Assembly: GCF_024223415.1 (NCBI RefSeq)
Contig: NZ_CP100502.1
Origin: Escherichia coli
Lineage (GTDB): Bacteria > Pseudomonadota > Gammaproteobacteria > Enterobacterales > Enterobacteriaceae
Direction: 5' to 3' (one strand)
DNA: 64,000 nucleotides
This document shows positions 1 through 64,000 of this stretch, piece by piece. The notes beneath the pieces are model-generated. The model searched no databases, had not been told where the DNA came from, and saw only the letters and a list, made by a program, of their open reading frames with translations. A program made the position numbers and the translations under genes. The first letter of the stretch is position 1; every line of letters begins with the position of its first letter.

Positions 1-8
1 GCAAGGCG

Positions 9-314
9 TTGTCGGGTGAGCGAATGGCAGCCCGTGACAGAAATGCCGATCTGACCTGGATTCGCCAGCAACTGGTCGATGCCGCCTGGTTTGTCCGTGC
101 CACACTGGAAGCGCATGGGATGGGCGTCGGAAATGAGAGTCCCTCTGCTCCGCCGGAGACAATGCCGGACATACAGACACGGGAACTGGTTATGTTGATC
201 AAGCGACTGGCATCATCGCTGAAAGCGGTGAAACCCGACAGTAGCGTGGTGCGTGAAGCGCAGGACTGGCTGTGCGACAGAAAACTTGTGGATATCACAG
301 ATATTCTCCGGTGA
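9..314 (+). CDS. Hypothetical leading-region protein, probably the 3' part of a gene that starts upstream of the window (TTG at 9 unlikely to be the true start)
   Basis: ORF track 101 aa ending at 314; no recognisable motif; same strand as ardA. Confidence 0.3.
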   Translation: MSGERMAARDRNADLTWIRQQLVDAAWFVRATLEAHGMGVGNESPSAPPETMPDIQTRELVMLIKRLASSLKAVKPDSSVVREAQDWLCDRKLVDITDILR

Positions 315-776
315 ACCAGACATGTATATTTTACGCAGGGACACGCCGATCATGATCGTTTCATATCAGGGGTGGTCTGGAGGTCATGCGGCGTGTCCTC
401 TGCACTCGCCGGAATAAGGAAGTCGCCGGCGGCTCCGCTTTTACCCGGCCATGCGGGGCATGGCCTTGTGGGTTTTCAGCTCTGTGGCCTCAGCGTCGTG
501 TGCGGGCTGTGCCGTGCCTCCATCTTAGCCGGGCTGGCAGGGATGCAAGGGTACGCTTCGCCGCTGCGGTCACCCGGTCCCTCCTTCCCGTCTGCCGTGA
601 TTTTCCGGTCGTTCACCCGCTCAGATTTCGCGGTCTCACCCTCCAACTCCCGCCAGCCGTGTGCGTCAGGCTGCGGCTTCCCTTGCGCCCTGTGCATCCC
701 CGCCTTATCGCCCGGCTTTTATGGAGGCACGGCACCGCCCGGTGTCGCAGAACATGTGACTATGGAGGATTCGGGA

Positions 777-1277
777 ATGTCTGTTGTTGCACCTGCTGTA
801 TACGTTGGAACCTGGCACAAATACAACTGTGGAAGCATCGCTGGCCGCTGGTTTGACCTGGCCACGTTTGATGATGAACGCGACTTTTTCGCCGCCTGCC
901 GCTCTCTTCACCAGGATGAAGCCGATCCTGAACTGATGTTTCAGGATTATGAGGGATTCCCGGGGAATATGGCCTCAGAATGCCATATCAACTGGGCCTA
1001 TGTTGAAGGCTTCCGCCAGGCGCGGGATGAAGGCTGCGAAGAGGCTTATCGTCTCTGGGTGGATGATACCGGTGAGACGGATTTTGACACCTTCCGCGAT
1101 GCCTGGTGGGGCGAGGCTGACAGTGAGGAGGCTTTTGCGGTTGAGTTCGCCAGTGATACCGGCCTGCTGGCTGACGTGCCGGAGACGGTGGCGCTCTATT
1201 TTGACTATGAGGCGTATGCGCGGGATTTATTCCTGGACTCCTTCACCTTTATTGACGGTCATGTGTTCCGTCGGTGA
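777..1277 (+). CDS. ardA: ArdA antirestriction protein (DNA-mimic inhibitor of type I restriction-modification), 166 aa
   Basis: Internal Met of ORF 372..1277; strongly acidic protein beginning [28 protein letters not shown], matching ArdA of IncI1 plasmids as I recall it; the 372-776 extension is GC-rich leader. Confidence 0.85.
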
Positions 1278-1624
1278 TTTACTCCCCCGCTCCGGCGGGG
1301 GTATGGCCTGCCAGGCCGCCGGAAAACCCTGGCAGGCTTACGCCTGCCTGAAATGCAGGAGGGCCGCGCCTGCGGCGCTGCCCTTCCTGCCCGTCATGGT
1401 GTGAGGCATTTTTCTGTTATGTCGTTTCTGTTGTTCTGATTTCCGGAGGCGGGGACACCTTCGGCTCCCGGCTGCCTGGCGGCATCCGGTCGTCAGGCCC
1501 GACTCCGACAGGCAGCTGCTGGCGCACCCGCCAGTCTCCGCCGAACCCGCTGGCGCGGTTTCGGGCTGCCGCTACGGTCCGATGTCTGAAAAACCAGGCT
1601 TGCAGCGACCGTTCCGGTCGCGCC

Positions 1625-1960
1625 GCCCCTGTCGCGCCGGAAACGGCGCTCCCTGCACACCTTACGGTGTGTAAGGCAACTGCGCCTGATGGCGCAGTCA
1701 ACCCTTCCGCCGCCACCCCTGCGGCCTGTTTCCCGCTGTGGACTTTCCGGGGGCTGGAGTAACCACATCCCGTTTCAGCAGTCCAGGGGAAGATATACCG
1801 TCCACAAAATTTTTAGCCATAAACCCGGCAAAAAATTTTGCGTCCGCCCCCGGACAGCTGCCCCGTGACGTGGTGACGGACGCCCCATCGGAAAGGTCCA
1901 CTGCGGGGAGAAACCCCGAAGAAGTGGACGGCAGAAGGGGCTTTCGCCCCTCCGGGGAGC
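1625..1960 (+). promoter_or_regulatory. Frpo/ssi-like repeat copy A (candidate single-stranded-DNA promoter), ending just before the SD/ATG of the 2006 gene
   Basis: ~330-bp element repeated at 4520-4855 with long identical blocks (e.g. ggcgctccctgcacaccttacggtgtgtaaggc at 1644-1676); position in leading region upstream of a gene reading toward oriT. Confidence 0.5.
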
Positions 1961-2005
1961 AACCGGTCGGCCCGGCGACCTGATTCAGCAGAAGGAGATG
2001 TTTTC

Positions 2006-2440
2006 ATGACAGTCAGCAGCACGATTTCCGTTTTTTGCCGCGACGGGGTGTTCCGTACCGTTTACTGCCACCTGCACGGGGAGCCGACCTGGAACGGTCG
2101 CATCCTGCATACTCACTATGCCACCGGTCAGCAGGCCGAAGCCCTGGTTGAACACGGTGATATCCGTTGCCTCGGTCCCCGTTGTGACAAACCCGCCGGG
2201 CATACGCTTCAGAACCCGGTGGACGGTGTGACGGCTTATTACGGACGTGACAGTGGTTTCCGGATGGACAGTGAGGCGCGTGAGTACCGTTCTTTCAGGG
2301 AGGCTATTGCCACTGAAAGCACTGAAGAGGTGCGCTTCCATTATGTGTTCATCGACGGCTACTGGAAGGTGATGTACCGCACGCCGGAAGGCTGGAAGAT
2401 GAAAGCGCTCGCGCTGGCACTGCGTCGCTGTCCGAAATGA
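2006..2440 (+). CDS. Hypothetical leading-region protein, 144 aa
   Basis: ORF track; SD aggag upstream of ATG; immediately downstream of Frpo-like copy A; followed by hairpin 2447-2467. Confidence 0.55.
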   Translation: MTVSSTISVFCRDGVFRTVYCHLHGEPTWNGRILHTHYATGQQAEALVEHGDIRCLGPRCDKPAGHTLQNPVDGVTAYYGRDSGFRMDSEAREYRSFREAIATESTEEVRFHYVFIDGYWKVMYRTPEGWKMKALALALRRCPK

Positions 2441-2446
2441 AAAAAA

Positions 2447-2467
2447 GGCAGGGCGATAAACCCTGCC
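2447..2467 (+). terminator. Hairpin (ggcaggg-N7-ccctgcc) after the 2006..2440 gene
   Basis: 7-bp GC-rich stem followed by a T/C-rich tract. Confidence 0.4.
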
Positions 2468-2531
2468 TCTCTCCGCCGTTACTTCCCCGCCAGGAAGAGC
2501 GGCAGTCATCAACAACATAAGGAGTAATATT

Positions 2532-2798
2532 GTGAGACCATCAATTATCTTCGCAACCGCCGAGTATGTAAAGCGTCTGCGTGAAGAGTGCCTGCGGGAG
2601 AATAAACCCCTGCACCGCCATACCCGCTTCAGACGTCAGGAGCTGGCACAGGATGAGATTAACCCGGACGTCCTGGCGATGAGCGGCCATATCGCCAGAC
2701 GCTGCAGTGAGCAGAAGCGGGTGCGTATCCCCGCTATGAAAGTCAGCGAATGGGGCCACCTGCTCCGCGCGCTTGAAATTGAGCGGGTCTGCCACTGA
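2532..2798 (+). CDS. Hypothetical small basic protein, 88 aa (GTG start)
   Basis: ORF track; same strand and operon position as neighbours; no recognisable motif. Confidence 0.4.
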   Translation: MRPSIIFATAEYVKRLREECLRENKPLHRHTRFRRQELAQDEINPDVLAMSGHIARRCSEQKRVRIPAMKVSEWGHLLRALEIERVCH

Positions 2799-2862
2799 TT
2801 AACCCTTGCCGTCTGCCTGTGCAGGCGGCAGGATACGTTCAGACATCTCACCAGGAGGAACC

Positions 2863-3804
2863 GTGAGTAAGAAGAAAAACACCACAACGCCCACGCCGCA
2901 TGATGCCGCGTTCCGGTCGTTCCTGGCGAATCCCGACGTCGCCAGAGATTTTCTGGAACTGCATCTTCCTGCGGAGTACCGGCAGTTGTGCGACCTGTCC
3001 ACGCTGAAGCTGGAACCCGCCACCTTTGTTGAGCCGGACCTGCATCAGTACGCCAGCGATATCCTCTGGAGCGTGAAAACCACCGGGGGTGAAGATGGTT
3101 ATGTTTATACGCTCATCGAGCACCAGAGCACCGAAAATCTGTACATGCCTTTTCGCATGTTACGCTACAGTGTGGCGGCGATGCAGAGACATCTGGAGCA
3201 GCACAAAACGTTGCCACTGGTCATTCCGGTGCTGTTCTATCACGGTGAGCGCAGCCCGTACCCGTACAGCATGAACTGGCTGGACTGTTTTGAGAATCCG
3301 GCGCTTGCGGCTAAAATATACACAAAGCCGTTTCCGCTGGTTGATATCACTGTCGTTGATGACAATGAAATCATGAACCATCGCCGGATGGCCGCACTGA
3401 CGCTGCTGATGAAGCATATCCGTCAGCGGGATATGCTGATGTGTCTGGACAACCTGGTCAGAGCACTGCAGGACATCCAGGATGAAGAGCAGATTACAGT
3501 TCTTTTCAACTATCTGCTTAATGGCAGCGAACATGTAACGGTTGAATTTTTGCAGACGCTGGCGCAGCGACTGCCGCAGCACGAGGACAGCATTATGACA
3601 CTGGCAGAACGTCTTAAGCAGGAAGGTATCCAGCAAGGTATCCAGCAGGGTATCCAGCAGGGTATCCAGCAGGGAGTTCAGCAGGGGGCGCTTCAAAAAG
3701 CACGGGAAATCGCCCGGGAGCTCCGGAACGCGGGAATGCCGGCAGCACAAATCTGTCAGCTGACCGGACTTTCTGAAGCTGAACTGAAGAACATCACTCA
3801 CTGA
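2863..3804 (+). CDS. Rpn-family (YhgA-like, PD-(D/E)XK) recombination-promoting nuclease, 313 aa, GTG start
   Basis: N-terminus VSKKKNTTTPTPHDAAFRSFLANPDVARDFLELHLP is typical of E. coli RpnA-E/YhgA-like proteins; SD aggagg at 2853-2858; C-terminal tail with GIQQ repeats; ORF-table start at 2806 is a TTG extension. Confidence 0.8.
   Translation: MSKKKNTTTPTPHDAAFRSFLANPDVARDFLELHLPAEYRQLCDLSTLKLEPATFVEPDLHQYASDILWSVKTTGGEDGYVYTLIEHQSTENLYMPFRMLRYSVAAMQRHLEQHKTLPLVIPVLFYHGERSPYPYSMNWLDCFENPALAAKIYTKPFPLVDITVVDDNEIMNHRRMAALTLLMKHIRQRDMLMCLDNLVRALQDIQDEEQITVLFNYLLNGSEHVTVEFLQTLAQRLPQHEDSIMTLAERLKQEGIQQGIQQGIQQGIQQGVQQGALQKAREIARELRNAGMPAAQICQLTGLSEAELKNITH
3625..3684 (+). repeat. Five tandem 12-bp units (ggtatccagcaR) encoding (GIQQ)n inside the Rpn C-terminal tail
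   Basis: Direct reading: ggtatccagcaa ggtatccagcag ggtatccagcag ggtatccagcag ggagttcagcag. Confidence 0.9.
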
Positions 3805-3812
3805 TGAGAGCC

Positions 3813-3841
3813 AAAAGGCCCGGCAAAATGCCGGGCCTTTT
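3813..3841 (+). terminator. Rho-independent terminator after the Rpn gene
   Basis: Stem ggcccggc / gccgggcc with loop aaaat, followed by tttt. Confidence 0.75.
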
Positions 3842-3865
3842 GCCAGCAGGAGCAGAGAAAACAGT

Positions 3866-4036
3866 ATGACGATTGCAGAACGTCTTATACAGAAAGGTTT
3901 TGAAAAAGGTGCTCTTGAAGTGGCGCGGGAAATAGCCTGCCGGCTTCGGGATATGGGCTGGACGCCGGAACGGATTCAGGAGGCCACGGGACTTTCCGGT
4001 GAAGAACTGAAAAAACTGTTTCCTGATGAGCAGTAG
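3866..4036 (+). CDS. Small protein (56 aa) paralogous to the C-terminal tail of the upstream Rpn protein (RpnS-like)
   Basis: Not in ORF track (<60 aa). ATG 3866, TAG 4034-4036; MTIAERLIQKGFEKGALEVAREIACRLRDMGW... aligns with the Rpn tail MTLAERLKQEG...ALQKAREIARELRNAGM...; hairpin follows at 4037-4053. Confidence 0.5.
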   Translation: MTIAERLIQKGFEKGALEVAREIACRLRDMGWTPERIQEATGLSGEELKKLFPDEQ

Positions 4037-4066
4037 CCTGGCATTCTGCCAGGCTGTGAACCACGC

Positions 4067-4318
4067 TCACACATCCTCTGCCGTTTCCCCCAGTTCATTT
4101 TCCAGACGCCTGATGATATCTGCCTTGCGCATCCCCTGCATGTGAGGCAGCAGGTCACGGACTGAAAGTGCCTGGGTGGTCCTCCAGACGGTGACATCCA
4201 CCTGTTCCGCATTTTCCCAGGCGTGCCATGTTCTCTGTGTCACGCCAAATTCTCTGGCCGCTTTTTCGCGTGACCAGAGCATGCTTTTTCGCCAGATTCG
4301 CAGTTCCCAGCCGGTCAT
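4067..4318 (-). CDS. Small helix-turn-helix (XRE/Cro-like) DNA-binding protein, 83 aa
   Basis: ORF track; HTH-like segment WSREKAAREFGVTQRTWHAWE; operator-like palindromes immediately upstream of its start. Confidence 0.55.
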   Translation of the reverse strand: MTGWELRIWRKSMLWSREKAAREFGVTQRTWHAWENAEQVDVTVWRTTQALSVRDLLPHMQGMRKADIIRRLENELGETAEDV

Positions 4319-4331
4319 AAAACACCTTTGA

Positions 4332-4420
4332 AAAAGTGAAAAAACTTCACTTTATTTTATCACCATAACCACCAAATCAGCGCGAAAAATAAGTGTGAAA
4401 AAGTGAAGGAATTTCACTTT
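4332..4420. promoter_or_regulatory. Promoter/operator region with two inverted repeats AAGTGAA-N-TTCACTT
   Basis: aaagtgaaaaaacttcacttt (4332-4352) and aagtgaaggaatttcacttt (4401-4420) directly upstream of the HTH gene. Confidence 0.45.
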
Positions 4421-4519
4421 TTTTGATTGTAGGTGTCGTGCTGTTTTCTCTGTTTTCACCTGTGCGGGAGTGGTGTGCCAGTGACCACCACATGCCATTG
4501 TTGCGCCGTCGTTTTTCTT

Positions 4520-4855
4520 CAGTCGCGCCGGATGCGGCGCTCCCTGCACACCTTACGGTGTGTAAGGCCACTGCGCCTGATGGCGCAGCTGTCTCTGCCT
4601 GTCTGCCGCCGCACTGCGGCCTGTTCTCCGCAGATGGACTTTCCGGGGGTACATACACGACCACATCCCGTTTCAGTCGTCCAGGGGAGAGATGTACCAG
4701 CCACAAAACTTTTTGCCGCAGGCGTCAAAAACTTTTGCGTCTGCCCCCGGACAACTGCCCCGTGACGTGGTGAGCGTCCCCCGTCGGAAAGGTCCACTGC
4801 GGGGAAATCCCCGAAGACCCGGACGGCAGAAGGAGCTTCGCTCCTCCGGGAAATG
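4520..4855 (+). promoter_or_regulatory. Frpo/ssi-like repeat copy B (candidate single-stranded-DNA promoter), ending just before the SD/ATG of the 4898 gene
   Basis: Paralog of 1625-1960; shares blocks ggcgctccctgcacaccttacggtgtgtaaggc and tggactttccggggg...ccccgtgacgtggtga...ggaaaggtccactgcgggga. Confidence 0.5.
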
Positions 4856-4897
4856 ACCTGGCTGACCCGGCAGTCGTGACGATGAGGAGACAATGTG

Positions 4898-5746
4898 ATG
4901 AATCAGACTTTACCCACTGCTGACCTGAATACTGCCGGCACGACAGATGTTATTCCGTCTGTGGCCATCGACCGCATCATCGCGCAGCGTAACGAAGGTA
5001 TTGCACTGTTCATGCAGGCGATGGAATGCCTGGCGACAGCGCGCAGGATTCTGCTTGATGCGTCAGGTGATATTTTTCTTTACGGTTTTGAAGACTGCGT
5101 GACCGACTCCGTTCGGTGCATGGATAAACCGGAAGAAGCGAAAAGGAATATCACCCGTCTTGCCGACCGGAAAATCTGGGACCGCCTGATGACGGATACG
5201 GGGATGTACACCTTCATGAGTTCATGTCAGCGTGATGAGTGGAACAGCCAGCTGATGAGCGACACCTGTCCTGAAATCACCCTGGACAATGTACTGGCAA
5301 CTTTTCGCCATCTGAATGCCAGTAAGATGCAGACATTTGAACAGGGACTGATTGATGTCTACCGGAAATTGTCATGGGATTACAGAACCAATAATCCCTG
5401 CCGTCTGGGCAAGAGAATCATTATTGAAAACCTGCTGTACCGCTGGAGTAACGGGCGTGTTACGCTGGACTGCAGCGGACGGGAGGCACTGGATGACCTG
5501 GTACGTCCGTTTTATCTGCTGGAGGGGCGCAACGTTCCTGACTTCCGGAGCAGCATCGGGGCGCAGTACGGTGAATTTATCGGGAACGGCGACAATGTCG
5601 GTAAGCTGTTAGAAGGGGAATATTTTACGGTGCGTGGCTACCAGAAAGGGACCGTACACATTGTCTTTAAGCGTCCTGACCTTGTTGAAAAACTGAATGA
5701 TATTATTGCACGGCATTATCCTGGTTCATTGCCGCCACGAGTCTGA
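4898..5746 (+). CDS. Hypothetical leading-region protein, 282 aa
   Basis: ORF track (4895 is GTG; ATG at 4898 has SD gaggag 8 nt upstream); terminator follows. Confidence 0.6.
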   Translation: MNQTLPTADLNTAGTTDVIPSVAIDRIIAQRNEGIALFMQAMECLATARRILLDASGDIFLYGFEDCVTDSVRCMDKPEEAKRNITRLADRKIWDRLMTDTGMYTFMSSCQRDEWNSQLMSDTCPEITLDNVLATFRHLNASKMQTFEQGLIDVYRKLSWDYRTNNPCRLGKRIIIENLLYRWSNGRVTLDCSGREALDDLVRPFYLLEGRNVPDFRSSIGAQYGEFIGNGDNVGKLLEGEYFTVRGYQKGTVHIVFKRPDLVEKLNDIIARHYPGSLPPRV

Positions 5747-5756
5747 TTAAACAGAA

Positions 5757-5787
5757 AAGCCCTGGTATTTATGCCGGGGCTTTTTTT
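5757..5787 (+). terminator. Rho-independent terminator
   Basis: Stem gccctgg / ccggggc followed by ttttttt. Confidence 0.75.
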
Positions 5788-5830
5788 CTGTAATCATCAT
5801 AATATCAGAACATGATGTGACATTGTCACA

Positions 5831-6172
5831 TCAATTGTTGTTCATATCGATGCCATCTTTCCTGGCTGAATCTGTCTTTTTAGATGCTGTTTTAGAGGAA
5901 GAACGGCGGGATGGCTTTTTCGATTCTGCTTCCCGAATAATGTCACGAAGTGCCTTCTCTCCTACTTCATACCCTGCATTTTTGAGCGTATCACGAACAT
6001 CTGCCAGTGTATAACCCTTTGTCCTTACCAGAACAATAATGTCATCACGAATGGCATCAAGAAAATCACGCAATGTTTTCCGTTGAGCGGTGAGATCTGG
6101 CAATTCCGATAAAGCAGCTTTTGCCAGCTGGATGTCATCATCTGAGTAAAATTTTTTAGAAGCCATTGGCAC
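5831..6172 (-). CDS. Hypothetical protein with Lys/Ser-rich basic C-terminal tail, 113 aa, adjacent to oriT and divergent from nikA
   Basis: ORF track; basic tail suggests nucleic-acid binding; function not recognisable. Confidence 0.45.
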   Translation of the reverse strand: MPMASKKFYSDDDIQLAKAALSELPDLTAQRKTLRDFLDAIRDDIIVLVRTKGYTLADVRDTLKNAGYEVGEKALRDIIREAESKKPSRRSSSKTASKKTDSARKDGIDMNNN

Positions 6173-6199
6173 TTTCTCTCCGTTTCATGTTGAAGTCTG

Positions 6200-6360
6200 A
6201 TTTTATCATCAAAAACTGACTCCTGGCAGGGCTGCGCCCTGCCTCTGCCGTCTGCATAAGACTATGATGCACAAAAATAACAGGCTATAATGGCCTGAAA
6301 AACGGGACAGGATGTGCAATTGTAATACCGTCACACGCGACGCTATTACAATTGCCATCT
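6200..6360. other. oriT region (origin of transfer); contains a perfect 12-bp inverted repeat gcaattgtaata (6316-6327) / tattacaattgc (6344-6355)
   Basis: Non-coding stretch immediately upstream of nikA-nikB; inverted repeat read directly; nick site not determinable by eye. Confidence 0.6.
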
Positions 6361-6399
6361 GGTCAGGGCTTCGCCCCGACACCCCGTAAGGAGCCTGAA

Positions 6400-6732
6400 G
6401 TGAGTGATAGTGCGGTAAGAAAGAAAAGTGAGGTACGGCAAAAGACAGTTGTCAGGACACTCAGATTCTCTCCTGTTGAGGATGAAACCATCAGGAAAAA
6501 AGCTGAAGATTCCGGACTTACTGTATCTGCTTACATCCGAAATGCAGCACTGAATAAGCGAATTAACTCCCGTACAGATGATGCTTTTCTGAAGGAGTTA
6601 ATGAGACTGGGAAGGATGCAGAAGCATCTGTTTGTTCAGGGAAAAAGAACCGGTGACAAGGAATACGCAGAAGTGCTTGTTGCCATAACCGAACTTACAA
6701 ATACATTGCGTAAACAGTTAATGGAAGGTTGA
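6400..6732 (+). CDS. nikA: NikA, relaxosome accessory protein (ribbon-helix-helix), 110 aa, GTG start
   Basis: SD aaggag at 6388-6393; 110 aa matches R64 NikA as I recall; directly precedes the relaxase gene. Confidence 0.8.
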   Translation: MSDSAVRKKSEVRQKTVVRTLRFSPVEDETIRKKAEDSGLTVSAYIRNAALNKRINSRTDDAFLKELMRLGRMQKHLFVQGKRTGDKEYAEVLVAITELTNTLRKQLMEG

Positions 6733-6742
6733 GGATTCTCCG

Positions 6743-9442
6743 GTGAATGCAGTCATTCCGAAAAAGAGAAGGGACGGCAAGTCTTCGTTCGAAGACCTGG
6801 TATCCTACGTCTCTGTCCGGGATGACATGACCGATGAGGAACTGGATTTATCTTCTTCTTCGCAGGCTGAACAACCGCACCGAAGCCGTTTCAGTCGCCT
6901 TGTTGATTATGCGACACGTCTTCGAAATGAGTCATTCGTGGCGCTGGTTGATGTCATGAAGGACGGCTGCGAATGGGTCAACTTTTATGGTGTCACCTGC
7001 TTTCATAACTGTACTTCTCTTGAAACTGCCGCTGCAGATATGGAGTACATTGCCCGGCAGGCACACTATGCAAAAGATGACACTGATCCTGTTTTTCACT
7101 ACATCCTTTCCTGGCAGTCACATGAAAGCCCGCGTCCGGAACAGATTTATGACAGTGTACGTCATACGCTGAAATCACTCGGCCTTGCCGACCATCAGTA
7201 TGTCTCTGCCGTGCATACTGATACAGATAATCTGCACGTCCATGTGGCTGTTAACCGGGTACACCCTGAAACGGGTTATCTGAACCGGTTATCCTGGAGT
7301 CAGGAAAAACTCAGTCGTGCCTGCCGTGAGCTTGAACTGAAGCATGGTTTTGCTCCGGATAACGGTTGCTGGGTCCATGCACCGGGAAATCGTATCGTTC
7401 GCAAAACCGCCGTTGAACGTGATCGCCAGAACGCGTGGACACGCGGGAAAAAACAAACTTTTCGCGAGTATGTCGCGCAGACAGCGGTCGCTGGTTTACG
7501 CAGTGAACCTGTAAATGACTGGTTATCCCTGCATCGTCGTCTTGCGGAAGATGGTCTGTACCTGTCTCAGATGGACGGAAAATTTCTGGTGATGGATGGC
7601 TGGGATCGCAACAGGGAAGGTGTACAGCTTGACTCGTTTGGTCCCTCCTGGTGTGCAGAAAAACTCATGAAAAAAATGGGTGACTACACGCCAGTACCAA
7701 AAGACATTTTCAGCCAGGTGGAAGCACCAGGACGCTATAATCCGGACTTCATTGCCGCTGATGTTCGCCCGGAAAAAATCGCTGAAACAGAAAGTCTGCA
7801 GCAGTATGCCTGTCGTCATCTTGGAGAACGTCTGCCGGAAATGGCACGGGAAGGACGGCTGGAAAACTGCCAGGCTATTCACCGCACACTGGCTGAAGCG
7901 GGATTATGGATGCGTGTTCAGCATGGTCACCTGGTTATCTGTGACGGTTATGATCATAACCAGACTCCCGTTCGTGCTGACAGCGTATGGTCGCTGCTGA
8001 CGCTCGACAATGTGAATCAACTCGATGGTGGCTGGCAGCCTGTACCAACAGATATTTTCCGCCAGGTTACGCCAACAGAACGCTTCCGTGGTCGTCGTAT
8101 GGAGAGCTGTCCTGCGACCGATAAAGAATGGCACCGTATGCGTACAGGCACGGGGCCGCAGGGGGCTATCAAACGCGAACTGTTTTCTGACAAAGAAAGT
8201 CTGTGGGGATACAGCATCAGCCATTGTAGCCCTCAGATTGAAGAAATGATCACACAGGGTGAGTTTACCTGGCAGCGTTGTCATGAGCTGTTTGCACAAC
8301 AGGGACTGATGCTACAGAAACAACATCACGGGCTTGTTGTCGTTGATGCCTTTAATCATGAGCAAACGCCGGTGAAGGCCAGCAGCATTCATCCTGATCT
8401 GACACTGGGGCGTGCAGAGCCACAGGCCGGACCTTTTGTGAGTGCCCCAGCAGATTTGTTTGACAGGGTGCAACCTGAAAGTCGCTATAACCCGGAGCTG
8501 GCTGTCAGTGACAGGTACGGGGTCAGCAGTAAACGTGACCCAATGCTGCGCCGGCAGCGACGTGAAGCCAGAGCTGAGGCCCGTGCTGACCTGCGTGCCC
8601 GCTATCTGGCATGGCGTGAACAATGGCGTAAACCAGATCTGCGTTATGGGGAACGTTGTCGGGAAATTCATCAGGCATGCCGTCTGCGGAAGTCACACAT
8701 TCGTGCGCAGTACGATGATCCGGCATTACGTAAGCTGCATTATCACATTGCAGAAGTTCAGCGAATGCAGGCATTGATCAGGCTGAAAGAAGACATCAGG
8801 GATGAGCGACAGAAACTTATTGCTGATGGGAAATGGTATCCACCCTCTTACCGTCAGTGGGTCGAAATTCAGGCTGCTCAGGGAGACAGGGCTGCTGTAT
8901 CGCAGCTGAGAGGCTGGGATTATCGCGATCGCCGTAAAGACAGGTCACGCACAACGACGACAGACCGCTGTGTCGTGCTTTGTGAACCGGGCGGAACGCC
9001 GGTATACGGTAATACCGGTGATCTCGAGGCCCGTCTGCAGAAGAACGGGAGTGTTCGTTTCCGTGACCGTCGGACGGGAGAGTTTGTCTGTACGGATTAT
9101 GGTGACAGGGTTGTTTTCCGTAATCACCATGACCGCAATGCGCTGGCAGATAAACTGGATTTGATTGCACCGGTATTATTCGGGCGTGATCCACGCATGG
9201 GTTTTGAACCAGAAGGAAACGACAAACAATTTAACCAGGTCTTTGCTGAAATGGTTGCCTGGCATAATGTGACAGGCCGTACCGGTCACGAAGACTACAG
9301 GATTACGCGACCGGACGTGGATCATCACCGTGAAGGAAGTGAACGCTACTACCGCGATTATATCGCGGCGAACAGCAACAATGACGCATCACTGCCTCCG
9401 CCGGAGCAGGATAAACGCTGGGAACCGCCTTCTCCAGGTTAA
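6743..9442 (+). CDS. nikB: NikB relaxase (MobP-type), 899 aa
   Basis: ORF track; N-terminal HxH motif region (HTDTDNLHVHVAVNRVHPETG); length equals R64 NikB (899 aa) as I recall. Confidence 0.85.
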   Translation: MNAVIPKKRRDGKSSFEDLVSYVSVRDDMTDEELDLSSSSQAEQPHRSRFSRLVDYATRLRNESFVALVDVMKDGCEWVNFYGVTCFHNCTSLETAAADMEYIARQAHYAKDDTDPVFHYILSWQSHESPRPEQIYDSVRHTLKSLGLADHQYVSAVHTDTDNLHVHVAVNRVHPETGYLNRLSWSQEKLSRACRELELKHGFAPDNGCWVHAPGNRIVRKTAVERDRQNAWTRGKKQTFREYVAQTAVAGLRSEPVNDWLSLHRRLAEDGLYLSQMDGKFLVMDGWDRNREGVQLDSFGPSWCAEKLMKKMGDYTPVPKDIFSQVEAPGRYNPDFIAADVRPEKIAETESLQQYACRHLGERLPEMAREGRLENCQAIHRTLAEAGLWMRVQHGHLVICDGYDHNQTPVRADSVWSLLTLDNVNQLDGGWQPVPTDIFRQVTPTERFRGRRMESCPATDKEWHRMRTGTGPQGAIKRELFSDKESLWGYSISHCSPQIEEMITQGEFTWQRCHELFAQQGLMLQKQHHGLVVVDAFNHEQTPVKASSIHPDLTLGRAEPQAGPFVSAPADLFDRVQPESRYNPELAVSDRYGVSSKRDPMLRRQRREARAEARADLRARYLAWREQWRKPDLRYGERCREIHQACRLRKSHIRAQYDDPALRKLHYHIAEVQRMQALIRLKEDIRDERQKLIADGKWYPPSYRQWVEIQAAQGDRAAVSQLRGWDYRDRRKDRSRTTTTDRCVVLCEPGGTPVYGNTGDLEARLQKNGSVRFRDRRTGEFVCTDYGDRVVFRNHHDRNALADKLDLIAPVLFGRDPRMGFEPEGNDKQFNQVFAEMVAWHNVTGRTGHEDYRITRPDVDHHREGSERYYRDYIAANSNNDASLPPPEQDKRWEPPSPG

Positions 9443-9448
9443 AAAAAA

Positions 9449-9473
9449 GGCCGCGCCAGAATCCGGCGCGGCC
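9449..9473. terminator. Bidirectional terminator hairpin between convergent nikB and trbC
   Basis: 9-bp stem ggccgcgcc / ggcgcggcc flanked by an A-run upstream (T-run on the minus strand). Confidence 0.7.
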
Positions 9474-9478
9474 ACTGT

Positions 9479-11770
9479 TCAGTACATTCCGTCCCAGTCC
9501 GGACGGTTGGTTTTTTTATGATGAAACCCGTTTACAGGACGCCCTGTCGGGTGGTTATTGTCCTGTGGAAGCGTTAACAGGTTTATACCTGCTCTTTCTG
9601 CTCTCACTGATATCTGATTTTCCTCTTTTGTTTCAGGTAGTTCTGGTCTGTTCAGCGTGATATAGCGAATTCGTCGCTCTTCCCGTGTGGTCGTTTTAAG
9701 CGTATTCACCGCTGTTTCCCACAAGGCACTTTCACGTGCGTTGATATCTGTGTCGTACTCTTCCAGCATTGCCATAGCCGCCTGACGTCCTGCAATGCGT
9801 TGCTGGAATGTATCCACGATCGTGTGCGGCTCTGTGCGAATTTTTCGTCTTTTTCTGGAGGGTTTTGCAGTCAGGACGCCAATGATGGCACTGACATTTT
9901 CCGGTGACGGTATTCGACGTTGAGTAGTACGGGGAACAAGACGGCGGAGACGGTCCAGGCGTGGCGCATCCACGCTGATATACCTGTTTATAACAACGGG
10001 ATCGCTGCTGCAGCTTTTCTCATCGTCAGGGATGAAGAATGATGCTGATGGTACGGTTTCTCCCCGGAAAATAGAAAAGAACTCGCCAGGATGAAGTTCA
10101 ATCAACTCCTGAACATTTATCTTGCTTTCCATCAGGATGCTGATTTGTGGGCTGTCAATCCATGATTCACCAAATATGCCGTCCTGACGCTGCAGGTTGT
10201 TCATTCTCGCCCTGGCTTCTTCACCGGCGGCGCTTTTCAGCGTTCTGGCCGTACTACCCTCGCTGACAATCCTGCCGGCAAATTTTGTCCCCGTGTTCTG
10301 CATCAGTGTTGCAGTATTCGTGGCTGTTGTCTGTCCTTCTATACGTTCCTGGTCCTGTGCCATCAAAATCAGAGCAAAATCCAGTGAACGCACCTGAGTG
10401 GCTTCCACAGCAATACGGTCCGTATAGTATGCCCCCACTTCATCAAGGAAACACAGATAAGGGAAACGCCCCTTATATTTTTTGACTTCCAGTGCATCGG
10501 AATCAGTTCCTTCGAGGCGGTAGCCCAAATCACGGGCGAGAATCATACTTTTCTGGGTGATAAACATTCGTCCAAGAGCAGACGTTGTATGCGCTGATGT
10601 ATCCAGAGCGGGGATCATTACCATCAGAATCCTGTCGCTGTGAATGCTGTCACGGATATCGATATCACCGGAATCTTCAGCAAAAATATCCCCGAATGCT
10701 TCCGTGAATGTGCTGAAAGTTTCAGAAAACTGCCCGGAGAGATAAGCATGTTGTTTTCTGGGTTCTTCCGTCCAGGCTGATGGTGTCCTGACCAGCGACA
10801 GGTCGAAACCGGGAACGTCCTGAAGGTAGTTACGTAACGGTGCGATAGCTTCTTCCGGCCACTGATCATCGAGGCCACGACAGTAAAGTTTGGCCATCCC
10901 TTCGAGAGTCATATGTTCACGGAGCATCTGCAGCGACATTGTTTTGCCTTCGCGCACACACCAGAATTTAGTACCAAATACTAGTGCCTTATTCATGGCA
11001 ATGGCCCGGGACTGCCACTCGCCCCCCTGGACGTTCTGGGGCAGCATTGACTGCATTGTCTCCGCTGTGAATGCCTCAGTGCTGTAACAGAAGGGATTCC
11101 AGGTATTTGACTGAGGACGCGTTTTTTCACCACTCAGAATGATTTCACTGCGGGATTTTCCTCCGTTCATGAAGTTAATGACTTCCACATCGTCTTCACG
11201 TCCAAAGCGTCTGGCCAGATACCAGATCGTTCTTGCCGTATCATTCTGTGCCTTGCCATCGACAAGGGTGAATCCTCTTGCCCAGCAAAGTGGGTTAATC
11301 GCCCAGGCAAAGATGGTTTCCGTTTTACCGCCACCGGTGGTGGCGAAAAACATTATATGGCGGGTCAGATCGTCCATACTCAGCCATAACTCCCTGCCAA
11401 TATCCCTGACGCGTTGATAACCAACATAGAATATGCCGCTGGCCGGTGATTCCAGAATGACCTCATACTGGAACAGGGTTGGCCAGAAGCTGAAAAGACT
11501 TCTTTTAATCATTCTGTCCTGTGACGGGTCAGCACATTCCAGCGTCATGGGCATACGAAGAGGGCAGCGCCATCGCTGCAGACTAAATACCAGCATTGTT
11601 ATCAGTGTGAACAACAGACATGCCGGTAATGCAAGTGGCCAGATAAAACTGGCCACAAGACTTGCCACCAGGCAAAAGCCATAGATATTGAGACTCTGGA
11701 GTGCATTCCAGACAGGATTTCCCCAGGCTGTACGGTGTAAAAGCTCGGGGTTAACGCGATGTTCACTCAT
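9479..11770 (-). CDS. trbC: TrbC, DotL/IcmO-like type IV coupling ATPase, 763 aa
   Basis: Walker A FFATTGGGKTE; N-terminal transmembrane segments; length and position match R64 trbC. Confidence 0.8.
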   Translation of the reverse strand: MSEHRVNPELLHRTAWGNPVWNALQSLNIYGFCLVASLVASFIWPLALPACLLFTLITMLVFSLQRWRCPLRMPMTLECADPSQDRMIKRSLFSFWPTLFQYEVILESPASGIFYVGYQRVRDIGRELWLSMDDLTRHIMFFATTGGGKTETIFAWAINPLCWARGFTLVDGKAQNDTARTIWYLARRFGREDDVEVINFMNGGKSRSEIILSGEKTRPQSNTWNPFCYSTEAFTAETMQSMLPQNVQGGEWQSRAIAMNKALVFGTKFWCVREGKTMSLQMLREHMTLEGMAKLYCRGLDDQWPEEAIAPLRNYLQDVPGFDLSLVRTPSAWTEEPRKQHAYLSGQFSETFSTFTEAFGDIFAEDSGDIDIRDSIHSDRILMVMIPALDTSAHTTSALGRMFITQKSMILARDLGYRLEGTDSDALEVKKYKGRFPYLCFLDEVGAYYTDRIAVEATQVRSLDFALILMAQDQERIEGQTTATNTATLMQNTGTKFAGRIVSEGSTARTLKSAAGEEARARMNNLQRQDGIFGESWIDSPQISILMESKINVQELIELHPGEFFSIFRGETVPSASFFIPDDEKSCSSDPVVINRYISVDAPRLDRLRRLVPRTTQRRIPSPENVSAIIGVLTAKPSRKRRKIRTEPHTIVDTFQQRIAGRQAAMAMLEEYDTDINARESALWETAVNTLKTTTREERRIRYITLNRPELPETKEENQISVRAERAGINLLTLPQDNNHPTGRPVNGFHHKKTNRPDWDGMY

Positions 11771-12833
11771 GGCCAGACTCGCTGTCGGTGGTTTTCAGGA
11801 ATAAATTAAGCGTGCCAGTTTCCTGCAGAATTCCTGTAGGCAGATGCCAGCCGGTGTCGGACAGCACCCATGGGGTACCGGCAAATCCGAACTTACGGAA
11901 GGCGACATTGTTAACATCAATCGCAGCTCTGGCTGCTTTCAGGCATGTTTCATCTGCAGGCGTTGTTTCTTCTGATGGCGTCATCATTCCGTTATCTGCG
12001 GAATACAGTCGGTGCCAGCCGGCAGCACGTTTCTGAGCATCTTTTTCACACAGCAGTGGTGCCACACGGTCGGTGGATTCCTCTCCACCAATAACTGAAA
12101 CCGGGTAGATAACGACATTGAAGTCGCTGGCCAGGCGTTTTAAGGCCGGCTCCAGAAGTCTGCAGTTAGGACAGGCAGGATCGAGAAATGCGAACAGGGT
12201 TCGTTCATGACCGGATGACAGGTTGATGGTAAACATGCCCCGATCGGCGTTCCGCTTCAGAACAGTAGCCAGATTATGTCGCGCAGCTGCGGCTTCCGGA
12301 TTTTTGCTTGTGATTGTTTTCTCCGGGACCTGGACGTCTTTTTTCGGGGGAACCGGGAGTTGAATGCCTTCATTTAATGGCACAGTGTGATTCAGGTGAG
12401 GGGGTAGCAGTCGTGGCTCACCTGCTGTCTGTACTGCTTCGGGCGTTGTATCATCCCAGAATACACGATCAACATAGCGGAACAGAGAGAAGCCAATCGT
12501 TGCCATTACGAACAGCACAACGCTGGCGATTATGCCACGGAACAAAGGTGTTCTGCTGAAGCGGCGTTCCATCAGATATTCAAGGCGCAGGCAGGAATCA
12601 ATAGCTGTAAGTATCTGGTCAGCGTTATGCTCCTGTTTATCAATCAGGACGGTTTCTCTGTTACGGGTGCCCATGGCGTCAAAGGCTATATGAATCAGTT
12701 GATTATTTCGTGTTACCAGCCCTGACAGGGCATCCCGTGGAAGGACGGCAATAATTTCTGTCCTGCCATCCGGCCAGATTGCCTGCACGGAAATATGTTT
12801 TGCAATGCGTGTTGCAAAGTACTCGATTGTCAT
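11763..12833 (-). CDS. trbB: TrbB, thioredoxin-fold (DsbC-like) protein with CxxC motif, 356 aa
   Basis: Motif FLDPACPNCRLLEP; overlaps trbC start; position matches R64. Confidence 0.7.
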   Translation of the reverse strand: MTIEYFATRIAKHISVQAIWPDGRTEIIAVLPRDALSGLVTRNNQLIHIAFDAMGTRNRETVLIDKQEHNADQILTAIDSCLRLEYLMERRFSRTPLFRGIIASVVLFVMATIGFSLFRYVDRVFWDDTTPEAVQTAGEPRLLPPHLNHTVPLNEGIQLPVPPKKDVQVPEKTITSKNPEAAAARHNLATVLKRNADRGMFTINLSSGHERTLFAFLDPACPNCRLLEPALKRLASDFNVVIYPVSVIGGEESTDRVAPLLCEKDAQKRAAGWHRLYSADNGMMTPSEETTPADETCLKAARAAIDVNNVAFRKFGFAGTPWVLSDTGWHLPTGILQETGTLNLFLKTTDSESGHE

Positions 12834-12851
12834 TTTCAGTTCTCCGGATAA

Positions 12852-14060
12852 TCAGAATTCGTTGTCTGTAGCAGGTGTGCGGGGCAGGATGTCGTCGGTG
12901 AGGGACCAGTTGGTCAGGATGCGGCGTTTCCGGTCGCGATCTGGTTGTGGTTCATCCCAGATAAGACCGAGACTGAGCATATCCCGCCGTAAGCCTTCCA
13001 CCGCTTCATCAACACAGGGTTCAGGGCAGGGAAGACCAAAACGCATGGCTTCGGCCTCTGCACGTGCAACGGCCACCACGCCAGCGCCTTCAATAAATCC
13101 TTTCGTGGTATTGGCGCGGTGTAATGCATAAAACAGCGTCCTGTCCACGCCTTTCAGCCAAATCCAGTTGGGTGGCGTAAGCCGCAGGTCATGTGCATAC
13201 AGCCAGACCAGCCCACTGCGGACGTAGCGATGTTGTTTCAGCCATTGCTGTGCTCCGTTGCTTTTAATCACTCTCTGGAAAGCTGATTTGGCCAGTGAAT
13301 AAACAGGGGTACAGAATTTCCCACTGTCCCGTTTGCTTTTAATTCTGCATGAGAGGTTCAGTGTATCCATGAGCTTTAATGCTGCCTTACGATCATCCAG
13401 GAAATACTGAAGACCAAATATGGCAAAGAGCGCTTTTTCATGTGGTGCCATGTCTTTCCAGGACGTTAAAGGTTTACCCAACTGGGCCATGAAACATCGT
13501 CTTGCAGCTGCAACATCGAGCTGCATATTGGTGATGAGAGTATGCTGCTCGACAAATGCTTCCGGGGTGAGAGCAACCCGCCGTTCAGGTCGTTTGCCAC
13601 CATGAAAGAGTTTTTCCGGATCACCATCTGCCAGTACAGGGGCGATAGCAGGGGACAACGAAGCAAAGATGTGTGGCAGTCGGGTAATATCTACTGGTCT
13701 GCGGGTGAAACGACTTTGTCCCGGATGTTGATACCACTCCCACAAACACCAGAGTGTCACAGGTAAGAGGTACATCCACAGAATACCTATGGTCTGCTCC
13801 ATGACATTAACCCACTGGCTATAGCTTATGTTGGCGGCGTTGTTACCGGTCATGGCAAGCAGGTTGTATCGTGGTGCTGCATAGTTATGAAATGGTCCCC
13901 AGTCAACCAGTCCCCATAAGGTATGAAGAATCAGGCAGCTGGCGTAAACCACTTCCGGCAAGAATAACCATATAACGAATAGCAGCAGGATAAGAAGGAC
14001 ACCAACAGCGCCCCATATCTGCATAGGATCTTCTGCGACAGGCTGTCGATTGTAAGACAT
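12852..14060 (-). CDS. trbA: TrbA, DotM/IcmP-like inner-membrane transfer protein, 402 aa
   Basis: ORF track; N-terminal membrane segments; position upstream of trbB. Confidence 0.65.
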   Translation of the reverse strand: MSYNRQPVAEDPMQIWGAVGVLLILLLFVIWLFLPEVVYASCLILHTLWGLVDWGPFHNYAAPRYNLLAMTGNNAANISYSQWVNVMEQTIGILWMYLLPVTLWCLWEWYQHPGQSRFTRRPVDITRLPHIFASLSPAIAPVLADGDPEKLFHGGKRPERRVALTPEAFVEQHTLITNMQLDVAAARRCFMAQLGKPLTSWKDMAPHEKALFAIFGLQYFLDDRKAALKLMDTLNLSCRIKSKRDSGKFCTPVYSLAKSAFQRVIKSNGAQQWLKQHRYVRSGLVWLYAHDLRLTPPNWIWLKGVDRTLFYALHRANTTKGFIEGAGVVAVARAEAEAMRFGLPCPEPCVDEAVEGLRRDMLSLGLIWDEPQPDRDRKRRILTNWSLTDDILPRTPATDNEF

Positions 14061-14212
14061 GACAAAGTCTCCATTTCTGGAATTTAAATCAAACGGAAAG
14101 GTTAAAAATTTATTTGCAGGCGATAAGAGCTAACCAGAGGAATTAGCCGTGCGATAAAAGGATTGTTGCAGATACGAAAGTCGTTAGAATAGCTGCGGGC
14201 GCTTGAGGCTGT

Positions 14213-14497
14213 ATGCCGAAAGCGTTTTGTGGACGGTATACAGCAGAAAGCCCCTGGAGATTTTTTTATCAATCAACCAAGGGCTCTACTGTAATGCCTA
14301 GACAACATTATAGTAGCCCGATAACCGCCGTAAGGCAATGGAGGGGCTATGATGCCACAGCGAACGTTTTTAATGATGTTAATCGTCATCTGTGTGACGA
14401 TTCTGTGTTTTGTCTGGATGGTGAGGGATTCGCTTTGCGGACTCCGGCTCCAGCAGGGAAACACAGTGCTTGTGGCAACGTTAGCCTACGAAGTTAA
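14213..14497 (+). CDS. pndC: PndC-like overlapping reading frame (mok-type translational coupler for pndA); true start uncertain
   Basis: ORF overlapping pndA in another frame and ending 7 nt before the pndA stop, as in hok/mok architecture. Confidence 0.35.
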   Translation: MPKAFCGRYTAESPWRFFYQSTKGSTVMPRQHYSSPITAVRQWRGYDATANVFNDVNRHLCDDSVFCLDGEGFALRTPAPAGKHSACGNVSLRS

Positions 14498-14504
14498 ACG
14501 TTAA
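14352..14504 (+). CDS. pndA: PndA, Hok-family type I toxin, 50 aa
   Basis: Not in ORF track (<60 aa). Translation MPQRTFLMMLIVICVTILCFVWMVRDSLCGLRLQQGNTVLVATLAYEVKR; SD ggagggg; Hok signature (SLC..R, LAYE). Confidence 0.85.
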   Translation: MPQRTFLMMLIVICVTILCFVWMVRDSLCGLRLQQGNTVLVATLAYEVKR

Positions 14505-14513
14505 CGGGCAACA

Positions 14514-14544
14514 CGGCGGCAGGTTTTCTGCCGCCGCTTTGTTG
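14514..14544 (+). terminator. Terminator after pndA
   Basis: Stem cggcggcag / ctgccgccg followed by a T-rich tract. Confidence 0.6.
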
Positions 14545-14575
14545 CGAAGGCTGACCTCATTGCGCCCTTTCTTCT

Positions 14576-14827
14576 TCAATGAAGCGTATCCGGTATTGTT
14601 TCATTTTCCCTGAAGCCGATTAGCTCCAGCCGAATGCCTTTGCCATCGGGGGCCACGTTCTGCATTTCGCAGATACCACGTCGGGTCATGAGTGTGAAGG
14701 CTGTCATTGCCAGCATGGCTAACGCGTTTTCCTCGCTTCCGCTGCGTTTCTCGAGAGCATCGGCAATTTCTTCTATGCTCCCCACCTGAAAGCAAGAGTC
14801 GAATTCTTTACTCCACTTTTCTGACAT
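14576..14827 (-). CDS. Hypothetical protein, 83 aa
   Basis: ORF track only; weak SD. Confidence 0.35.
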   Translation of the reverse strand: MSEKWSKEFDSCFQVGSIEEIADALEKRSGSEENALAMLAMTAFTLMTRRGICEMQNVAPDGKGIRLELIGFRENETIPDTLH

Positions 14828-14980
14828 CGGATTTTCTCTCTGTATTTATGGGTAGTTATCGAACTGAATGTGCCAGTTTTTTCAGGAGACGGCAAAGTTG
14901 AGATGATTGGTTCTGATTCAGAGCATGAGTTTCCTCGGTGTGACGGGCATGTCGGGCGGATTTTGAGAAACAACAGATGT

Positions 14981-15011
14981 AAAAAAACCGACTGGTGAGG
15001 TCGGTTTTTTT
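14981..15011. terminator. Bidirectional rho-independent terminator
   Basis: aaaaaaa-ccgac-tggtgag-gtcgg-ttttttt. Confidence 0.65.
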
Positions 15012-15043
15012 ACTGTTCCGTTACAGAGTGGGTGGCCCTGACC

Positions 15044-15068
15044 GGAGGAAATCTCTTTTCAACTAACG
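15044..15068 (+). repeat. 25-nt direct repeat copy 1 (ggaggaaatctcttttcaactaacg)
   Basis: Near-identical copy at 15231-15255; first 10 nt complementary to gatttcctcc at 15300-15309. Confidence 0.8.
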
Positions 15069-15230
15069 TTCTTATAATAGCGAGCTGTTCATTTGATAGC
15101 AACCATCCTTATAATCCGCAGGTTAGCTCTGTCTGGCGACACTTCTGCCGTGATATCCATCGGGACTATGGATGCAAGATTTTAAGTCCTGGCTGAACAA
15201 ACAGGTGGTGCTGTGTTCAGTGCTCTGGCA

Positions 15231-15255
15231 GGAGGAAGTCTCTTTTCAACTAACA
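15231..15255 (+). repeat. 25-nt direct repeat copy 2 (ggaggaagtctcttttcaactaaca)
   Basis: See copy 1; lies ~70 nt upstream of the DinQ-like mini-ORF. Confidence 0.8.
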
Positions 15256-15325
15256 CTGAAAGTGCCGTTGTGACAGGCAATGTAAGAGTAAGCAACGGTG
15301 ATTTCCTCCAGTGATGGAGAAGCGG

Positions 15326-15421
15326 ATGATTAATCTGTTAATCATCGTTCTCAGGGCAGTAGTTGCCGTTGCAAACGCGCTGATTGCTGTTCTGGAACTG
15401 ATCCGGGAACTTGTCGACTGA
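15326..15421 (+). CDS. DinQ/TisB-class small hydrophobic peptide (candidate type I toxin), 31 aa (35 aa from ATG 15314)
   Basis: Not in ORF track. MINLLIIVLRAVVAVANALIAVLELIRELVD; resembles E. coli DinQ (..ALIALLELIRFLL.. as I recall); SD ggag; hairpin follows at 15443-15469. Confidence 0.5.
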   Translation: MINLLIIVLRAVVAVANALIAVLELIRELVD

Positions 15422-15442
15422 TAAGCCTGGAAACGTAACTAA

Positions 15443-15469
15443 GGGCAGGGAGTTACCGCTTCCTGCCCT
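15443..15469. terminator. Hairpin agggcagg-N11-cctgccct after the mini-ORF
   Basis: 8-bp stem; weak T tract. Confidence 0.4.
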
Positions 15470-15485
15470 TTAACAAAAAGAGATC

Positions 15486-15662
15486 TCACGTTAAAAATTT
15501 GTACCCTTCTTTAACTTCCAGTGCCTGCTCCTTTGACTCAAACATCAGTCTTGTTTTCCCGGGAACGCCCCATGAAATGTATTCAACATCTATCCACCAT
15601 TTTCCATATTCTTTATATGGCCCGGATATTACTTTTTTGACAAAGGCGTCTACCAGATTCAT
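15486..15662 (-). CDS. Hypothetical small protein, 58 aa (MNLVDAFVKKVISGPYKEYGKWWIDVEY...)
   Basis: Internal ATG of ORF 15486..15770 with SD aagga; AT-rich region. Confidence 0.4.
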   Translation of the reverse strand: MNLVDAFVKKVISGPYKEYGKWWIDVEYISWGVPGKTRLMFESKEQALEVKEGYKFLT

Positions 15663-16053
15663 TATTTTTTCCTTTTTGTGTTGAAAATAATTAATGCCAG
15701 AGCACAGCGAAAATAATGAATGCGCTGGCTGTGATAATTGCGATTTTCTCCCATATGATATTTTTCTCATGGGGGTTTCTACGGAGATTATTTCTTCGCA
15801 TTGAGATACCGGTATTCATGTTTTATCTTGGACTTTTGTTTTGTTGTCTGTCTGGCAGGCTGTTCTGCGCCCGTTTGTGACAAGGTTAGCTTATGGGGTT
15901 AAATGGTCACGGACATCATGCGGACGGTTCCCTGTCACATGCCATCTGTTTTTTTCATTCAAATTGAGAGATATTGCTAAGTTGAGTCGCTTGCGATAGT
16001 GGACTCCTGTTTGTAAGTGAGTGCCATTGTTTATTTCATGAAGAGGATTGATT

Positions 16054-16263
16054 ATGAGCATGCCTCCTGCGATAGCTAATACTTTCTTGTTTGAAATGAT
16101 GAAGAGTAAATCAAAAGACGTTACACTTGCTGCGATCTATGCATTAGGTGAAGGCCGGTGTCAGGCGGAGAACATTACTCGTGAATTACATAGATTGAGT
16201 CAAAGTGATGATATGGAAATAAAAATTGCTGCGATTAAAGCACTTGGTCGAATTTATCGGTAA
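16054..16263 (+). CDS. Hypothetical small protein, 69 aa, with HEAT-like repeats (AAIYALGEG / AAIKALGRI)
   Basis: ORF track (16048 is TTG; ATG at 16054); followed by hairpin at 16294-16315. Confidence 0.4.
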   Translation: MSMPPAIANTFLFEMMKSKSKDVTLAAIYALGEGRCQAENITRELHRLSQSDDMEIKIAAIKALGRIYR

Positions 16264-16293
16264 CGGCATAAGTTATCTGTTGTAATGAACAAA

Positions 16294-16315
16294 AGCCGGC
16301 TCATTTGAACCGGCT
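16294..16315. terminator. Hairpin agccgg-N10-ccggct between the 16054 gene and excA
   Basis: Stem-loop; T-rich tract on the minus strand (downstream of excA). Confidence 0.45.
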
Positions 16316-16334
16316 GTTATGGAGGGAGCTTATC

Positions 16335-17009
16335 TTAAAATACTTCGGCTACAGGCATGCCTGCAATCTGCTCCCACTCCTTACGCTTCTCCTGAATTAG
16401 GCGAGGAAAGTCGACAGGGTAATCATATCCTCTTTCTGCCATTGCATGCATTGTATCCGCCATCATTTTGGGATGGATGCATCCTGACGGAATTGAGACC
16501 ATTGGTATATTTATGTATTTTGTATAAATCTCTAGTGTCTTGGCGTCGGTCACAGTGCGTGTGAAGTTGTCAATGTCAAAGCCGATAATATCCATTATAT
16601 TTCCAGGGTAAGCACGAGCATACAGCATAGTGCCTTTTTTGGTATCCACGCCAAAATAGACGCCCTGAGTAAAAGACAGTCCCTCATATTCTTTGTCAGG
16701 TGAATAAAAACCGGTGTTTTTTATCTCCGCGACAATTTTTTTTATTTTGTCTTTTCTTGAGCTTGCTCGGGAATACATCAATATTGCAGGGGCAATTAGT
16801 AAAAACAGACAGACGCAAGTATAAATATAATCTTCTTGCGTCACATATCTTGAAGATGTAATGGAGAGCAATCCGAAAAGAATAAAAATGGATAACACTG
16901 GTATGCTTATGAAATATATAAATCTAAGGGCGTAATATAATGTCCACCAAGCAGGATATCTATTGATTGTTTTTACCATTTGCATAATAAACCCTCCATA
17001 AACACTCAT
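16335..17009 (-). CDS. excA: ExcA entry-exclusion inner-membrane protein, 224 aa
   Basis: Membrane protein immediately downstream of the traY-like gene; AT-rich; position matches R64 exc. Confidence 0.6.
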
Positions 17010-17058
17010 CGATATTTTAATGCGATTGAGTGTTTATGGCAAGGTTGTTTTATTAAAT

Positions 17059-19296
17059 TTATCCTTTTATTCCATCTTTATTATCATCCTTTGTGACATT
17101 TTTTAGTCTGTCCTCTCTAACTCCAGGGCTGTGTCTAATATTTCTATTAGAACCTGCAAAAATATCTTTTACTGATGAGGTGAGGTTGCCAAGAGTATTT
17201 ACACCATCTCTACCACCCAAGAAATTGATAACATGGTCAGGAAGATATGCTTGTAAAGCAAATATTGCAGCTACAGACGTTGTACACATACGGGCGTAAA
17301 TTAGCAGGAACCCGGCAAGGCTGAATATCCCTGTTAATGATTTTACCTGTACGTTAACTAGTGCTGCGCCAAACAGTGAGTTTAATATTGTGCCGACGGC
17401 AATGATGGCGACAGAGGCAAAAAAGAAACCGAATACCATGAGAGGTGGTCTTATCATGCTGTCAATTAAGTATATATATCCGTAAGCTGCTCGACTTCCT
17501 CTGTCCTCTGATGTTCCTAGATGTGTTGCTGCCCACAGAGGCCCGGCAGTGCATCCTATTAATACGCTTACTATCCAGTTCCCAATGCCTGTCATCCAGA
17601 AAATGAATGGTATAAATGGTAGGTAAATTGATAAGGAAAAACCCGCACAAAACAACAGGAACAACAAGAAATATATTGGGGGAGCTGCAGCATCCAGCAG
17701 AGCAACAAATCCTTTAGGTAATCCAGAGAACAAATTAACAGCCTTTCCGAAAATAGAGTTATCACCCATTGTCGCGAGAACTCTGACAGTTGTATATCCT
17801 GTCCAGAGAATTTCTGTTGTACCCAATGTATAATCGCCGATGTTTTTCATCTTAATTAATGGGTTAACTTGGTTGCTGGTTGTTCCTGTTCCTGACCATT
17901 CAGTAGCAGCTTGGTTTGTCCATTTTAATATGGTTGGCGCTATACTTTTCATGACCACACTTTGTGGGTCTGTGCTATTAGCTGCATTACTTTCATCTTG
18001 AGTTGTTATCGTTCCTATCGTTGGAGTATATGTGGAGTTCTGTAATTGAGTCTTGTATGCCCCCATAACAGCACTAAATAAATCAGTATCGCCAACTTCC
18101 CCAAGTGATGACATTGAAGTTACAGCTGGAGCTCTGTCAGCCAGCTCTGCCAGACGCTGGTTAGCAGTGGCAAAGGTCTGATACCACGCGCCAAGCGTCA
18201 CCCATCCATAGGTTGTGAGATAAGACTTGAGAGCTTCTTTCCTGGATTGTTCTCCGTTATCAATAGGTAGCGATTTTTGTACAGCGCGTTCATACTCGTC
18301 GGCTGCTCTCTGAATCCGTGTCTCGATATCCGGCAATATTCCGTTGCCAGAATTTCTTTTTTCCAGAAATGTTGTCACAAACTCACTGGCAGCGTTGTCC
18401 ATGTCGCTAATCATATTATCCATGGCTGCACGTTGTGCTGAGATAACACCGCTGTATTCGTTTTTACTGAAGGGATTAAAGAATTTTCCAATCGTCGATT
18501 GATCTGTTGTTCCGTTTCCTTCTACTGACAGGCTGGCTGAACCACAGATACCGCTGCCATTGGATACCGTGACAGTGTAATTACCACTGGCGGTTTTAGC
18601 TGATTCTGTCATCAGTGAAGTCGAGGATTTGACCGTCTGATTAAAATCATTTAGTCCTGCGTTAACCGCATACTTACACAGTTCCATTTCAAAAATGCCA
18701 CGCGCTGCTGTTCGTGTGGATGCCTGAACTGGCTGTACAGTCATTGAATAACCATTTGCGATATTATCAGCGGCAAGTTGCACCATCACATTGGCGGACC
18801 CAACCCCCATTATCGATGCGCCCCATAACATAATGAGCTGAGCGATACTCCAGCCATTTCCGGTTGGAACGATCATCAGAAAACCTGCAACGACACTCAG
18901 TGTGCCGACGATATCGCGTCCGGTGCTGAATACCTGTCCCTGATGCCCCGAACGCACAACATGACGGATACCAATGAACATAAACCAGACAACGGCAAGT
19001 ACGGCGATGATACTGTTGAACGCCCCGAACATGCTTCCGATCAGAGTGGGGGCGCTGGTTGACAGTGGATTGGTGACTACATCACCGAATATCGTGACCA
19101 GCGCCTGGCGAGACAGATCGTCAGGATTGGTTGCGGCAGACACAATATCCTGATAGGTCACTGAAGCCATTGCCGGCAGTGAGGATATAGCAAGGCCTGC
19201 ACAGAGTGCGCGAAGTAAAATTTTCACAGTAACTCCGGAATAGAATTGCGTATGGGCAAAGGCCACACAGGATTTAATTAAGGGGGATGGCGACAT
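17059..19296 (-). CDS. traY: TraY, polytopic inner-membrane transfer protein (DotA-like), 745 aa
   Basis: 745 aa matches R64 TraY; multiple transmembrane segments. Confidence 0.75.
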   Translation of the reverse strand: MSPSPLIKSCVAFAHTQFYSGVTVKILLRALCAGLAISSLPAMASVTYQDIVSAATNPDDLSRQALVTIFGDVVTNPLSTSAPTLIGSMFGAFNSIIAVLAVVWFMFIGIRHVVRSGHQGQVFSTGRDIVGTLSVVAGFLMIVPTGNGWSIAQLIMLWGASIMGVGSANVMVQLAADNIANGYSMTVQPVQASTRTAARGIFEMELCKYAVNAGLNDFNQTVKSSTSLMTESAKTASGNYTVTVSNGSGICGSASLSVEGNGTTDQSTIGKFFNPFSKNEYSGVISAQRAAMDNMISDMDNAASEFVTTFLEKRNSGNGILPDIETRIQRAADEYERAVQKSLPIDNGEQSRKEALKSYLTTYGWVTLGAWYQTFATANQRLAELADRAPAVTSMSSLGEVGDTDLFSAVMGAYKTQLQNSTYTPTIGTITTQDESNAANSTDPQSVVMKSIAPTILKWTNQAATEWSGTGTTSNQVNPLIKMKNIGDYTLGTTEILWTGYTTVRVLATMGDNSIFGKAVNLFSGLPKGFVALLDAAAPPIYFLLFLLFCAGFSLSIYLPFIPFIFWMTGIGNWIVSVLIGCTAGPLWAATHLGTSEDRGSRAAYGYIYLIDSMIRPPLMVFGFFFASVAIIAVGTILNSLFGAALVNVQVKSLTGIFSLAGFLLIYARMCTTSVAAIFALQAYLPDHVINFLGGRDGVNTLGNLTSSVKDIFAGSNRNIRHSPGVREDRLKNVTKDDNKDGIKG

Positions 19297-19323
19297 GCCA
19301 GTGGTACTGGCATCTGGACGTGA

Positions 19324-19908
19324 TCAGTATTGTTTACTGGTTACGGCAATTAATGTGGCATTGCGCCAGCCATTGCGGTCGTTCAGAAAATCACGGAAAG
19401 TCCCCTGCTCGGGTTCGCTGACTTTTCGTTCATGCAACTGCCAGAGGCGGTATGTAACAATCAGTGCTCTGGAAGCACAAAGAGCGACGCCTGACAGTAT
19501 CAACACAAGAGTGCTGATGGCGCGTACCAGAGTCGTAAGAGGTAATGAAGAGGCGGCAAAGAGCATACCACTGAGAAACAAAGCGATGGCCAGCAGACTC
19601 CAGCAACAGAATCGCCATACTGTTCTGCGCCGGCGGAAACGACGATCCAGATCGTCTACTGACATATGGCTGGCCTGCAGAGCTTCTTCCCACGTGAGGT
19701 GGAGTTGCGCCTTTTTATTATTTACCTGACGAAATCTGTCCAGCCTGCGTTTTTGTTGTTCCAGCATATGCTGTACAGAATTCGTTATCAGGCGAGTCTC
19801 CATCAGAGGAACAAAAATGTTAATAATCCCCCGGGTGGCTATGCGGGTTATGGATGGTGATTTTTTGACGTTTTTCGTCTGGTCTGAATTTTCCGGTAAC
19901 TTATTCAT
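19324..19908 (-). CDS. traX: TraX-like membrane protein, 194 aa
   Basis: Positional assignment; hydrophobic segments. Confidence 0.55.
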   Translation of the reverse strand: MNKLPENSDQTKNVKKSPSITRIATRGIINIFVPLMETRLITNSVQHMLEQQKRRLDRFRQVNNKKAQLHLTWEEALQASHMSVDDLDRRFRRRRTVWRFCCWSLLAIALFLSGMLFAASSLPLTTLVRAISTLVLILSGVALCASRALIVTYRLWQLHERKVSEPEQGTFRDFLNDRNGWRNATLIAVTSKQY

Positions 19909-19936
19909 TTTTTCAGTCCTGTTCTGACGTCAGCTT

Positions 19937-21139
19937 TCAACGTGCGTTTGCCTGATTGATTGTTTTCTCAAGGCTACCGAGTTGTTTTTCATAATACTGG
20001 CGGGCGGTCAGAGCCAGTTGCTGTCCAGAGATGACATTACCCTGGCGGATCTGTTCTTTCAGGTCGTTCAGTTGCCAGTTCATTTGCGCAGTGATTCTTA
20101 CCAGTTCACGGAGCAGGTTATCTCCCTGCATTTCCTGTAAATCCACCAGGTATGCTGTGTTGGCGTAGCGCCGGCCAGCCTCAAAAGCTTCAAACTCACG
20201 GGTACTCATATATCCCCGTGCTTTTGCTTCTGGTGAAGCCACCTGGTCGAAGTAAGCGGCCGCTGAGTCTGACTGCAGTGTTTCAGCCAGTGCTTTACGT
20301 GTGCTTTCATTAGGCGTGCTGTCAGCAATCAGCGTCAGTTGGGGATTCGACGCAGAATCAATGATGCCGTTGTATTCGTTCTGGAGTCCGACGTAGGTTC
20401 GCCCACTCTGGGTATTCACTTCTCCTTTACCCAGAGCACGACCGGCAGAGGGGCGGGAAGTGTTTTTCATGTAAGCCGTCGCTGCATCTATTTGCTTCTG
20501 ATCCCATGTCAGTGCTGCAGGTGTGTCCGCTGTACCTGCGCCGTGGTAAATCGAGCGTACCTGACTGTCTCCACCTGGTATTTCGCCCACAGAAGGACAA
20601 ACGGCGGTTCCTCCAAAACGTGCATATTCTGCTTCTGTACAGTAACTGGCGTGTATGGCCGCGCCATCATAAGCTTCCCGCACGGGAGAGTTTGCTGCGC
20701 TGGCCAGACGGTCGCGGATGCTACGGTTGCTCACACCGCCACCTTTACTGAGTTTTGAGGCTGCGGATGCTGAGGCACTTTTGCTTTCTGTTGCAATCCC
20801 TGATGCGGATTCACTGCAGATGGAGTCTGGCACGGTGAAGCTTTTCCGTGCCTCCTCGAGGCGCTGAGTTTCATTACTGAAAATCATCTGCTGACGTGTC
20901 GCCTGTCCGTTCTGGGCAATGACACTTGCCAGCTTTTCAGAGTTCTGATTGATAGCGGTACCCGTGGCTGTCTGGGTACTCAGTATGTTGCCAAGGACAT
21001 CTTTGATGGCTTCCATTCTGGGGATGACCTGCTCTTCAACAGGCCGGCTGGCGACGACGGTGACTGAATAAGCATGAGCCTGGCATGCCGTTCCACTCAG
21101 GGTGGCTATAAGGGCTGCGAGTAATGTTTTTCTTTGCAT
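19937..21139 (-). CDS. traW: TraW-like exported/lipoprotein, 400 aa
   Basis: Signal peptide MQRKTLLAALIATLSGTAC; positional assignment. Confidence 0.6.
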   Translation of the reverse strand: MQRKTLLAALIATLSGTACQAHAYSVTVVASRPVEEQVIPRMEAIKDVLGNILSTQTATGTAINQNSEKLASVIAQNGQATRQQMIFSNETQRLEEARKSFTVPDSICSESASGIATESKSASASAASKLSKGGGVSNRSIRDRLASAANSPVREAYDGAAIHASYCTEAEYARFGGTAVCPSVGEIPGGDSQVRSIYHGAGTADTPAALTWDQKQIDAATAYMKNTSRPSAGRALGKGEVNTQSGRTYVGLQNEYNGIIDSASNPQLTLIADSTPNESTRKALAETLQSDSAAAYFDQVASPEAKARGYMSTREFEAFEAGRRYANTAYLVDLQEMQGDNLLRELVRITAQMNWQLNDLKEQIRQGNVISGQQLALTARQYYEKQLGSLEKTINQANAR

Positions 21140-21720
21140 TTTATTGTCTCCTGCTCGGGATGGAGCACAAGGTCAGGAAGGCTGTCGTATTTTCTGTTTT
21201 CAGGTAGTGGGGCCAGTGGGAAACACTGAAATCGCCTGGTGATATAACCTTTCCTGTTCCGGTTATCGATGATGCTGAAAGAACGACGTCTGACGCGCCG
21301 TAAGGTGGAAGGGTCAGTATCCATAACAGGCCAGTCACCGGCACTCAGTGCCGGCGTTCCGGGAACGGATGGCCATAACCAGGTATCATCGGACATCAGC
21401 GAAGCCAGCGGTGAAGGGAGTATCCACTGGATGACATGCTGAACGTCGAATGGTGCTTCATCCGGGACAGAAACCTGCCATATTGCCGTTGTTATCAGCT
21501 CATCTGTGCTGGACGGCAACAACAACCGCATGCCTGTAACCTTTCCCTGTGTTCTGGCATCCGAGGCGTATATCACTCTGGGATTGGGAGCCGGATGTAA
21601 CCTGAAGACACGTGACGGCAGAGTGAATGAGAAACTGTCACCTTTTACCTCAAGTTTTTTAAGAAATACCTGCCCTCTGGCAGGTCTCCGGCAGCGTGGG
21701 GTGATATGAATTGTACACAT
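21106..21720 (-). CDS. traV: TraV-like protein, up to 204 aa (start may be internal)
   Basis: ORF track; overlaps the traW start. Confidence 0.5.
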   Translation of the reverse strand: MCTIHITPRCRRPARGQVFLKKLEVKGDSFSFTLPSRVFRLHPAPNPRVIYASDARTQGKVTGMRLLLPSSTDELITTAIWQVSVPDEAPFDVQHVIQWILPSPLASLMSDDTWLWPSVPGTPALSAGDWPVMDTDPSTLRRVRRRSFSIIDNRNRKGYITRRFQCFPLAPLPENRKYDSLPDLVLHPEQETIKCKEKHYSQPL

Positions 21721-24700
21721 CAGAGATTGTATCCCTGTTTTCGGATGAGCTCCGAGGCCAGTTCTTCAATAACATTGTCACTGTTATGTTGGCCCGCCCG
21801 GTGCTCAATTAATGACGTTGCAGAACCTCTGGGGAAGTTTTCGGCCAGAATCTTACGTGCTCGAACTGAACCTAACTTATTTGTCAGTGTTTTACGCAGG
21901 GCACTGTCTTTTGGCGATGAGTTCAGCGCCCATAGCTCCAGTGGACCGACGGTAAATTTGAGTATTCTCGCAAGCGTGCCACTTTTTACCCTGAATACTC
22001 CCAGAACAGGAACACCACTACCATCTGGTGCCGGGCCTTCCGGCATTTTCAGGAAGCGTTTCAGCATAAATTCAGGAACGTTGAAGTTATCCCTCAGTAC
22101 GGGGATATCTTCGGGTTTGTAGCGCAGTAACCAGAGAGTATTTGCTGACTTAAGAACGCTTTCCGGGTAGTCCCTCAGATACTGCGTACTCAGAACCGTG
22201 CGGATAGCAAACTTGCGTTGCTCACGCTCCTGGGTATCCAGATTTTCCCAGATGAAGTCAATGCCCCGGGCGTTATGCAGTTCATCATAAACTTTTGTCT
22301 TAACCTCCTGATCAAGTTGGTTAATACGTTTAAGAGCGATTTCATGGTATTCCCGTGGAAGCTGCTTTAACACTTCATCCCTGTATTGTGGCAGGGTGAA
22401 GTCACCACCGGCGATCTGACCTGCAAGCAGGTACATGATGCCGGTTTTAAGCCTGCCTGCAGGCGTTTTGTCACCGGCAACATTATTCAGATCGACAGCG
22501 ATGACCCGGGTTTCCGGGTTGATCATAAACCGGGTATACCCGGATATCATGGGGTAGTCGTTATGTCCCTGCTCCAGGGCGCGGCGGATGTAGTCCAGCA
22601 GAAGCTCGTTTGAACCATCACGCTGAACAGTACCGAAAACATCCCTGAGACTGGTATGGCCCAGCATCGAGGACACTTCGGGAAGCTGGGGCATTGCCTG
22701 ATAATGTGCCCGCTGAGCCGCCATGATATACCCGGCATTGTGGAGCATATCCCGGACTTCAAACCAAGTTGATCTGGCCCACCAGGCTGCATCATGTTTT
22801 TCATACAGTCCCGAGTCCTGCAGTGCTGAATCCACCAGTTCTTCCGTTGAGGCGCGATAAAGTCGCGGATTATTTTCACCGTACTCTTTAAAAGCCAGCT
22901 CGATAAGCTGGTTGATAATTTGTCGGGTGTCTCCGGGGTTACAGGGTTGACCGGTACCGGTATCGACACAGAGAGCACACAGCACCGATGACATGAAATT
23001 CTTTTCCGGCGTAATAGGCTTTTTAGCGCCGTACATCACGTCAAAAAGGTTACGGGTGTATTCCGGATCATTGCTCAGAATAATACCGACAGCTTCGTCT
23101 TTTCTTTCCGGAGGAAGACTGTCGCGAATAAGCTGAACCAGTCCCTGAGCACTGTATCCCTTATCGATATAGGCAATGAAGGGCAGGTTTTTCTGAGCAG
23201 ATGATATCTGTATTTCCGACAATGTATTAATCAGAACTGATTTACCCAGTCCCGGATCGCCTGGTGCGAGTTCTGTATGTTTATTTTGTTGGGATGACGC
23301 CAGACCAACCTCAATTGCGGAACCGTCTTCTGTATGTAACATCAGATTCCCTTTGCCTCGCCAGACAGAGCCTGCCCTGTTAAGCGGGAAAAGCGAGATG
23401 GCATGTGACAACGGGGGATACAGGGGAACCGGGCCGGAGCCTCCGGATGCCGCGAGAATGGTATTCACCCAGGCGCGTCGGGGATCGCCAAATGTTGTCG
23501 TGGTGCCACATACGCCCCAGCCTTCAATGGCTGATTTCAGAATGGCCTGGTTTCGTGTGCATATTTCACGTGTTTTTCCCCACGTGGAGGCCATGATGGT
23601 CATTATGCAGACAGGTTCTTTTTCATCCGTTGCCGCCAGGGCCATAACGGATTCATACATTGGACGAACGGCAGAAATGAAACTGCTGTAAGTCAGAAGC
23701 GTTTTCTTCAGATTAAGAGCCTTCATCCCGCCGGGCATCAGATCCATTCTGATGCGCCAGGGGACTGCGCGGGGGACGGCACGGACCAGTTCGTTAAACG
23801 TCTGCAGATTTTGCGGAGGTAAAGTAATCGATACCATTCCGTGCCAGAGTCCGCCCGCCTGAACCAGGTTGCCCTGTGTGGTCACCTGAGTGTTGAATAA
23901 CTGCAAATGCAATGAAGGAGCATGTAGTACGGATTCATCGTCAGTCCAGCGATATCCCGCTGGCTGGGCATCTTCAGGCAGGTGGGGTTGCCAGTTACGC
24001 GGTGTGCTGTGCCGTTCTGTCTGACGACGTATTTCACGCCCGACCTCGTGTATATCCAGTAGCCGGAGAATCAGGCCATCAGATGAATGTCTCAGTGCCT
24101 GTTCCACATTATCAAGAAAAGCTTCGTGGCGGATTTTCAGTGCAGATAAGGTCCACTGCCAGGGGGACTGGGCAAAGCGTGCTTTCGGTACCCGTTCAGC
24201 CAGTCTTCTGACAAGCTCATCATGGGCGGTGCGATCGCTGTTGCTGATAAGGTCGGGTCCACTCCAGATCGCCAGCCAGCAACGCTCCCGGACCAGCCAT
24301 GGGGACAGTGTTGTGACTTTCTCATCGACCACATCCTGTAACTGGATACCTGTATTAGCCAGTGAGCGCTTTTGTGGGGCGACCATGTCTTCGATTTCTT
24401 CTTTCCCCATGTCAGGATCACGCTCAAAAACGAAGCTGATTTTATGACCGCTGTTTTTATATGCCGTATTCAGGCTGTCACTCATGCTGGTGATCAGCGA
24501 TTCCAGTGAACCTGGGCCAGTCTGGTCGGATGCTTCATCCATTTCCCTGAAAGCACCGCTGACTTCAAAGACAGAGAGATATTCTCCACGCTTTGTGGCT
24601 GCAATATAGGGCGAATTCAGCCATGGGCGACGTTCACGATCCTGTCTGTCCAGACCTATTACAGTACGTAAATCGCAATACTCAACAAAACTGCTTGCGA

Positions 24701-24764
24701 CAGAGAAACGGGATAGCGTGTTCAGACAGTCTTCGATAGTGAAGATTAAACGGTTTATGTTCAT
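21720..24764 (-). CDS. traU: TraU, VirB4/DotO(IcmB)-family ATPase, 1014 aa
   Basis: Internal ATG 24764 with SD ggag gives 1014 aa (R64 TraU length as I recall); Walker A PGDPGLGKS. Confidence 0.8.
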   Translation of the reverse strand: MNINRLIFTIEDCLNTLSRFSVASSFVEYCDLRTVIGLDRQDRERRPWLNSPYIAATKRGEYLSVFEVSGAFREMDEASDQTGPGSLESLITSMSDSLNTAYKNSGHKISFVFERDPDMGKEEIEDMVAPQKRSLANTGIQLQDVVDEKVTTLSPWLVRERCWLAIWSGPDLISNSDRTAHDELVRRLAERVPKARFAQSPWQWTLSALKIRHEAFLDNVEQALRHSSDGLILRLLDIHEVGREIRRQTERHSTPRNWQPHLPEDAQPAGYRWTDDESVLHAPSLHLQLFNTQVTTQGNLVQAGGLWHGMVSITLPPQNLQTFNELVRAVPRAVPWRIRMDLMPGGMKALNLKKTLLTYSSFISAVRPMYESVMALAATDEKEPVCIMTIMASTWGKTREICTRNQAILKSAIEGWGVCGTTTTFGDPRRAWVNTILAASGGSGPVPLYPPLSHAISLFPLNRAGSVWRGKGNLMLHTEDGSAIEVGLASSQQNKHTELAPGDPGLGKSVLINTLSEIQISSAQKNLPFIAYIDKGYSAQGLVQLIRDSLPPERKDEAVGIILSNDPEYTRNLFDVMYGAKKPITPEKNFMSSVLCALCVDTGTGQPCNPGDTRQIINQLIELAFKEYGENNPRLYRASTEELVDSALQDSGLYEKHDAAWWARSTWFEVRDMLHNAGYIMAAQRAHYQAMPQLPEVSSMLGHTSLRDVFGTVQRDGSNELLLDYIRRALEQGHNDYPMISGYTRFMINPETRVIAVDLNNVAGDKTPAGRLKTGIMYLLAGQIAGGDFTLPQYRDEVLKQLPREYHEIALKRINQLDQEVKTKVYDELHNARGIDFIWENLDTQEREQRKFAIRTVLSTQYLRDYPESVLKSANTLWLLRYKPEDIPVLRDNFNVPEFMLKRFLKMPEGPAPDGSGVPVLGVFRVKSGTLARILKFTVGPLELWALNSSPKDSALRKTLTNKLGSVRARKILAENFPRGSATSLIEHRAGQHNSDNVIEELASELIRKQGYNL

Positions 24765-24853
24765 AGGTGAGGGAACTCCGGACTTACAGGAGGGAGGTTT
24801 GTGCAGTTTGATTTTTTTAATGCCACCCCGCGCTGGAGTGGCATGAAGAAAAA

Positions 24854-25654
24854 TCAATCAACGTATTCTTTTTTGATGAATGAATCTGGTGTCAGAATCA
24901 GGGCAATCCCGTTCATTTTTTCACGCAGGGGCGAACGACCGGAAGGTGGATAGCGACGAAAAACGTCAGCGAAATCGGCCGGGCGGAAACTGCGGAATTT
25001 ATCCTCAACCGCCAGTCTGTTTTGCATCAGTGCAGAGAGCGCTTCCCGTCCCCGCCGGACCCGGAACTTATCATTACTGAAAACTTCCTGTAATGAACGA
25101 CGGTTAAGGGCCACGACCGTGGATGGATGAAGGTCGGGTAGCCACACCATAACGCCCTGTGCTGCGGCATAACCATTCAGTGAATGCCAGGCGTGGCAGA
25201 AAGCACATAAGCTGTAAGGCGGGCCGTCTTCATGAAACAGTTCCTGCTCTTTCTCTGACAACGACTCTGTACTGGTGATTTCAGCTTTCTGTACATGGCG
25301 GAGTGAAAGACGTCTGGCAGACAGACGGGCCTGCTCAAGCGCCCGTTCAGCGGCTTTTACTGCCGTGTTGTACTTTTCCTTTTCGCCGGTTGCGACTGGT
25401 TCACCACGCTTTTTTAACTTATCCAGATGTTCTGTGGCCTTATTAAGACGAACTCGTGTGTCACTGATTGTGTCGGTAAGCTGTCTGAGTGGCCATGAGT
25501 CATCCAGTCTGAAACGGTGCCTGACGTTTTGCCGGCAGCAGATACATCGACCGGGCGTTGTTAATTCCGGTTCCGGTAACAGTGGCTCCTGTGTATGAAC
25601 CACATCAATTTCTGGAAAGGGATACAACCACAAGTCTTTAATGCTGTGTTGCAT
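24854..25654 (-). CDS. traT: TraT-like protein, 266 aa
   Basis: ORF track; positional. Confidence 0.55.
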   Translation of the reverse strand: MQHSIKDLWLYPFPEIDVVHTQEPLLPEPELTTPGRCICCRQNVRHRFRLDDSWPLRQLTDTISDTRVRLNKATEHLDKLKKRGEPVATGEKEKYNTAVKAAERALEQARLSARRLSLRHVQKAEITSTESLSEKEQELFHEDGPPYSLCAFCHAWHSLNGYAAAQGVMVWLPDLHPSTVVALNRRSLQEVFSNDKFRVRRGREALSALMQNRLAVEDKFRSFRPADFADVFRRYPPSGRSPLREKMNGIALILTPDSFIKKEYVD

Positions 25655-25826
25655 GAGCAGGCTCCGTACTGGTGTAACGTTTCACGGCTTCCAGAATGAT
25701 GTTTGCGATTTCATCGGAACAGCATTCTGCAAAAATGAATTCCTGATCGTCCCGACTGTCGTGGGCAATCACATTGCCGTTTTCTGTTCGTCGTAACGTT
25801 ATGTGCTCCGGGCTCCAGGCAGACAT
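25638..25826 (-). CDS. traS: TraS-like small protein, 62 aa
   Basis: ORF track; overlaps the traT start. Confidence 0.45.
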   Translation of the reverse strand: MSAWSPEHITLRRTENGNVIAHDSRDDQEFIFAECCSDEIANIILEAVKRYTSTEPAHATQH

Positions 25827-25889
25827 ATGTGCCTCCTTGTATTGCCGAACAGGAAGGGCACCGGATAAATGCCAGTGCCCTGGACAAGA

Positions 25890-26294
25890 TTAGCCAATGG
25901 AAATTGTGGAAATCCCCAGCTGTTTCTGGCTGCGACTCATCATTTCAGGTCCGGCGGCAAGTAGCGCCCCAATGACGATAGATAGAATGCAACCAGCCAG
26001 TCCCATCCCCCCTTGTTTCCCAACTTTTTTCAGCCCAATCAGGCCCCCGAGAAACGCAATTACGCCGATGAACTGCGCAATAGTCAGTGATGATGACTGT
26101 GCTGTTTTGGCACCTTGTTCGACATTGCGAACCATATCGGCAAGATCTCCATCGGCAAGAACGGCTTTGGGCAGCAACATCATGGGAATGAGCAGCAGGA
26201 ACTTAGTCAGTTTGCTCCGGCATGACATTACAAACAGTTGTGCGTGGATAAATGCGGCGTACAGACGGGCCGCTACGACACGAATACGTGACAT
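25890..26294 (-). CDS. traR: TraR-like membrane protein, 134 aa
   Basis: ORF track; signal/transmembrane segments. Confidence 0.55.
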   Translation of the reverse strand: MSRIRVVAARLYAAFIHAQLFVMSCRSKLTKFLLLIPMMLLPKAVLADGDLADMVRNVEQGAKTAQSSSLTIAQFIGVIAFLGGLIGLKKVGKQGGMGLAGCILSIVIGALLAAGPEMMSRSQKQLGISTISIG

Positions 26295-26344
26295 AGTTTC
26301 TCCTTAAATGGATATATCAGTGGTTTATATGAAGGTGAAAAAAA

Positions 26345-26872
26345 TCAGAAGACGATTCCAATGCTTGCCAGCAGGGCATTGAGGACACGATCGATAAAGA
26401 CCAGCAGGACGCCGGCAATAAATTTGACGTTTCCCTTACTGACGGATTCACTGGCACTCAGTGCGGTATGTCCATCGAGTCCGGCCTTGCGCCAGATGGA
26501 TATCCCGTTCATGACAAATCCCACACCGGCCAGCTTGGCCAGCGACAGAACTGCATTTGCTGCGCCAGCAGCAGCGCCAAACGTCTGAGGTTGCACATAT
26601 GCAATCGGGCCAAATGAGTCAGCCCTGAATCCCATTTGTACGCCTCCGGCGTTAATCATTGCCGGGAGTGATACGAGCATGCAGCTGGTTAACATCCCCG
26701 CAATAAATTTTCCGGGAGACATTTTTACCGGACCGGCTGAACGGGCGCGGGCAAACAGGGTAATCATGCTGATCACCCCGATGAATTCTCCCCAGGTAAA
26801 CAGGAAATCCATTCCGGCACTGAAAATACTGCTGGCAAAGTTCTCAATGGCGGTCAGGGCATCCATGTTCAT
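26345..26872 (-). CDS. traQ: TraQ-like inner-membrane protein, 175 aa
   Basis: ORF track; hydrophobic. Confidence 0.6.
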   Translation of the reverse strand: MNMDALTAIENFASSIFSAGMDFLFTWGEFIGVISMITLFARARSAGPVKMSPGKFIAGMLTSCMLVSLPAMINAGGVQMGFRADSFGPIAYVQPQTFGAAAGAANAVLSLAKLAGVGFVMNGISIWRKAGLDGHTALSASESVSKGNVKFIAGVLLVFIDRVLNALLASIGIVF

Positions 26873-27576
26873 CAGCGTAACGTCCCTGCACTGGTGATGA
26901 TGGTCCGGGTAGTCGGATCAATCCGCTGGATCACCACATTGCCCAGCGTCTGACCTTCTCTGACAGCCCAGGTACTACCCTGCCAGCGAATCCAGGCCAT
27001 ACCAGTTTCCATCGACATGATTTTCATTCCGTTAAGTACAGACGACGTTTTTTTCTTTGCTGGATGCGGTGTGGAAGAGGATTCAGTGACGCTTTTCTGT
27101 GTCATTATTCCGTTCAGGCGGCTCCGGATATCATCCAGCTGACGGCGTGTTTCCTGTGCGTATTCTTCATCCTTTTTTATAGCTTCGCCCAGCTTGTTAA
27201 TGCTGTCGTGAAGCATATTCAGTGTTGCCTGAATTTTTTCATCGCGGTTATCCAGCTCTGTTTTTACATCCCGGGCAAGCTGGCTCATATCTTCTCCTGT
27301 CCGGACAGTCATAGTCTCAGTGGACTGAACGGAAGGTGATGATTCTTGTGTGGTTTGCCAGGTCTGTACGCCAGCATCCGCATCATTAAACGGAGGCATG
27401 CCTGTTTCCGATGGCGCTCTCAGGAACAGATACCATATGGCTGCGAGCAACACGACTGCACATAGCCCCCATGTTGCTACAGATATCCCCCAGACGGAAC
27501 GTTTCCAGAAGGGGGCGGGTTTCTCTTCGGGTTCACCGAAGCTGCCGGTTTCATCTATTTCTGTTTCAGGTTTCAT
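26872..27576 (-). CDS. traP: TraP-like protein, 234 aa
   Basis: Single transmembrane segment plus coiled-coil region. Confidence 0.6.
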   Translation of the reverse strand: MKPETEIDETGSFGEPEEKPAPFWKRSVWGISVATWGLCAVVLLAAIWYLFLRAPSETGMPPFNDADAGVQTWQTTQESSPSVQSTETMTVRTGEDMSQLARDVKTELDNRDEKIQATLNMLHDSINKLGEAIKKDEEYAQETRRQLDDIRSRLNGIMTQKSVTESSSTPHPAKKKTSSVLNGMKIMSMETGMAWIRWQGSTWAVREGQTLGNVVIQRIDPTTRTIITSAGTLR

Positions 27577-28865
27577 TATGGTGTCTCCGGTTGTTCATCA
27601 TACCGACGTTGCATCACAGCTTTTCTTTGCTCCATGGCTGTCTGCATTCGTGCCTGCGAGCGTTGTTCCGCCTGTGATGTACGATTAACTGAAGGGGAAA
27701 TGCCACTGGAAAGGGAAGATGACCTGGCGTCGTTTGTCATTACCGGGTCAACAAACAGAATTGATACGACTTCATGCTGATACACTTCTACCTGTTTATA
27801 GGGCTCACTTTCTGCCTGGCGGGTTAATATCTGACTTCCTCTTTCCGCCATACCACCGGCAATAACGCCCGCAACAGCTTCACCACTGGGCATTCCCACG
27901 CGTCCGGTAACCGTGCCATAGTTACCCTGAATAACCTGCGTGTTGGCATCTTTATAAAGTGTGCCAATACTGCCCACACCTCCTAACACTGACGGCAGAA
28001 TGATATGTTTAAACCAGCGTGTATTCACATTGCTGGCCACGGATGACATCAGGTTGTCTTCCCGTTGAGCATATGCATTGACCTTAAGGTCCATGCCGTT
28101 CCAGCTCATCCGGTCGAAATGGATCTCCACGCCGTTACCCACCAGTTTGACTCCCGGACTGAACAGCGTTGCCCCTGCCCAGGGGCCAGCGGGAATGGTT
28201 GCGATAACCTTGGATGACGGGTTATCAGAATCCACTGCAGTATCAATATATGCCGGTATACGGGTCAGGGCAGGTATCAGTTGTATCCCTTTTTCTGCTA
28301 CAGGCGTGGACAGGCTGGCATTCTGTAATGCGAATTGCTGCGTACCATTCTGCCCTGTTGTTTCTGCCGGAGATTTATTCCACATAGTCGTTGCTATGGT
28401 TGGTGTACTACCGGCAGGATGCTGATCTTTTATTCTTACAATCAGCTTTTGCAGCCGTTCCATACGCTTTTCACTGGCTGCTCGATCCTCCTGTGGTGTG
28501 CCGGAAGCCTGGCGATAAGCATAGTTTTCCGGTTTTGCTGCAGGCTGTTGTTGCTTTTCCGGAGTGTCCGGAATATCAAGCCCCTGCGGAAGACTGGCAA
28601 TGAACGTCTGATTATTGCGGGCTGCCGCCGCAGCCCCTCGTTCATTATCCGCTCTTAACAGTTCACGATAGTGAGGCGTTTCGGTAACGCTGCGCGTACC
28701 GCCACTTGCAGCACTGTTTATGTTCACGGCTGACTGCATATCGCTGTTACTCCCTGATAGTTTGGAAAACGCGATATAGCTGCCGCCAAATAAGATGATG
28801 CTGCTCAGCCCAAGCAGGGCAGCCAGTTTCTTTCCGGATTTACCGGCATCCTGTTCAGCACTCAT
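27576..28865 (-). CDS. traO: TraO (DotG/VirB10-like), 429 aa
   Basis: N-terminal transmembrane segment, Gln/Pro-rich linker, conserved C-terminal domain; positional. Confidence 0.65.
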   Translation of the reverse strand: MSAEQDAGKSGKKLAALLGLSSIILFGGSYIAFSKLSGSNSDMQSAVNINSAASGGTRSVTETPHYRELLRADNERGAAAAARNNQTFIASLPQGLDIPDTPEKQQQPAAKPENYAYRQASGTPQEDRAASEKRMERLQKLIVRIKDQHPAGSTPTIATTMWNKSPAETTGQNGTQQFALQNASLSTPVAEKGIQLIPALTRIPAYIDTAVDSDNPSSKVIATIPAGPWAGATLFSPGVKLVGNGVEIHFDRMSWNGMDLKVNAYAQREDNLMSSVASNVNTRWFKHIILPSVLGGVGSIGTLYKDANTQVIQGNYGTVTGRVGMPSGEAVAGVIAGGMAERGSQILTRQAESEPYKQVEVYQHEVVSILFVDPVMTNDARSSSLSSGISPSVNRTSQAEQRSQARMQTAMEQRKAVMQRRYDEQPETP

Positions 28866-28867
28866 GA

Positions 28868-29851
28868 TTACTCCAGTTCTGGTGTCACGTGAACGGACTG
28901 GCCATTCACAGAGAAAGTCAGTAGTGGGGTGACGGGAAGCTTCCAGAGATGAGTTCCGTCGGCAGAGGACAAGGTCTGTTCAAATTCATCGCGCAATATC
29001 GCCCGGGAACGAACCAGAAGGTCATCGCCGTGTTGCCAGATCGTTGTATCCGGGACATTACCTGTGAATTTCAGCCTCTTAACTGAAGGGTCCCGGGGAG
29101 GAATACCATCCAGAAATGCCTGTAATGTTGCGTCATGCAGGGCGATTTTATCCGTCGGGATGGAGACAACCGGGCTGGTTGGTCCCTGCCGTGGTATTCG
29201 CAGATCCAGACGACTGTCCATTTCCTGACTGGATGACGGCGTATCTGTTTCGCCACTGGTTACGTTCAGGATGACCGGTACCGACAGACCTTTCAGGTAG
29301 ACAGAAATGTTTCCGGATGCCCATGGCCGCAATGGTGTGATTGTCACCATGTTCTCGTTGTACTGCACATCAAAGAGTTTTGGTGCCGCGTTATAAGGAG
29401 GATCGGATTGTGGCCATGGTGAACCGTTGATATCGGTAAATGTCACTACGCTCAGGTTGTTCATGGCTGTGCGAACAAGAGGAAGGCTGGCACCGGGGGA
29501 CAGATTAACTGTCAGAGAGCTGATACGGGGTACAACACTGGTGATGGGCGCATTGATGGCCCGCTCGTTATCCGCCATGAGACTGCGTAGTGAGCGAATC
29601 TCATCGGCGGAGAGCTCAGAATCAAGTCTTGCCGCATCCTGTACCAGCGGGCTGGCCTGCCCGGGGGCAGGCAGCTCACCTTTTACCAGTGTTGCCGGAA
29701 CACCTCCGGTGTTTTGGGAGGCGTTCTGAACGTGATCGCTGGCAGAATTTGTCGTTTGTGGTGTGCGTGCGTTCTGCCATCCTGCGTTATCTGCAGACGT
29801 GGCGGCGCTGCACACCAGGAGCAGTGTGCTCAGTAAATAACGTGATTGCAT
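28868..29851 (-). CDS. traN: TraN (DotH/IcmK-like outer-membrane-complex protein), 327 aa
   Basis: Signal peptide; positional. Confidence 0.65.
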   Translation of the reverse strand: MQSRYLLSTLLLVCSAATSADNAGWQNARTPQTTNSASDHVQNASQNTGGVPATLVKGELPAPGQASPLVQDAARLDSELSADEIRSLRSLMADNERAINAPITSVVPRISSLTVNLSPGASLPLVRTAMNNLSVVTFTDINGSPWPQSDPPYNAAPKLFDVQYNENMVTITPLRPWASGNISVYLKGLSVPVILNVTSGETDTPSSSQEMDSRLDLRIPRQGPTSPVVSIPTDKIALHDATLQAFLDGIPPRDPSVKRLKFTGNVPDTTIWQHGDDLLVRSRAILRDEFEQTLSSADGTHLWKLPVTPLLTFSVNGQSVHVTPELE

Positions 29852-29861
29852 ATTACTTATC

Positions 29862-30554
29862 TCAGGAGTTCGGTCCGGCGTTACGGGAGATCATCTGCCG
29901 GATTTCCATACCGGATGGTTTCAGTCTGGGGTCAACACGCTGGATGGTGATTTCGAAAACAAAAGACTGTTCTGGCTTGCTGGTTGTCTGGCCGACCAGA
30001 CGCATACGGACAGGATACTGAAATGTCCAGAACCATACGCCGTCGGACATTTGTCCCTGTCGTACCAGAACGCCAGCGCCTGTCGTGGCGGTCAGATTCA
30101 TCTTCTCTTTCTTGATCGTCTCCAGAATGTTAGATGCCTGTAATGCATTCACATATCCGGCAAAACCTTCGTCAGAAAAACGCGGAGACAGAGAGGAAAT
30201 CTGTGAACGATAGTGCACAAAATCCAGGTTGAATGCGGTCGCCAGTGCCTGGCTGCCAAAGGCCATTGCGTCATTCTGACTCCATGCTGGCTGATTTGTT
30301 GGTGCCAGCCTGACCAGACGACCATTGTCTGTAGCGAAATATTCGCGCTCCACATTCGTTGAGTGCCAGTACTGAATGGCGTTACCAGTAATACTGATAA
30401 GAAGACATGTGCCCGTACATAAAAGCGCTTTTATCAGCGCAGGGACATTATTTGCCCGCTGTTCTGACTGCTTCATAGCCCTGATTGTGCTCTTCAGTAT
30501 TTCCGGGTCAGGTGCCGGATGTGATGGCGAGGATGGCTCGGTATTTTCGGTCAT
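29862..30554 (-). CDS. traM: TraM-like protein, 230 aa
   Basis: ORF track; positional. Confidence 0.6.
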   Translation of the reverse strand: MTENTEPSSPSHPAPDPEILKSTIRAMKQSEQRANNVPALIKALLCTGTCLLISITGNAIQYWHSTNVEREYFATDNGRLVRLAPTNQPAWSQNDAMAFGSQALATAFNLDFVHYRSQISSLSPRFSDEGFAGYVNALQASNILETIKKEKMNLTATTGAGVLVRQGQMSDGVWFWTFQYPVRMRLVGQTTSKPEQSFVFEITIQRVDPRLKPSGMEIRQMISRNAGPNS

Positions 30555-30898
30555 AGGTTGTAGTCCTTCCAGGGATCAATATTCCCCGGCAGCTTTTCAT
30601 TCACCTTGTCCACGACCGCGTCGCAGACCTGGTTTTCCAGCTGCGACAGAATGTCGTCAAGGCTGGGGAACTGGGGGAGGTTTATGCTGATTTTTTTGAT
30701 TCGTGACAGACAGGACTGCAGGGATGAGGAAACATCGTTTTCACGTTGTGACCATGCATCCGCAGCTGCACGTGCTCGCTCATATCCTGTATTACTACCG
30801 GCCTGTGCCGCGCTACCCGCACGACAGGTTGCAGCACTTGCCGTGGATGAAATCAGGATAAGGCCGAGCACGGCAACCAGAGACTTATGCATGTTCAT
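30551..30898 (-). CDS. traL: TraL-like exported protein, 115 aa
   Basis: Signal peptide MNMHKSLVAVLGLILISSTASA. Confidence 0.6.
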   Translation of the reverse strand: MNMHKSLVAVLGLILISSTASAATCRAGSAAQAGSNTGYERARAAADAWSQRENDVSSSLQSCLSRIKKISINLPQFPSLDDILSQLENQVCDAVVDKVNEKLPGNIDPWKDYNL

Positions 30899-30915
30899 AT
30901 GGCTTCCTTACCGGC

Positions 30916-33900
30916 TCATCGGCCGGGGCTGTGGGAGAGATCCTGATGCAGAGTTTTTTCCTGCCTGTCCTCCGGCTTTTGGCTGTTGGACCACTGCTGC
31001 CATGACTGCTCGAAGCCCAGGTTTCGGTACAACGCATCAGGTTGTTTTTCCGGCGTGTAGACAGCAGCAAAAAGCGGTTCTTCCCGGGTTTTCAGATGAA
31101 ACTGCATAAGCTCCGGTGCGGGGCGATTCGTGCTGTCAGCATCGTGGTTTACCGCTTCACCATAACCTGCAAAGCGTAAACCTTTGTCGGTCAGCGCATT
31201 GATAACCAACTGACTGTTGTCGGCCGATGGGGTGGCCAGTGCCGGATACAATGTGCCGTTCAGCCGGACCACACCCTGCAGATGTTCATCGGCACTCTGG
31301 ACAAGTAACAGGTTGAGTTCACGCGTATCCTTATCCACTGATCCCAGAACAGGTGTCAGCTTGTCAGGGGCTGCGCTGGTTATTTCTGTTACCTGATTCG
31401 CGTTCTGTGGCGCGGAGACCGGATGTCGGTCTTCACCGATAAACAGATGTGAGCCGACGTTTTCTGGCATACGTAACGCTTTCATCTCTTCGGGCCACCC
31501 CTGGCTGATTTGCGCAGCCACTTTCATAAAGGTTTCGACCGGAATCGCCTGAATACGCTGACCTTTATCCGGATTATCATGTGATACCGAGATCCCGTTG
31601 GTAACTGACTCCATGGACCACTTATTCCGGAAACGTGCTTTTTGCTCTCCCGGGAGGATGAATTGTTCGCGGTTCTGAAGTGTCAGTGTCACCACGTCAC
31701 CTTTCTGATGGTTTTTGACCAGACTTTCCAGTTGTTCCCCCCAGTAGAGTTTGCTGCCACTGCGGTTTTTAAGCTCAACAAAGAAACTCTCTCCTTTGCC
31801 GGGTGCATATTCAGCACGACCAAAATTGTGCAGTACGGCAGTCACGCTCTCTCCCGGGCGAAGTTTTCCTGGTGGTTCTTCGTCTGGTGCCACATCTGCC
31901 GTTTTGCCTGGTTCAGCCGGTGATGGTGCAGAGGCGGTGCTGACGGTTGATGCTTCAGGGGCAACAGGGGACGCCGGGGATTGTGTGGCTTCTTTTTCCT
32001 GAACGGGGTCAGGGACAGCCGGTTGTTCTGGGGTATTCCGGTTAAGTTCCGGTGTTGGCTGATGGGTGACAACTGCATCCTTACTGACAGCCATTTCCTT
32101 GCGTAATTTTTCTAGTTCAGCCCGTTGATCTGGCAATTTCATCCGGACATCGATGTTGTGCTCGATAATCAACTGCATTGCTTTTTGCTTAAAGGCATCA
32201 CTGCCCGTCAGCTCTATGACGCCCCCATAAAATTTGGTGGCCACAGCAAGTGCGGCCAGAACGCTGCGATCGTCATTGCTGGCACCGTTGACCATTTCCA
32301 GCCGGTTTACCCGGTCAATGAAGGCAGGTTTGCCATCCAGTTTGTACAGGACGGTTCTGTCTGCTCGTTTTTCCCAGTCAAGCTCTTTAAGAATTTCGTC
32401 CATGTTGAGCGATATCGGTGCATCAGAACGTTCCGGGGCGTAGACAATACTGTCAGGTATCGGTGGAGTCGTCGTGGTTTCCGCTGAGGGCGTGGGATCA
32501 CTGTTCTCATGTGCCTGTGAATCCGTTTTTTTACGCGTAAAAAAGCCACGCGCTTTGTCGAGAAACGATGAAGTATTATCAGAAGGTGATGTGCTCTGAA
32601 CAGGTTGCTGTGGAGTGGGTTCATCCCGGACAGCCGGTTCTGCAGTATCTGTTGTGGCCTGAAGTTCTGACTCATCTGCCTGAACGTGGTCTGTGTCCGG
32701 TTGCGACGGCATATCACTGTTTTCCTGCAGATGCTCAGGATTTTCATTGTTCATCAGCTCCTGATATGCGCTGTAGTTTTCGTATTCTTCGGGGCCATCT
32801 GACTCAGGAAGGAACGGCTCTGGCTGAAGGGGAATGTCTTCAGTTACATGGTTGACCGCCTCTTCCCGGGGAGTATCCGGGGATATTCCGGTGCTTTGTT
32901 TGTCATCAGGCTCCGTCATCACGGTCATTTCCTCTTTGACTGCATCAGGGGAAGGTGATGGCTCGGCTGATTCATTCATGGTTTCAGATGAGGGACTGTC
33001 TTCAGGGGATGCGGGGGCGGCAGCAGGGGCCGGTATTTCAGGTGAAGTGCCGGATTCCTGTTGTGACTCGTTTTTTTCCGGTTGTGACAGTTCGGCTTCA
33101 AATTCACGCCAGTCTTTATCTGTGGCCACCGAGACAACTTTTTCCGGAGGTTCCGCCGGATGAGCGGGTTCATCAGGGGCAGATGCCGTTGTACTTTCCG
33201 GGGACGCCGGTGATTCTGCAGGGGAGTCCTGAACTACAGAGCTTTCCGTTTGCGCCTGAACGTTATCAGCGTGCCGCTCATCTTTGCCGTTATTTTCAGT
33301 GGCGTGACTGGTAAATGACTGTGTTTCATCAGCAATGTTACTGCTGGAAGCAGCTGGTTGTTCCTGCTGCGTGGCGGACGGCAGAGAAGGTCCCTGGTCA
33401 TGGCTGTGCCCTGTATCGGGTGATGTTTCAGGATATTCTGTCGGAGTCATGGTTTTTTCCTCAGTGTGGACCGGTGTAAAAACGAGGTTGCCGATCACCA
33501 GTGCCTCGCGGATTTCCGGGGTGTTACTGTTGGGGGTGGAAACCCCGATGTGTTCTAACTGGGCGTTGATGACATGCTGAAAAGCGGCCCGTCCCCGGCT
33601 TGCGTCCAGGTCATTGAAATCGGTCAGCCCCTGCGCTTTTTCGGCATCGGTGAACGCAGGAAAGATGACCGTTCCTCCTGTCAGTTCTGCGGCTTTTGTT
33701 GCACTGACGATACCTTTGTTAACCCGGATTGCATGATCGTTGTCGGCACAGAAGATAAAGGGGCTTTGCGTCCACTTTTGCCGGGCATTTTCGGCAACGG
33801 CAATCATGTTGCCTCCATCCACCGTCATCAGTACCGGAAGGCCCGTGGCTTCGTGCAGGGAGGCCGCAGTGGCATAGCCCTCGGCAAACAGTACCGGCTG

Positions 33901-34683
33901 ACCGTTGCGCGGTGTGCCCAGCGCAAACCAGTTACCGGTTTTCTCTGAATCTTTCAGGATGCGGGCATCCTTCCCCCCGGTGACCGGAATACGCTGGTAA
34001 GAGCGTATCGCGCCGTTACGGTTACTGAAGGGAATAACCAGTTCATTTTTGTTGTTTACCCGCACCCCCGGTGCAGCCTGAATGCCTTTCCGGGTCAGGT
34101 ATTCATGTGCTGTGGCCTGCGGCCATTTGTTGACATAGCGGCGGGCATACGCGGCCTGTCGGTTGTACTGTGCTTTCAGTTCCCGCTCCGCGTCCTCCCT
34201 GCGTTGCATTGAATGCGCTTTCAGGTGGAGTCTTGCGCGGGGATCTGTCTGTTCTCCGCCGGAGAAGGTCCAGGTGATCGGCGAATCATCCGCGCTGCGA
34301 TAATCCCTGTACCAGCCGGCAGGTCTGCCGTCCAGGAATCCGCGATATGCGCCACTTTTTTGTCCTTTTTTGTCATCGGCGGTCGGGACACGGTGGATTT
34401 TCCCGTCCATGACCGGCAGTTCTTTCAGAACCAGTCCGGCATTCTCCAGAACCTGGGCAAACTCGGTGACCGGATCACTGCCGTTCATGGAGACGTCCTG
34501 TGGCCGGGGCAGCCAGCGGTCCAGCCTGGACAGGTCCGCCCCCGGGCGGGCGAACCAGAGTTTGTGCTCCTTGTCCCAGATGACGGGCGTGTGCCCGTTC
34601 ATCGGGGGATGTGCTTTTTTGAGATCTTCTATTTCATCTGCAGGCACGGCAAGCCAGGTGCGGTAGCGGGATACAGACGGCAT
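30916..34683 (-). CDS. sog: Sog DNA primase (SogL), 1255 aa, with Toprim domain and long acidic Pro/Ser/Glu-rich linker
   Basis: ATG 34683 with SD aggaga gives 1255 aa (SogL length as I recall); Toprim-like segment EGYATAASLHEATGLPVLMTVDGGNM; ORF-table start 34821 is an upstream extension. Confidence 0.8.
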   Translation of the reverse strand: MPSVSRYRTWLAVPADEIEDLKKAHPPMNGHTPVIWDKEHKLWFARPGADLSRLDRWLPRPQDVSMNGSDPVTEFAQVLENAGLVLKELPVMDGKIHRVPTADDKKGQKSGAYRGFLDGRPAGWYRDYRSADDSPITWTFSGGEQTDPRARLHLKAHSMQRREDAERELKAQYNRQAAYARRYVNKWPQATAHEYLTRKGIQAAPGVRVNNKNELVIPFSNRNGAIRSYQRIPVTGGKDARILKDSEKTGNWFALGTPRNGQPVLFAEGYATAASLHEATGLPVLMTVDGGNMIAVAENARQKWTQSPFIFCADNDHAIRVNKGIVSATKAAELTGGTVIFPAFTDAEKAQGLTDFNDLDASRGRAAFQHVINAQLEHIGVSTPNSNTPEIREALVIGNLVFTPVHTEEKTMTPTEYPETSPDTGHSHDQGPSLPSATQQEQPAASSSNIADETQSFTSHATENNGKDERHADNVQAQTESSVVQDSPAESPASPESTTASAPDEPAHPAEPPEKVVSVATDKDWREFEAELSQPEKNESQQESGTSPEIPAPAAAPASPEDSPSSETMNESAEPSPSPDAVKEEMTVMTEPDDKQSTGISPDTPREEAVNHVTEDIPLQPEPFLPESDGPEEYENYSAYQELMNNENPEHLQENSDMPSQPDTDHVQADESELQATTDTAEPAVRDEPTPQQPVQSTSPSDNTSSFLDKARGFFTRKKTDSQAHENSDPTPSAETTTTPPIPDSIVYAPERSDAPISLNMDEILKELDWEKRADRTVLYKLDGKPAFIDRVNRLEMVNGASNDDRSVLAALAVATKFYGGVIELTGSDAFKQKAMQLIIEHNIDVRMKLPDQRAELEKLRKEMAVSKDAVVTHQPTPELNRNTPEQPAVPDPVQEKEATQSPASPVAPEASTVSTASAPSPAEPGKTADVAPDEEPPGKLRPGESVTAVLHNFGRAEYAPGKGESFFVELKNRSGSKLYWGEQLESLVKNHQKGDVVTLTLQNREQFILPGEQKARFRNKWSMESVTNGISVSHDNPDKGQRIQAIPVETFMKVAAQISQGWPEEMKALRMPENVGSHLFIGEDRHPVSAPQNANQVTEITSAAPDKLTPVLGSVDKDTRELNLLLVQSADEHLQGVVRLNGTLYPALATPSADNSQLVINALTDKGLRFAGYGEAVNHDADSTNRPAPELMQFHLKTREEPLFAAVYTPEKQPDALYRNLGFEQSWQQWSNSQKPEDRQEKTLHQDLSHSPGR

Positions 34684-34771
34684 GAGTGCTTCTCCTGAAA
34701 AAAGACGGAAAAAAACCACCGCCGGAAGCCGGGGGGGCTGGGGGGATAGAAAATCGGGGGAGAAATGTTTG

Positions 34772-35323
34772 TCAGGGTTTCCAGTCTGTACCCTTATTCC
34801 AGCGATCCTGCCAGTGTTCAAGATATTGTGCGGCTACATCCGGCATATTCTTGAGCACAACGACATTCTCTGAATTCTTGCGTGCAGCAGCACGAGAGAA
34901 GTTATAGGAGCCAGTTTCAACCGTGTTTCCGTCAACAATGATGACTTTGTCGTGATGGATGGGGAAGGCATCTACAGTCCGGAGAGGAATGTCCAGCAGG
35001 TTGATATATTTCATCGCTTCCTGACTTGCCCGGTTCGTATTCCCCTTGTCATCAACAACAATACGGACGTCCACTCCGCGTTTTTTCGCTTTTGCCAGCG
35101 CATGCATTACATCCGGGTCGGTGAAGGAATATGCCATCATCCTGATGGAGCTTTCCGCACTGTTGATTGTGTCAAGCACCAGAGCGGATGCGCTTCCTTC
35201 AGGAGAAAAGCCGACCTTCACGGATGGCGTGTCGATCATTGCAAACGATGGTGTCGTGAACAGTAACGGGCATGCCAGTAGCGATACCCGGAGCAGAGTA
35301 ACGATAGTTTTTTTACCTGACAT
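34772..35323 (-). CDS. nuc: Nuc, periplasmic phospholipase-D-family (HKD) endonuclease, 183 aa
   Basis: Internal ATG 35323; signal peptide; HxK motif in HHDKVIIVDG; the 303-aa ORF-track version is an extension overlapping traK. Confidence 0.75.
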   Translation of the reverse strand: MSGKKTIVTLLRVSLLACPLLFTTPSFAMIDTPSVKVGFSPEGSASALVLDTINSAESSIRMMAYSFTDPDVMHALAKAKKRGVDVRIVVDDKGNTNRASQEAMKYINLLDIPLRTVDAFPIHHDKVIIVDGNTVETGSYNFSRAAARKNSENVVVLKNMPDVAAQYLEHWQDRWNKGTDWKP

Positions 35324-35337
35324 AAAGACTCCAGAAT

Positions 35338-35628
35338 TTAATCGAGGCCAGTCCAGTCTCGTGGTGATTCCGTATGGTGGCGATACCACCATGGACGACC
35401 GGAGGCGATGGCCCCTCTCAGAATGCTGAAAATGCGTGTACAGATAGTCCTGACAGTCCAGCCTGAACGGTCGAGAATAACGAAAAATAAAATGATGCCG
35501 GTGCAAATCCAGAAGGTTGTTTTGGAGGGAAAGGGGCATATAAACAGATAAATCATGGTGAACGGCAGAGGTACGCCCTGGATGTTGACTGGCGGTGTTG
35601 CATATCGCCAGAAACCTTCTCTTTTCAT
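35338..35628 (-). CDS. traK: TraK-like small membrane protein (IcmT-like), 96 aa
   Basis: ORF track; overlaps traJ stop (ATGA). Confidence 0.6.
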   Translation of the reverse strand: MKREGFWRYATPPVNIQGVPLPFTMIYLFICPFPSKTTFWICTGIILFFVILDRSGWTVRTICTRIFSILRGAIASGRPWWYRHHTESPRDWTGLD

Positions 35629-36773
35629 GACCGTAACTCCCCTGGCGGGATAAAAAGAATCGCTTCTCTTCGGTCAACTTCATTCCGGATATACATTTCC
35701 AGAATCTGGTCCCGGATACGGCGCTTCTCCTGCCGGATTATGGCATCAATGTGATGCCCCCACTCTGCATGCGGCATTCCGGAAAGATTGTCGCGAAGCT
35801 CATCGTTAATGACGATATATTCCCGGACGGCTTTACGACCACCGTCATTTGTTCTGACCAGAACCTGAACCAGAATGAACTGCAACAGTGACAGGACAGC
35901 CCAGGCCATCGAATCCCTGATGACAGGGGGAAACAGCCCAAGAAGACGTGCCAGCGTTTCACCAGGAGATTTCGTATGCATGGTGCTCAGGCAGTAATGC
36001 CCGGTGTTGCCTGCCTGTACCGCTGCGTCGGCGGTTTCGTTATCCCTGATCTCACCAACACCGATAATTTCGGGATTACGTCGTACAGCAGAACGCAGTC
36101 CGGCAGCAAAACTGACCACATCACGCCCGATTTCTGCCTGATGCGGTGGGAGCAGATCGTTTTCATTTCCCAGGATATATTCCACCGGGTCTTCATATGT
36201 CACGATTTTGGCGTCGGGGAAATTGTCCATAATGTAACGGTACAGTGCTGAACACAGCGTTGATTTTCCTGACCCGGTTTCACCACATACAAATCCCAGA
36301 CCGCTTTTGCAGACCATTGCTTCAAGCAGGTCTGGTTCAATGTTCATGGAGAGAATGTCCGGTATTTCTGTCGGGATGACACGCATGGTTATTGAGATTG
36401 CTTTCTCCTCCGCACCAGATGTGCCCTGAATGAGGTGAGAGCGTAACCGGATGCGTTCTCCGCGTTTAAGACCATAGCGCCCGGATGCATCCCCGTTAAT
36501 CTGTATCGTCCTGTCAACCGGATTGCCTGCCAGAACGCGGGGAATGACTTCCCGACCGAACAGTTCATCAATCAGGGAGGACATGAGTGTGGTTGGTAAC
36601 GTTGCACTGGAACAACGCACCCGTCGGCCAAAGCGACTGACAGATACAGGTGACCCGCCGGTCAGATCCACATCACTGACTTTATGTGCGGCACACCAGA
36701 CAAAGAAATGCCGTAGTTCATCTGCAGTGAAACGCTGAAACGGAAAAAGACCAAACTCATCAGGAATATTCAT
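35625..36773 (-). CDS. traJ: TraJ, VirB11/DotB-family secretion ATPase, 382 aa
   Basis: Walker A CGETGSGKST; 382 aa matches R64 TraJ. Confidence 0.8.
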   Translation of the reverse strand: MNIPDEFGLFPFQRFTADELRHFFVWCAAHKVSDVDLTGGSPVSVSRFGRRVRCSSATLPTTLMSSLIDELFGREVIPRVLAGNPVDRTIQINGDASGRYGLKRGERIRLRSHLIQGTSGAEEKAISITMRVIPTEIPDILSMNIEPDLLEAMVCKSGLGFVCGETGSGKSTLCSALYRYIMDNFPDAKIVTYEDPVEYILGNENDLLPPHQAEIGRDVVSFAAGLRSAVRRNPEIIGVGEIRDNETADAAVQAGNTGHYCLSTMHTKSPGETLARLLGLFPPVIRDSMAWAVLSLLQFILVQVLVRTNDGGRKAVREYIVINDELRDNLSGMPHAEWGHHIDAIIRQEKRRIRDQILEMYIRNEVDRREAILFIPPGELRS

Positions 36774-37588
36774 CGGGAGCCTCCTTCAGTGCCTATAAGC
36801 GGACGCCAGTGAGATTTCTGAAGATTGAATTCCGCATGATTTTTAAGGCGACGAACACGATCTCCAGTGACCAGTTTTTTCCCGTCACCTGTAACGGTTT
36901 GCATTTGATCAGAAACATCCGGACGGGTGATCATGCCCTGACGCCAGAGAAGTGAGTACAGCATCATGCCCCGGTAATCACGGGTGAGGGTTTTCTGGTT
37001 GGCTTCAAGCGTCAGGTCGGCGTTTTGTCTTCCTTCCTGCCATCCCTGCCGTAATGCGGTTTCCCACACTTTTCGTTGCACGCTGTCTTCTGGAACGACG
37101 CTGCCTTCTGTACCCGGAGTGGCTGTTGTTGAAAGCCCCCGGAGAAGCCAGTCACGCCAGCCCGGTGGATTGCTGACAAAGCGTTCAGGGCGAATGATGG
37201 TCCAGACCCGGGAAGAGGTCCGGATTTGATCTGGCGTGATATGAGCTACGTCCTGTGCTTCATCAATAACCGGTGGTAGCCAGCCTTCCGGGCTAATCAG
37301 TGGCCGGAAATCGTATAAGGCATTAAGTGTGCTTTCCCGGGCGTTGAGCGCCTGAATCAGCTCCCATGAACGCTGAGCCTTGCCACCACGAAATCCAAGC
37401 GTTTTACCTGCGTCTGTCAGCATTTTCCAGCGTGTTTCTGACAGACTATCCGGCTTTTCACTTCGTGGTTTAAGCCATGCATTAATGTCAGGTGGTGGCG
37501 TATTGACACCACCTGGCGAGATGGTAGGGGAAGAAGAACAACCAGTAAGCAGTATTACTGGCAAAAGGAGAGAGGTGAGTGCTTTCAT
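36770..37588 (-). CDS. traI: TraI lipoprotein (DotC-like), 272 aa
   Basis: Lipobox LLTGC; positional. Confidence 0.7.
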   Translation of the reverse strand: MKALTSLLLPVILLTGCSSSPTISPGGVNTPPPDINAWLKPRSEKPDSLSETRWKMLTDAGKTLGFRGGKAQRSWELIQALNARESTLNALYDFRPLISPEGWLPPVIDEAQDVAHITPDQIRTSSRVWTIIRPERFVSNPPGWRDWLLRGLSTTATPGTEGSVVPEDSVQRKVWETALRQGWQEGRQNADLTLEANQKTLTRDYRGMMLYSLLWRQGMITRPDVSDQMQTVTGDGKKLVTGDRVRRLKNHAEFNLQKSHWRPLIGTEGGSR

Positions 37589-38043
37589 TTTTTCCGGTTC
37601 TCCGGCTGCATGAAGCTGACCTGTAACAAGCCCGGATATTGATGGATTGTTGCTCTCCAGGCTGTCTGGGCTTCAATAAGTCTCAACGTATTGGAAAACG
37701 TCATATCCCGGACGTGAAGGTTGACTGGTAACGGCAGGCGGACACCATTGTAGTTAAACTGCATCCCCCTGACTCTGGCCAGTTCGTTCAGTAATTCAAT
37801 TGCATCACCTTCCCAGTCAAAGGAAAGGCGATCGCTGTTAGCTGTCAGAAGATGAGACCCCGTTGAAACCGGAAGTTGGCCGGAAAATACACCTTTGTCC
37901 CATAATGTGTACTGAGTGTGCCGGGTAACCGCCACATCAGAGGCAGCACCGTAGTTACGCGGAACAGGAGTATGCTGAGAAGGGGAGTTGCAGCCAGCCA
38001 GAAAAAGGGCGGCAAGACACCCCGCAGGTATAATACGGTTCAT
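37585..38043 (-). CDS. traH: TraH lipoprotein (DotD-like), 152 aa
   Basis: Lipobox FLAGC; positional. Confidence 0.7.
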   Translation of the reverse strand: MNRIIPAGCLAALFLAGCNSPSQHTPVPRNYGAASDVAVTRHTQYTLWDKGVFSGQLPVSTGSHLLTANSDRLSFDWEGDAIELLNELARVRGMQFNYNGVRLPLPVNLHVRDMTFSNTLRLIEAQTAWRATIHQYPGLLQVSFMQPENRKK

Positions 38044-38251
38044 AATAATTCCTGAGCAGTTAAATCAGAATGGGATATACCGGTGCTCCGGTACAGACAG
38101 GATGATGTTTGTTTCCGGCTATACTTGCGTTACCGGAAATAAATGCCAGTGTGGCCAGGTAAATAGCCTCATAGTTTACTGAAGGTGATTATTCCTGATA
38201 CTGGCTGGTTGATGTGTCGTCAGACATAAAACGAATATGAGCGTAATCTTT

Positions 38252-38381
38252 AACGCTCCGCGCCGAATCGATCCATGATGGATGACTCGACGATTTATGA
38301 ATCGAACGTACCGGCGCTTGTCCCTGAAACAGTTCCCGGCCCTCGTCCGGATAACCTGCAATTCAGACAGGCACATGTGCC
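38252..38381 (-). promoter_or_regulatory. Conserved ~130-bp leader element, copy 1 (traG-traH intergenic); contains perfect palindrome ggcacatgtgcc (38370-38381)
   Basis: Shares aacgctccgcgcNNaaNcgatccatgatgg and ccctcgtccRgaYaaYcYgcaRttcWgacaggca blocks with 62171-62292 and 63233-63357. Confidence 0.6.
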
Positions 38382-38437
38382 CGTACACTCTTGTATCTTA
38401 CTGAGTATATCAGAATTTATGTAAATTCAAATATCCT

Positions 38438-49025: not shown

Positions 49026-49696
49026 AGTGGTTGATAAAGATTATCCAGCAGCAAAAGGACATGGCCAAAACATAGCCATGGACCCAGAGGGCCTTCTTTA
49101 TGCCCTTTTATGCACCATGTTGAATGCCATAAGACAAATCCTCCTGTGCCCAGCAACACACACCATATGGCGTTATATAACCCTGACCATGCGGTAATAC
49201 CTGCAATAAGCCACAGGTCTCCAGTGCCAATATTAAGACGATGGCGGTTAACTAATTTATGAAGGCAGAATAAGACAATTGCAGCAGTGGCAAATTCTGT
49301 TGTACGGAACCACCATATATCAGTCGTGATTTGTGATAGCATTCCTGCAATTAAAAAACGTCGGGTGAATGTTCCTGGTAATAAACCTGTCAGTGCATCC
49401 GTTACCGCCATTTGCAGTATGAACGAAAGAATAAGGACAGCATGAATACGGTAGAGCAGTGGTGATGATGATAAAATAATTAACGCCACAGCTATACTGT
49501 ATAGCCATATTCCTGACAGAACAGCAGGGTGTGTCTTATACCAGAGATGTCCCGTATCAGATAAAAAATAACGAACTCTGAATAGCAGAGTTCGTCCAAT
49601 AATGGAAAATGTGAACATCAATGGCAGTATATAAACAGGGGATAGACTTATGCCTACGATTGTCTGCATTGCCTGCCTCCCTGTCCGGGAAGACAT
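49013..49696 (-). CDS. pilU: PilU prepilin peptidase, 227 aa
   Basis: Polytopic membrane protein; positional. Confidence 0.7.
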
Positions 49697-50214
49697 ATCC
49701 CTTTCATGTCACGATAAATTCTCCATATTTTATTGGCATATTGCTCTCTTGTTTCATGTCTGTCCTTACGGAATCCGGCATTGTATGACCCAAGGCAATT
49801 CCAGCTGACGCCACATATCTGAAAATGTCTTGCCAGTATCCAGCTTCCTATATGGATATTAAGGCATGGTTTGGTAATTAAATCCTCAGACTTTTTTATT
49901 ACGCCCATATTTATCAGCTTTGGAATATGGGTTGAGTTTATTTGCATCAACCCATAATCCGTGCTACTGGCTTTACCTGTTTTTTTGTCCTTATTTATAT
50001 TAATTGCGCCCGGCCTCAACGAAGATTCCCCGGCAGAAATAGCCTTCAATAATAATGGTTCAATTTGATAGCGCGCGCCGGCAGCGGCAAAGCAATTGTC
50101 CCACTTGTTGGTCCAGATCTGTTTGGGAGCTACGTATGAAGCTCGGGCGGGTGGAATAAGAGAAAAAAGCAGGATTAATGAAATAAGTCTGAGGGGTACT
50201 GTACCCCCTGACAT
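49654..50214 (-). CDS. pilT: PilT lytic transglycosylase (SLT domain), 186 aa
   Basis: Signal peptide; motifs AISAGESS and DYGLMQIN. Confidence 0.75.
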   Translation of the reverse strand: MSGGTVPLRLISLILLFSLIPPARASYVAPKQIWTNKWDNCFAAAGARYQIEPLLLKAISAGESSLRPGAININKDKKTGKASSTDYGLMQINSTHIPKLINMGVIKKSEDLITKPCLNIHIGSWILARHFQICGVSWNCLGSYNAGFRKDRHETREQYANKIWRIYRDMKGICLPGQGGRQCRQS

Positions 50215-50223
50215 TAAAACTCC

Positions 50224-50838
50224 TTAACCATTGATGGTGAAGATAAGTTTGTTTGTACCAGTGCTGCCATTATCTGCCTTGCATTGCGTACTGGCTTCTT
50301 CAGTAGTGACTTTTCCATCACTGTGAGCAGTACTGTTCAGGGTAATGCCGTTAGTTAAACCAGTTTTACTGATTCGTGTGGCAATCTGGATACAGGCATC
50401 CTGTGGGACTTTATCATAGGTAACGGTAAAACCGTTGTTGAACCCTGATGTTGAAGCCGGGGCAACAGTTACAGCACCGCCCCATGCGTTATAGAGCGTT
50501 GCTGTACCAGATGTTTTGTCGCCCTGTACGGTCATCCCAGAGGGAATGACACCCATCTGAATGAGGGCACCTGTCATTTTGGCACTGCTGGTAAATGTAT
50601 ATCCATCGCTACCTTTTAGCAGGCTCTGGGCACTTGTGATAATTGTTTGTATATTTGCGGTTTCAGTTGCCACATTGGCTCTTGTACGCAACGCATACAA
50701 ACTACCCAGAACAACGACTATAACAAAAAGAACAACGAGCGCTATTGTTCCCTGCTCCAAAATTGCCCATCCTTTATCATGAGGCTCATTCTTCTTATTA
50801 TTTCCAGTTAAAGTGGTATTAATATTTTCTACTAACAT
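50224..50838 (-). CDS. pilS: PilS type IV prepilin (major thin-pilus subunit), 204 aa
   Basis: Prepilin motif KGWAILEQGTIALVVLFVIVVVL. Confidence 0.8.
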   Translation of the reverse strand: MLVENINTTLTGNNKKNEPHDKGWAILEQGTIALVVLFVIVVVLGSLYALRTRANVATETANIQTIITSAQSLLKGSDGYTFTSSAKMTGALIQMGVIPSGMTVQGDKTSGTATLYNAWGGAVTVAPASTSGFNNGFTVTYDKVPQDACIQIATRISKTGLTNGITLNSTAHSDGKVTTEEASTQCKADNGSTGTNKLIFTING

Positions 50839-50855
50839 AAATATCCTCGTTTTGT

Positions 50856-51953
50856 TTAAAAGTTACCCATGCTGTTGTCACTAATAGACTGAATATCCAT
50901 AATGGCAAAAACCAGTAACATGAGAGACATGACAAGAAATATCAGCATAATTAAACGAATCACGTTTGCCCGTTTCTTTACACGTTGAAGTGTTTGACTA
51001 AGCCATCGTTGACCATAATTGCTGATTAGCTCTGTTGCGCCATCTCCCTGTAATAAAGACAGGAAGTTGGCTGCTTCCCTGGATGGGAACTGATAACCGC
51101 ACTGACGCAAAGCCAGTCCAAGATGATCCCCCTGGCGGACGCGGTAAATAATGCTGTCAAGACGTGTGCTTAACCATGGTGATGCAAACTCCTGAAGAAT
51201 GTTTAGCGAGTTGAGCGTCGTCATTTTGGCTTTCAGAAGTGCAGCCATATTCAGGAGAAATGTTGCTCCCTGTATATCCTGATAAATACTCCATGGCATT
51301 ATCTTGTCGGCAAAAGTACGAACACTGTCAGGGCTTTTCCAGTTTGGCAGAGACCATGATATTAAACCTGTGATCACTGCAAAAAGAACGGCACATATAG
51401 CGCCGTAATTATCGACAAAAACAGATAATCCATAAAGAAAACCAAGAGCACCACTCCATGAATCGGGGGAGCTTATTTTGCTCAGTTCAGGTATTAGCTC
51501 TGTATTCAGAACATATAATGTCCCCGTCATCATGATTAACAATCCCACCGGATAAATAGCCATTTGCCATATAGCCTGATGGATTTGTTCTTTTGCATCT
51601 GTAAGAGTGGTGGCGAATTGCAGTGCATCCACAATTGAACCACTTCTTATCCCGGCGCTGATTACTGCGGCCTCTTCCTGAGGAACCCATAAACTAAGAG
51701 TATATTCCAGAGAGTTTTCGCCACTGTTTTCACGAAGAGACTCAATGCAGTCTGTGGCCAGTTCAGCAAAGGGATGCCATTTTCGTCCAAAGTCTGTCCA
51801 GGCATCCCGCATCTGTTCCAGTGCGGTCTTTAATGGCTGTTTATTTTCCAGCAGAAAACGCAGGGCTTCGTAAAACTGCACCCTGTAGGGGGCGCTGAAC
51901 GTTTTTCTGACAATGAAACGCCTCAGCCGTTGACTGAAATTCATTTCACGCAT
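50856..51953 (-). CDS. pilR: PilR inner-membrane platform protein (GspF/PilC-like), 365 aa
   Basis: ORF track; polytopic; positional. Confidence 0.7.
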   Translation of the reverse strand: MREMNFSQRLRRFIVRKTFSAPYRVQFYEALRFLLENKQPLKTALEQMRDAWTDFGRKWHPFAELATDCIESLRENSGENSLEYTLSLWVPQEEAAVISAGIRSGSIVDALQFATTLTDAKEQIHQAIWQMAIYPVGLLIMMTGTLYVLNTELIPELSKISSPDSWSGALGFLYGLSVFVDNYGAICAVLFAVITGLISWSLPNWKSPDSVRTFADKIMPWSIYQDIQGATFLLNMAALLKAKMTTLNSLNILQEFASPWLSTRLDSIIYRVRQGDHLGLALRQCGYQFPSREAANFLSLLQGDGATELISNYGQRWLSQTLQRVKKRANVIRLIMLIFLVMSLMLLVFAIMDIQSISDNSMGNF

Positions 51954-51965
51954 GTTGTTCTCCTG

Positions 51966-53519
51966 TTAGACATCATCGATGCTGAGGCGCTCGTCTTCGT
52001 CCAGAGGGATGATTCTGTCGGCTTCAAGAGGGTCTACCAGACCTTCATTGATACGGCGAAGAAGATGCTCTACACGACTGATGCCTTTCATGTTTTCCAG
52101 CCAGTATTTACGTGCTGCAACTTTGCCGCGTGTTTTCAGAATCTGAAATAAGCGGTTATCAGGTTCTATCACCTCAGCAATTACAGTCCTGCCGGTGAGG
52201 CCTTTACCTATTTCACCGCGCTTTCTGCCGTTAATGATTACGTCGTGATTACATTCAGAGCATCCGTGATGATTTCGGAACCAGATATTATCTGTACTGC
52301 AGAGTGAATCTTTATTGCAGTGCCGCTCAAGGTAATCACGCTCGTCGTCGCTAAGTTCAGGTGCTCGCTTTTCCCATGGAATACGGCAGGAGGGACACAG
52401 AGTTGGTACAAGGCGCTGGCTGATCATCCCAATCAGTAATTGCGCATCGCAAATAAGATCGGCATTCATACCCATCGTAATCATTCGCTCCGGTATACCC
52501 AGAGCTGAGTTTGTATGTAATGTCGTCAGAACTATGTGCCCGGTCTGTGCCGCGTAGGTGGTTGACATCATCGAGATAAGATCGCGCATTTCCCCTTCCA
52601 TGATGGCATCAGGGTCAAGTCGCATTGCCGATGAAATAGCCCGACTCCATGCCAGTTTGACGGCATCTTCGTCGGATTTGTCGCAGATAATCGGAGTCTG
52701 TGTTGCTCCCAGTATCTGTCCTTCCAGCGGATCTTCGATTGTTAGCAGGTGTCGCCCCTGATTATCGTCAAGATATACACGGCAGGCGCTGCGTAACGTT
52801 GTCGATTTACCGGAACCGGTTGGACCTGACAGGACTATTTTTCCTTCCGGGCGGCGCAGCATTATGTTCAGCAACCGGATTTGTTCCGGGATAAAGCCCA
52901 GTTGTTTAAACGTGGGAACTTTATCTCCGTCATCGGGTATCAGGCGCATAACTGCAATCAGACCGTCTCCCGTAGGTCTGTGACTGTAGCGTGCACCAAA
53001 TATTCCTATTTTTCGCATTAATTGTGGGGACAGGCGCGCATCCTGCTCCCTTTGAGGGAAGAAACTGGTTTCAGTGACATCAGCCATTGACAGAATGGCT
53101 GTTGCGCAAAGTGAATAGCCCAGTGCTGGTTGATCTTCATCTACAGTCTGCAGTTCACCGAATATTCTCATGCGAACTTTGAAAATAGACTCTGAAATTA
53201 AGAAATGAATATCTGAAGCACCAAGTTTTCTGGCAGTTTCAAAATAAGATAGAACTTTCTTCTCACTTTCACTGACATCAGCAAGGTCTTTCAGATGAAT
53301 AATTCGTTCTTTCGGGCCTCTGTTTTTCTCATCCTGACCTGCCTCCTGTAACTCCGACAACGAGACTACTTTTGGGTTGATATCCGGATATAATTTTAGC
53401 AGCTCCTGGAGATTACTTTGTACGTCAGGCCTTGTCCGCTGGTTTGTTTCTATAAGAATTTCATGGGTGTCTCCCCTGGATATAAAAAGGAGAGCATCCT
53501 TCAGATTATATTTATCCAT
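51966..53519 (-). CDS. pilQ: PilQ secretion ATPase (GspE/PilB family), 517 aa
   Basis: Walker A GPTGSGKST; C-terminal tetracysteine motif; 517 aa. Confidence 0.85.
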   Translation of the reverse strand: MDKYNLKDALLFISRGDTHEILIETNQRTRPDVQSNLQELLKLYPDINPKVVSLSELQEAGQDEKNRGPKERIIHLKDLADVSESEKKVLSYFETARKLGASDIHFLISESIFKVRMRIFGELQTVDEDQPALGYSLCATAILSMADVTETSFFPQREQDARLSPQLMRKIGIFGARYSHRPTGDGLIAVMRLIPDDGDKVPTFKQLGFIPEQIRLLNIMLRRPEGKIVLSGPTGSGKSTTLRSACRVYLDDNQGRHLLTIEDPLEGQILGATQTPIICDKSDEDAVKLAWSRAISSAMRLDPDAIMEGEMRDLISMMSTTYAAQTGHIVLTTLHTNSALGIPERMITMGMNADLICDAQLLIGMISQRLVPTLCPSCRIPWEKRAPELSDDERDYLERHCNKDSLCSTDNIWFRNHHGCSECNHDVIINGRKRGEIGKGLTGRTVIAEVIEPDNRLFQILKTRGKVAARKYWLENMKGISRVEHLLRRINEGLVDPLEADRIIPLDEDERLSIDDV

Positions 53520-53529
53520 ATCACGTTAC

Positions 53530-53982
53530 TCAGAAAGTAAGGGTGGTGCCATCACTTAACGTGACGCCAGACAATGAGATCGACTTCACTGTGACGGATG
53601 TGCCTGGAAGCTGGCTGCCAGTGGTGACGCTTGTCTGACGTCCATCAGCCATGCGAAGAACGGCATTAAGACGTTTATCTTTGCCGTTTATTTCCATAAT
53701 GATGGGCAATTCCTTTCTGTTTTTAGATGTCGGCTGCTCTGAAACTGATGGCAAAGAGGCAGTCACACCAGAGAAACCTGAAACAGTTTCAGATGATGAA
53801 GTAACATCTGATTCTTCGAGTTGTTTCTGTAGCTGTGCGCCCTGAACTTTTGCCTGTAAAAGAATATTCCGGTTTTGTTGTGCTTCAAGTTCTCCTATTG
53901 TGACAAGAGGTTGTGTTGTTGCAAATGAAAAACCGGAGAAGAAAAATATGGATGGAATAATGAGTAATTTACCTGGACGCAT
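53530..53982 (-). CDS. pilP: PilP, 150 aa
   Basis: Signal peptide; positional. Confidence 0.6.
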   Translation of the reverse strand: MRPGKLLIIPSIFFFSGFSFATTQPLVTIGELEAQQNRNILLQAKVQGAQLQKQLEESDVTSSSETVSGFSGVTASLPSVSEQPTSKNRKELPIIMEINGKDKRLNAVLRMADGRQTSVTTGSQLPGTSVTVKSISLSGVTLSDGTTLTF

Positions 53983-55264
53983 AAATATGACCTTCTGAGG
54001 AATAACTGAAAGTACCGCCGTTTAATTCAAAATGGATATTGCTCAGACGAACGCCGGTATCCTGAAATAAAGGGAACAACTCATCAGGATTTACAGGCGT
54101 TGATAAACTGAACTGATATTCTTTCCATTTCTGAACAGGGGCTGGTTCACCATCGTTACCTGGTAATGGTTCCGGTATGGCTATTTCATTAATGGCCGGC
54201 GTTAACTGTTTTTTCTGAAACCACGTGAACACCCGCATCAGTTGTTCTGAGGGGGTAGGGACTGCCTCATCCCTGCGGGGCAGGGAAGGCAGTGGCCGGG
54301 TTACAGAAGCCAGGCGTGCACCATCTTTAAGGTTAAAGTCAGGAATAACATTAAAGATTTCTTTGCTTCTTGCCAGAAAGCCTTCAATAGTTCCTCCTGG
54401 CTGTCGTTCGTAAATCAGTGTGAATGTCTCGGGAGTACATGTTCCACCGGTAAGTTTCCAGCCTTCTAGCGCGACCGGTGATGGTTTTCGAAGGTCCGCG
54501 CAGGCTTTCAGAAAATCACTGATTACAGGTTGTGATGCCCATGGATGCGGGAGTTCTGGCGGTGGATCGGGCTTTTTAAACTGCAATCTTGCCCGTGCAG
54601 CTATCTCCTCGGGCGTCGGTACGACATCCGGCTCTGGCTGAGTCATCCAGAATACAGTGCCTGCGCCGGCTGCTACTAAAAACAGTACGGCAGGCAGTGT
54701 GAATTTGCTGCGATTGCCGACAGTAAGTTTGCAACGGCGGAGATCTGCTGATGATAACCGGGTAATAATACTTTCCCAGTTATCAGGATGTTCCAGAGGA
54801 GATACGACCTGCCATTTTTCGGGGGGCTCTTCGTTCATCGTCAGAAAAAGACTGACCTTTTGAGCAACATCAGCATCATTTCCTGACAGATCAGCCATAA
54901 CGGCAGGCTGGCCATTAATGGAGGCAAGGAATAAAAGCTCCTTATCGCTGTACCGGAAGACGCCGTATCCATTTCTCACCCATGAGCAGAAAGCCAGAGC
55001 AAGGGAAAAATAATGATTGCGCTCCGGCCTGGCCAGTATTCCTGTGCCGGTAATGCGGCTGATCTTCCCACGGGAACTTCTGCTGCCTACAGTCACTTTC
55101 AGAGAGGTAAGCCGTCTGGATTTTACATGGGGCTTGTGTTTCTGATGAGAAGGGACTCGCTGTTTTTTTACGACAGGACTCCATTTAAGACAGGCTGCCC
55201 ACACGCGATGATTTACTTTAGGATCTGCGAGAAGCACAACCGGGTTGATATCTTCATCAGCCAT
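53969..55264 (-). CDS. pilO: PilO, 431 aa
   Basis: ORF track; positional. Confidence 0.6.
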   Translation of the reverse strand: MADEDINPVVLLADPKVNHRVWAACLKWSPVVKKQRVPSHQKHKPHVKSRRLTSLKVTVGSRSSRGKISRITGTGILARPERNHYFSLALAFCSWVRNGYGVFRYSDKELLFLASINGQPAVMADLSGNDADVAQKVSLFLTMNEEPPEKWQVVSPLEHPDNWESIITRLSSADLRRCKLTVGNRSKFTLPAVLFLVAAGAGTVFWMTQPEPDVVPTPEEIAARARLQFKKPDPPPELPHPWASQPVISDFLKACADLRKPSPVALEGWKLTGGTCTPETFTLIYERQPGGTIEGFLARSKEIFNVIPDFNLKDGARLASVTRPLPSLPRRDEAVPTPSEQLMRVFTWFQKKQLTPAINEIAIPEPLPGNDGEPAPVQKWKEYQFSLSTPVNPDELFPLFQDTGVRLSNIHFELNGGTFSYSSEGHIYASR

Positions 55265-56939
55265 TGTTGCCTCCTGACGGGAAAGTCGGGGTAATGATGA
55301 TTACAAGCGTGCTGCGTTCATTTTTCCCGGTTTGTGAACCACCAAATAATGGATTTGCTGGCGTAAACGTACCGGCTTTACTTGTCGTCGTATTGTTCTG
55401 ATCGAAACCAGTAACGACAAGTGATTGCCCTTCTTTCAGATTGACCTTCTGGCTCAGTGAACGCAGTTTGGTATACGGCATTTCGATGTAACTGTTTCCG
55501 TCTTTTGACGTAAAGCTACGGATTGTTGGGGGATCTGACAGATTAAAATTCATCTGCAACTGGAGATTGCCCGTTTTCTGAATTAAAGGCAGCAGGGTCA
55601 TATTGAATCCGGTGGTGATCATGCCCGGCGTTAATGTTGTTGTTGCTCCTACATCCGTAGTCGTTGTTGTTGCTGACTGGGCGACGTAAACCGTCTGATC
55701 TGCCATCTGGATAGGTACCGGCGTCAGGTTTGTGACAGTGCTTTCTTGTGAAGTCACAACACTGACATCGCCCTGTTCACTCAGCGCTTTAATCAGAAGA
55801 CTGGAACCGCTGAATTTGGCGGCATTCCCTGTTGCCGTATCCAGAATTGATACGCCTGCAGATGTAGCGCCTGTAAAATCTCCGCTTGCATTGTTCAACG
55901 TTGCTCCGGCGGAATGTAGCGATTTATAAACAAGGTTCCAGTCCAGACCGAACTGTTCGTTTCTGGTATTGCTGACGCTCAGAACCTGTACGTTCAGGGC
56001 TACCTGGCGGTTCATAATACTGTTTTGTTCGTCCACATATCGTGCGACGGCTTCCTGGACAGCTGGAGTATCAGTGACAGTCAGCGTTGAGCTCGATGCA
56101 GATAACCAGTAACGGCCTTTTTCTGGTGTCAGCATTGCTTCAATAGTTTTCCGGATGTCTTCATACAGATCGTATTCCTGACCAACGGTTGTGCTCTGAG
56201 AGGACGTTGCATCACCGGATGCTGAGTTATCCTGGCCTCCTGTTGCCCCCATTGTGCTTGTTGAGCCAGAGCTGACACTGGAACTGCTGCTGGTTTTGGT
56301 GTTCAGCATATGAAGTGGATACGTTCTGGTTTCAGTCAGATAGAATACAATCCGACCATTATCCATGCGCCAGTACAGACCACTCCGGCTGGCCATCAGA
56401 TCCAGAAGACCATTGATATCTCCCTGCCACATGAGGTTATTCAGCGTTAATGGCTGAGTGGAGGTAGTCATTGTTGTGCTGCCCAGGCTGCTTAACGGTA
56501 GACGCCCATTTTCATCTGGTGCTGGTAGTGTTCCTGTCATCTGGCGGGTAGCGCCTCCTTCAAGAGTTGAATTGGCTGCGTCAGGCGTGATGATCACAGG
56601 GATGCCGCATACGGCAGTAATACGTTGCCCCAGTTCCTGCAGAGTGATCTCTCCTTTTCTTGCCTGCGTGATGTAGCAGGCCGGAGCTGTTTGTTTTTTC
56701 TCTCTTGATACCTGAGCGACCGGAACAGGGTTTATCCATTGATTATCGAGCCAGGTAAGAGCCTGCGATTTACGGGCCGAAAGGGCTGATACCTTTTCCC
56801 GTGCATGTGCTGAGTCTTCCTGTGCTTTTTTCTGCATTTTGTTGATTTCGCTGAAAGTACATCCGGAGATGGAAAGAGCGACGGCGATCATGCAGGGGAG
56901 CACCGCCAGCTTCATTGAACGCTGGTGTGATTTTTTCAT
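55257..56939 (-). CDS. pilN: PilN secretin-like outer-membrane lipoprotein, 560 aa
   Basis: Lipobox SISGC; secretin-like C-terminal region; 560 aa. Confidence 0.8.
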   Translation of the reverse strand: MKKSHQRSMKLAVLPCMIAVALSISGCTFSEINKMQKKAQEDSAHAREKVSALSARKSQALTWLDNQWINPVPVAQVSREKKQTAPACYITQARKGEITLQELGQRITAVCGIPVIITPDAANSTLEGGATRQMTGTLPAPDENGRLPLSSLGSTTMTTSTQPLTLNNLMWQGDINGLLDLMASRSGLYWRMDNGRIVFYLTETRTYPLHMLNTKTSSSSSVSSGSTSTMGATGGQDNSASGDATSSQSTTVGQEYDLYEDIRKTIEAMLTPEKGRYWLSASSSTLTVTDTPAVQEAVARYVDEQNSIMNRQVALNVQVLSVSNTRNEQFGLDWNLVYKSLHSAGATLNNASGDFTGATSAGVSILDTATGNAAKFSGSSLLIKALSEQGDVSVVTSQESTVTNLTPVPIQMADQTVYVAQSATTTTTDVGATTTLTPGMITTGFNMTLLPLIQKTGNLQLQMNFNLSDPPTIRSFTSKDGNSYIEMPYTKLRSLSQKVNLKEGQSLVVTGFDQNNTTTSKAGTFTPANPLFGGSQTGKNERSTLVIIITPTFPSGGNNG

Positions 56940-56952
56940 GAATATATCCAGA

Positions 56953-57390
56953 TTAGTTAACGTAGACGACAGAACCAGCAGTAATGCCTGCCGGGGGTGT
57001 CAGACCGGTTGCAGTTCCTGATAGCCAGGTGAGTTGCCCGTTTTGGAAGATCCCTATTAGTGCAGAACCACGACTTTTTGAACGCAAAGTTTCAACAAGA
57101 CCTGGTTGTTCAGGCATCCATACCCACAGACGCCCCTGTTGTAACTGATGTTTAATTCGGGAGTCCGGAGTGACAGGGAGAGCCAGTTTATCTGAGGAAA
57201 TTACTCCGTCCTGCTGGCCTGATACGTATCTGATATCATTGATTCTGTTAGCAATCATTAGTATCTGACTTGCCCATACAGACGCACTTGCATATTGCTG
57301 GGCGTTTGTGGTTTCAGACATCTTCTGATTCTGGTAGCTACCAGTGATAATCAGAATGGTCAGGCCGACGGCCATGACCAGCCATCCCAT
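56953..57390 (-). CDS. pilM: PilM, 145 aa
   Basis: Signal-anchor; positional. Confidence 0.6.
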   Translation of the reverse strand: MGWLVMAVGLTILIITGSYQNQKMSETTNAQQYASASVWASQILMIANRINDIRYVSGQQDGVISSDKLALPVTPDSRIKHQLQQGRLWVWMPEQPGLVETLRSKSRGSALIGIFQNGQLTWLSGTATGLTPPAGITAGSVVYVN

Positions 57391-58457
57391 TAGCGACCAT
57401 CCCTTGTATCAGAAACTGTAATGATGCACTGCATGCGAGAAGCCTGTGCGTATAAAGGTTTTTGCGCAGTCCGATATAACTCAAATACCTGCTCCATGGC
57501 TGATTCAAATGATCCCCGGAACATTAAAGGCGCATCCAGACGGTAATCGGTTACAGAAAGTGGCCATATGACCATCCAGTGCGTTGATGCCATGCTTTCG
57601 CATTTTGTTTCTTCTGCCCACTTGATAATGTTCTCTCTTAATGTGGTGCCTGCCGGCGCACGCCACTCTTTACCCTGAGATACCGGTTTAACAGGCGTTC
57701 CGGTCATGAGCGGGATAGACTTGACTGTGGAGCCGGTTGGAGTCGGGGTGGCGGCGGGCGTTGACGAAGATACGCTGTTTCCCCTGAATGGATTTCGTGG
57801 TTTGTTTTGGCTATTTGCTGTCGTTGGAGATTCAGGGTAAGTGGATGTGGTTACCATGGCTGCTGGCGAGATAGTGGTTGCCGTGTCCTGTGCCGGTGCA
57901 GCAGCTGATGTTGTGACGGTCAACGTTTTATTATTCCAGTCCAGATGGCCCCAGAGGTGTTGTTCTTCCAGCAACCGGTTCAGAGAACGGGTCCACTGAT
58001 CATTGGCAGACCATGAAACCAGTTTGGTATTCAGCTTGGGCGTGGCTGCATTCTCTTGTCTGAATTTCCATCCTTCCGGTAGTAATGTTTTTATCCACTG
58101 ACTGACGGTCCGGTTACGGGCCGTCGGCGATAGTGTTACAGGGGCGCTACCAGGCTTGCCTGTAATGATTAACCGGGAGAAATTCTGACTTATTGTTGGT
58201 GAAGGTAACGGTCGGGATTCGCTAACAGGCTGTGCTGTTTTTACTGTCTCTGGCACGCTGACTCTCGGGGGGGGAGTTATTTTAGGTGGAGAAAGACGTT
58301 GTTGCGTAAGTGCCAGAACGCCAGCACTTTCACTGATTTGTCCGTCAACAAAAACCAGAGCAGGCGTATCTGATGGTGCCACGTTATTGCTGCCGGAAAT
58401 TCCGGCACAGCCGGACAATAATGACGGCAGTATAAGTGTCAGACAGTTTTTTTTCAT
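57390..58457 (-). CDS. pilL: PilL lipoprotein, 355 aa
   Basis: Lipobox LLSGC; Pro/Thr-rich linker. Confidence 0.7.
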   Translation of the reverse strand: MKKNCLTLILPSLLSGCAGISGSNNVAPSDTPALVFVDGQISESAGVLALTQQRLSPPKITPPPRVSVPETVKTAQPVSESRPLPSPTISQNFSRLIITGKPGSAPVTLSPTARNRTVSQWIKTLLPEGWKFRQENAATPKLNTKLVSWSANDQWTRSLNRLLEEQHLWGHLDWNNKTLTVTTSAAAPAQDTATTISPAAMVTTSTYPESPTTANSQNKPRNPFRGNSVSSSTPAATPTPTGSTVKSIPLMTGTPVKPVSQGKEWRAPAGTTLRENIIKWAEETKCESMASTHWMVIWPLSVTDYRLDAPLMFRGSFESAMEQVFELYRTAQKPLYAQASRMQCIITVSDTRDGR

Positions 58458-58490
58458 AACGGAGACTCCGTGTTCGTATATACGTGTTTG

Positions 58491-59084
58491 TTAATTGGTG
58501 TGAGGCGGCTGGAGAGGACGAATGACGACTGTCATTCCGTCCGAATGCAAATGCGGGAAAGACCACTGAAATAAGAGATATATAAAAGGAATTGATAATT
58601 TTTCGTACAGACTTGTTTTCCGTGGGTATGTAATAACTGAAAAACTCAAATCATAAGATTCCAGTCTCTTTATAAGTTTATTTATTCTTGCTGGAGTAAA
58701 GAGATGTGAATGCATGACAATGATTTCATCATTATTAATTGCTTTTGATATCAGAGAAAGCAATACATCCCAGTGTTTCCTCATTGACTTCGGGCAACGT
58801 GTGTCAGCATAGGGGCTAAGATGTATAGTTGATTTCTTGCTTCCCTTTTTCTTCTTCACAAAGAATGTGAAGTCGTATTTAGATGCAGACCTTACAATAA
58901 GAAGTACACATCTGAAAAGTAGTGGGAAAATGCAAATCACAACCACCACACAGAAATATAACATATAAGGCAATGATAAGTTGTCAGTGTATGGATAACG
59001 TAAGTATTGCCATGGGGTAGTGATGTACAGACAAAGCGTACACCAAAGCAACCATAGATATAATGGTACGTTATTATTTTTCAT
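58491..59084 (-). CDS. pilK: PilK-like membrane protein, 197 aa
   Basis: ORF track; AT-rich; positional. Confidence 0.5.
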   Translation of the reverse strand: MKNNNVPLYLWLLWCTLCLYITTPWQYLRYPYTDNLSLPYMLYFCVVVVICIFPLLFRCVLLIVRSASKYDFTFFVKKKKGSKKSTIHLSPYADTRCPKSMRKHWDVLLSLISKAINNDEIIVMHSHLFTPARINKLIKRLESYDLSFSVITYPRKTSLYEKLSIPFIYLLFQWSFPHLHSDGMTVVIRPLQPPHTN

Positions 59085-59377
59085 ATTAGTTGACTTTTAA
59101 TACTGTTTTCTATCACCACATTTTTATGTGTCTCATTTGGCACTTCGTACTGTTGGAAATATTGTTGGCGGCGGATGCGTGTCTGTTCACTGCTTTCTAT
59201 TAACACCGCCATGGCGATTGCAAAGTATATGCAAATCAGGAAAATCCAGAACGCGTTTGGTATCTTCCAAAAAAGTGTGGACAGTTTGTTATGTGGTGAA
59301 GCTAAAATCGGAGAAAGGATTCCACAGACAATCACAATCGCGATGGTTAATTTAACTAGAAAGAACATGGTAAACAT
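59081..59377 (-). CDS. pilJ: PilJ-like small membrane protein, 98 aa from ATG 59377 (ORF track extends to TTG 59434)
   Basis: SD ggaga upstream of the ATG; hydrophobic N-terminus. Confidence 0.5.
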   Translation of the reverse strand: MFTMFFLVKLTIAIVIVCGILSPILASPHNKLSTLFWKIPNAFWIFLICIYFAIAMAVLIESSEQTRIRRQQYFQQYEVPNETHKNVVIENSIKSQLI

Positions 59378-59552
59378 CGTTAATCTCCATGATAAAAGGG
59401 AGAGAGGTAATAAAGAAAATAAAGATGGCAACAAACGGCTAAATTAAAATCGTTAAAAGGTGTACACAGACAATCGCAATCGCGATGGTAAATTTAACTA
59501 AAAAGAACACGGCCCCCACCTGTTTTGACGAGGTCTTTTGTTTTTGTTGTGT

Positions 59553-59807
59553 TTACGACAGCCAGTCCTGTAGATGCTGATGGCGGGAGCTGCTGCCCTT
59601 GTGCCAGCGGCAGTGGCTGCCGGGAGCACGCTCCAGTCGGAACAGAAATCGGTTGTCGCGTAGTACCACCACGAGACAGTTATCCGGCGTGCAGAAACGT
59701 CGGGCAAGCTCATCGGGGTCTGTCGGTGTTTTCGTTGAAAACAGCCTGCGTTTGCAGTGTGCGTCGACGACCAGTATTTGCAGTCGTCCGGGATGTTGCT
59801 GTGGCAT
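59553..59807 (-). CDS. pilI: PilI-like protein, 84 aa
   Basis: Internal ATG 59807 with strong SD aaggag; first gene of the pil operon. Confidence 0.6.
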   Translation of the reverse strand: MPQQHPGRLQILVVDAHCKRRLFSTKTPTDPDELARRFCTPDNCLVVVLRDNRFLFRLERAPGSHCRWHKGSSSRHQHLQDWLS

Positions 59808-59867
59808 CAAAGACTCCTTCCGGAACGGGAAAAGAAGCAGCTGTACCGTCATAACTGCACGTACCGG

Positions 59868-59956
59868 TTGCGAAAAAACGGCACAAGCGAGTAGTGACAG
59901 AAAGAATGTCGGAAACGGCAGGAAGGGCGGTACAGGCTGCGAAGACGGGAAACGGG
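59868..59956. repeat. ~88-bp direct repeat, copy 1 (upstream of pilI)
   Basis: About 95% identical to 60581-60670. Confidence 0.85.
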
Positions 59957-59968
59957 TTGTGTTGGGAA

Positions 59969-60520
59969 TTAACGCACGTGAGGTGTGATGAGAACGACGC
60001 GCTTTTCGCCAGCTCCGTCTCCGGTGAATCCATTCACGACAAGGGACTGTTCCGGTCTGAGAGAAATGCTTTGTTCAACAGTCTGTTTTCGTTTCTGGTC
60101 TGTGGTCGAGAGTCGCAGAGTGATATTTCCGGGCGCACCGTGAATATCCGGTGATACCTGCATTCTGACACCGGGAGAGACATCTGCAGTGAAGGTATCC
60201 GGACCTACGGACGTTACCAGTGATTCAACACAGGGCGTATTCTGTATCATCCCGTGGAGCGTTTCAGGTGTCAGCGTCAGGCTGTCATTAAAAAATGCAC
60301 TGCGTGAAATACTCCCCTGAGCACCGGCAAACAGGTCCGGATGGCGCTCATTAAGAAGGCTTCCGTATTTTTCCGCCAGGCAGATTGGGTTGCTGGCCGT
60401 TGTGTCTGTTCGCACGGTATCGACCGTGAATGTCACCTGCGGGTGATGTTCCCTGTGGCCTGTGCAGCCGGACAGCAGTGCGGCGGCTATCGTCATCCAG
60501 AGTAGTGGTTGTTTTTTCAT
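59969..60520 (-). CDS. Lipoprotein, 183 aa (R64 traD position)
   Basis: Lipobox LLSGC; ORF track. Confidence 0.6.
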   Translation of the reverse strand: MKKQPLLWMTIAAALLSGCTGHREHHPQVTFTVDTVRTDTTASNPICLAEKYGSLLNERHPDLFAGAQGSISRSAFFNDSLTLTPETLHGMIQNTPCVESLVTSVGPDTFTADVSPGVRMQVSPDIHGAPGNITLRLSTTDQKRKQTVEQSISLRPEQSLVVNGFTGDGAGEKRVVLITPHVR

Positions 60521-60580
60521 GCTGTTAATTTCCTCTCAGGGTAAAAAGAAAGACTCGCACCGTCATGTCGATGGGGGCCG

Positions 60581-60670
60581 CTTGCGAAAAAATGGCACAA
60601 GCGAGTAGTGACAGAAAGAATGTCGGAAACGGCAGGAAGGGCGGTACAGGCTGCGAAGACTGGAAACGGG
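60581..60670. repeat. ~88-bp direct repeat, copy 2 (upstream of the lipoprotein gene)
   Basis: See 59868-59956. Confidence 0.85.
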
Positions 60671-60692
60671 GTATGCCGGGGATTACACATCC

Positions 60693-61376
60693 TCAGTGTA
60701 ATGTGATAGTCGTCTGCTCCTGTGTTGCACCCCAGACATCTTCTGGCAGGCTGGGCAGCCCGATAAATAGGGTGTGAAAGAGGGTTTCTCTGCGTTCGAT
60801 CCCGAATTGATGTTCGTATCCTCTCACCACCTGAAATCCTTCGTCGGAGAATATTAACTCTGCCGTTTCCAGAAGCTGCATAGTTTTGCGGTGTAGTGGA
60901 GTGATCAGCTGCAACGTAACTGGTGCCCTCATATCGCCTGTCGGTAGAAAACACTCTTCGGTGCGACTTAGTTGTAGCAGATGACGTTTCCCGGAACAGG
61001 CCCGTTCAATGGATTCATTGAACACCCTCTCAGGCCATGGGCAGACATATGTGCGCCAGCCTGCTTTCTGTAATTTACCCAGTGCAGCCCGAAAACGAAA
61101 CAACGGACATTCCCCGACAGTGGCAGAGCTGAGAAAGAGCGTATTCAGCGTTCCGATGATGGGAATATTGCGATCTTTTTCGGTCAATGCTTTTAACGCC
61201 ATGATTTCGCCAGGGAGACTACGGAACTCAGGATGTCTGCTGGCACCAGAAAGCCATTCAAGCAGGTAATGCCGTAATCCGGTTTCACTGGTTATATTGT
61301 GGTTTTCCTGTGCCGTTTTCAGGGCATTCAGTGCACACCAGAGCAACTGGCGCACGGGATGTTCTGTCGTGGTCAT
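60693..61376 (-). CDS. Hypothetical protein, 227 aa (R64 traC position; putative transfer-gene regulator)
   Basis: ORF track; positional only. Confidence 0.5.
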   Translation of the reverse strand: MTTTEHPVRQLLWCALNALKTAQENHNITSETGLRHYLLEWLSGASRHPEFRSLPGEIMALKALTEKDRNIPIIGTLNTLFLSSATVGECPLFRFRAALGKLQKAGWRTYVCPWPERVFNESIERACSGKRHLLQLSRTEECFLPTGDMRAPVTLQLITPLHRKTMQLLETAELIFSDEGFQVVRGYEHQFGIERRETLFHTLFIGLPSLPEDVWGATQEQTTITLH

Positions 61377-61594
61377 GCGAATGTCCTACTGTGAGATGAA
61401 AAGAAGACCGGTATCCGTTCTCTCCGCCACACGTGATGGCACGGGCCGGCCTTTGATAAAACGAATCAATACTCTGGGGTGAAGCCTTTTATTTCTTTCG
61501 CCATTAAGAAATACACGGTTCCATCAAAAGACAGGGGGAGTCCATGGTGGGGATGGCTCCGTGCAGGCTTCACTCCAGAATATTCTCTTGAATT

Positions 61595-61620
61595 GAAAAA
61601 AGCCCGGCCCGAAGGCCGGG
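61595..61620 (-). terminator. Rho-independent terminator downstream of the NusG-like gene
   Basis: Stem cccggcc / ggccggg with loop cgaa, followed by T-run on the minus strand. Confidence 0.7.
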
Positions 61621-61629
61621 AAATACTGG

Positions 61630-62184
61630 CTATGGGATGTTTACAAGGCGCTCCATAAAGCCGTGATGTTCGGCATTTGATACCAGTTCCAGGAGCAGGG
61701 ATATCCTCGACTCAGGCTGGAGAGTATTTTCCATTCTGAGGAGATACTGATATTGTGCTTTTGTCAGCCATATGCTGGAAGCCGCATTCAGCTCTTCCCT
61801 GGCTCCCGGATTTAGCACAGGGTCCGGGTAAATCTTCATTAATCCATCAACAATATCTTTATTGACGGGTTTTATTTCACCGCCAAACTTCACGAAATCA
61901 ATGAAGGCGCTATGGCGACGTAATGCCGATACTGGTTGAATGTCAAAATTAGCCAGAATAAAAAAGTACCCTGGAAAAATAGCGAATATTCTTTCACGGT
62001 AACAGCACCTGGAGTCTGCCCGTCTTATCTTTCTTGTTATTAATGGAGTCCATGGTACGACGTTTTGCTCATTCAGCCATGAGAATAAAGATTCTCTGTT
62101 TTTGCCGGCTGTATTATATTGCGCAAGATACCAGTTCCGGTTATTCAGGTGTTCTATATTCACGAAGTTCAACGCTCCGCGCAA
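61630..62184 (-). CDS. RfaH/NusG-family transcription antiterminator paralog (R64 traB position), ~180 aa; true start probably downstream of the TTG at 62184
   Basis: NGN-domain pattern NWYLAQ...PWTPLITRKIRR...IFAIFPGYFFI...FVKFG parallels RfaH (SWYLLY...PMITLEKIVRG...LFPNYLFV...FVRFG) as I recall it. Confidence 0.65.
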   Translation of the reverse strand: MRGALNFVNIEHLNNRNWYLAQYNTAGKNRESLFSWLNEQNVVPWTPLITRKIRRADSRCCYRERIFAIFPGYFFILANFDIQPVSALRRHSAFIDFVKFGGEIKPVNKDIVDGLMKIYPDPVLNPGAREELNAASSIWLTKAQYQYLLRMENTLQPESRISLLLELVSNAEHHGFMERLVNIP

Positions 62185-62292
62185 AACCGATCCATGATGG
62201 ACGATTTTGCGATGTCAGGCGAATATGCTAAATCATATGTCTGAAGCAGTGTCCAGCCCATATCTGGATAAACTGCAGTTCTGACAGGCATA
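62171..62292 (-). promoter_or_regulatory. Conserved leader element, copy 2 (overlaps the annotated start of the NusG-like gene)
   Basis: See 38252-38381. Confidence 0.55.
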
Positions 62293-62604
62293 TAACCAGC
62301 AGACTCTAGTACGTTCTGTATCGGTGATTTGGCGAACTCACAGATAAAGAACGGCTAAGCACTAATATCAGCAATACAGTGGCACAGTATTGTGATACGC
62401 GAAATAAAACATCAGCACATCAGTTCAGAGTAAGGTCGCCATATATCGGGCATGAGCCAGATACAAATAACTGGGACACCGTCTGAAGTGATTTGCTTTA
62501 TTAAAGTAACTTGTGCTTGGTGTTTATGTTTATCAATTTGGGATCGCCTGTAAAGTGCAAAATGCAATTTCCATGAAAGTGTCCCCTTTAATGGGGACAC
62601 CTGT

Positions 62605-62913
62605 TCACATTTTTTCGTTTTCTTTAGCTGTATTGCTAATCATGAAAACGAAAGTTCGCATCAGCACAGCAGAGCGAAGTGCATCATATCCTTCCAGATT
62701 TAAATTCTTCAGGCTTCGCTTCAGGTAGGTTCGTACCGTTTCGGGAGAAAGCCGACAGTTCTGAGCAATGGCGTCGTAAGGAACACCCATTGCGTAAAAA
62801 ACGCAGACTTTAAGCTGGTTTGTTGATAGCTCGGGAAACATGCCTTCCAACAGAGTGATGGCCGGGAGTTTCTGTATCAGTTGAGGTGACATAGCAAAGG
62901 TCTCCGATGACAA
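62605..62913 (-). CDS. LuxR/GerE-type HTH transcription regulator, ~100 aa (R64 traA position)
   Basis: C-terminal HTH LSTNQLKVCVFYAMGVPYDAIAQNCRLSPETVRTYLKRSLKNL. Confidence 0.6.
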   Translation of the reverse strand: MSSETFAMSPQLIQKLPAITLLEGMFPELSTNQLKVCVFYAMGVPYDAIAQNCRLSPETVRTYLKRSLKNLNLEGYDALRSAVLMRTFVFMISNTAKENEKM

Positions 62914-63232
62914 CTAAAAACGCTATCACCGAGTTCCTACGCTCATTGGTGATAGCCCAGACGGGGGTAGGAATACCGGCGTCATCGGAAACCGGCCAGG
63001 CTAATGCCTGCCCCGCCTGAGCTACCATAGATGACGACAAGAAATACAAGTTCCTGTCTTTATGGTATGGCAAAAAACGACGCCAAATGAAGAAATTAAC
63101 TTCTGCGCCGACGATGACTACGCGGGTTCCTACGCCCGATCACAGTTTTGCCTGTGACCAGTAAAGGGTACTTAGTATAACGCACCGAGTCAACTAACAG
63201 CTTAAAAAACATACAAAAAAGCGTCAAAACTT

Positions 63233-63357
63233 AACGCTCCGCGCCGAAGCGATCCAGGCATGATGCTTCTGCTTTGTGGCGTTCGAACATGCTGGTCCAT
63301 ATGCACGAAACGGTGTCTGACCCTCGTCCAGACAATCCGCAGTTCTGACGAACATAT
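63233..63357 (-). promoter_or_regulatory. Conserved leader element, copy 3 (upstream of the LuxR-type gene)
   Basis: See 38252-38381. Confidence 0.55.
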
Positions 63358-63439
63358 GAACAAATATGCTCTTGTAGAGGCTGTTGTTACACAATTGGCG
63401 GGTTGTGTAACAAATGGTTTTATCATCTAAGAATTATTC

Positions 63440-63705
63440 TATTTACGATCGAATGATCTACAAAATGATTTTTTAAAGGTTATTTAGATCGTTTAATTGC
63501 ATTAAAACAGAATATTATTCTGTTGGGTAGATCGGTTGTAAGATAAATGATCGTGAGTAGGACAAAAGTCGATCTTTTAATCCAAAAGAAAGATCTAAAG
63601 CAGAAAAATCTGCTTTTAAAAATAGATTTTATTTTTTTGACGCAGGTCAAGATTAACTTATTAGAGGTATCAGTGAGGAGGCACTGGAAGAGAAGAGATC
63701 GTTGT
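63440..63705. other. AT-rich region with eight GATC sites and repeated (A/T)GATCG motifs
   Basis: GATC at about 63446, 63455, 63486, 63529, 63549, 63569, 63592 and 63697. Confidence 0.5.
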
Positions 63706-63892
63706 AATGCTTTTCAAATTAACGTAAAGCGGGTATATTTCGGCTGTTATTAGCTGTGCAGAGGGTGGCACTCTGTGGAGCAAAGCGGCGAAAGCCGGAC
63801 GGCAGAATGCGCCATAAGGCATTCAGGAGAGATGGCATGTACGGACAGTAAGTCAGAAGACTGAAGATGTTCCGGAAGCCATAAAAGGAAAA

Positions 63893-63943
63893 CCCCCACT
63901 ATCTTTCTTACGAACTTGGCGGAACGACGAAAGATAGTGGGGG
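63893..63943 (+). ncRNA. Stem-loop with 15-bp perfect stem and UUGGCG in the loop: candidate structure I of an I-complex (IncI1/B/K/Z) RepZ mRNA leader, the target of the antisense Inc RNA
   Basis: cccccactatctttc-[ttacgaacttggcggaacgac]-gaaagatagtggggg; rep genes would lie beyond the window end. Confidence 0.45.
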
Positions 63944-64000
63944 CCTCACAGAATACGGGTAAAGTATAATGAAACCGTACCAGAGATTCAACCCTGTGCA

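Follow-up and report, generated by a model that had tools for sequence, protein, structure and literature searches.

An R64-type IncI1 plasmid carries an agrB/dqlB type I toxin-antitoxin module, most likely an addiction system, with a dinQ-like mRNA leader

Translation of the small toxin gene dinQ is controlled by a four-element mRNA leader that has been established by SHAPE, compensatory mutants, in vitro translation and RNase III assays (PMC5066626). Pairing of leader elements 2 and 3 (duplex 2:3) frees the Shine-Dalgarno (SD) sequence and hairpin 3:4 sequesters it; element 3 is released for hairpin 3:4 either by duplex 1:2, which forms in the primary transcript, or by binding of the antisense RNA AgrB to element 2 (PMC5066626). 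The dql family, which includes the plasmid-borne gene dqlB, was defined in 2016 (Kristiansen et al., PMC5066626), and antisense RNAs for dql loci are predicted in T1TAdb. In 2025 the system was validated on two types of plasmid. DqlB of pOXA-48 is toxic and produces ghost cells, and agrB supplied in trans rescues the cells and abolishes the killing that follows plasmid destruction; the same study reported dqlB in 67.4% of IncI1 and 83.2% of IncB/O/K/Z plasmids (PMC12365149). Similarly, the agrB-dqlB pair of the IncX3 plasmid pOXA-484 is toxic, is neutralised by agrB and stabilises a plasmid (PMC12317039). The system is also present in NCBIfam and RefSeq, and is thus already known.

Here we describe a member of this family in a 64-kb stretch of Escherichia coli plasmid DNA (64,000 nucleotides, NZ_CP100502.1; the window below means this whole stretch), where a reading of the sequence alone had pointed to a DinQ-like mini-toxin gene accompanied by direct repeats. 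The locus is 100% identical to that of R64 (NC_005014.1), which places the plasmid in the R64-like IncI1 type, and is flanked by trbA/pnd on one side and excA/traY on the other. We conclude with high confidence that this R64-type IncI1 plasmid carries here its agrB/dqlB module, a type I toxin-antitoxin pair for which a role in post-segregational killing (addiction) is the most likely one. The toxin gene and the signals of its predicted transcript lie at the following positions.

15326-15421, plus strand: dqlB coding sequence, 31 codons plus stop, encoding one hydrophobic helix that ends in a charged C-terminal tail.
15110-15115, plus strand: dqlB -10 box (TATAAT), aligning with the dinQ -10 box TATGAT.
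15122-15475, plus strand: predicted dqlB primary transcript (204-nt 5' UTR, ORF and terminator).
15441-15470, plus strand: dqlB terminator hairpin, AAGGGCAGGGAG / CTTCCTGCCCTT then TTTAAC, an inverted repeat that aligns with the dinQ terminator.

The 31-aa peptide translated from ATG 15326, MINLLIIVLRAVVAVANALIAVLELIRELVD, matched the NCBIfam equivalog model NF041473 ('DinQ-like type I toxin DqlB') over profile positions 1-31 of 31 with 67 bits against a cut-off of 35. The model for DinQ proper (NF041472) reached 20.7 bits, below its cut-off of 30, in a match limited to residues 18-29. The peptide has a GRAVY of 1.89, with 2.67 in its best 19-aa window, and holds the DinQ signature residues (..IIVL...ALIA.LELIR..), which are conserved in 16 dqlB loci. 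The proposal of a DinQ-like hydrophobic membrane peptide was therefore correct. The likeness also drawn to TisB-class peptides was not borne out: a scan of the peptide against NCBIfam at E<=1 returned the DqlB and DinQ models only, with no match to the TisB or ShoB families. On the RNA side of the TisB/IstR and ShoB/OhsC pairs, Rfam gave AgrB and a sub-threshold OrzO-P match (see below). Nor is the ORF unannotated, as had been supposed, since for plasmids with 100% identity, R64 (NC_005014.1) among them, RefSeq gives the CDS as 'dqlB: DinQ-like type I toxin DqlB'. The same CDS is left blank in several submitter-annotated GenBank records, and submitter annotation still often misses dqlB.

Three candidate starts (GTG 15311, ATG 15314 and ATG 15326) lead to the same end at 15421, stop codon included. 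The variable N-terminal extensions (MMEKR..., MSLLHLWRKR...) show no conservation, a point in favour of a start at ATG 15326. From there the 31-codon frame proved intact, without frameshift, in 16 of 16 diverged dqlB-type loci, with changes that are mostly synonymous or V/I/L swaps; one such locus differs from the window ORF by 11 synonymous and 2 non-synonymous codons (L020). Unlike the conserved ORF, the leaders of these loci are only 53-82% identical to the window leader. The retention of 31 codons with mostly synonymous change next to such diverged 5' UTRs argues against the ORF and repeats being a decayed or chance remnant without present function. So do the identity of the 500-nt locus at 99% or more in 482 PLSDB plasmids (with lower-identity matches in at least 5000 records), the covariation of the AgrB/target and 2:3 pairs, and the scores above threshold for both family models. 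The weak -35 box of dqlB and the four mismatches between AgrB and its target, both described below, would fit such decay, to which we give almost no credence.

The repeat GGAGGAARTCTCTTTTCAACTAAC occurs exactly twice in the 64 kb, at 15044-15067 and 15231-15254, where none is expected (100 shuffles). Two copies of 25 nt had been claimed; the two copies stand, and the 25th base does not, being g in one copy and a in the other. The repeat extends to 33 nt (15035-15067 and 15222-15254), of which 29/33 are identical. Copy 1 coincides with an antisense RNA gene on the minus strand, and copy 2 with its target.

15035-15067: repeat copy 1; the minus strand encodes the AgrB 5' interaction region (repeat search, duplex with the target).
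15222-15254, plus strand: repeat copy 2, the AgrB target in the dqlB 5' UTR; it includes element 2 and corresponds to the dinQ agrB antisense region G88-A119.
14979-15066, minus strand: agrB-like antisense RNA gene (antitoxin) of about 88 nt (Rfam RF02891).
15074-15102, minus strand: agrB promoter of the sigma-70 type, TTGCTA, 17-nt spacer, TATTAT (promoter scan).
14979-15013, minus strand: AgrB intrinsic terminator, a 14-bp stem followed by a U run (terminator scan; inverted repeat 100% complementary).

Rfam RF02891 (AgrB) matched at 15066-14979 on the minus strand over the full model (1-84) with 55.3 bits (gathering score 40). The model starts 7 nt beyond the end of the -10 box, and most of the 33 AgrB homologues examined have a TTGCAA/TTGACA-type -35 and a -10 box at this upstream position. 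The gene aligns with K-12 agrB and agrA, -35 and -10 boxes included. The RNA is predicted to fold with a free 5' end of 21 nt, a small stem and the terminator hairpin (dG -27 kcal/mol, z -3.3). Because the minus-strand AgrB match, with its own promoter and terminator, covers copy 1, the single-stranded 5' end of AgrB is transcribed from this copy, and copy 2 is the target in the dqlB leader. That the repeats might be templates or targets of Agr-like antisense RNAs had been suggested from the sequence, and the RF02891 match and the complementarity at 29/33 nt (four mismatches) confirm it. The duplex of the first 38 nt of AgrB with the window target was calculated at -52.1 kcal/mol, rank 2 of 20 targets. 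A second small RNA (AgrA) was sought by an Rfam scan of the whole 64-kb window, which gave the single AgrB match only. A match to the Rfam model OrzO-P was dismissed; it scored 33.6 bits against a threshold of 60 and covered only the terminator that it has in common with AgrB.

On the opposite strand, positions 15110-15475 can be aligned base by base with the 331-nt K-12 dinQ transcript, from its mapped +1 (GUUAGCUCUG) to its terminator, and by homology with this +1 dqlB transcription would start near 15122. Most dql loci keep a TATAAT/TATACT box 6-7 nt ahead of the GTTAGC/GTCAGC +1 motif. The dqlB -35 is weak, and the promoter scan made no dqlB promoter call. The dqlB and agrB promoters are arranged back-to-back and overlap, with the agrB -35 (15097-15102) placed between the weak dqlB -35 and the dqlB -10. 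The predicted dqlB transcript folds with a z of -4.97. Its terminator is common to a convergent ORF at 15486-15662 on the minus strand, and the terminator stems covary across the dinQ/dql family.

The comparison of promoters bears on a different role, in which DqlB would be an SOS-inducible, LexA-repressed stress toxin like chromosomal dinQ, serving DNA-damage physiology and not plasmid maintenance. The dinQ operator CTGTATGATTATCCAG overlaps the -10 box; the window has TCCTTATAATCCGCAG there, with no CTG half-site. Chromosomal dinQ loci retain the operator; like the window, the other plasmid dqlB promoters examined are without it. The SOS/LexA analogy raised by the sequence-only reading thus fails at the promoter, and the only nearby CTG-N10-CAG site (15189-15204) is internal to the transcript (67-82 nt in) and part of the conserved 5' UTR stem SL2 (CAGGUGGUGCUG). 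The same 20-mer has been predicted as a dqlB LexA site on the IncI1 plasmid pTF2, with a heterology index of 11.64 (PMC12211044). However, SL2 has CAG..CUG in dqlB and CGG..CCG in dinQ, and RNA structure accounts for the conservation of the site; one-mismatch matches to the CTGT-N8-ACAG core are also frequent (50 in the window). DqlB was not detected among SOS-induced proteins (PMC12211044), and its homologues act as addiction modules (PMC12365149, PMC12317039). We consider a DNA-damage role very unlikely and LexA control of the window dqlB unsupported, and retain plasmid addiction as the preferred reading.

The dqlB leader has the architecture of the dql family, with four elements and the mutually exclusive pairings 1:2, 2:3 and 3:4, of which 1:2 is weak here.

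15138-15149, plus strand: element 1 (GACACUUCUGCC), by positional homology with dinQ U16-C28.
15231-15240, plus strand: element 2 (GGAGGAAGUC), within repeat copy 2.
15300-15310, plus strand: element 3, the anti-SD (GAUUUCCUCCA), pairing with element 2 (open) or with the SD (closed).
15315-15319, plus strand: element 4, with the SD GGAG at 15316-15319; pairs as 3' strand with 15306-15310 in the closing hairpin.

The SD lies 6 nt ahead of ATG 15326 and 6 nt past the arm at 15300-15309. The first 10 nt of the repeat had been described as the reverse complement of this arm. For copy 1 (15044-15053) the complementarity is perfect; for copy 2 (15231-15240), the one within the leader, it is 90% as DNA, and all 10 of 10 positions pair as RNA with one G-U.

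Conservation of these pairings was assessed in 28 distinct dinQ and dql transcripts, taken from plasmids (IncI1, IncI-gamma, IncK2/Z, IncX3, IncX4, IncX5, IncL/M and pESI types) and from chromosomes of Escherichia, Citrobacter, Serratia and Pantoea. In the 2:3 duplex 96.8% of cells were paired and 5 of the 10 pairs were changed on both sides; the covariation score was reached by 0/500 shuffles, and slid controls were 46-65% paired. The SD hairpin was 97.1% paired across the same 28 homologues. No column-wise compensatory change was found in it in this set, the SD being nearly invariant and the compensations shifting the register, and for this reason the hairpin was assessed by local folding of each sequence. 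It formed in 17/17 distinct sequences folded locally, with register-shifted compensations such as CUCCCU/AGGGAG and GCUCU/GGAGC. The family membership of both genes, their complementarity, the promoter and terminator matches, and the conservation and covariation of the elements are shown directly.

Folding of the window RNA gave a pair probability of 0.89-1.0 for duplex 2:3 and of 0-0.11 for the SD hairpin when AgrB was left out. When 15222-15254 was masked, which mimics bound AgrB, duplex 2:3 fell to 0 and the SD hairpin rose to ~1.0, so that the RNA folding check proposed with the original reading did support an AgrB-dependent switch. Within the family the arm is functional, but the sign of the switch is the reverse of what had been expected. 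The arm had been thought to hide the ribosome-binding site; since it is homologous to dinQ 2:3 (PMC5066626), covaries as such and responds to masking as described, the pairing 15231-15240/15300-15309 would tie up the anti-SD and open the ribosome site rather than hide the SD.

The original sense of the arm, in which it hides the ribosome site itself and the folded leader is 'off', with AgrB acting by another route, deserves consideration because the 2:3 helix of the isolated leader can be extended by pairing CUCU 15223-15226 with GGAG 15316-15319, and because the SD is mostly paired in every predicted state (unpaired probability 0.02-0.28, with 0.69 for one base in one truncated form). Against this, the homologous dinQ 2:3 is the open, translated state and AgrB closes the SD hairpin (PMC5066626), and masking of the AgrB target carries the SD hairpin from near absence to near certainty. 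Moreover, in two homologues (L019 and L013) the SD is AGGGA and the anti-SD is altered to match, with GCUCUGG unchanged, which favours 3:4 over CUCU:GGAG. We regard an SD-hiding arm as unlikely, and take 2:3 to be the open pairing in what follows. The 'open' folds produced by ViennaRNA pair the SD with CUUCU 15142-15146 or CUCU 15223-15226, and for that reason thermodynamics alone is no proof of an accessible SD.

Element 1, together with GUUAG at 15122-15126 (a/a'), provides the 5' strand of a predicted locking stem, S1, against the AgrB target region. The S1 duplex of the window 5' segment with its own target was calculated at -24.3 kcal/mol versus a non-cognate mean of -21.6 (rank 5 of 23). 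No case in the family is weaker, and ranks of 1-2 among about 23 are found for most homologues. The 2:3 duplex is present in the minimum-energy fold of the full transcript as well as in that of the 5'-truncated one, and in both the SD is partly paired elsewhere. Because S1 is weak and the full-transcript minimum-energy fold already has 2:3, a dinQ-like need for 5' processing is uncertain for the window dqlB. A thermodynamic proof of '+1 closed / processed open' was likewise abandoned, as both folds hold 2:3; the folding supports an AgrB-dependent switch and not processing.

By homology with dinQ and with the validated plasmid copies, from which transcription start, processing, toxicity and addiction in R64 itself are likewise inferred, the module may operate as follows. 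DqlB, a peptide related to DinQ, would damage the inner membrane. In the translatable form of the mRNA, element 2 (15231-15240) would pair with element 3 (15300-15309), keeping the SD (15316-15319) from the closing hairpin. The free 5' end of AgrB, complementary to 15222-15254, carries the same GAUUUCCUCC as element 3 and would compete with it for element 2. Once AgrB sits on element 2, the displaced element 3 would let 15306-15310 fold with 15315-15319, and translation would be blocked; by analogy with dinQ, the AgrB/mRNA duplex may also be an RNase III substrate. The 5' end of the primary transcript (15122-15149) can be predicted to pair with the target region, or else directly with the SD, which would lock the mRNA further. 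Upon loss of the plasmid AgrB would decay and the toxin would be made.

The chromosomal dinQ-agrAB locus of K-12, located between arsR and gor, is homologous to the window locus at the nucleotide level over the whole transcript and the small RNA, and has in common with it the four-element switch (1:2, 2:3 and 3:4) and the antisense target inside the 5' UTR. The peptides have a hydrophobic helix and the ALIA-LELIR core in common (11/17 identical); DqlB of the window has 31 aa and an ATG start, whereas DinQ has 27 aa and a GTG start. The window locus is plasmid-borne and has one AgrB without an AgrA paralogue, whereas K-12 has both agrA and agrB at arsR-gor. Unlike that of K-12 dinQ, the window promoter is without a LexA operator, and stem S1 is weaker than in K-12. 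The distance from the AgrB start to the dqlB start is ~55 nt in the window, where the promoters overlap, compared with ~315 nt in K-12. We calculated cross duplexes of -34.9 kcal/mol for window AgrB with chromosomal dinQ and of -30.0 kcal/mol for K-12 AgrB with the window target. Both are weaker than the non-functional AgrA-dinQ duplex (-42.7 kcal/mol) used as a benchmark, and cross-talk of the plasmid AgrB with the host dinQ system is therefore not expected from these models.

The two validated plasmid toxins, of pOXA-48 (IncL) and of the IncX3 plasmid, have 31 aa and are each 25/31 identical to the window DqlB. Their loci resemble that of the window in leader architecture, SD hairpin, terminator and conjugative plasmid backbone, and in the IncX3 locus AgrB is, as here, upstream and divergent (Rfam, 47.8 bits). 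They differ in that their 5' UTRs are only 53-64% identical to that of the window and in the specificity class of AgrB and target, with cross duplexes of -28 to -37 kcal/mol versus -52 for the cognate one. At E<=0.01 the Rfam model misses the pOXA-48 agrB, which has diverged too far. An Rfam search for agrB beside the IncL/M dqlB loci (L027-L029) gave no match at E<=0.01, and these loci were left out as AgrB donors of the AgrB/target matrix described below. The window locus is a member of a known, validated system, and the R64 copy would by homology function in the same way. It adds nothing conceptually new, since the family, the RNA switch and the addiction role are published and the gene is named in RefSeq.

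A Hok-family ORF, pndA, lies at 14352-14504, about 820 bp upstream of the dqlB ORF, close to the ~800 bp estimated beforehand, and an Rfam match to sok (RF01794) at 14197-14354 scored 134 bits. The suggestion that the plasmid may carry two type I systems side by side is therefore upheld, with pnd (Hok-family ORF and sok) next to agrB/dqlB. The hok/sok-type pndCA (14197-14504) resembles agrB/dqlB in being a type I system with a small membrane toxin, control by mRNA folding and antisense RNA, and a role in plasmid addiction. The RNA and protein families (sok; Hok/Gef) are unrelated to those of agrB/dqlB, and the modes of action differ: Sok overlaps its target in cis and acts via a leader ORF, whereas AgrB is encoded apart and acts in trans via the 33-nt repeat. 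R64-type IncI1 plasmids thus contain, side by side, two type I addiction systems that work by different mechanisms, pnd and most likely agrB/dqlB. This bears on plasmid curing and on plasmid-targeting antibacterials, since a cell whose plasmid is destroyed can die if it is not provided with the antitoxins, as was shown for pOXA-48.

Specificity of the antitoxin was modelled by scoring 33 Rfam-detected AgrB genes against 20 distinct mRNA targets. The cognate target ranked 1-2 of 20 for most of the 33 AgrB genes. In a 10 x 10 matrix cognate duplexes were -52 to -65 kcal/mol, compared with about -17 to -50 between classes; non-cognate duplexes of up to -61 kcal/mol occurred only within the same class. 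On these calculated energies the specificity classes appear to be mutually orthogonal.

The two halves of the locus differ in their distribution. Among PLSDB plasmids, 940 carry the toxin half (15311-15475) at 99% identity or more, and only 485 carry the half with agrB and the leader (14975-15310) at that level. Plasmids with identical or 1-nt-different ORFs (a pESI-like one, L019, and an IncI-gamma one, L018) have leaders 56-67% identical to that of the window, and every such leader is accompanied by a matched AgrB. Two complete agrB/dqlB pairs, of different classes, are present on one IncI1/B/O plasmid, and an IncK2/Z plasmid has an orphan agrB of the R64 class, with the toxin absent. These diverged leaders with matched AgrB in ORF-identical plasmids, and the plasmids with a double pair or an orphan agrB, suggest that agrB and the dqlB leader evolve and recombine as a separate 'specificity cassette' swapped among plasmids with the same toxin ORF, a possibility that we put forward only tentatively and hold to be less probable than its absence. 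In the dinQ/dql literature cited here we found no description of such diversification of type I antitoxin specificity. Cassette exchange, if true, would be in keeping with a selective advantage in avoiding neutralisation by an antitoxin RNA from a co-resident or competing plasmid, and orphan agrB genes would then serve as anti-addiction elements.

The two halves of the agrB/dqlB module differ in how widely they are conserved. The toxin ORF with its 3' end (window 15311-15475) was found at ≥99% identity in 940 PLSDB plasmids, whereas the agrB-plus-leader half (window 14975-15310) reached ≥99% identity in only 485. The same division is seen within a single locus: in L019, from a pESI-like plasmid, the ORF has 0 nt differences from the window, while the 5' UTR is just 56% identical and the locus has a matched AgrB of its own. 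Taken together, these sequence comparisons suggest that antisense specificity cassettes have been swapped by recombination near the SD.

Loci with additional agrB copies were also found. On the IncK2/Z plasmid NZ_AP022224.1, the agrB gene at L022:43-130 belongs to the R64 specificity class but is an orphan, with no dqlB beside it; immediately downstream of it comes a complete agrB/dqlB pair whose class is different. The orphan gene may act as an anti-addiction element, or it may simply be what a deletion left behind. On an IncI1/B/O plasmid (L020) the two pairs are both complete and lie in tandem, at L020:699-1188 and L020:1428-1872. Two dql-type loci in tandem were likewise detected by BLAST in a Citrobacter amalonaticus contig of 169 kb, which is probably chromosomal:

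L014:7078-8242, three AgrB-family genes

Only the first of these dql loci was extracted and aligned. Of the three AgrB RNAs, one fits its target well, at -56.4 kcal/mol; the others fit this same target poorly (-25.9 and -43.4 kcal/mol).

The promoters of the window's module are divergent and physically overlap:

15087-15115, + strand, dqlB promoter
15074-15102, - strand, agrB promoter

The corresponding start sites are ~55 nt apart, in contrast to K-12 dinQ/agrB, where ~315 nt separate them and agrA lies between. The dqlB and agrB promoters might compete for RNA polymerase.

The predicted minimum-energy structure of the whole dqlB transcript has the 5' segment CUUCUGCCGU (15142-15151) paired directly with AUGGAGAAG (15314-15322) in the SD region, and the 2:3 duplex (15231-15240 with 15300-15309) is present together with this pairing. 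The thermodynamically predicted CUUCUGCCGU:AUGGAGAAG pairing could be an alternative 5' lock, unlike the 1:2 pairing of the dinQ model. The leader also contains a LexA-box-like sequence, CTGGCTGAACAAACAG, at 15189-15204, published for plasmid pTF2 as a putative dqlB SOS box (PMC12211044). This site is inside the transcribed leader, within the conserved stem SL2. Its CTG/CAG ends belong to an RNA helix that covaries, which makes a role as an operator unlikely.

The module is flanked by two small conserved hypothetical ORFs, which accompany it in several plasmid types (L018, IncI-gamma; L019; L022):

14576-14827, - strand, 83 aa, on one side of the module
15486-15662, - strand, 58 aa, convergent on the dqlB terminator

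Two further RNA matches were obtained near the window end:

62945-63032, - strand, C4 antisense RNA (Rfam RF01695, 77.5 bits)
63885-64000, + strand, repZ pseudoknot (Rfam RF01087), truncated by the window edge

The repZ match marks the replication control region that an IncI1 plasmid is expected to have. The C4-type match, to the family of immunity RNAs of P1/P7-type phages, lies ~850 nt upstream of it.

Follow-up and report, generated by a model that had tools for sequence, protein, structure and literature searches.

What is the short direct repeat at the 5′ end of pilJ, and does the small open reading frame (ORF) encoded by its upstream copy have a function? In the 64,000-nt stretch of Escherichia coli DNA analyzed here (the window), part of the pilJ coding sequence recurs ahead of the gene, and the initial annotation read the ORF in that recurring copy either as a duplication scar or as a small leader or membrane peptide. 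Our comparison with other IncI plasmids indicates that this mini-ORF is most probably a gene remnant without function, left in an old recombination scar; we hold the exact history of the scar with less confidence.

A repeat search of the window extended the 48-bp partial duplication of the pilJ 5′ coding segment, as first reported, to a direct repeat of 68 nt with 85% identity and a start-to-start spacing of 142 nt. We refer to the upstream copy as copy A, the copy within pilJ as copy B, and the 74 nt between them as spacer Y (Table 1). The 48-nt core of the repeat in copy B (59323–59370) matches 59465–59512 with exactly four mismatches, confirming the reported mismatch count; the interval originally given for the second copy (59464–59511) is one base off, and in that register 34 mismatches are found. 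The expected chance number of direct 48-nt matches with four mismatches in the 64-kb window is about 5e-13, or about 3e-12 with the local composition taken into account, and the repeat is therefore no coincidence. The location of the upstream copy between pilI and pilJ likewise holds, as does the 23-codon ORF on the sense strand, which starts at a GTG and encodes the hydrophobic, helix-length peptide VFFLVKFTIAIAIVCVHLLTILI. An in-frame GTG further upstream at 59519 gives a 26-codon version of the same ORF. The mini-ORF reads copy A in the frame of pilJ and stops two codons into spacer Y. Every pil gene here lies on the minus strand, and the pil names and coordinates were taken from GenBank records that are 100% identical to the window interval.

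Table 1. Features of the pilI–pilL region of the window, listed in the direction of transcription of the pil genes.
Feature	Position	Strand	Basis or remark
pilI, 84 aa	59553–59807	−	Upstream neighbor; Pfam PF10623 PilI, E = 2.9e-32; GenBank annotation
Degraded ancestral Shine-Dalgarno site, GGTGGGGG	59513–59520	−	R64 has GGAGGGG; alignment with R64 and L004
Copy A, orphaned original 5′ end of pilJ, about 22 first codons	59445–59512	−	Alignment to the pilJ start of R64 and L004
Mini-ORF, 23 codons, then TAG	59439–59510	−	GTG 59510–59508, TAG 59441–59439
Spacer Y, 74 nt of IncI2-like DNA between the copies	59371–59444	−	blastn, 87% identity to IncI2 plasmids over 59373–59442/59448
Remnant frame in Y, C-terminal 20 codons of the IncI2-type small membrane ORF, no start codon	59380–59442	−	Three-frame translation
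9-bp tandem repeat in Y, TCTTTATTT TCTTTATTA	59408–59425	−	One unit in ColIb-P9-type plasmids
Imported ribosome-binding site and start codon (GGAG, 7 nt, ATG 59377–59375)	59375–59388	−	Aligns base for base with GGAGATTAGCCATG of IncI2 nfeD
pilJ, ColIb-P9 allele, 98 aa	59081–59377	−	C-terminally truncated relative to R64 PilJ (150 aa); TGA overlaps the pilK ATG
Copy B, 5′ coding segment of the current pilJ	59303–59370	−	Ancestral ACC ATG kept; repeat search and alignment
pilK, 197 aa	58491–59084	−	Downstream neighbor; annotation in CP043738.1 and ColIb-P9
pilL	57390–58457	−	Annotation

Alignment with R64 and L004 revealed which of the two copies is the older. Copy A occupies the position of the R64 pilJ start, behind the same conserved pilI–pilJ intergenic sequence and Shine-Dalgarno (SD) site, and the aligned pilJ starts read ...CAAAACAGGAGGGGACCATGTCG in R64 and ...CAAAACAGGTGGGGGCCGTGTTC in the window. 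Since copy A coincides with the R64 pilJ start behind the same spacer, it represents the original gene start, and the additional 142 nt lie downstream of it. The start and SD region of copy A has degraded from GGAGGGGACCATG to GGTGGGGGCCGTG, and copy A carries GCC GTG where both R64 and copy B have ACC ATG.

Spacer Y resembles neither the sequence following copy B nor the sequence preceding copy A. A blastn search of 72,556 PLSDB plasmids placed it in just two contexts, namely the IncI1 copy A–Y–copy B structure and IncI2 plasmids, where 70 nt align at 87% identity. The IncI2 counterpart (LC712384, locus L005, positions 2501–2570 of that locus) comprises the last 20 codons of an 84-residue hydrophobic membrane ORF, its stop codon, and the GGAG-N7-ATG of nfeD. 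The gene that follows the 84-residue ORF in IncI2 is a true NfeD (PF01957, 1.1e-8), situated downstream of an SPFH/qmcA gene. The frame of the donor is still readable in Y, as LAVCCHLYFLYYLSPFYHGD followed by a stop in the window and LAVCYHLYYLYSLSAFYHGD followed by a stop in IncI2, with the first 64 codons missing. tblastn retrieved the full 84-residue ORF only from IncI2 plasmids, plus one window-type fragment (L014). As the small ORF is intact only in IncI2, where a true NfeD gene follows it, the IncI1 fragment is the derived one, which gives the direction of the transfer. The 9-bp unit within the spacer occurs twice in the window and in IncI2 and once in ColIb-P9, and two units are probably the older state because IncI2 also has two.

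The SPFH (qmcA)/84-residue ORF/NfeD operon spans positions 1215–3009 of L005. The small ORF also occurs in IncI2 as a second allele with a protein identity of just ~52–55%, and a metagenomic IncI2 variant (L037, around 9570–9793) is without the small ORF and retains only the nfeD ribosome-binding part of the patch.

Neither a donor closer than 87% nor a plasmid carrying the patch without copy A was found in PLSDB, the GTDB representative genomes, or the JGI/ENA metagenomes. An exact 19-mer scan of the GTDB representative genomes returned seven matches in unrelated taxa (Lachnospiraceae, Muribaculum, and archaeal MAGs), which we take as chance, about two being expected by our own estimate for a 19-mer in 298 Gb. 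The same scan of metagenomes returned 15 IncI1 A–Y–B loci and nine IncI2 loci, and no new context.

The 98-residue pilJ of the window thus starts on foreign DNA: its GenBank/RefSeq start codon is the imported ATG at 59377, which aligns to the ATG of IncI2 nfeD. The old pilJ ATG is located three codons past the imported one, in the context ACC ATG as in R64. The similarity to IncI2 is confined to this 74-nt fragment of the qmcA/84-residue ORF/nfeD operon; beyond the ATG, DNA similarity of the PilJ region to IncI2 falls to background level, and PilJ is no NfeD protein. A reading of PilJ as a diverged NfeD was rejected, as neither R64-type nor window PilJ matched PF01957 and the comparison with IncI2 NfeD gave a BLASTP E-value of 0.08. 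The window and R64 genes share the operon position, the upstream spacer, and a homologous N-terminal stretch of 90 residues, whereas R64 pilJ has no duplication, follows a 42-nt spacer with its ATG behind GGAGGGG, and encodes 52 extra C-terminal residues. The loss of these ~52 codons together with the pilJ–pilK spacer of R64 explains the overlap of the pilJ stop with the pilK start (ATGA) and is a second rearrangement in the same small gene.

We compared the pilI–pilK interval among IncI1-type plasmids and distinguished at least five forms: (a) the R64 type (NC_005014.1; CP024854), with a 42-nt spacer ending in GGAGGGG ACC ATG, a 150-residue pilJ, and no duplication; (b) the L008 type (LT985248), with a pilJ of 109 residues carrying internal deletions; (c) CP060875 (L009) and the pESBL plasmid, in which pilJ is almost wholly deleted; (d) the window and ColIb-P9 (NC_002122.1), with the 98-residue pilJ and the additional 142 nt; and (e) the L007 type (CP155669 and at least 30 other records), with a 98-residue pilJ starting from GTG and without the 142 nt. 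Spacer Y was absent from the alignments of the R64-type, L007-type, L008, and L009 plasmids. About 297 PLSDB records carry the window spacer at ≥99% identity, and roughly 170 more are estimated to carry the ColIb-P9 form (the 80–90% identity band minus the IncI2 records). The comparison with other IncI pil operons, which the initial annotation had proposed, found the duplication in ColIb-P9 and in several hundred IncI1 plasmids.

Because pilJ is internally deleted in form (b) and nearly gone in form (c), it is a naturally variable and dispensable gene. It is also absent from the IncI2 plasmid TP114, whose thin pilus works without pilI, pilJ, and pilK. Yoshida et al. (1999) reportedly found twelve of the 14 R64 pil genes to be required for the thin pilus, pilI and pilJ being the exceptions. 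The structure in the window is an ordinary one, found also in the classic plasmid ColIb-P9, with copy A, spacer, and copy B at the same locus and of the same sequence, in a dispensable and highly variable part of the IncI1 thin-pilus operon.

Parts of this variation have been described. Beside pilJ, pil regions of the ColIb-P9 type contain an insert (given as 60 bp) that is missing from R64, and some IncI1 plasmids of S. Typhimurium (Cluster A) have a 9-bp tandem repeat inside this insert (PMC8004404). The window corresponds to the variant with two 9-bp units that was described for the Cluster A plasmids. The structure is thus already known as an insert with a 9-bp polymorphism; no account of a pilJ start duplicated over 68 nt on either side of an IncI2-derived patch was found in the searchable literature, and this detail is the sole new element. 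A recombination point near pilJ–pilK, attributed in the same paper to Sampei et al. (PMC8004404), fits the pattern of pilK alleles: pilK occurs as two alleles of 594 and 591 nt that are ~10% divergent (window compared with L004, L007, L011, and L012), and the 98-residue pilJ is joined to either of them, which places a recombination breakpoint at the pilJ/pilK boundary. The type 1 pilK also stands beside a different pilJ remnant in L009, so the pilK alleles reassort independently. Ordering the events by the flanking genes was consequently abandoned, being confounded by recombination.

The order of events can be approached from the repeat itself. Over its 68 nt, with the ColIb-P9 version of copy A, we counted nine differences between copies A and B, 12 between copy A and R64, and eight between copy B and R64, corresponding to branch lengths of 6.5 substitutions for copy A, 2.5 for copy B, and 5.5 for R64. 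By this measure, copy A has diverged roughly threefold more than the live copy. Seven copy-A-specific differences fall in its 3′ half, six of them in two clusters of three, and these clusters fit poorly with a simple drift by point mutations. At repeat sites 3 and 12, the L007-type plasmids (at least 30 records) agree with copy A, and at sites 37–60 with copy B; the switch falls in a run of 24 nt, TAGTTAAATTAACCATCGCGATTG, over which copies A and B of ColIb-P9 do not differ. A switch inside such an identical run points to a single homologous crossover between the two copies that deletes 142 nt. The L007-type lineage thus appears to have lost the 142 nt by this crossover, inheriting the degraded GTG start.

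From the anatomy of the locus, its homologies, and its distribution among plasmids, we infer the following order of events and mechanism of rearrangement. The ancestor would have been R64-like, with pilI, a 42-nt spacer containing the GGAGGGG site, and then ACC ATG of pilJ. An illegitimate recombination or repair event would have placed 142 nt inside the start of pilJ, made up of 74 nt from an IncI2-type plasmid and, after these, a repeat of the 68 nt with which pilJ begins. It is plausible that the filler DNA was captured from a co-resident IncI2-like plasmid during the repair of a staggered break; microhomologies at the junctions are at most short (TTTAAT on the left, ATGTT/TTTAC on the right), and small additional indels are needed to fit them. 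The gene would then have carried on from the downstream copy by means of the imported GGAG-ATG, adding Met-Phe-Thr ahead of the old Met, while the 22 codons that had originally opened the gene stayed behind at the old ribosome-binding site and, with a stop two codons into the foreign patch, became the 23-codon mini-ORF. The stranded copy presumably drifted afterward, from ATG to GTG and from GGAGGGG to GGTGGGGG, accumulating ~6.5 substitutions while the live copy accumulated 2.5. The two copies would remain a substrate for homologous deletion, of which the L007 type is an apparent case.

The features of a scar are indeed present: one copy retains the ancestral position and context, the spacer is of other origin and represents a truncated piece of another gene, close relatives (R64-type, L007-type, L008, and L009 alleles) are without the structure, and the affected gene is variable. 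The foreign spacer, the ancestral position of copy A, and the patchy distribution among plasmids all support the scar among the two possibilities first raised for this locus. The term duplication stands as far as the repeat is concerned, but its polarity and kind need revision: the upstream copy is the original start and the in-gene copy the displaced one, and with an IncI2-like spacer between them, this is not a simple duplication.

Of the other histories, an import of the downstream region from a donor plasmid survives best, although we consider it unlikely. Here, the GTG form of the L007 type would be ancestral, and the window form would have arisen from an unsampled donor with the arrangement small ORF–pilJ (98 residues, ATG)–pilK type 1, through an illegitimate left crossover at codon 23 of the resident pilJ and a homologous right crossover in or beyond pilK. 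The junction from the spacer to copy B does resemble a native stop-SD-ATG gene junction, and the pilK alleles of the window form and the L007 type are ~10% apart, which would follow from an import of all sequence to the right of the junction. However, the independent reassortment of pilK seen in L009 weakens the latter argument, and the required donor lineage is absent from every collection searched. Such an import also demands that the 3′ 37 nt took all seven copy-A-specific substitutions while the 5′ 31 nt and the 55 nt of spacer remained free of them, a pattern that a crossover between copies A and B explains directly, and it needs two reversions to the R64 state or else a donor that has not been found.

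A second alternative leaves the history aside and assigns a function to the mini-ORF, either as a leader peptide that tunes the translation of pilJ and pilK or as a small membrane peptide with a role of its own. The ORF does have an SD-like sequence (GGTGGGGG) and a GTG at proper spacing, the GTG being accepted by PGAP as the pilJ start in the L007 type; its product is hydrophobic and of helix length, and hardly any of the sampled copies has lost the reading frame. The mini-ORF is, however, absent from the R64-type, L007-type, L008-type, and pilJ-less IncI1 plasmids with an otherwise same operon, its start codon and SD site are degraded relative to the ancestor, and pilJ itself is dispensable in nature. 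Between its TAG and the ATG of pilJ, which has a strong SD (GGAG) of its own, lie 61 nt, and both the 9-bp indel next to it and a frameshift in one copy have been tolerated. Searches for regulatory elements were negative as well. No alternative RNA structures were found, and the fold of the 221-nt sense transcript gave z = +1.2, and 179 of 200 shuffled sequences reached an equal or better fold; at 59300–59560, neither strand showed a promoter-like site and no terminator-like site was found, and Rfam yielded no match at E ≤ 1. A functional mini-ORF is therefore, in our judgment, quite improbable, and the proposed leader or membrane peptide found no support, given the absence of the structure from R64-type, pilJ-less, and copy-A/copy-B-recombinant IncI1 plasmids.

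Among the 15 metagenomic copies and the plasmids read, we found one nonsynonymous variant (TTA to TTT, Leu to Phe, the latter being the state in the window), two synonymous variants, and one frameshift, which are too few for an estimate of selection or for a demonstration that constraint is lacking. The frameshift is a single-base deletion (ACCAT-GCGATT) in copy A of the human gut metagenome contig OQIG01000078.1 and may be an assembly error, as the coverage of this contig is only ~3x.

Individual functional classes were also considered and rejected. Leader ORFs of IncI1 plasmids, such as repY upstream of repZ, and classical attenuators resemble the mini-ORF in being short ORFs upstream of a gene within an operon. 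Leaders of this kind are conserved throughout their relatives, and overlap or a defined RNA structure couples them to the downstream start. The mini-ORF, in contrast, has no overlap, no structure, and a patchy presence: a regulatory leader or attenuator is at odds with the 61-nt gap, which leaves no coupling, with the lack of an RNA structure or terminator, and with the absence of the ORF from the pilJ-bearing R64-type and L007-type plasmids. A type I toxin-like peptide of the Hok/Ldr/Ibs kind would also be a short hydrophobic ORF, but no promoter was found at 59300–59560 and no Rfam match was obtained. A programmed +1 frameshift of the prfB kind that joins the mini-ORF to pilJ does not suit the stop context (ACG ATT TTA ATT TAG C), upstream of which no SD-like element is found; the linker of such a fusion would be read outside the coding frame of the donor, and slippery or stimulatory signals are lacking.

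Most likely, the mini-ORF has no function. It retains a usable SD-like site and a GTG and may still be translated, at most at a low level and into a short, inconsequential hydrophobic peptide. We give very little credence to a more consequential outcome, in which the old ribosome-binding site still drives a 23-residue transmembrane-like peptide that matters or the 68-nt copies act as a recombinational switch. The peptide would in that event act on the thin-pilus assembly proteins in the membrane, and the switch would toggle pilJ between the strong imported GGAG-ATG and the weak degraded GTG; the co-existence of A–Y–B and L007-type plasmids might suggest the latter.

A plain 142-nt tandem duplication in situ by replication slippage, with the spacer as diverged pilJ or intergenic sequence, would account for two direct copies on the same strand 142 nt apart but is scarcely credible and was rejected, because the spacer is unlike both flanks and is 87% identical to IncI2 DNA with the frame of the IncI2 ORF kept.

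With the mini-ORF regarded as a remnant in a recombination scar, the locus carries little biological weight, since pilJ is reportedly not required for the thin pilus, many IncI1 plasmids lack it or carry a shortened version, and the decades-old ColIb-P9 reference already contains the scar. In the typing of IncI1 resistance plasmids, it can serve as a stable marker to tell ColIb-P9-type, R64-type, and recombinant pil regions apart, and it records that IncI1-type and IncI2-type plasmids have exchanged DNA in the past. It also offers a small example of a gene start rebuilt with a ribosome-binding site captured from another plasmid family. For annotation, the start of the 98-residue pilJ should be treated as chimeric, and no gene should be called at the small upstream ORF.

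Two further observations concern the surroundings of this locus. The window contains a second direct repeat of 108 nt with 93% identity (59864–59971 and 60578–60685); each of its copies occupies an intergenic region, directly ahead of pilI in one case and of a 183-residue trcD-like gene (59969–60520) in the other, as read on the minus (sense) strand. This repeat may be a duplicated regulatory region that arrived with trcD; R64 has traD in place of the trcD-like gene. In LC567060.1, an otherwise identical plasmid, an IS2 element (annotated insA/insD) is inserted in the interval that matches 58400–60600 of the window.

Follow-up and report, generated by a model that had tools for sequence, protein, structure and literature searches.

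The locus described here raises a simple question: why does the same sequence stand in front of two neighbouring units, a lipoprotein gene and the operon of the thin pilus? In the stretch of DNA analysed, 64,000 nucleotides of an Escherichia coli contig (NZ_CP100502.1; hereafter the window), both copies lie on the minus strand, and the initial annotation had proposed that a duplicated upstream region of this kind would put both units under one regulator. IncI1 plasmids are important vectors of resistance genes, those for ESBL among them, and a TraA–TraB–TraC cascade switches on their pilus and transfer genes. The window is an IncI1 (ColIb-P9-type) transfer region; the locus lies at its regulatory end, where the sequence matches numerous plasmids from E. 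coli, Salmonella and Shigella at 99.9–100% identity. The minus-strand order is traA, whose product carries a LuxR/sigma-r4-like HTH, traB, a terminator-like hairpin, traC, repeat copy A, trcD, repeat copy B, and then pilI, pilJ, pilK, pilL and onward (Table 1). TraC is an essential positive factor (PMC4288162, PMC5801416). TrcD, the lipoprotein, occurs as an identical protein in ColIb-P9 (WP_000744644), and its gene name follows PMC8004404; the AF2 model of this protein is poor (pLDDT 48).

Table 1. Features of the traC–pilI locus and related sites, in window coordinates
Feature	Coordinates	Strand	Remarks
Second box copy	38252..38280	-	In the ~170-nt region upstream of traH; GCGCGGAGCGTT core at 38252–38263
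pilI	59553..59807	-	Opens the thin (type IVb) pilus operon; Pfam PF10623 PilI, E 2.9e-32; annotation
Complete 105-nt structured leader	59836..59940	-	MFE fold; only the first ~77 nt inside the repeat
Repeat copy B (pilI-proximal)	59864..59971	-	From the trcD stop codon to 57 nt upstream of the pilI ATG
trcD	59969..60520	-	183-aa predicted lipoprotein, LSGC lipobox; optional gene within the repeat pair
Repeat copy A (trcD-proximal)	60578..60685	-	8 nt past the traC stop codon to 58 nt upstream of the trcD ATG
traC	60693..61376	-	Annotation
Intrinsic-terminator-like hairpin, strong	61603..61620	-	traB–traC gap; 7 G-C pairs, then T6
traB	61630..62163	-	Specialised NusG/RfaH-like paralog; Pfam NusG; NCBIfam RfaH E 7.7e-11, below cut-off
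Conserved box CATCATGGATCGGTTTTGCGCGGAGCGTT	62171..62199	-	8 nt before the traB GTG; ops-like candidate site for TraB loading; GCGCGGAGCGTT core at 62171–62182
Third box copy, core GCGCGGAGCGTT	63233..63244	-	Upstream of traA

The repeat pair was characterized first by its extent. A repeat search returned two direct copies of 108 nt with a start-to-start spacing of 714, which precisely flank trcD and match each other at 92.6% over the 108 nt (blastn, E 8e-42). The longest identical run between them is 67 nt (59880–59946), and a weaker similarity of ~70% spans 183 nt around the repeats, starting within the final codons of the preceding gene and reaching the ribosome-binding site of the next. 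The similar 3′ coding ends prompted a comparison of TraC with TrcD, but kinship was rejected, BLASTP similarity not being significant. The core originally described as two ~95% identical copies (59868–59956 and 60582–60670) matches at 87 of 89 positions (97.8%), slightly higher than claimed, and its distance to the start codons, given as 60–150 bp, is 61–150 nt (pilI ATG at 59807, lipoprotein ATG at 60520). Two minus-strand open reading frames, 59710..60033 and 60517..60954, had been called spurious, and rightly so: the repeat, translated as PFPVFAACTALPAVSDILSVTTRLC, occurs in both, and each overlaps real genes that are read in a different frame. For annotators, the overlapping ORFs at the repeats are artefacts. 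Sub-patterns of 23 and 30 nt each occur twice in the window, against none expected from shuffles. When each copy was compared with the window by blastn, no third copy was found in the 64 kb, the remaining matches being chance 11–18-mers, and across 1430 plasmids the repeat sequence is confined to the traC–pilI locus. A transposable element or MITE was rejected, as there are only two copies, at the same locus and in direct orientation. The repeat is the 5′ three-quarters of the untranslated traC–pil leader in IncI1 plasmids.

Both copies were then analysed for the sites expected if trcD and pil were initiated separately under a single regulator (TraA, TraC or FNR), each from its own copy of a promoter or operator. 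The position of the copies, 60–150 nt upstream of a start codon, fits such an arrangement. A consensus scan for sigma-70 sites (at least 9/12 matches in the –35 and –10 hexamers, A at –11, T at –7, and a spacer of 16–18 bp) revealed none in 59808–59990 or 60521–60700 on either strand, so that promoter prediction on both copies yielded no sigma-70-like site in either. In the best pair found by hand, TTCGCA-N15-TATGAC, the spacer is short and the –7 T is missing, and the pair is conserved no better than its surroundings. A consensus scan may overlook a weak promoter that depends on an activator; promoters under positive control are often without a consensus. Expression of pil does depend on plasmid regulators and FNR (PMC5013300), but neither repeat contains half-sites with FNR or CRP spacing. 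No primary transcription start for pilI or trcD is given in the IncI literature examined. TraC is without a recognisable DNA-binding fold; its AF2 model is confident (pLDDT 86) and had no fold match in the PDB at E ≤ 0.001 (TM < 0.3), a result that says nothing on DNA binding. In addition, traC is joined to the next genes by 13–70 nt, with no such spacer, in distant relatives, and in p538 a 13-nt deletion just downstream of copy A has no obvious consequence.

Searches for other kinds of site in the repeats were similarly negative. No intrinsic terminator was detected by scanning; a T6 run is present in each copy (59881–59886 and 60595–60600) with no stable hairpin before it. No GGCGGTAGnnTG-like 12-mer with up to three mismatches lies on the minus strand of the leaders, and canonical ops occurs in no minus-strand leader; GGCGGTA / GGCGGTAC is present in the repeat on the template strand only. 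A search of 59000–63000 against Rfam (E ≤ 1) returned only a sub-threshold C4 match at 62945–63000 and a chance SorX match. The shufflon sfx site recognised by Rci, a contiguous 19-bp GTGCCAATCCGGTAC(G/C)TGG, was considered and rejected: in copy B, GTGCC and CCGGTACGTG lie 12 nt apart, in copy A the right arm is missing, and a 10-mer match is expected by chance at such a scale. A k-mer comparison found nothing convincing that is common to the repeats and the other tra and pil leaders.

We also examined copy number in related plasmids. The leader spacer occurs at 1931 places in 1430 plasmid records, which implies ~500 records with two copies (about one third), including ColIb-P9; trcD is found at ≥95% identity in ~475 plasmid records. 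Three alleles were distinguished. In the first (ColIb-P9 type, that of the window) the order is traC, copy A, trcD, copy B, pilI. In the second (pESBL and pESI types; L002, L011, L012) the slot is gene-free, with traC, one hybrid copy and pilI. In the third (R64 type, L001) traD, a PilK paralog, begins 13 nt past traC, and the only copy follows a remnant made up of the final ~45 nt of trcD. The hybrid copy in L002, L011 and L012 has CCAGTC, as in copy A, on its traC side, followed by GCCGTTTT and GCAACCGG, as in copy B, on its pilI side; with A-like markers to the left and B-like markers to the right, the switch falls within the 67-nt identical run. Duplication is thus tied to the presence of the optional trcD gene, and the trcD-free allele carries exactly one hybrid copy, a pattern that argues against a duplicated promoter. 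The three alleles, traD, trcD and empty, have already been recorded for R64, ColIb-P9 and pESBL-EA11 (PMC8004404, PMC4288162), and the window carries the ColIb-P9 allele of this same polymorphism at this same locus. The literature found describes these alleles by gene content only, with no repeat bracketing, hybrid copy or trcD remnant of R64.

These data are consistent with the explanation that we favour and consider reasonably likely, in which the duplication is a recombination footprint around trcD, the two units are read through from upstream promoters, and the complete leader is the functional unit. In this view, trcD would have been gained, lost or exchanged by homologous recombination, in a slot that is active in this respect; the single hybrid copy would be either the product of recombination between two copies or the substrate that existed before a single-crossover insertion; and the duplication itself would be a footprint rather than an arrangement selected as a regulatory duplication. 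The flanks of single-copy plasmids differ from the window by 0.7–0.9%, so that recent excision within the lineage of the window is no more than a possibility. The arrangement resembles Campbell-type single-crossover integration and RecA-dependent deletion, in that an optional segment lies between two direct copies of host sequence, and in the alternative allele these are replaced by one recombinant copy whose switch lies in an identical stretch. It differs from them in that no circular intermediate or donor has been identified and that the copies around trcD have diverged at their outer ends.

In more distant plasmids, too, trcD belongs to this slot: homologs at 58–89% identity occupy it, between traC and pilI, in diverged I-complex plasmids. 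Homologs at 43–45% identity stand immediately in front of the pil cluster in IncI2 plasmids. In an IncB/O/K/Z-like lineage (L017–19), a trcD gene of its own is bracketed by a different direct repeat of ~380 nt and ~90% identity, made up of the last ~285 nt of that lineage's traC and its own downstream spacer; in L017 the repeat family flanking trcD comprises stretches of 252, 66 and 48 nt at spacings of 1158–1160. Judging by these sequences, the spacer–trcD–spacer arrangement has arisen or been maintained in two lineages and the locus is recombinationally active. Such a pattern is the signature of insertion by a single crossover or of the deletion of a segment lying between repeats. The Klebsiella plasmid pPIMR (L004) contains an additional traC′–spacer–pilI′ block, which marks the region as mosaic. 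An IncK2/Z plasmid has trcD and half a repeat upstream of traE; the suggestion that the element serves several operons was rejected, since the copy abuts an IS66-family terminal repeat and is a translocated fragment.

The predicted folding of the leader was analysed as well. The high-identity repeat stops just past the apical motif of a 105-nt structure, so that copy A has the 5′ strands and the apex without the 28-nt 3′ strands. In the complete leader in front of pilI, the predicted outer stem is formed by GCAGC(C)UGUACCG at 59936–59924 paired with CGGUACAGCUGC at 59849–59838, inner helices follow, and the apex holds the invariant UUUUUCGCAACCG. The minimum free energy of the copy B leader is –34.8 kcal/mol, against –22.35 ± 2.98 kcal/mol for shuffles (z –4.18, 0/200 as good), whereas copy A folds no better than shuffles (z –0.93). 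Copy A is accordingly a truncated version of the structured leader, which again speaks against a duplicated promoter. The outer stem recurs in L014, L024, L029 and L017B; in L024 it is a perfect 13 bp, in which U:A replaces C:G and the bulge is filled. An IncB/O-like spacer keeps the architecture with the outer stem replaced by a different long stem. RNAalifold analysis of eight aligned spacers gave 33 pairs, with 93% of cells paired. Covariation adds modest support: five pairs have changes on both sides, compared with 1.1 ± 1.0 in shuffles (1/500) and 0–2 in slid-partner controls, in a sample of eight sequences that effectively represent 3–4 lineages and from which the structure was itself derived; mononucleotide shuffles served for the cross-lineage fold comparison. 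The most conserved primary motif is the block TCGC..TG...C..TTTTTCGCAACCG, which is invariant across the spacers and, being present in both copies, could also bind a protein, as a duplicated promoter or operator might require.

Together with the missing promoter sites and the dependence on trcD, the truncation of copy A makes separate initiation of trcD and pil from duplicated promoters quite unlikely, even with an invariant block in both copies. Of the shared regulator proposed initially, one part holds: the same sequence does precede both units, which are probably co-regulated. The duplicated promoter or operator is not upheld.

We also looked for further diverged spacers. A search of genome contigs returned one true match and two chance matches, adding no lineage; 40 loci in metagenome contigs were all known variants or chance matches; and the L024 spacer found nothing among plasmids by blastn.

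The same comparisons bear on whether the spacer has any function at all, or whether its conservation and duplication are due only to recent shared ancestry and recombination. IncI1 spacers differ from one another by only 0–10%, which makes conservation within the group uninformative; copy A is truncated, and the distant plasmid L007 is without such a spacer. Lineages whose TraC is only 77–88% identical nevertheless keep the long-range pairing, through compensatory changes, as well as the invariant 13-nt motif; the IncB/O-like spacer reaches the same architecture from a different stem sequence; and copy B folds far better than its shuffles. A spacer that is merely a neutral scar is thus unlikely, and the complete pil leader may well be, on the strength of these predicted structures, a functional structured RNA.

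Base composition suggested another role. The ratio of C to G on the sense strand, in 78-nt windows, reaches 3.29 in copy B, the third highest peak in the 64 kb, and 2.68 in copy A (window mean 1.11, 99.9th percentile 2.91), placing the copies in the top ~0.1–0.5%. The repeats are 73% pyrimidine, they provide the 70–80 nt or more of C-rich, G-poor untranslated RNA expected of a rut site, and an excess of C over G in the 5′ part of the spacer, 1.5–2.6, is kept in all lineages. Each copy could thus act as a rut-like attenuator on which Rho loads, so that only polymerase carrying TraB would continue into trcD or pil; the ColIb-P9 allele would then have two checkpoints in series, an arrangement compatible with the recombination footprint favoured above. 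Paralogs of the RfaH type work by exclusion of NusG and Rho (PMC7593976), and pil transcription in pESI requires TraB (PMC5013300). On the other hand, C/G skew predicts such sites poorly, and no site of pausing or termination was identified downstream. The C-rich strand of copy B is predicted to pair within the rod, which would hinder Rho; copy A is predicted not to be strongly structured. On balance, we regard attenuation by Rho as rather unlikely.

The complete leader may also be viewed as a regulatory RNA in its own right. Intercistronic RNA elements are known to provide differential expression within operons, among them the papB–papA processing site, the EAR element of the Bacillus eps operon and the LoaP leader hairpin. 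The pil leader resembles these in being a conserved stable stem-loop between early regulatory and downstream structural genes of a long, antitermination-dependent operon; it differs in having no sequence or Rfam relationship to them and in being known here from sequence alone. A tentative proposal, on which we would place limited weight, is that it represents an undescribed cis-acting RNA of ~105 nt in I-complex plasmids, characterized by a 12–13-bp outer stem, a pyrimidine-rich strand and a UUUUUCGCAACCG apex, which acts with TraB on pil expression, the half-element of ColIb-P9 setting trcD differently. Such a leader could mask a strand on which Rho would load, or could mark a site of processing or stabilisation; the half-element before trcD, with its C-rich strand unmasked, would then give a different, TraB-sensitive setting.

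If the repeats do not initiate transcription, trcD and pil could be reached from upstream. A conserved box, CATCATGGATCGGTTTTGCGCGGAGCGTT, precedes traB, a second copy lies upstream of traH and a third, reduced to the core GCGCGGAGCGTT, upstream of traA (Table 1). Over ~170 nt, the upstream regions of traB and traH share 77% identity, and both end in CATCATGGATCGnTTnnGCGCGGAGCGTT; this homology surfaced in the k-mer search for motifs of the repeats. Plasmids with a TraC of only 41–58% identity have the same box, 8–10 nt before the start of traB. The box resembles ops with one gap, and a mini-hairpin is possible. By this resemblance, the GCGCGGAGCGTT boxes are candidate TraB loading sites; part of the box may instead be the Shine–Dalgarno sequence of traB. 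PrfaH (ActX) of IncX plasmids has an ops-like site in its own 5′ UTR (PMC11880322), a position like that of the box before traB. The two systems, together with ops/JUMPStart, are alike in combining a long conjugation or pilus operon, a plasmid NusG paralog and a leader before the first structural gene (PMC11880322, PMC7593976). Unlike ops/JUMPStart leaders, the repeat carries nothing ops-like on its non-template strand, and the ops-like boxes of the plasmid are elsewhere: they precede traA, traB and traH, and none occurs between traC and pilV, hence none in the repeats. Their distribution is a further point against the repeats as duplicated regulatory sites.

Given that TraB is needed for pil transcripts, that a strong terminator follows traB and that the boxes are elsewhere, read-through is the simplest reading; the terminator after traB in particular implies control of read-through. 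Under the favoured recombination footprint, trcD and pilI would be read through from the traA/traB promoters by TraB-modified RNA polymerase, TraB being loaded at the conserved boxes (GCGCGGAGCGTT) that precede traA, traB and traH. We infer that trcD and pil are co-regulated through co-transcription, as a traB–traC–(trcD)–pil unit, without promoter copies of their own. The functional unit of the leader would be the complete, pyrimidine-rich, rod-forming RNA of 105 nt before pilI; this RNA might have a part in processing or stabilising the mRNA, or in modulating how Rho gains access.

The alleles and genes of this locus have been described before; in the literature examined, no mention was found of its repeat architecture, of the structured leader or of the ops-like boxes. 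The known polymorphism of traD, trcD and an empty slot would be explained as recombination in a repeat-bracketed slot. For experiments, the results point away from the repeats as promoters and towards the 105-nt pil leader and the GCGCGGAGCGTT boxes, and the candidate TraB loading sites are a more useful lead than the repeat itself. If these boxes are confirmed, the TraB regulon of IncI plasmids would become directly testable.

The untranslated leaders that precede pilI and trcD share the sequence ATGACGGT (59808-59852 and 60521-60566, both on the minus strand), and in each leader this sequence begins a short reading frame with a hydrophobic product. In the trcD leader this frame, MTVRVFLFTLRGN followed by a stop codon, ends 4 nt short of the trcD ATG, while in the pilI leader MTVQLLLFPFRKESL continues in frame into pilI. 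The Shine-Dalgarno sequence of each leader can pair with a pyrimidine tract. One plasmid, p538, is without the ATG on the trcD side.

A second direct repeat lies around the pilJ start and the pilI-pilJ junction. ColIb-P9 is reported to have a '60-bp insert after pilJ', to which this repeat may be related. In an IncB/O/K/Z-like lineage, the direct repeat flanking trcD is a different one, of ~380 nt (L017, 2461-2840 versus 3621-4000; also in L018 and L019), and part of it is a dead copy of the final ~285 nt of traC. The Klebsiella michiganensis plasmid pPIMR (CP029771) carries an additional pilI'-spacer-traC' block at 268-880, in the pilL-pilK interval; it is a mosaic of the R64-type and single-copy alleles. 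Elsewhere in the window, the shufflon recombinase gene rci is interrupted at its 5' end by an IS66-family element with a terminal repeat (GTAAGCG...) at 43725-43778, leaving an ORF of 336 amino acids compared with 384 in relatives.

Repeats, mobile element and putative signals in the window
Feature	Position	Strand	Details
IS66-family element	approx. 43725-46300	+	HTH_Tnp_1, TnpB_IS66 and DDE_Tnp_IS66 ORFs at 43796-46129
Second direct repeat	59303-59370 and 59445-59512		68 nt, 85% identity, spacing 142
Intrinsic-terminator-like hairpin, very strong	61603-61620	-	7 G-C pairs, tetraloop, T6
Conserved box (n = 3)	62171-62199, 38252-38280, 63233-63244	-	Leaders of traB, traH and traA, respectively

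The AlphaFold model of TraC, the essential transfer regulator (gene at 60693-61376, minus strand), was confident (pLDDT 86), with a helical N-terminal half and an alpha/beta C-terminal half; comparison of the model with the PDB gave no significant match. TraD of R64 is paralogous both to PilK (32% identity, E 1e-11; L001 2076-2642 versus window 58491-59084) and to the product of the gene after traC in L007, a distant Salmonella plasmid. At 62945-63000 on the minus strand, upstream of traA, Rfam gave a hit to C4 antisense RNA (RF01695) that stayed below threshold: it scored 32 bits, where the gathering score is 45 (E 0.0023), and was truncated by the end of the stretch searched. The pESBL papers give the region in which it lies the name Hft.

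The ~170-nt stretches in front of traB and of traH are homologous, with 77% identity (62120-62330 versus 38200-38410, both minus strand), and this duplicated region is a likelier candidate for a shared promoter or leader than the direct repeat bracketing trcD. The NusG/RfaH-like gene traB is preceded, at 8-10 nt, by a conserved box with the sequence ATGGATCRATTCnGCGCGRAGCGTTnAA. This box also directly precedes the traB homologs of three other plasmids (L007, L008 and L009), and its position is kept even where plasmid TraC identity is 41-58%. The box resembles ops, the loading site of RfaH, with one gap, can form a mini-hairpin, and is the candidate loading site for TraB. Directly 3' of traB and 5' of traC stands the terminator-like hairpin, which implies that traC and all genes downstream need read-through.

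Follow-up and report, generated by a model that had tools for sequence, protein, structure and literature searches.

The stretch of DNA analyzed here (64,000 nucleotides, hereafter the window) belongs to an IncI1/Iγ plasmid, and its end falls inside the rep region of that plasmid. The segment 63300-64000 is present in 1183 PLSDB plasmids typed IncI, with at least 95.9% identity, and plasmid L001 is 100% identical to it. Two features had been singled out in a preliminary description, a stem-loop and a GATC-rich tract upstream of it, and both were found to be real by sequence, fold and site counts (Table 1). The stem-loop is an already known textbook element, with nothing new in it. For the region as a whole, we lean towards the view that two separate things adjoin here: the start of a copy-number cassette (63885-64000) and, outside this cassette, a divergent control region for a transfer regulator (63440-63700).

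Table 1. Features at the right-hand end of the window, in order of position.
Feature	Position	Strand	Basis
Hairpin, 11-bp stem, 5' end of the leftward leader	63384..63413	-	Sequence
Candidate leftward promoter TTGTAG-16-TAGAAT, leader of the transfer-regulator operon	63439..63466	-	Read from sequence
GATC-dense AT-rich tract, eight Dam sites	63447..63700		Counts, shuffles, conservation
Twin GATC GATCgaatGATC, 8-bp spacing	63447..63458		Sequence
GATC within TAGATCGTTTAA, -26.5 bp from the palindrome center	63487..63490		Kept in 4 of 6 I-complex lineages
Module core, 15-bp palindrome CAGAATATTATTCTG	63508..63522		Lrp consensus match
GATCGT (63549) and CGATCT (63571), 21-22 bp apart	63549..63574		Alignment A1
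Conserved T-run, then TTGAC-N4-GTCAA (FNR/CRP-like core TTGA-N6-TCAA)	63630..63650		Alignment A1
Candidate repZ promoter TTTTCA-17-TATATT, predicted start ~63746	63711..63739	+	Promoter scan
Near-invariant repZ-leader block CGGCAGAATGCGCCATAAGGCATTCAGGA	63800..63828	+	Alignment A1
Inc RNA gene	63883..63991	-	Promoter scan; terminator read from sequence
Structure I of the repZ mRNA leader	63893..63943	+	Sequence, fold, Rfam, covariation
Start of the repY leader peptide (29 codons, runs past the window)	63969..64000	+	Rest read in L001

The two stem arms, CCCCCACTATCTTTC (63893-63907) and GAAAGATAGTGGGGG (63929-63943), pair over 15 bp with no mismatch and enclose a 21-nt loop (63908-63928) that carries TTGGCG at 63916-63921, just as had been described. 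Folded as RNA, the element had a minimum free energy of -27.6 kcal/mol (z = -4.3), and 0 of 200 shuffled sequences were equally stable. Its earlier reading as structure I of an I-complex Rep leader was supported by the Rfam family PK-repZ (RF01087), which matched 63885-64000 at 144.9 bits (gathering score 44), the match being truncated at its 3' end where the window stops. In L001, where the identical locus is complete, the full-length match (4586-4734) reached 194.5 bits. The UUGGCG loop is retained in six I-complex lineages, and the 15 stem pairs are conserved across these lineages, 3 of the 15 with compensatory changes. Structure I is the target of the Inc RNA, and its loop is one partner of the repZ pseudoknot.

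The window stops 32 nt into repY. The rest of repY, the CGCC pseudoknot partner and the repA GTG were read in L001 because they lie outside the window. There, the remainder of repY runs into an annotated repA at 4747-5778 (= repZ), with which it overlaps, and the CGCC lies just upstream of the repZ GTG. In the identical plasmids, this GTG sits at window-equivalent position 64046 on the plus strand, 46 bp past the window end. The rep genes that had been expected downstream on the plus strand are thus present, repY from 63969 and repZ just beyond the window; a rep gene lies close downstream and the locus aligns to I-complex inc regions.

An Inc RNA encoded on the minus strand had also been anticipated, and both of its signals were found in silico. 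The promoter scan gave TTGAAT-17-TATACT (63991..63963, minus strand), and the terminator consists of the structure I stem followed by TTTTCCTTTT (63892..63883). The predicted transcript would start at about 63956 and measure about 70 nt. A CopA-like Rfam match on the minus strand (63885-63978) was weak, its 38.2 bits falling short of the gathering score of 60. For pCol1B9, Inc RNA expression has been reported (PMC7491321). The same Inc promoter occurs in IncB/O, IncK2/Z and the L011 lineage. Likewise, the candidate repZ promoter (P_repZ) has the same hexamers and spacing in IncB/O and IncK2/Z, and two conserved blocks, GGGTATATT and CTTTTCAAA, mark it in alignment A1. Further into the repZ leader, the block CGGCAGAATGCGCCATAAGGCATTCAGGA includes a GAATGC/GCATTC hairpin and is invariant in the six I-complex lineages except at two sites, one in L010 and one at the block edge in L011.

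The Inc/repY/repZ mechanism is established for ColIb-P9 and sets the copy number of IncI1 plasmids. Applied to this locus, the repZ mRNA would be made from the candidate promoter and fold into structure I, and the antisense Inc RNA would kiss its UUGGCG loop. This binding would block both repY translation and the pairing of the loop with CGCC, the pseudoknot required for repZ translation. Judged by sequence, the locus is a member of the ColIb-P9-type control family. The inc-repY-repZ region of ColIb-P9/R64 (RF01087) has the same loop, antisense promoter and terminator, 29-codon repY, CGCC and RepZ; its sequence is essentially identical, with no substantive difference from the window. The IncB pMU720 RNAI/repB-repA and IncFII CopA/CopT systems follow the same logic, in which an antisense RNA kisses a UUGGCG-bearing loop, but their stem sequences are unlike those here, and it is stem differences that define incompatibility groups. 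The matches of PK-repBA (RF01089, 35-41 bits) and CopA (38 bits) to this locus were both below gathering scores.

The AT-rich tract with eight GATC sites had been placed about 200 bp upstream of the stem-loop, and its end indeed lies 193 bp before the stem. The sites (63447, 63455, 63487, 63530, 63549, 63571, 63592 and 63697) span 254 bp. In pESBL (NC_018659), they correspond to 35926, 35934, 35966, 36009, 36028, 36050, 36071 and 36176, each 27521 lower than in the window. Their spacings are 8, 32, 43, 19, 22, 21 and 105 bp, several of them near whole helical turns, which the conserved 8-bp twin is not. The site at 63592 falls in a BglII site at which several IncI1 GenBank records begin. In the window as a whole, GATC is under-represented (164 sites versus 265 ± 14 in shuffles), and the next densest 260-bp stretch holds 4. 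When the 164 sites were scattered at random, 0.055% of trials gave a 260-bp stretch with at least 8 (scan P = 5.5e-4), and the local base composition predicts 0.65 sites in the tract versus the 8 seen. The claimed excess over chance therefore stands, whereas the statement that the sites lie mostly within (A/T)GATCG was too strong, since 4 of the 8 have this context and 5 of the 8 read GATCG. An extended GATCGT(T) repeat was considered as a binding motif and rejected, as it showed only modest enrichment (4 of 8 sites, estimated P≈0.03). The eukaryotic Rfam family snoR77 matched 63378-63503 with 32 bits, short of its gathering score, and this was taken as chance.

No other 260 bp of the window is as rich in AT as the tract (27% GC versus 49.7%). 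It could accordingly be read as a generic H-NS/Hha silencing site between divergent promoters, with a functionless excess of GATC. H-NS-family proteins directly repress the equivalent IncX promoter (PMC11880322; bioRxiv 10.64898/2026.02.23.707533), and an hha/ymoA-like gene of pESBL was scored essential by TnSeq. However, AT-richness lowers the number of GATCs expected, and each of the 11 next most AT-rich segments holds 0-1. Moreover, the GATC positions are conserved across plasmid families, and all eight are retained in five IncI1 variants (96-98% identical), the substitutions that separate these variants having missed them. We consider silencing as the whole explanation very improbable.

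The palindrome CAGAATATTATTCTG fits both published E. coli Lrp consensus sequences, YAGHAWATTWTDCTR and AGAATWWWATTCT (PMC5554404), exactly. Every other site in the window has at least two mismatches; by analytic calculation, the expected number of exact matches is 0.015 for 64 kb and 0.0006 for the tract. An exact match is found in five of the six I-complex lineages through four different sequences, the changes between lineages sitting at degenerate positions of the consensus, and the palindrome of the Salmonella p48k family is an exact match too. In IncX2/3/5, the palindrome reads CAG(C/A)ACA(T/A)GTAGCTG and has 3 mismatches to the Lrp consensus. Just the outer CAG...CTG is common to all lineages. 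Because the IncX palindromes carry three mismatches, the factor shared by all these plasmids may not be Lrp.

The GATC sites are arranged around this palindrome in a conserved geometry (offsets were measured with the NusG-like gene placed on the left). Those at 63549 and 63571 are retained in all six I-complex lineages, and the first lies at +35.5 bp from the palindrome center. All 10 lineages compared, drawn from five groups, had a GATC at +35.5 (+34.5 in L016), and in none of them did it lie on the side of the NusG-like gene. In permutation tests, this agreement gave P < 5e-6 by composition and P = 4.8e-4 with the number of sites fixed. Here, the Dam-site offsets are -26, +35.5 and +57 bp; in other families they are +27.5 and +35.5 bp, and the twin motif seen at the left end of the tract recurs as GATCnnnnGATC at +27.5/+35.5 in IncX2/3/5 and L011. 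The GATCs lie within 3-6 bp of positions spaced 31.5 bp from the palindrome; as Lrp half-sites, the sequences around them are poor. Among the 71 YAG-N9-CTR sites of the window, this one alone has GATCs at both offsets.

The same arrangement is widespread. In IncB/O, K, Z and Iγ plasmids, a homologous module sits between rep and traB, the gene of the NusG-like transfer activator, and the traB-rep spacer holds 5-8 GATCs in IncB/O, IncK2/Z, IncIγ/K1 and the L011 lineage. The module's blocks align across lineages where blastn fails, TraC being only 37% and TraB 53-65% identical. In a Salmonella 48-kb family that encodes a VirB-type secretion system, the palindrome and six GATCs lie upstream of NusG paralogues, and IncX2/3/5 have the related palindrome and twin GATC in the actX promoter region. 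According to the annotations across lineages, the module lies directly upstream of a NusG-paralogue gene or its leader. The shared pattern may in part reflect common descent.

The preliminary description had placed the tract at the edge of a replication-control region, a view that does not fit this distribution. The pESI-like megaplasmids retain 63300-63692 together with traABC and without repZ, and in IncX and the Salmonella 48-kb family, too, the module goes with the NusG-like operon. The tract thus appears as a conserved module that is linked to transfer rather than to replication. A Citrobacter/Enterobacter lineage (L014, L015; TraB 54% identical) yielded no clean example of the module; all that it showed was a degenerate CAGAATATACCTCTA separated by about 55-62 bp from a twin GATC, which was not counted. 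A scan of public genome contigs for GATC-N(10-40)-AGMATATTATKCTG-N(4-34)-GATC returned at least 120 matches, almost all of them chance hits in unrelated phyla, and its two enterobacterial matches (L040, L079) were within ABC-transporter coding sequence. In the literature on Dam, SeqA or Lrp and IncI, R64 or pCol1B9, we found no description of this tract, nor any experiment tying Dam, SeqA or Lrp to transfer or replication of I-complex or IncX plasmids. We also found nothing on an IncI1 plasmid in a Salmonella methylome paper (strain 14028; PMC7708049).

The operon to the left of the module comprises traB (the NusG/RfaH paralogue) and traC and, in IncI1, also a C4-like RNA and traA. Its leader in IncI1 is homologous to the traB leader of IncB/K, candidate promoter included: TTGTAG-16-TAGAAT aligns column by column with the IncB/K candidate TTGCCA-16-TAATAT. 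It is a weak match to the consensus, under the threshold of the promoter scan, and has the twin GATC in and beside its spacer. A second leftward -10-like candidate, TTTAAT, directly follows the palindrome. In pESBL, traA expression requires the Hft region (window 62915-63184), and traB promoter activity resides within the traA-traB spacer (PMC5801416). Given these two elements, the tract is not the sole, and perhaps not the main, driver of traABC in IncI1.

Further elements were considered. The hairpin at the 5' end of the leftward leader was entertained as a loading site for TraB and dropped after a repeated element, GCGCGGAGCGTT, appeared; this candidate ops-like 12-mer lies at 63244..63233 with two more copies on the same strand, and the ops-like sequence of IncX3 differs from it. 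Within the tract, TTGACGCAGGTCAA (63637-63650) is conserved, but it was rejected as an FNR site because 2-mismatch FNR matches are no commoner in the window than chance predicts and because it could not be placed at a standard distance from any promoter. FNR activates the pil genes in pESI (PMC5013300), and any such action through the 63630-63650 site would be conjectural.

The earlier suggestion of a Dam-sensitive control region, or of a set of protein-binding repeats, seems reasonable in this context, its SeqA version for replication being the weaker one. We propose that the tract acts as a methylation-sensitive control region, involving Dam and an Lrp-like factor, for the promoter of the transfer regulator, divergent from P_repZ. 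From the sequences, their statistics, their conservation and the gene context, we infer the binding protein, the role of methylation and the promoter affected. A DNA-bending factor acting as a dimer or multimer, for which host Lrp is the likeliest candidate, would nucleate at the palindrome and spread to flanking GATC-containing sites about three helical turns away. The methylation state of these sites would alter their occupancy and hence the output of the promoter. In an established plasmid, the GATCs would be fully methylated; right after replication or conjugative entry, they would be hemimethylated. SeqA on the hemimethylated pair spaced 21-22 bp apart and H-NS on the AT-rich DNA may contribute as well.

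The same logic operates elsewhere: both the pap operon and pSLT traJ are regulated by Lrp together with Dam. The control of pap has been summarized previously (PMC13337833). As in the tract, the GATCs of both systems stand about three helical turns from an Lrp-consensus site, upstream of the promoter of an appendage or transfer activator, and traJ is the same kind of biological target, a plasmid transfer activator. In contrast, neither system has sequence homology to the tract, and the tract GATCs flank the consensus site instead of lying inside it. The pap switch also differs in layout, with two sets of three sites and GATCs 102 bp apart, and it has a PapI-like gene, for which no candidate was noticed here.

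A SeqA trap of the dnaA promoter or oriC type was weighed against this proposal. Hemimethylated once the plasmid has replicated, the GATCs would then bind SeqA, which would transiently shut P_repZ and stop immediate re-initiation. The density of 8 GATCs in 254 bp is comparable to that of oriC with its 11 sites (PMC13337833), and three intervals in a row, of 19, 22 and 21 bp, come to about two helical turns each, as suits SeqA dimers (PMC2691817). In addition, the -35 hexamer of the candidate P_repZ follows GATC 63697 at a distance of 11 bp, and IncB/K/Z have a GATC at the predicted P_repZ start site. However, the GATCs closest to P_repZ are the least conserved, and the geometry is fixed to the palindrome and the NusG-like gene, which SeqA does not require. 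The module also exists without an adjoining rep gene in pESI-like, p48k-like and IncX plasmids, and the Inc RNA already sets the copy number. The IncI1 records that start at the BglII site, inside the tract, point the same way; to our knowledge, the upstream part is not needed in ColIb-P9 mini-replicons. A SeqA trap at P_repZ is thus unlikely. Compared with the known SeqA clusters (oriC, the dnaA promoter and P1 oriR), the tract has a similar GATC density and some two-turn spacings and adjoins an initiator promoter, but it is not at an origin, is found without rep genes, is centered on a palindrome and takes its polarity from the NusG-like gene.

The palindrome could also be the operator of a factor other than Lrp, either a host protein or a shared plasmid protein, at or in the core promoter of the NusG paralogue. 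This would account for its placement in IncX2/3/5, where it appears to occupy exactly the 17-bp spacer between TTGAA(C/A) and TAAAGT, a position typical of an operator and not of an upstream activating site; the placement agrees with the numbering of VirBR sites from the start site (PMC11214620). The 3 mismatches of the IncX version and the restriction of the common sequence to the outer CAG...CTG are in keeping with such a factor. In pESI, which carries this tract, deletion of lrp caused no significant change in pilV mRNA, a result given as "data not shown" for one condition and one downstream readout, while FNR and TraB did matter (PMC5013300). On the other hand, the palindromes of the I-complex and p48k perfectly fit two independent Lrp consensus sequences, and the known regulators of the IncX promoter bind elsewhere, VirBR at AAAAATTTAGTTAACTTGAC (PMC11214620) and PrfaH at the ops-like TCGGGGTCATCCGAGTCG in the 5'UTR. 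All these plasmids share a single plasmid-encoded protein, the NusG paralogue, which binds single-stranded non-template DNA. A non-Lrp operator is therefore rather unlikely, and we know of no such factor. The role that the flanking GATCs would then play, as an extended contact surface or in the tuning of binding, is similarly doubtful.

The IncX promoters PactX/PprfaH are further counterparts of the tract. Like the tract, they are AT-rich and stand upstream of a NusG/RfaH paralogue that antiterminates a type IV secretion operon, and they carry a related palindrome of the form CAG-N9-CTG, accompanied by a twin GATC at +27.5/+35.5. Published work on IncX has described VirBR, H-NS and ops-like sites, but not the palindrome and the GATCs. 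The I-complex version differs in having more GATCs and in sharing its spacer with P_repZ. Methylation control of the Lrp/Dam kind might thus extend, as a common switch, to the promoters of NusG-paralogue antiterminators in I-complex, IncX and some IncFII-typed plasmids, although we hold this broad form only tentatively and expect it to fail sooner than to hold. Its parts would be the palindrome CAG-N9-CTG, acting in the I-complex as an Lrp site, together with Dam sites at +27.5/+35.5 bp, an assignment that is just as tentative. Since newly entered or newly replicated DNA is hemimethylated, the switch would briefly turn on the transfer genes in new transconjugants. If true, it would explain in molecular terms the "transitory derepression" of IncI plasmids, a high-frequency-transfer state that has been known for a long time.

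Plasmids of the IncI complex and of IncX rank among the foremost carriers of ESBL, NDM and mcr genes. NusG-like antiterminators turn on their transfer, and the signals upstream of these antiterminators are not well understood. A palindrome-plus-GATC module conserved at such promoters is a concrete and cheaply testable hypothesis that bears on the coupling of transfer to replication, to arrival in a new cell and to nutritional state. The module may also explain "superspreader" behavior along with transitory derepression.

One sequence similarity connects the two halves of the locus. The loop of the leader hairpin (63413..63384), CCCGCCAA on the minus strand and TTGGCGGG on the plus strand, has CCGCCAA in common with the loop of the Inc RNA. 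Speculatively, the hairpin could kiss the UUGGCGG loop of structure I and so couple transcription of the transfer operon to repZ translation. At the homologous position, IncB/K have another stem (CGGTTT/AAACCG), with a loop that contains CCCGCC.

In PLSDB, 1,656 plasmids match window positions 63300-64000 (the last 700 bases), and for 1,183 of them the match reaches 95.9% identity or more over at least 80% of this region. Almost all of the latter are conjugative plasmids of E. coli, Salmonella, or Shigella typed as IncI1 or IncIγ. The window end is the exact end of many plasmid records, a conventional start point of such records. In pC60-108, the initiator gene, annotated repA, begins 46 bp past the window end, and the other strand carries upstream traA, a NusG-family gene (traB), traC, and the pil genes.

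The preliminary description had assigned the terminal stem-loop to structure I of the repZ leader, with repY/repZ just beyond the window on the plus strand and the Inc RNA on the minus strand, and each of these assignments was borne out. The stem-loop is just as described, with a perfect 15-bp stem and a 21-nt loop; as RNA, it folds at -27.6 kcal/mol and beats 200 of 200 shuffles. The Rfam family RF01087 (repZ regulatory pseudoknot) matches at 144.9 bits against a gathering score of 44, and the match is cut by the window end alone: in a 100% identical plasmid locus that runs on past this end, it scores 194.5 bits over all 150 positions. The repY frame has 29 codons (MKPYQRFNPVQCINTRHNRSAISDSLWQV); reading on in the identical locus, the CGCC partner of the loop comes next and is followed by the repZ GTG, overlapping the repY end. 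On the minus strand, a promoter, the same stem, and TTTTCCTTTT make up a complete predicted Inc RNA gene of ~70 nt. IncB/O, IncK2/Z, and L011 (divergent, IncI1-like) have the same promoter. The six aligned I-complex lineages preserve all 15 stem pairs, with compensatory changes at 3, and show no variation in UUGGCG. The stem-loop is the already known ColIb-P9 copy-control system, credited to Asano and Mizobuchi in PMC7491321 and PMC10286972, and the sequence here is a full family member.

The reported excess of GATC in the AT-rich tract upstream is also real. Eight sites lie within 254 bp (63447-63700), and the densest other 260-bp stretch of the window holds at most four. Random placement gave at least 8 sites per 260 bp in 0.055% of trials, and local base composition predicts 0.65 sites in the tract. 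No part of the window is richer in AT than the tract (27% GC); each of the eleven next most AT-rich segments has zero or one GATC. Window-wide, GATC is strongly under-represented (164 sites versus 265 ± 14 expected from dinucleotide-preserving shuffles), so the local cluster stands out even more. This scarcity across the plasmid backbone could reflect avoidance of MutH or of GATC-specific restriction. Five IncI1 variants with about a dozen differing positions in this stretch retain all eight sites.

Distant I-complex plasmids (TraB 53-65% identical, TraC only 37%) align to the window by blastn only from ~63790 onward, yet their traB-rep spacers hold five to eight GATC. Multiple alignment revealed shared blocks: TAGATCGTT, a 15-bp palindrome, GATCGT and CGATCT 21-22 bp apart in all six lineages, and a T-run followed by TTGAC-N4-(G/T)TCAA. 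The likely repZ promoter and a near-invariant leader block were recovered as well. Apart from L011, every I-complex lineage has the T-run followed by TTGACGCAGGTCAA (core TTGA-N6-TCAA, FNR/CRP-like). FNR reportedly activates pil genes and conjugation in pESI, a plasmid that carries this stretch.

The palindrome, CAGAATATTATTCTG, agrees in sequence with all 15 positions of the Lrp consensus of E. coli, YAGHAWATTWTDCTR, and also matches the alternative consensus AGAATWWWATTCT (both quoted in PMC5554404). It is the sole site in 64 kb with at most one mismatch; under a first-order model, 0.015 exact matches are expected per window and 0.0006 in the tract. The palindromes of other I-complex lineages (CAGCATATTATGCTG, CAGCATATTATTCTG, and TAGAATAATATTCTG) are all exact matches, since their sequence changes are confined to degenerate positions; the palindrome of one lineage departs at one position. 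Distances from the palindrome centre were compared in ten sequences, each turned so that the NusG-like gene stands to the left. All ten have a GATC at +35.5 bp (+34.5 in one lineage), and five have a second at +27.5; further sites occur near +57 in each of the six I-complex lineages and near -26 in four of them. When the ten sequences were treated as five groups, a shared offset arose in 0 of 200,000 composition-preserving shuffles and in 0.048% of trials with the GATC number per flank fixed. Among the 71 YAG-N9-CTR sites in the window, the palindrome alone has GATC at both distances. In our reading, the offsets appear to fall 3-6 bp to either side of 31.5-bp multiples (three helical turns), counted from the palindrome; such an arrangement would be expected if a protein like Lrp placed additional dimers beside the first.

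The tract had been regarded as the edge of replication control. This was not borne out: the palindrome-GATC module tracks the transfer activator rather than the replicon in pESI-like, 48-90 kb Salmonella, and IncX plasmids. The pESI-like Salmonella megaplasmids retain window positions 63300-63692 together with traA, traB, and traC, diverge beyond, and lack repZ. Their homology to IncI1 breaks off precisely at the tract's final GATC (~4390 in L012, window ~63692), just upstream of the -35 of the likely repZ promoter, which indicates that the replicon-replacing recombination left the control module entire. With TraB as the tblastn query, 26 related Salmonella plasmids came to light (48-90 kb, VirB-type secretion, IncFII/FIC typing) in which both NusG paralogues are preceded by TAGAATATTATTCTG with six flanking GATC within 150 bp; their 5'UTR has the ops-like sequence of IncX type known from PMC11880322. 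IncX2, X3, and X5 have a related palindrome, CAG(C/A)ACA(T/A)GTAGCTG, an imperfect Lrp site, with an adjoining twin GATC in the actX promoter region. By our reading, it would fill the 17-bp spacer of a good candidate promoter, TTGAA(C/A)-17-TAAAGT, in agreement with the numbering in PMC11214620, a placement more suggestive of an operator than of an activating site upstream. The twin GATC sits just upstream of the -35 hexamer. In the IncX literature, VirBR, H-NS, and ops-like sites are mapped, with no mention found of the palindrome or twin GATC; nor did a literature search including IncX promoter papers yield any paper mentioning the GATCs or palindrome of the tract. As far as we could find, the layout of a palindrome with GATC at +27.5/+35.5, common to several plasmid families, is undescribed.

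We propose that the tract serves as a methylation-sensitive control region of the leftward transfer-regulator-operon promoter. In this model, the palindrome would be the nucleation point for Lrp or a similar factor, Dam sites at the adjoining contact positions would determine or reflect its occupancy, and the state would shift when the plasmid has just replicated or just entered a cell. Lrp/Dam control of traJ in pSLT follows a similar logic. So does pap (PMC13337833). SeqA could bind the 21-22-bp GATC pair (spacing rules in PMC2691817), and H-NS could bind the AT-rich DNA. An effect on the adjacent repZ promoter is possible and not required by the evidence. Of the earlier suggestion of a SeqA/Dam-sensitive or protein-binding control region, the GATC cluster stands and SeqA sequestration is the less likely version, as the tract fails one defining feature of such sites, a tie to an origin or initiator gene. 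Dam/Lrp-controlled promoters would be its closest functional likeness. It cannot be called a pap-type switch: it lacks the two sets of three sites, no PapI candidate was noticed, and its Lrp or Dam dependence is a prediction. The tract probably belongs among the methylation-sensitive regulatory regions, as a new representative. Against a role for Lrp, lrp deletion in pESI left pilV mRNA unchanged (data not shown there), whereas fnr and traB deletions did change it (PMC5013300). In pESBL, the Hft region, which lies to the left of the tract, is required for traA expression, and traB shows its own promoter activity (PMC5801416); thus, the IncI1 tract may be just one of several inputs to the transfer genes.

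With promoter candidates on both sides, each assigned purely by its match to consensus, the tract is a predicted spacer between two divergent promoters. The IncB/K traB leader aligns with the leftward leader, promoter candidate included. The 12-mer GCGCGGAGCGTT occurs three times in the window, always on the transfer strand (0.31 expected at one mismatch or fewer), and each copy ends a repeated ~150-nt leader (…CTGTCAGAACTGCAG…GGATCGnTTnGGCGCGGAGCGTT) shared by the IncB/K/Z traB leader. It resembles the RfaH ops element GGCGGTAGCGTG minus one T and is a candidate ops-type loading site for the NusG paralogue TraB. The leftward leader also holds a second TTGGCG-loop hairpin, with an 11-bp stem and the loop TTGGCGGG. 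The window has just 14 perfect hairpins whose stems reach 10 bp or more, and both of those with a TTGGCG loop fall within its final 620 bp. Read on the minus strand, the loop of this second hairpin is CCCGCCAA, with CCGCCAA in common with the Inc RNA loop. Judged from sequence, the loop of this conserved hairpin may mimic that of Inc RNA, and the hairpin could kiss structure I of repZ mRNA. In IncB/K leaders, the homologous position has a different stem and a CCCGCC loop.

Features of the rep-tra region and of related IncX loci (window coordinates unless a locus is named)
Feature	Position	Strand	Remark
GCGCGGAGCGTT copies	63244..63233, 62182..62171, 38263..38252	minus	
Hp1 ('ash family protein')	62810-63073	minus	RefSeq, 87 aa
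Hft locus of pESBL	62915-63184	minus	NC_018659 35394-35663 (offset: minus 27521)
C4-like RNA	62945-63032	minus	Rfam, 77.5 bits, gathering score 45
a1/b1-like element	63119-63171		within Hft
GC-rich hairpin with T-run	63251..63218	minus	leftward leader
Leader hairpin, then structured leader	63413..63384	minus	downstream of leftward promoter candidate
Weak leftward promoter candidate TTGTAG-16-TAGAAT	63466..63439	minus	consensus match only
TAGATCGTT	63484		
Palindrome	63508-63522		
GATCGT; CGATCT	63549; 63571		
T-run + TTGACGCAGGTCAA	63630-63650		
Likely repZ promoter TTTTCA-17-TATATT	63711-63739	plus	hexamers and spacing conserved in IncB/O, IncK2/Z
Leader block (29 nt)	63800-63828		
RF01087 match	63885-64000		
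Stem-loop arms	63893-63907, 63929-63943		TTGGCG at 63916-63921
Inc RNA promoter TTGAAT-17-TATACT	63991..63963	minus	
repY ATG	63969	plus	
IncX2 palindrome region	L137 1381-1426		upstream of actX/prfaH
IncX5 palindrome region	L138 1364-1409		upstream of actX/prfaH
IncX3 palindrome region	L139 1381-1409		upstream of actX/prfaH

Across all six I-complex lineages, the repZ leader keeps a 29-nt block, CGGCAGAATGCGCCATAAGGCATTCAGGA, nearly unchanged, with two variable sites and diverging flanks. The block contains a small hairpin, GAATGC/GCATTC, and no described function was found for it.

The high-frequency-transfer ('superspreader') locus Hft of pESBL coincides with an Rfam C4 antisense RNA and includes a sub-threshold match to the c4-a1b1 target (32.9 bits). 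Transfer-boosting transposon hits cluster at both Hft ends, TraA was overexpressed ~50-fold, and small RNAs were suspected by the authors, who named none (PMC4288162, PMC5801416). The ends with clustered hits are the positions of the C4-like RNA and the a1/b1-like element. Repression of traA by an antisense module like immI of phage P1 would account for both Hft and the drd11 mutations. The annotated Hp1 frame spans the C4-like RNA, and its overexpression left transfer unaffected (PMC5801416); this frame is probably an artefact of annotation over an RNA gene.
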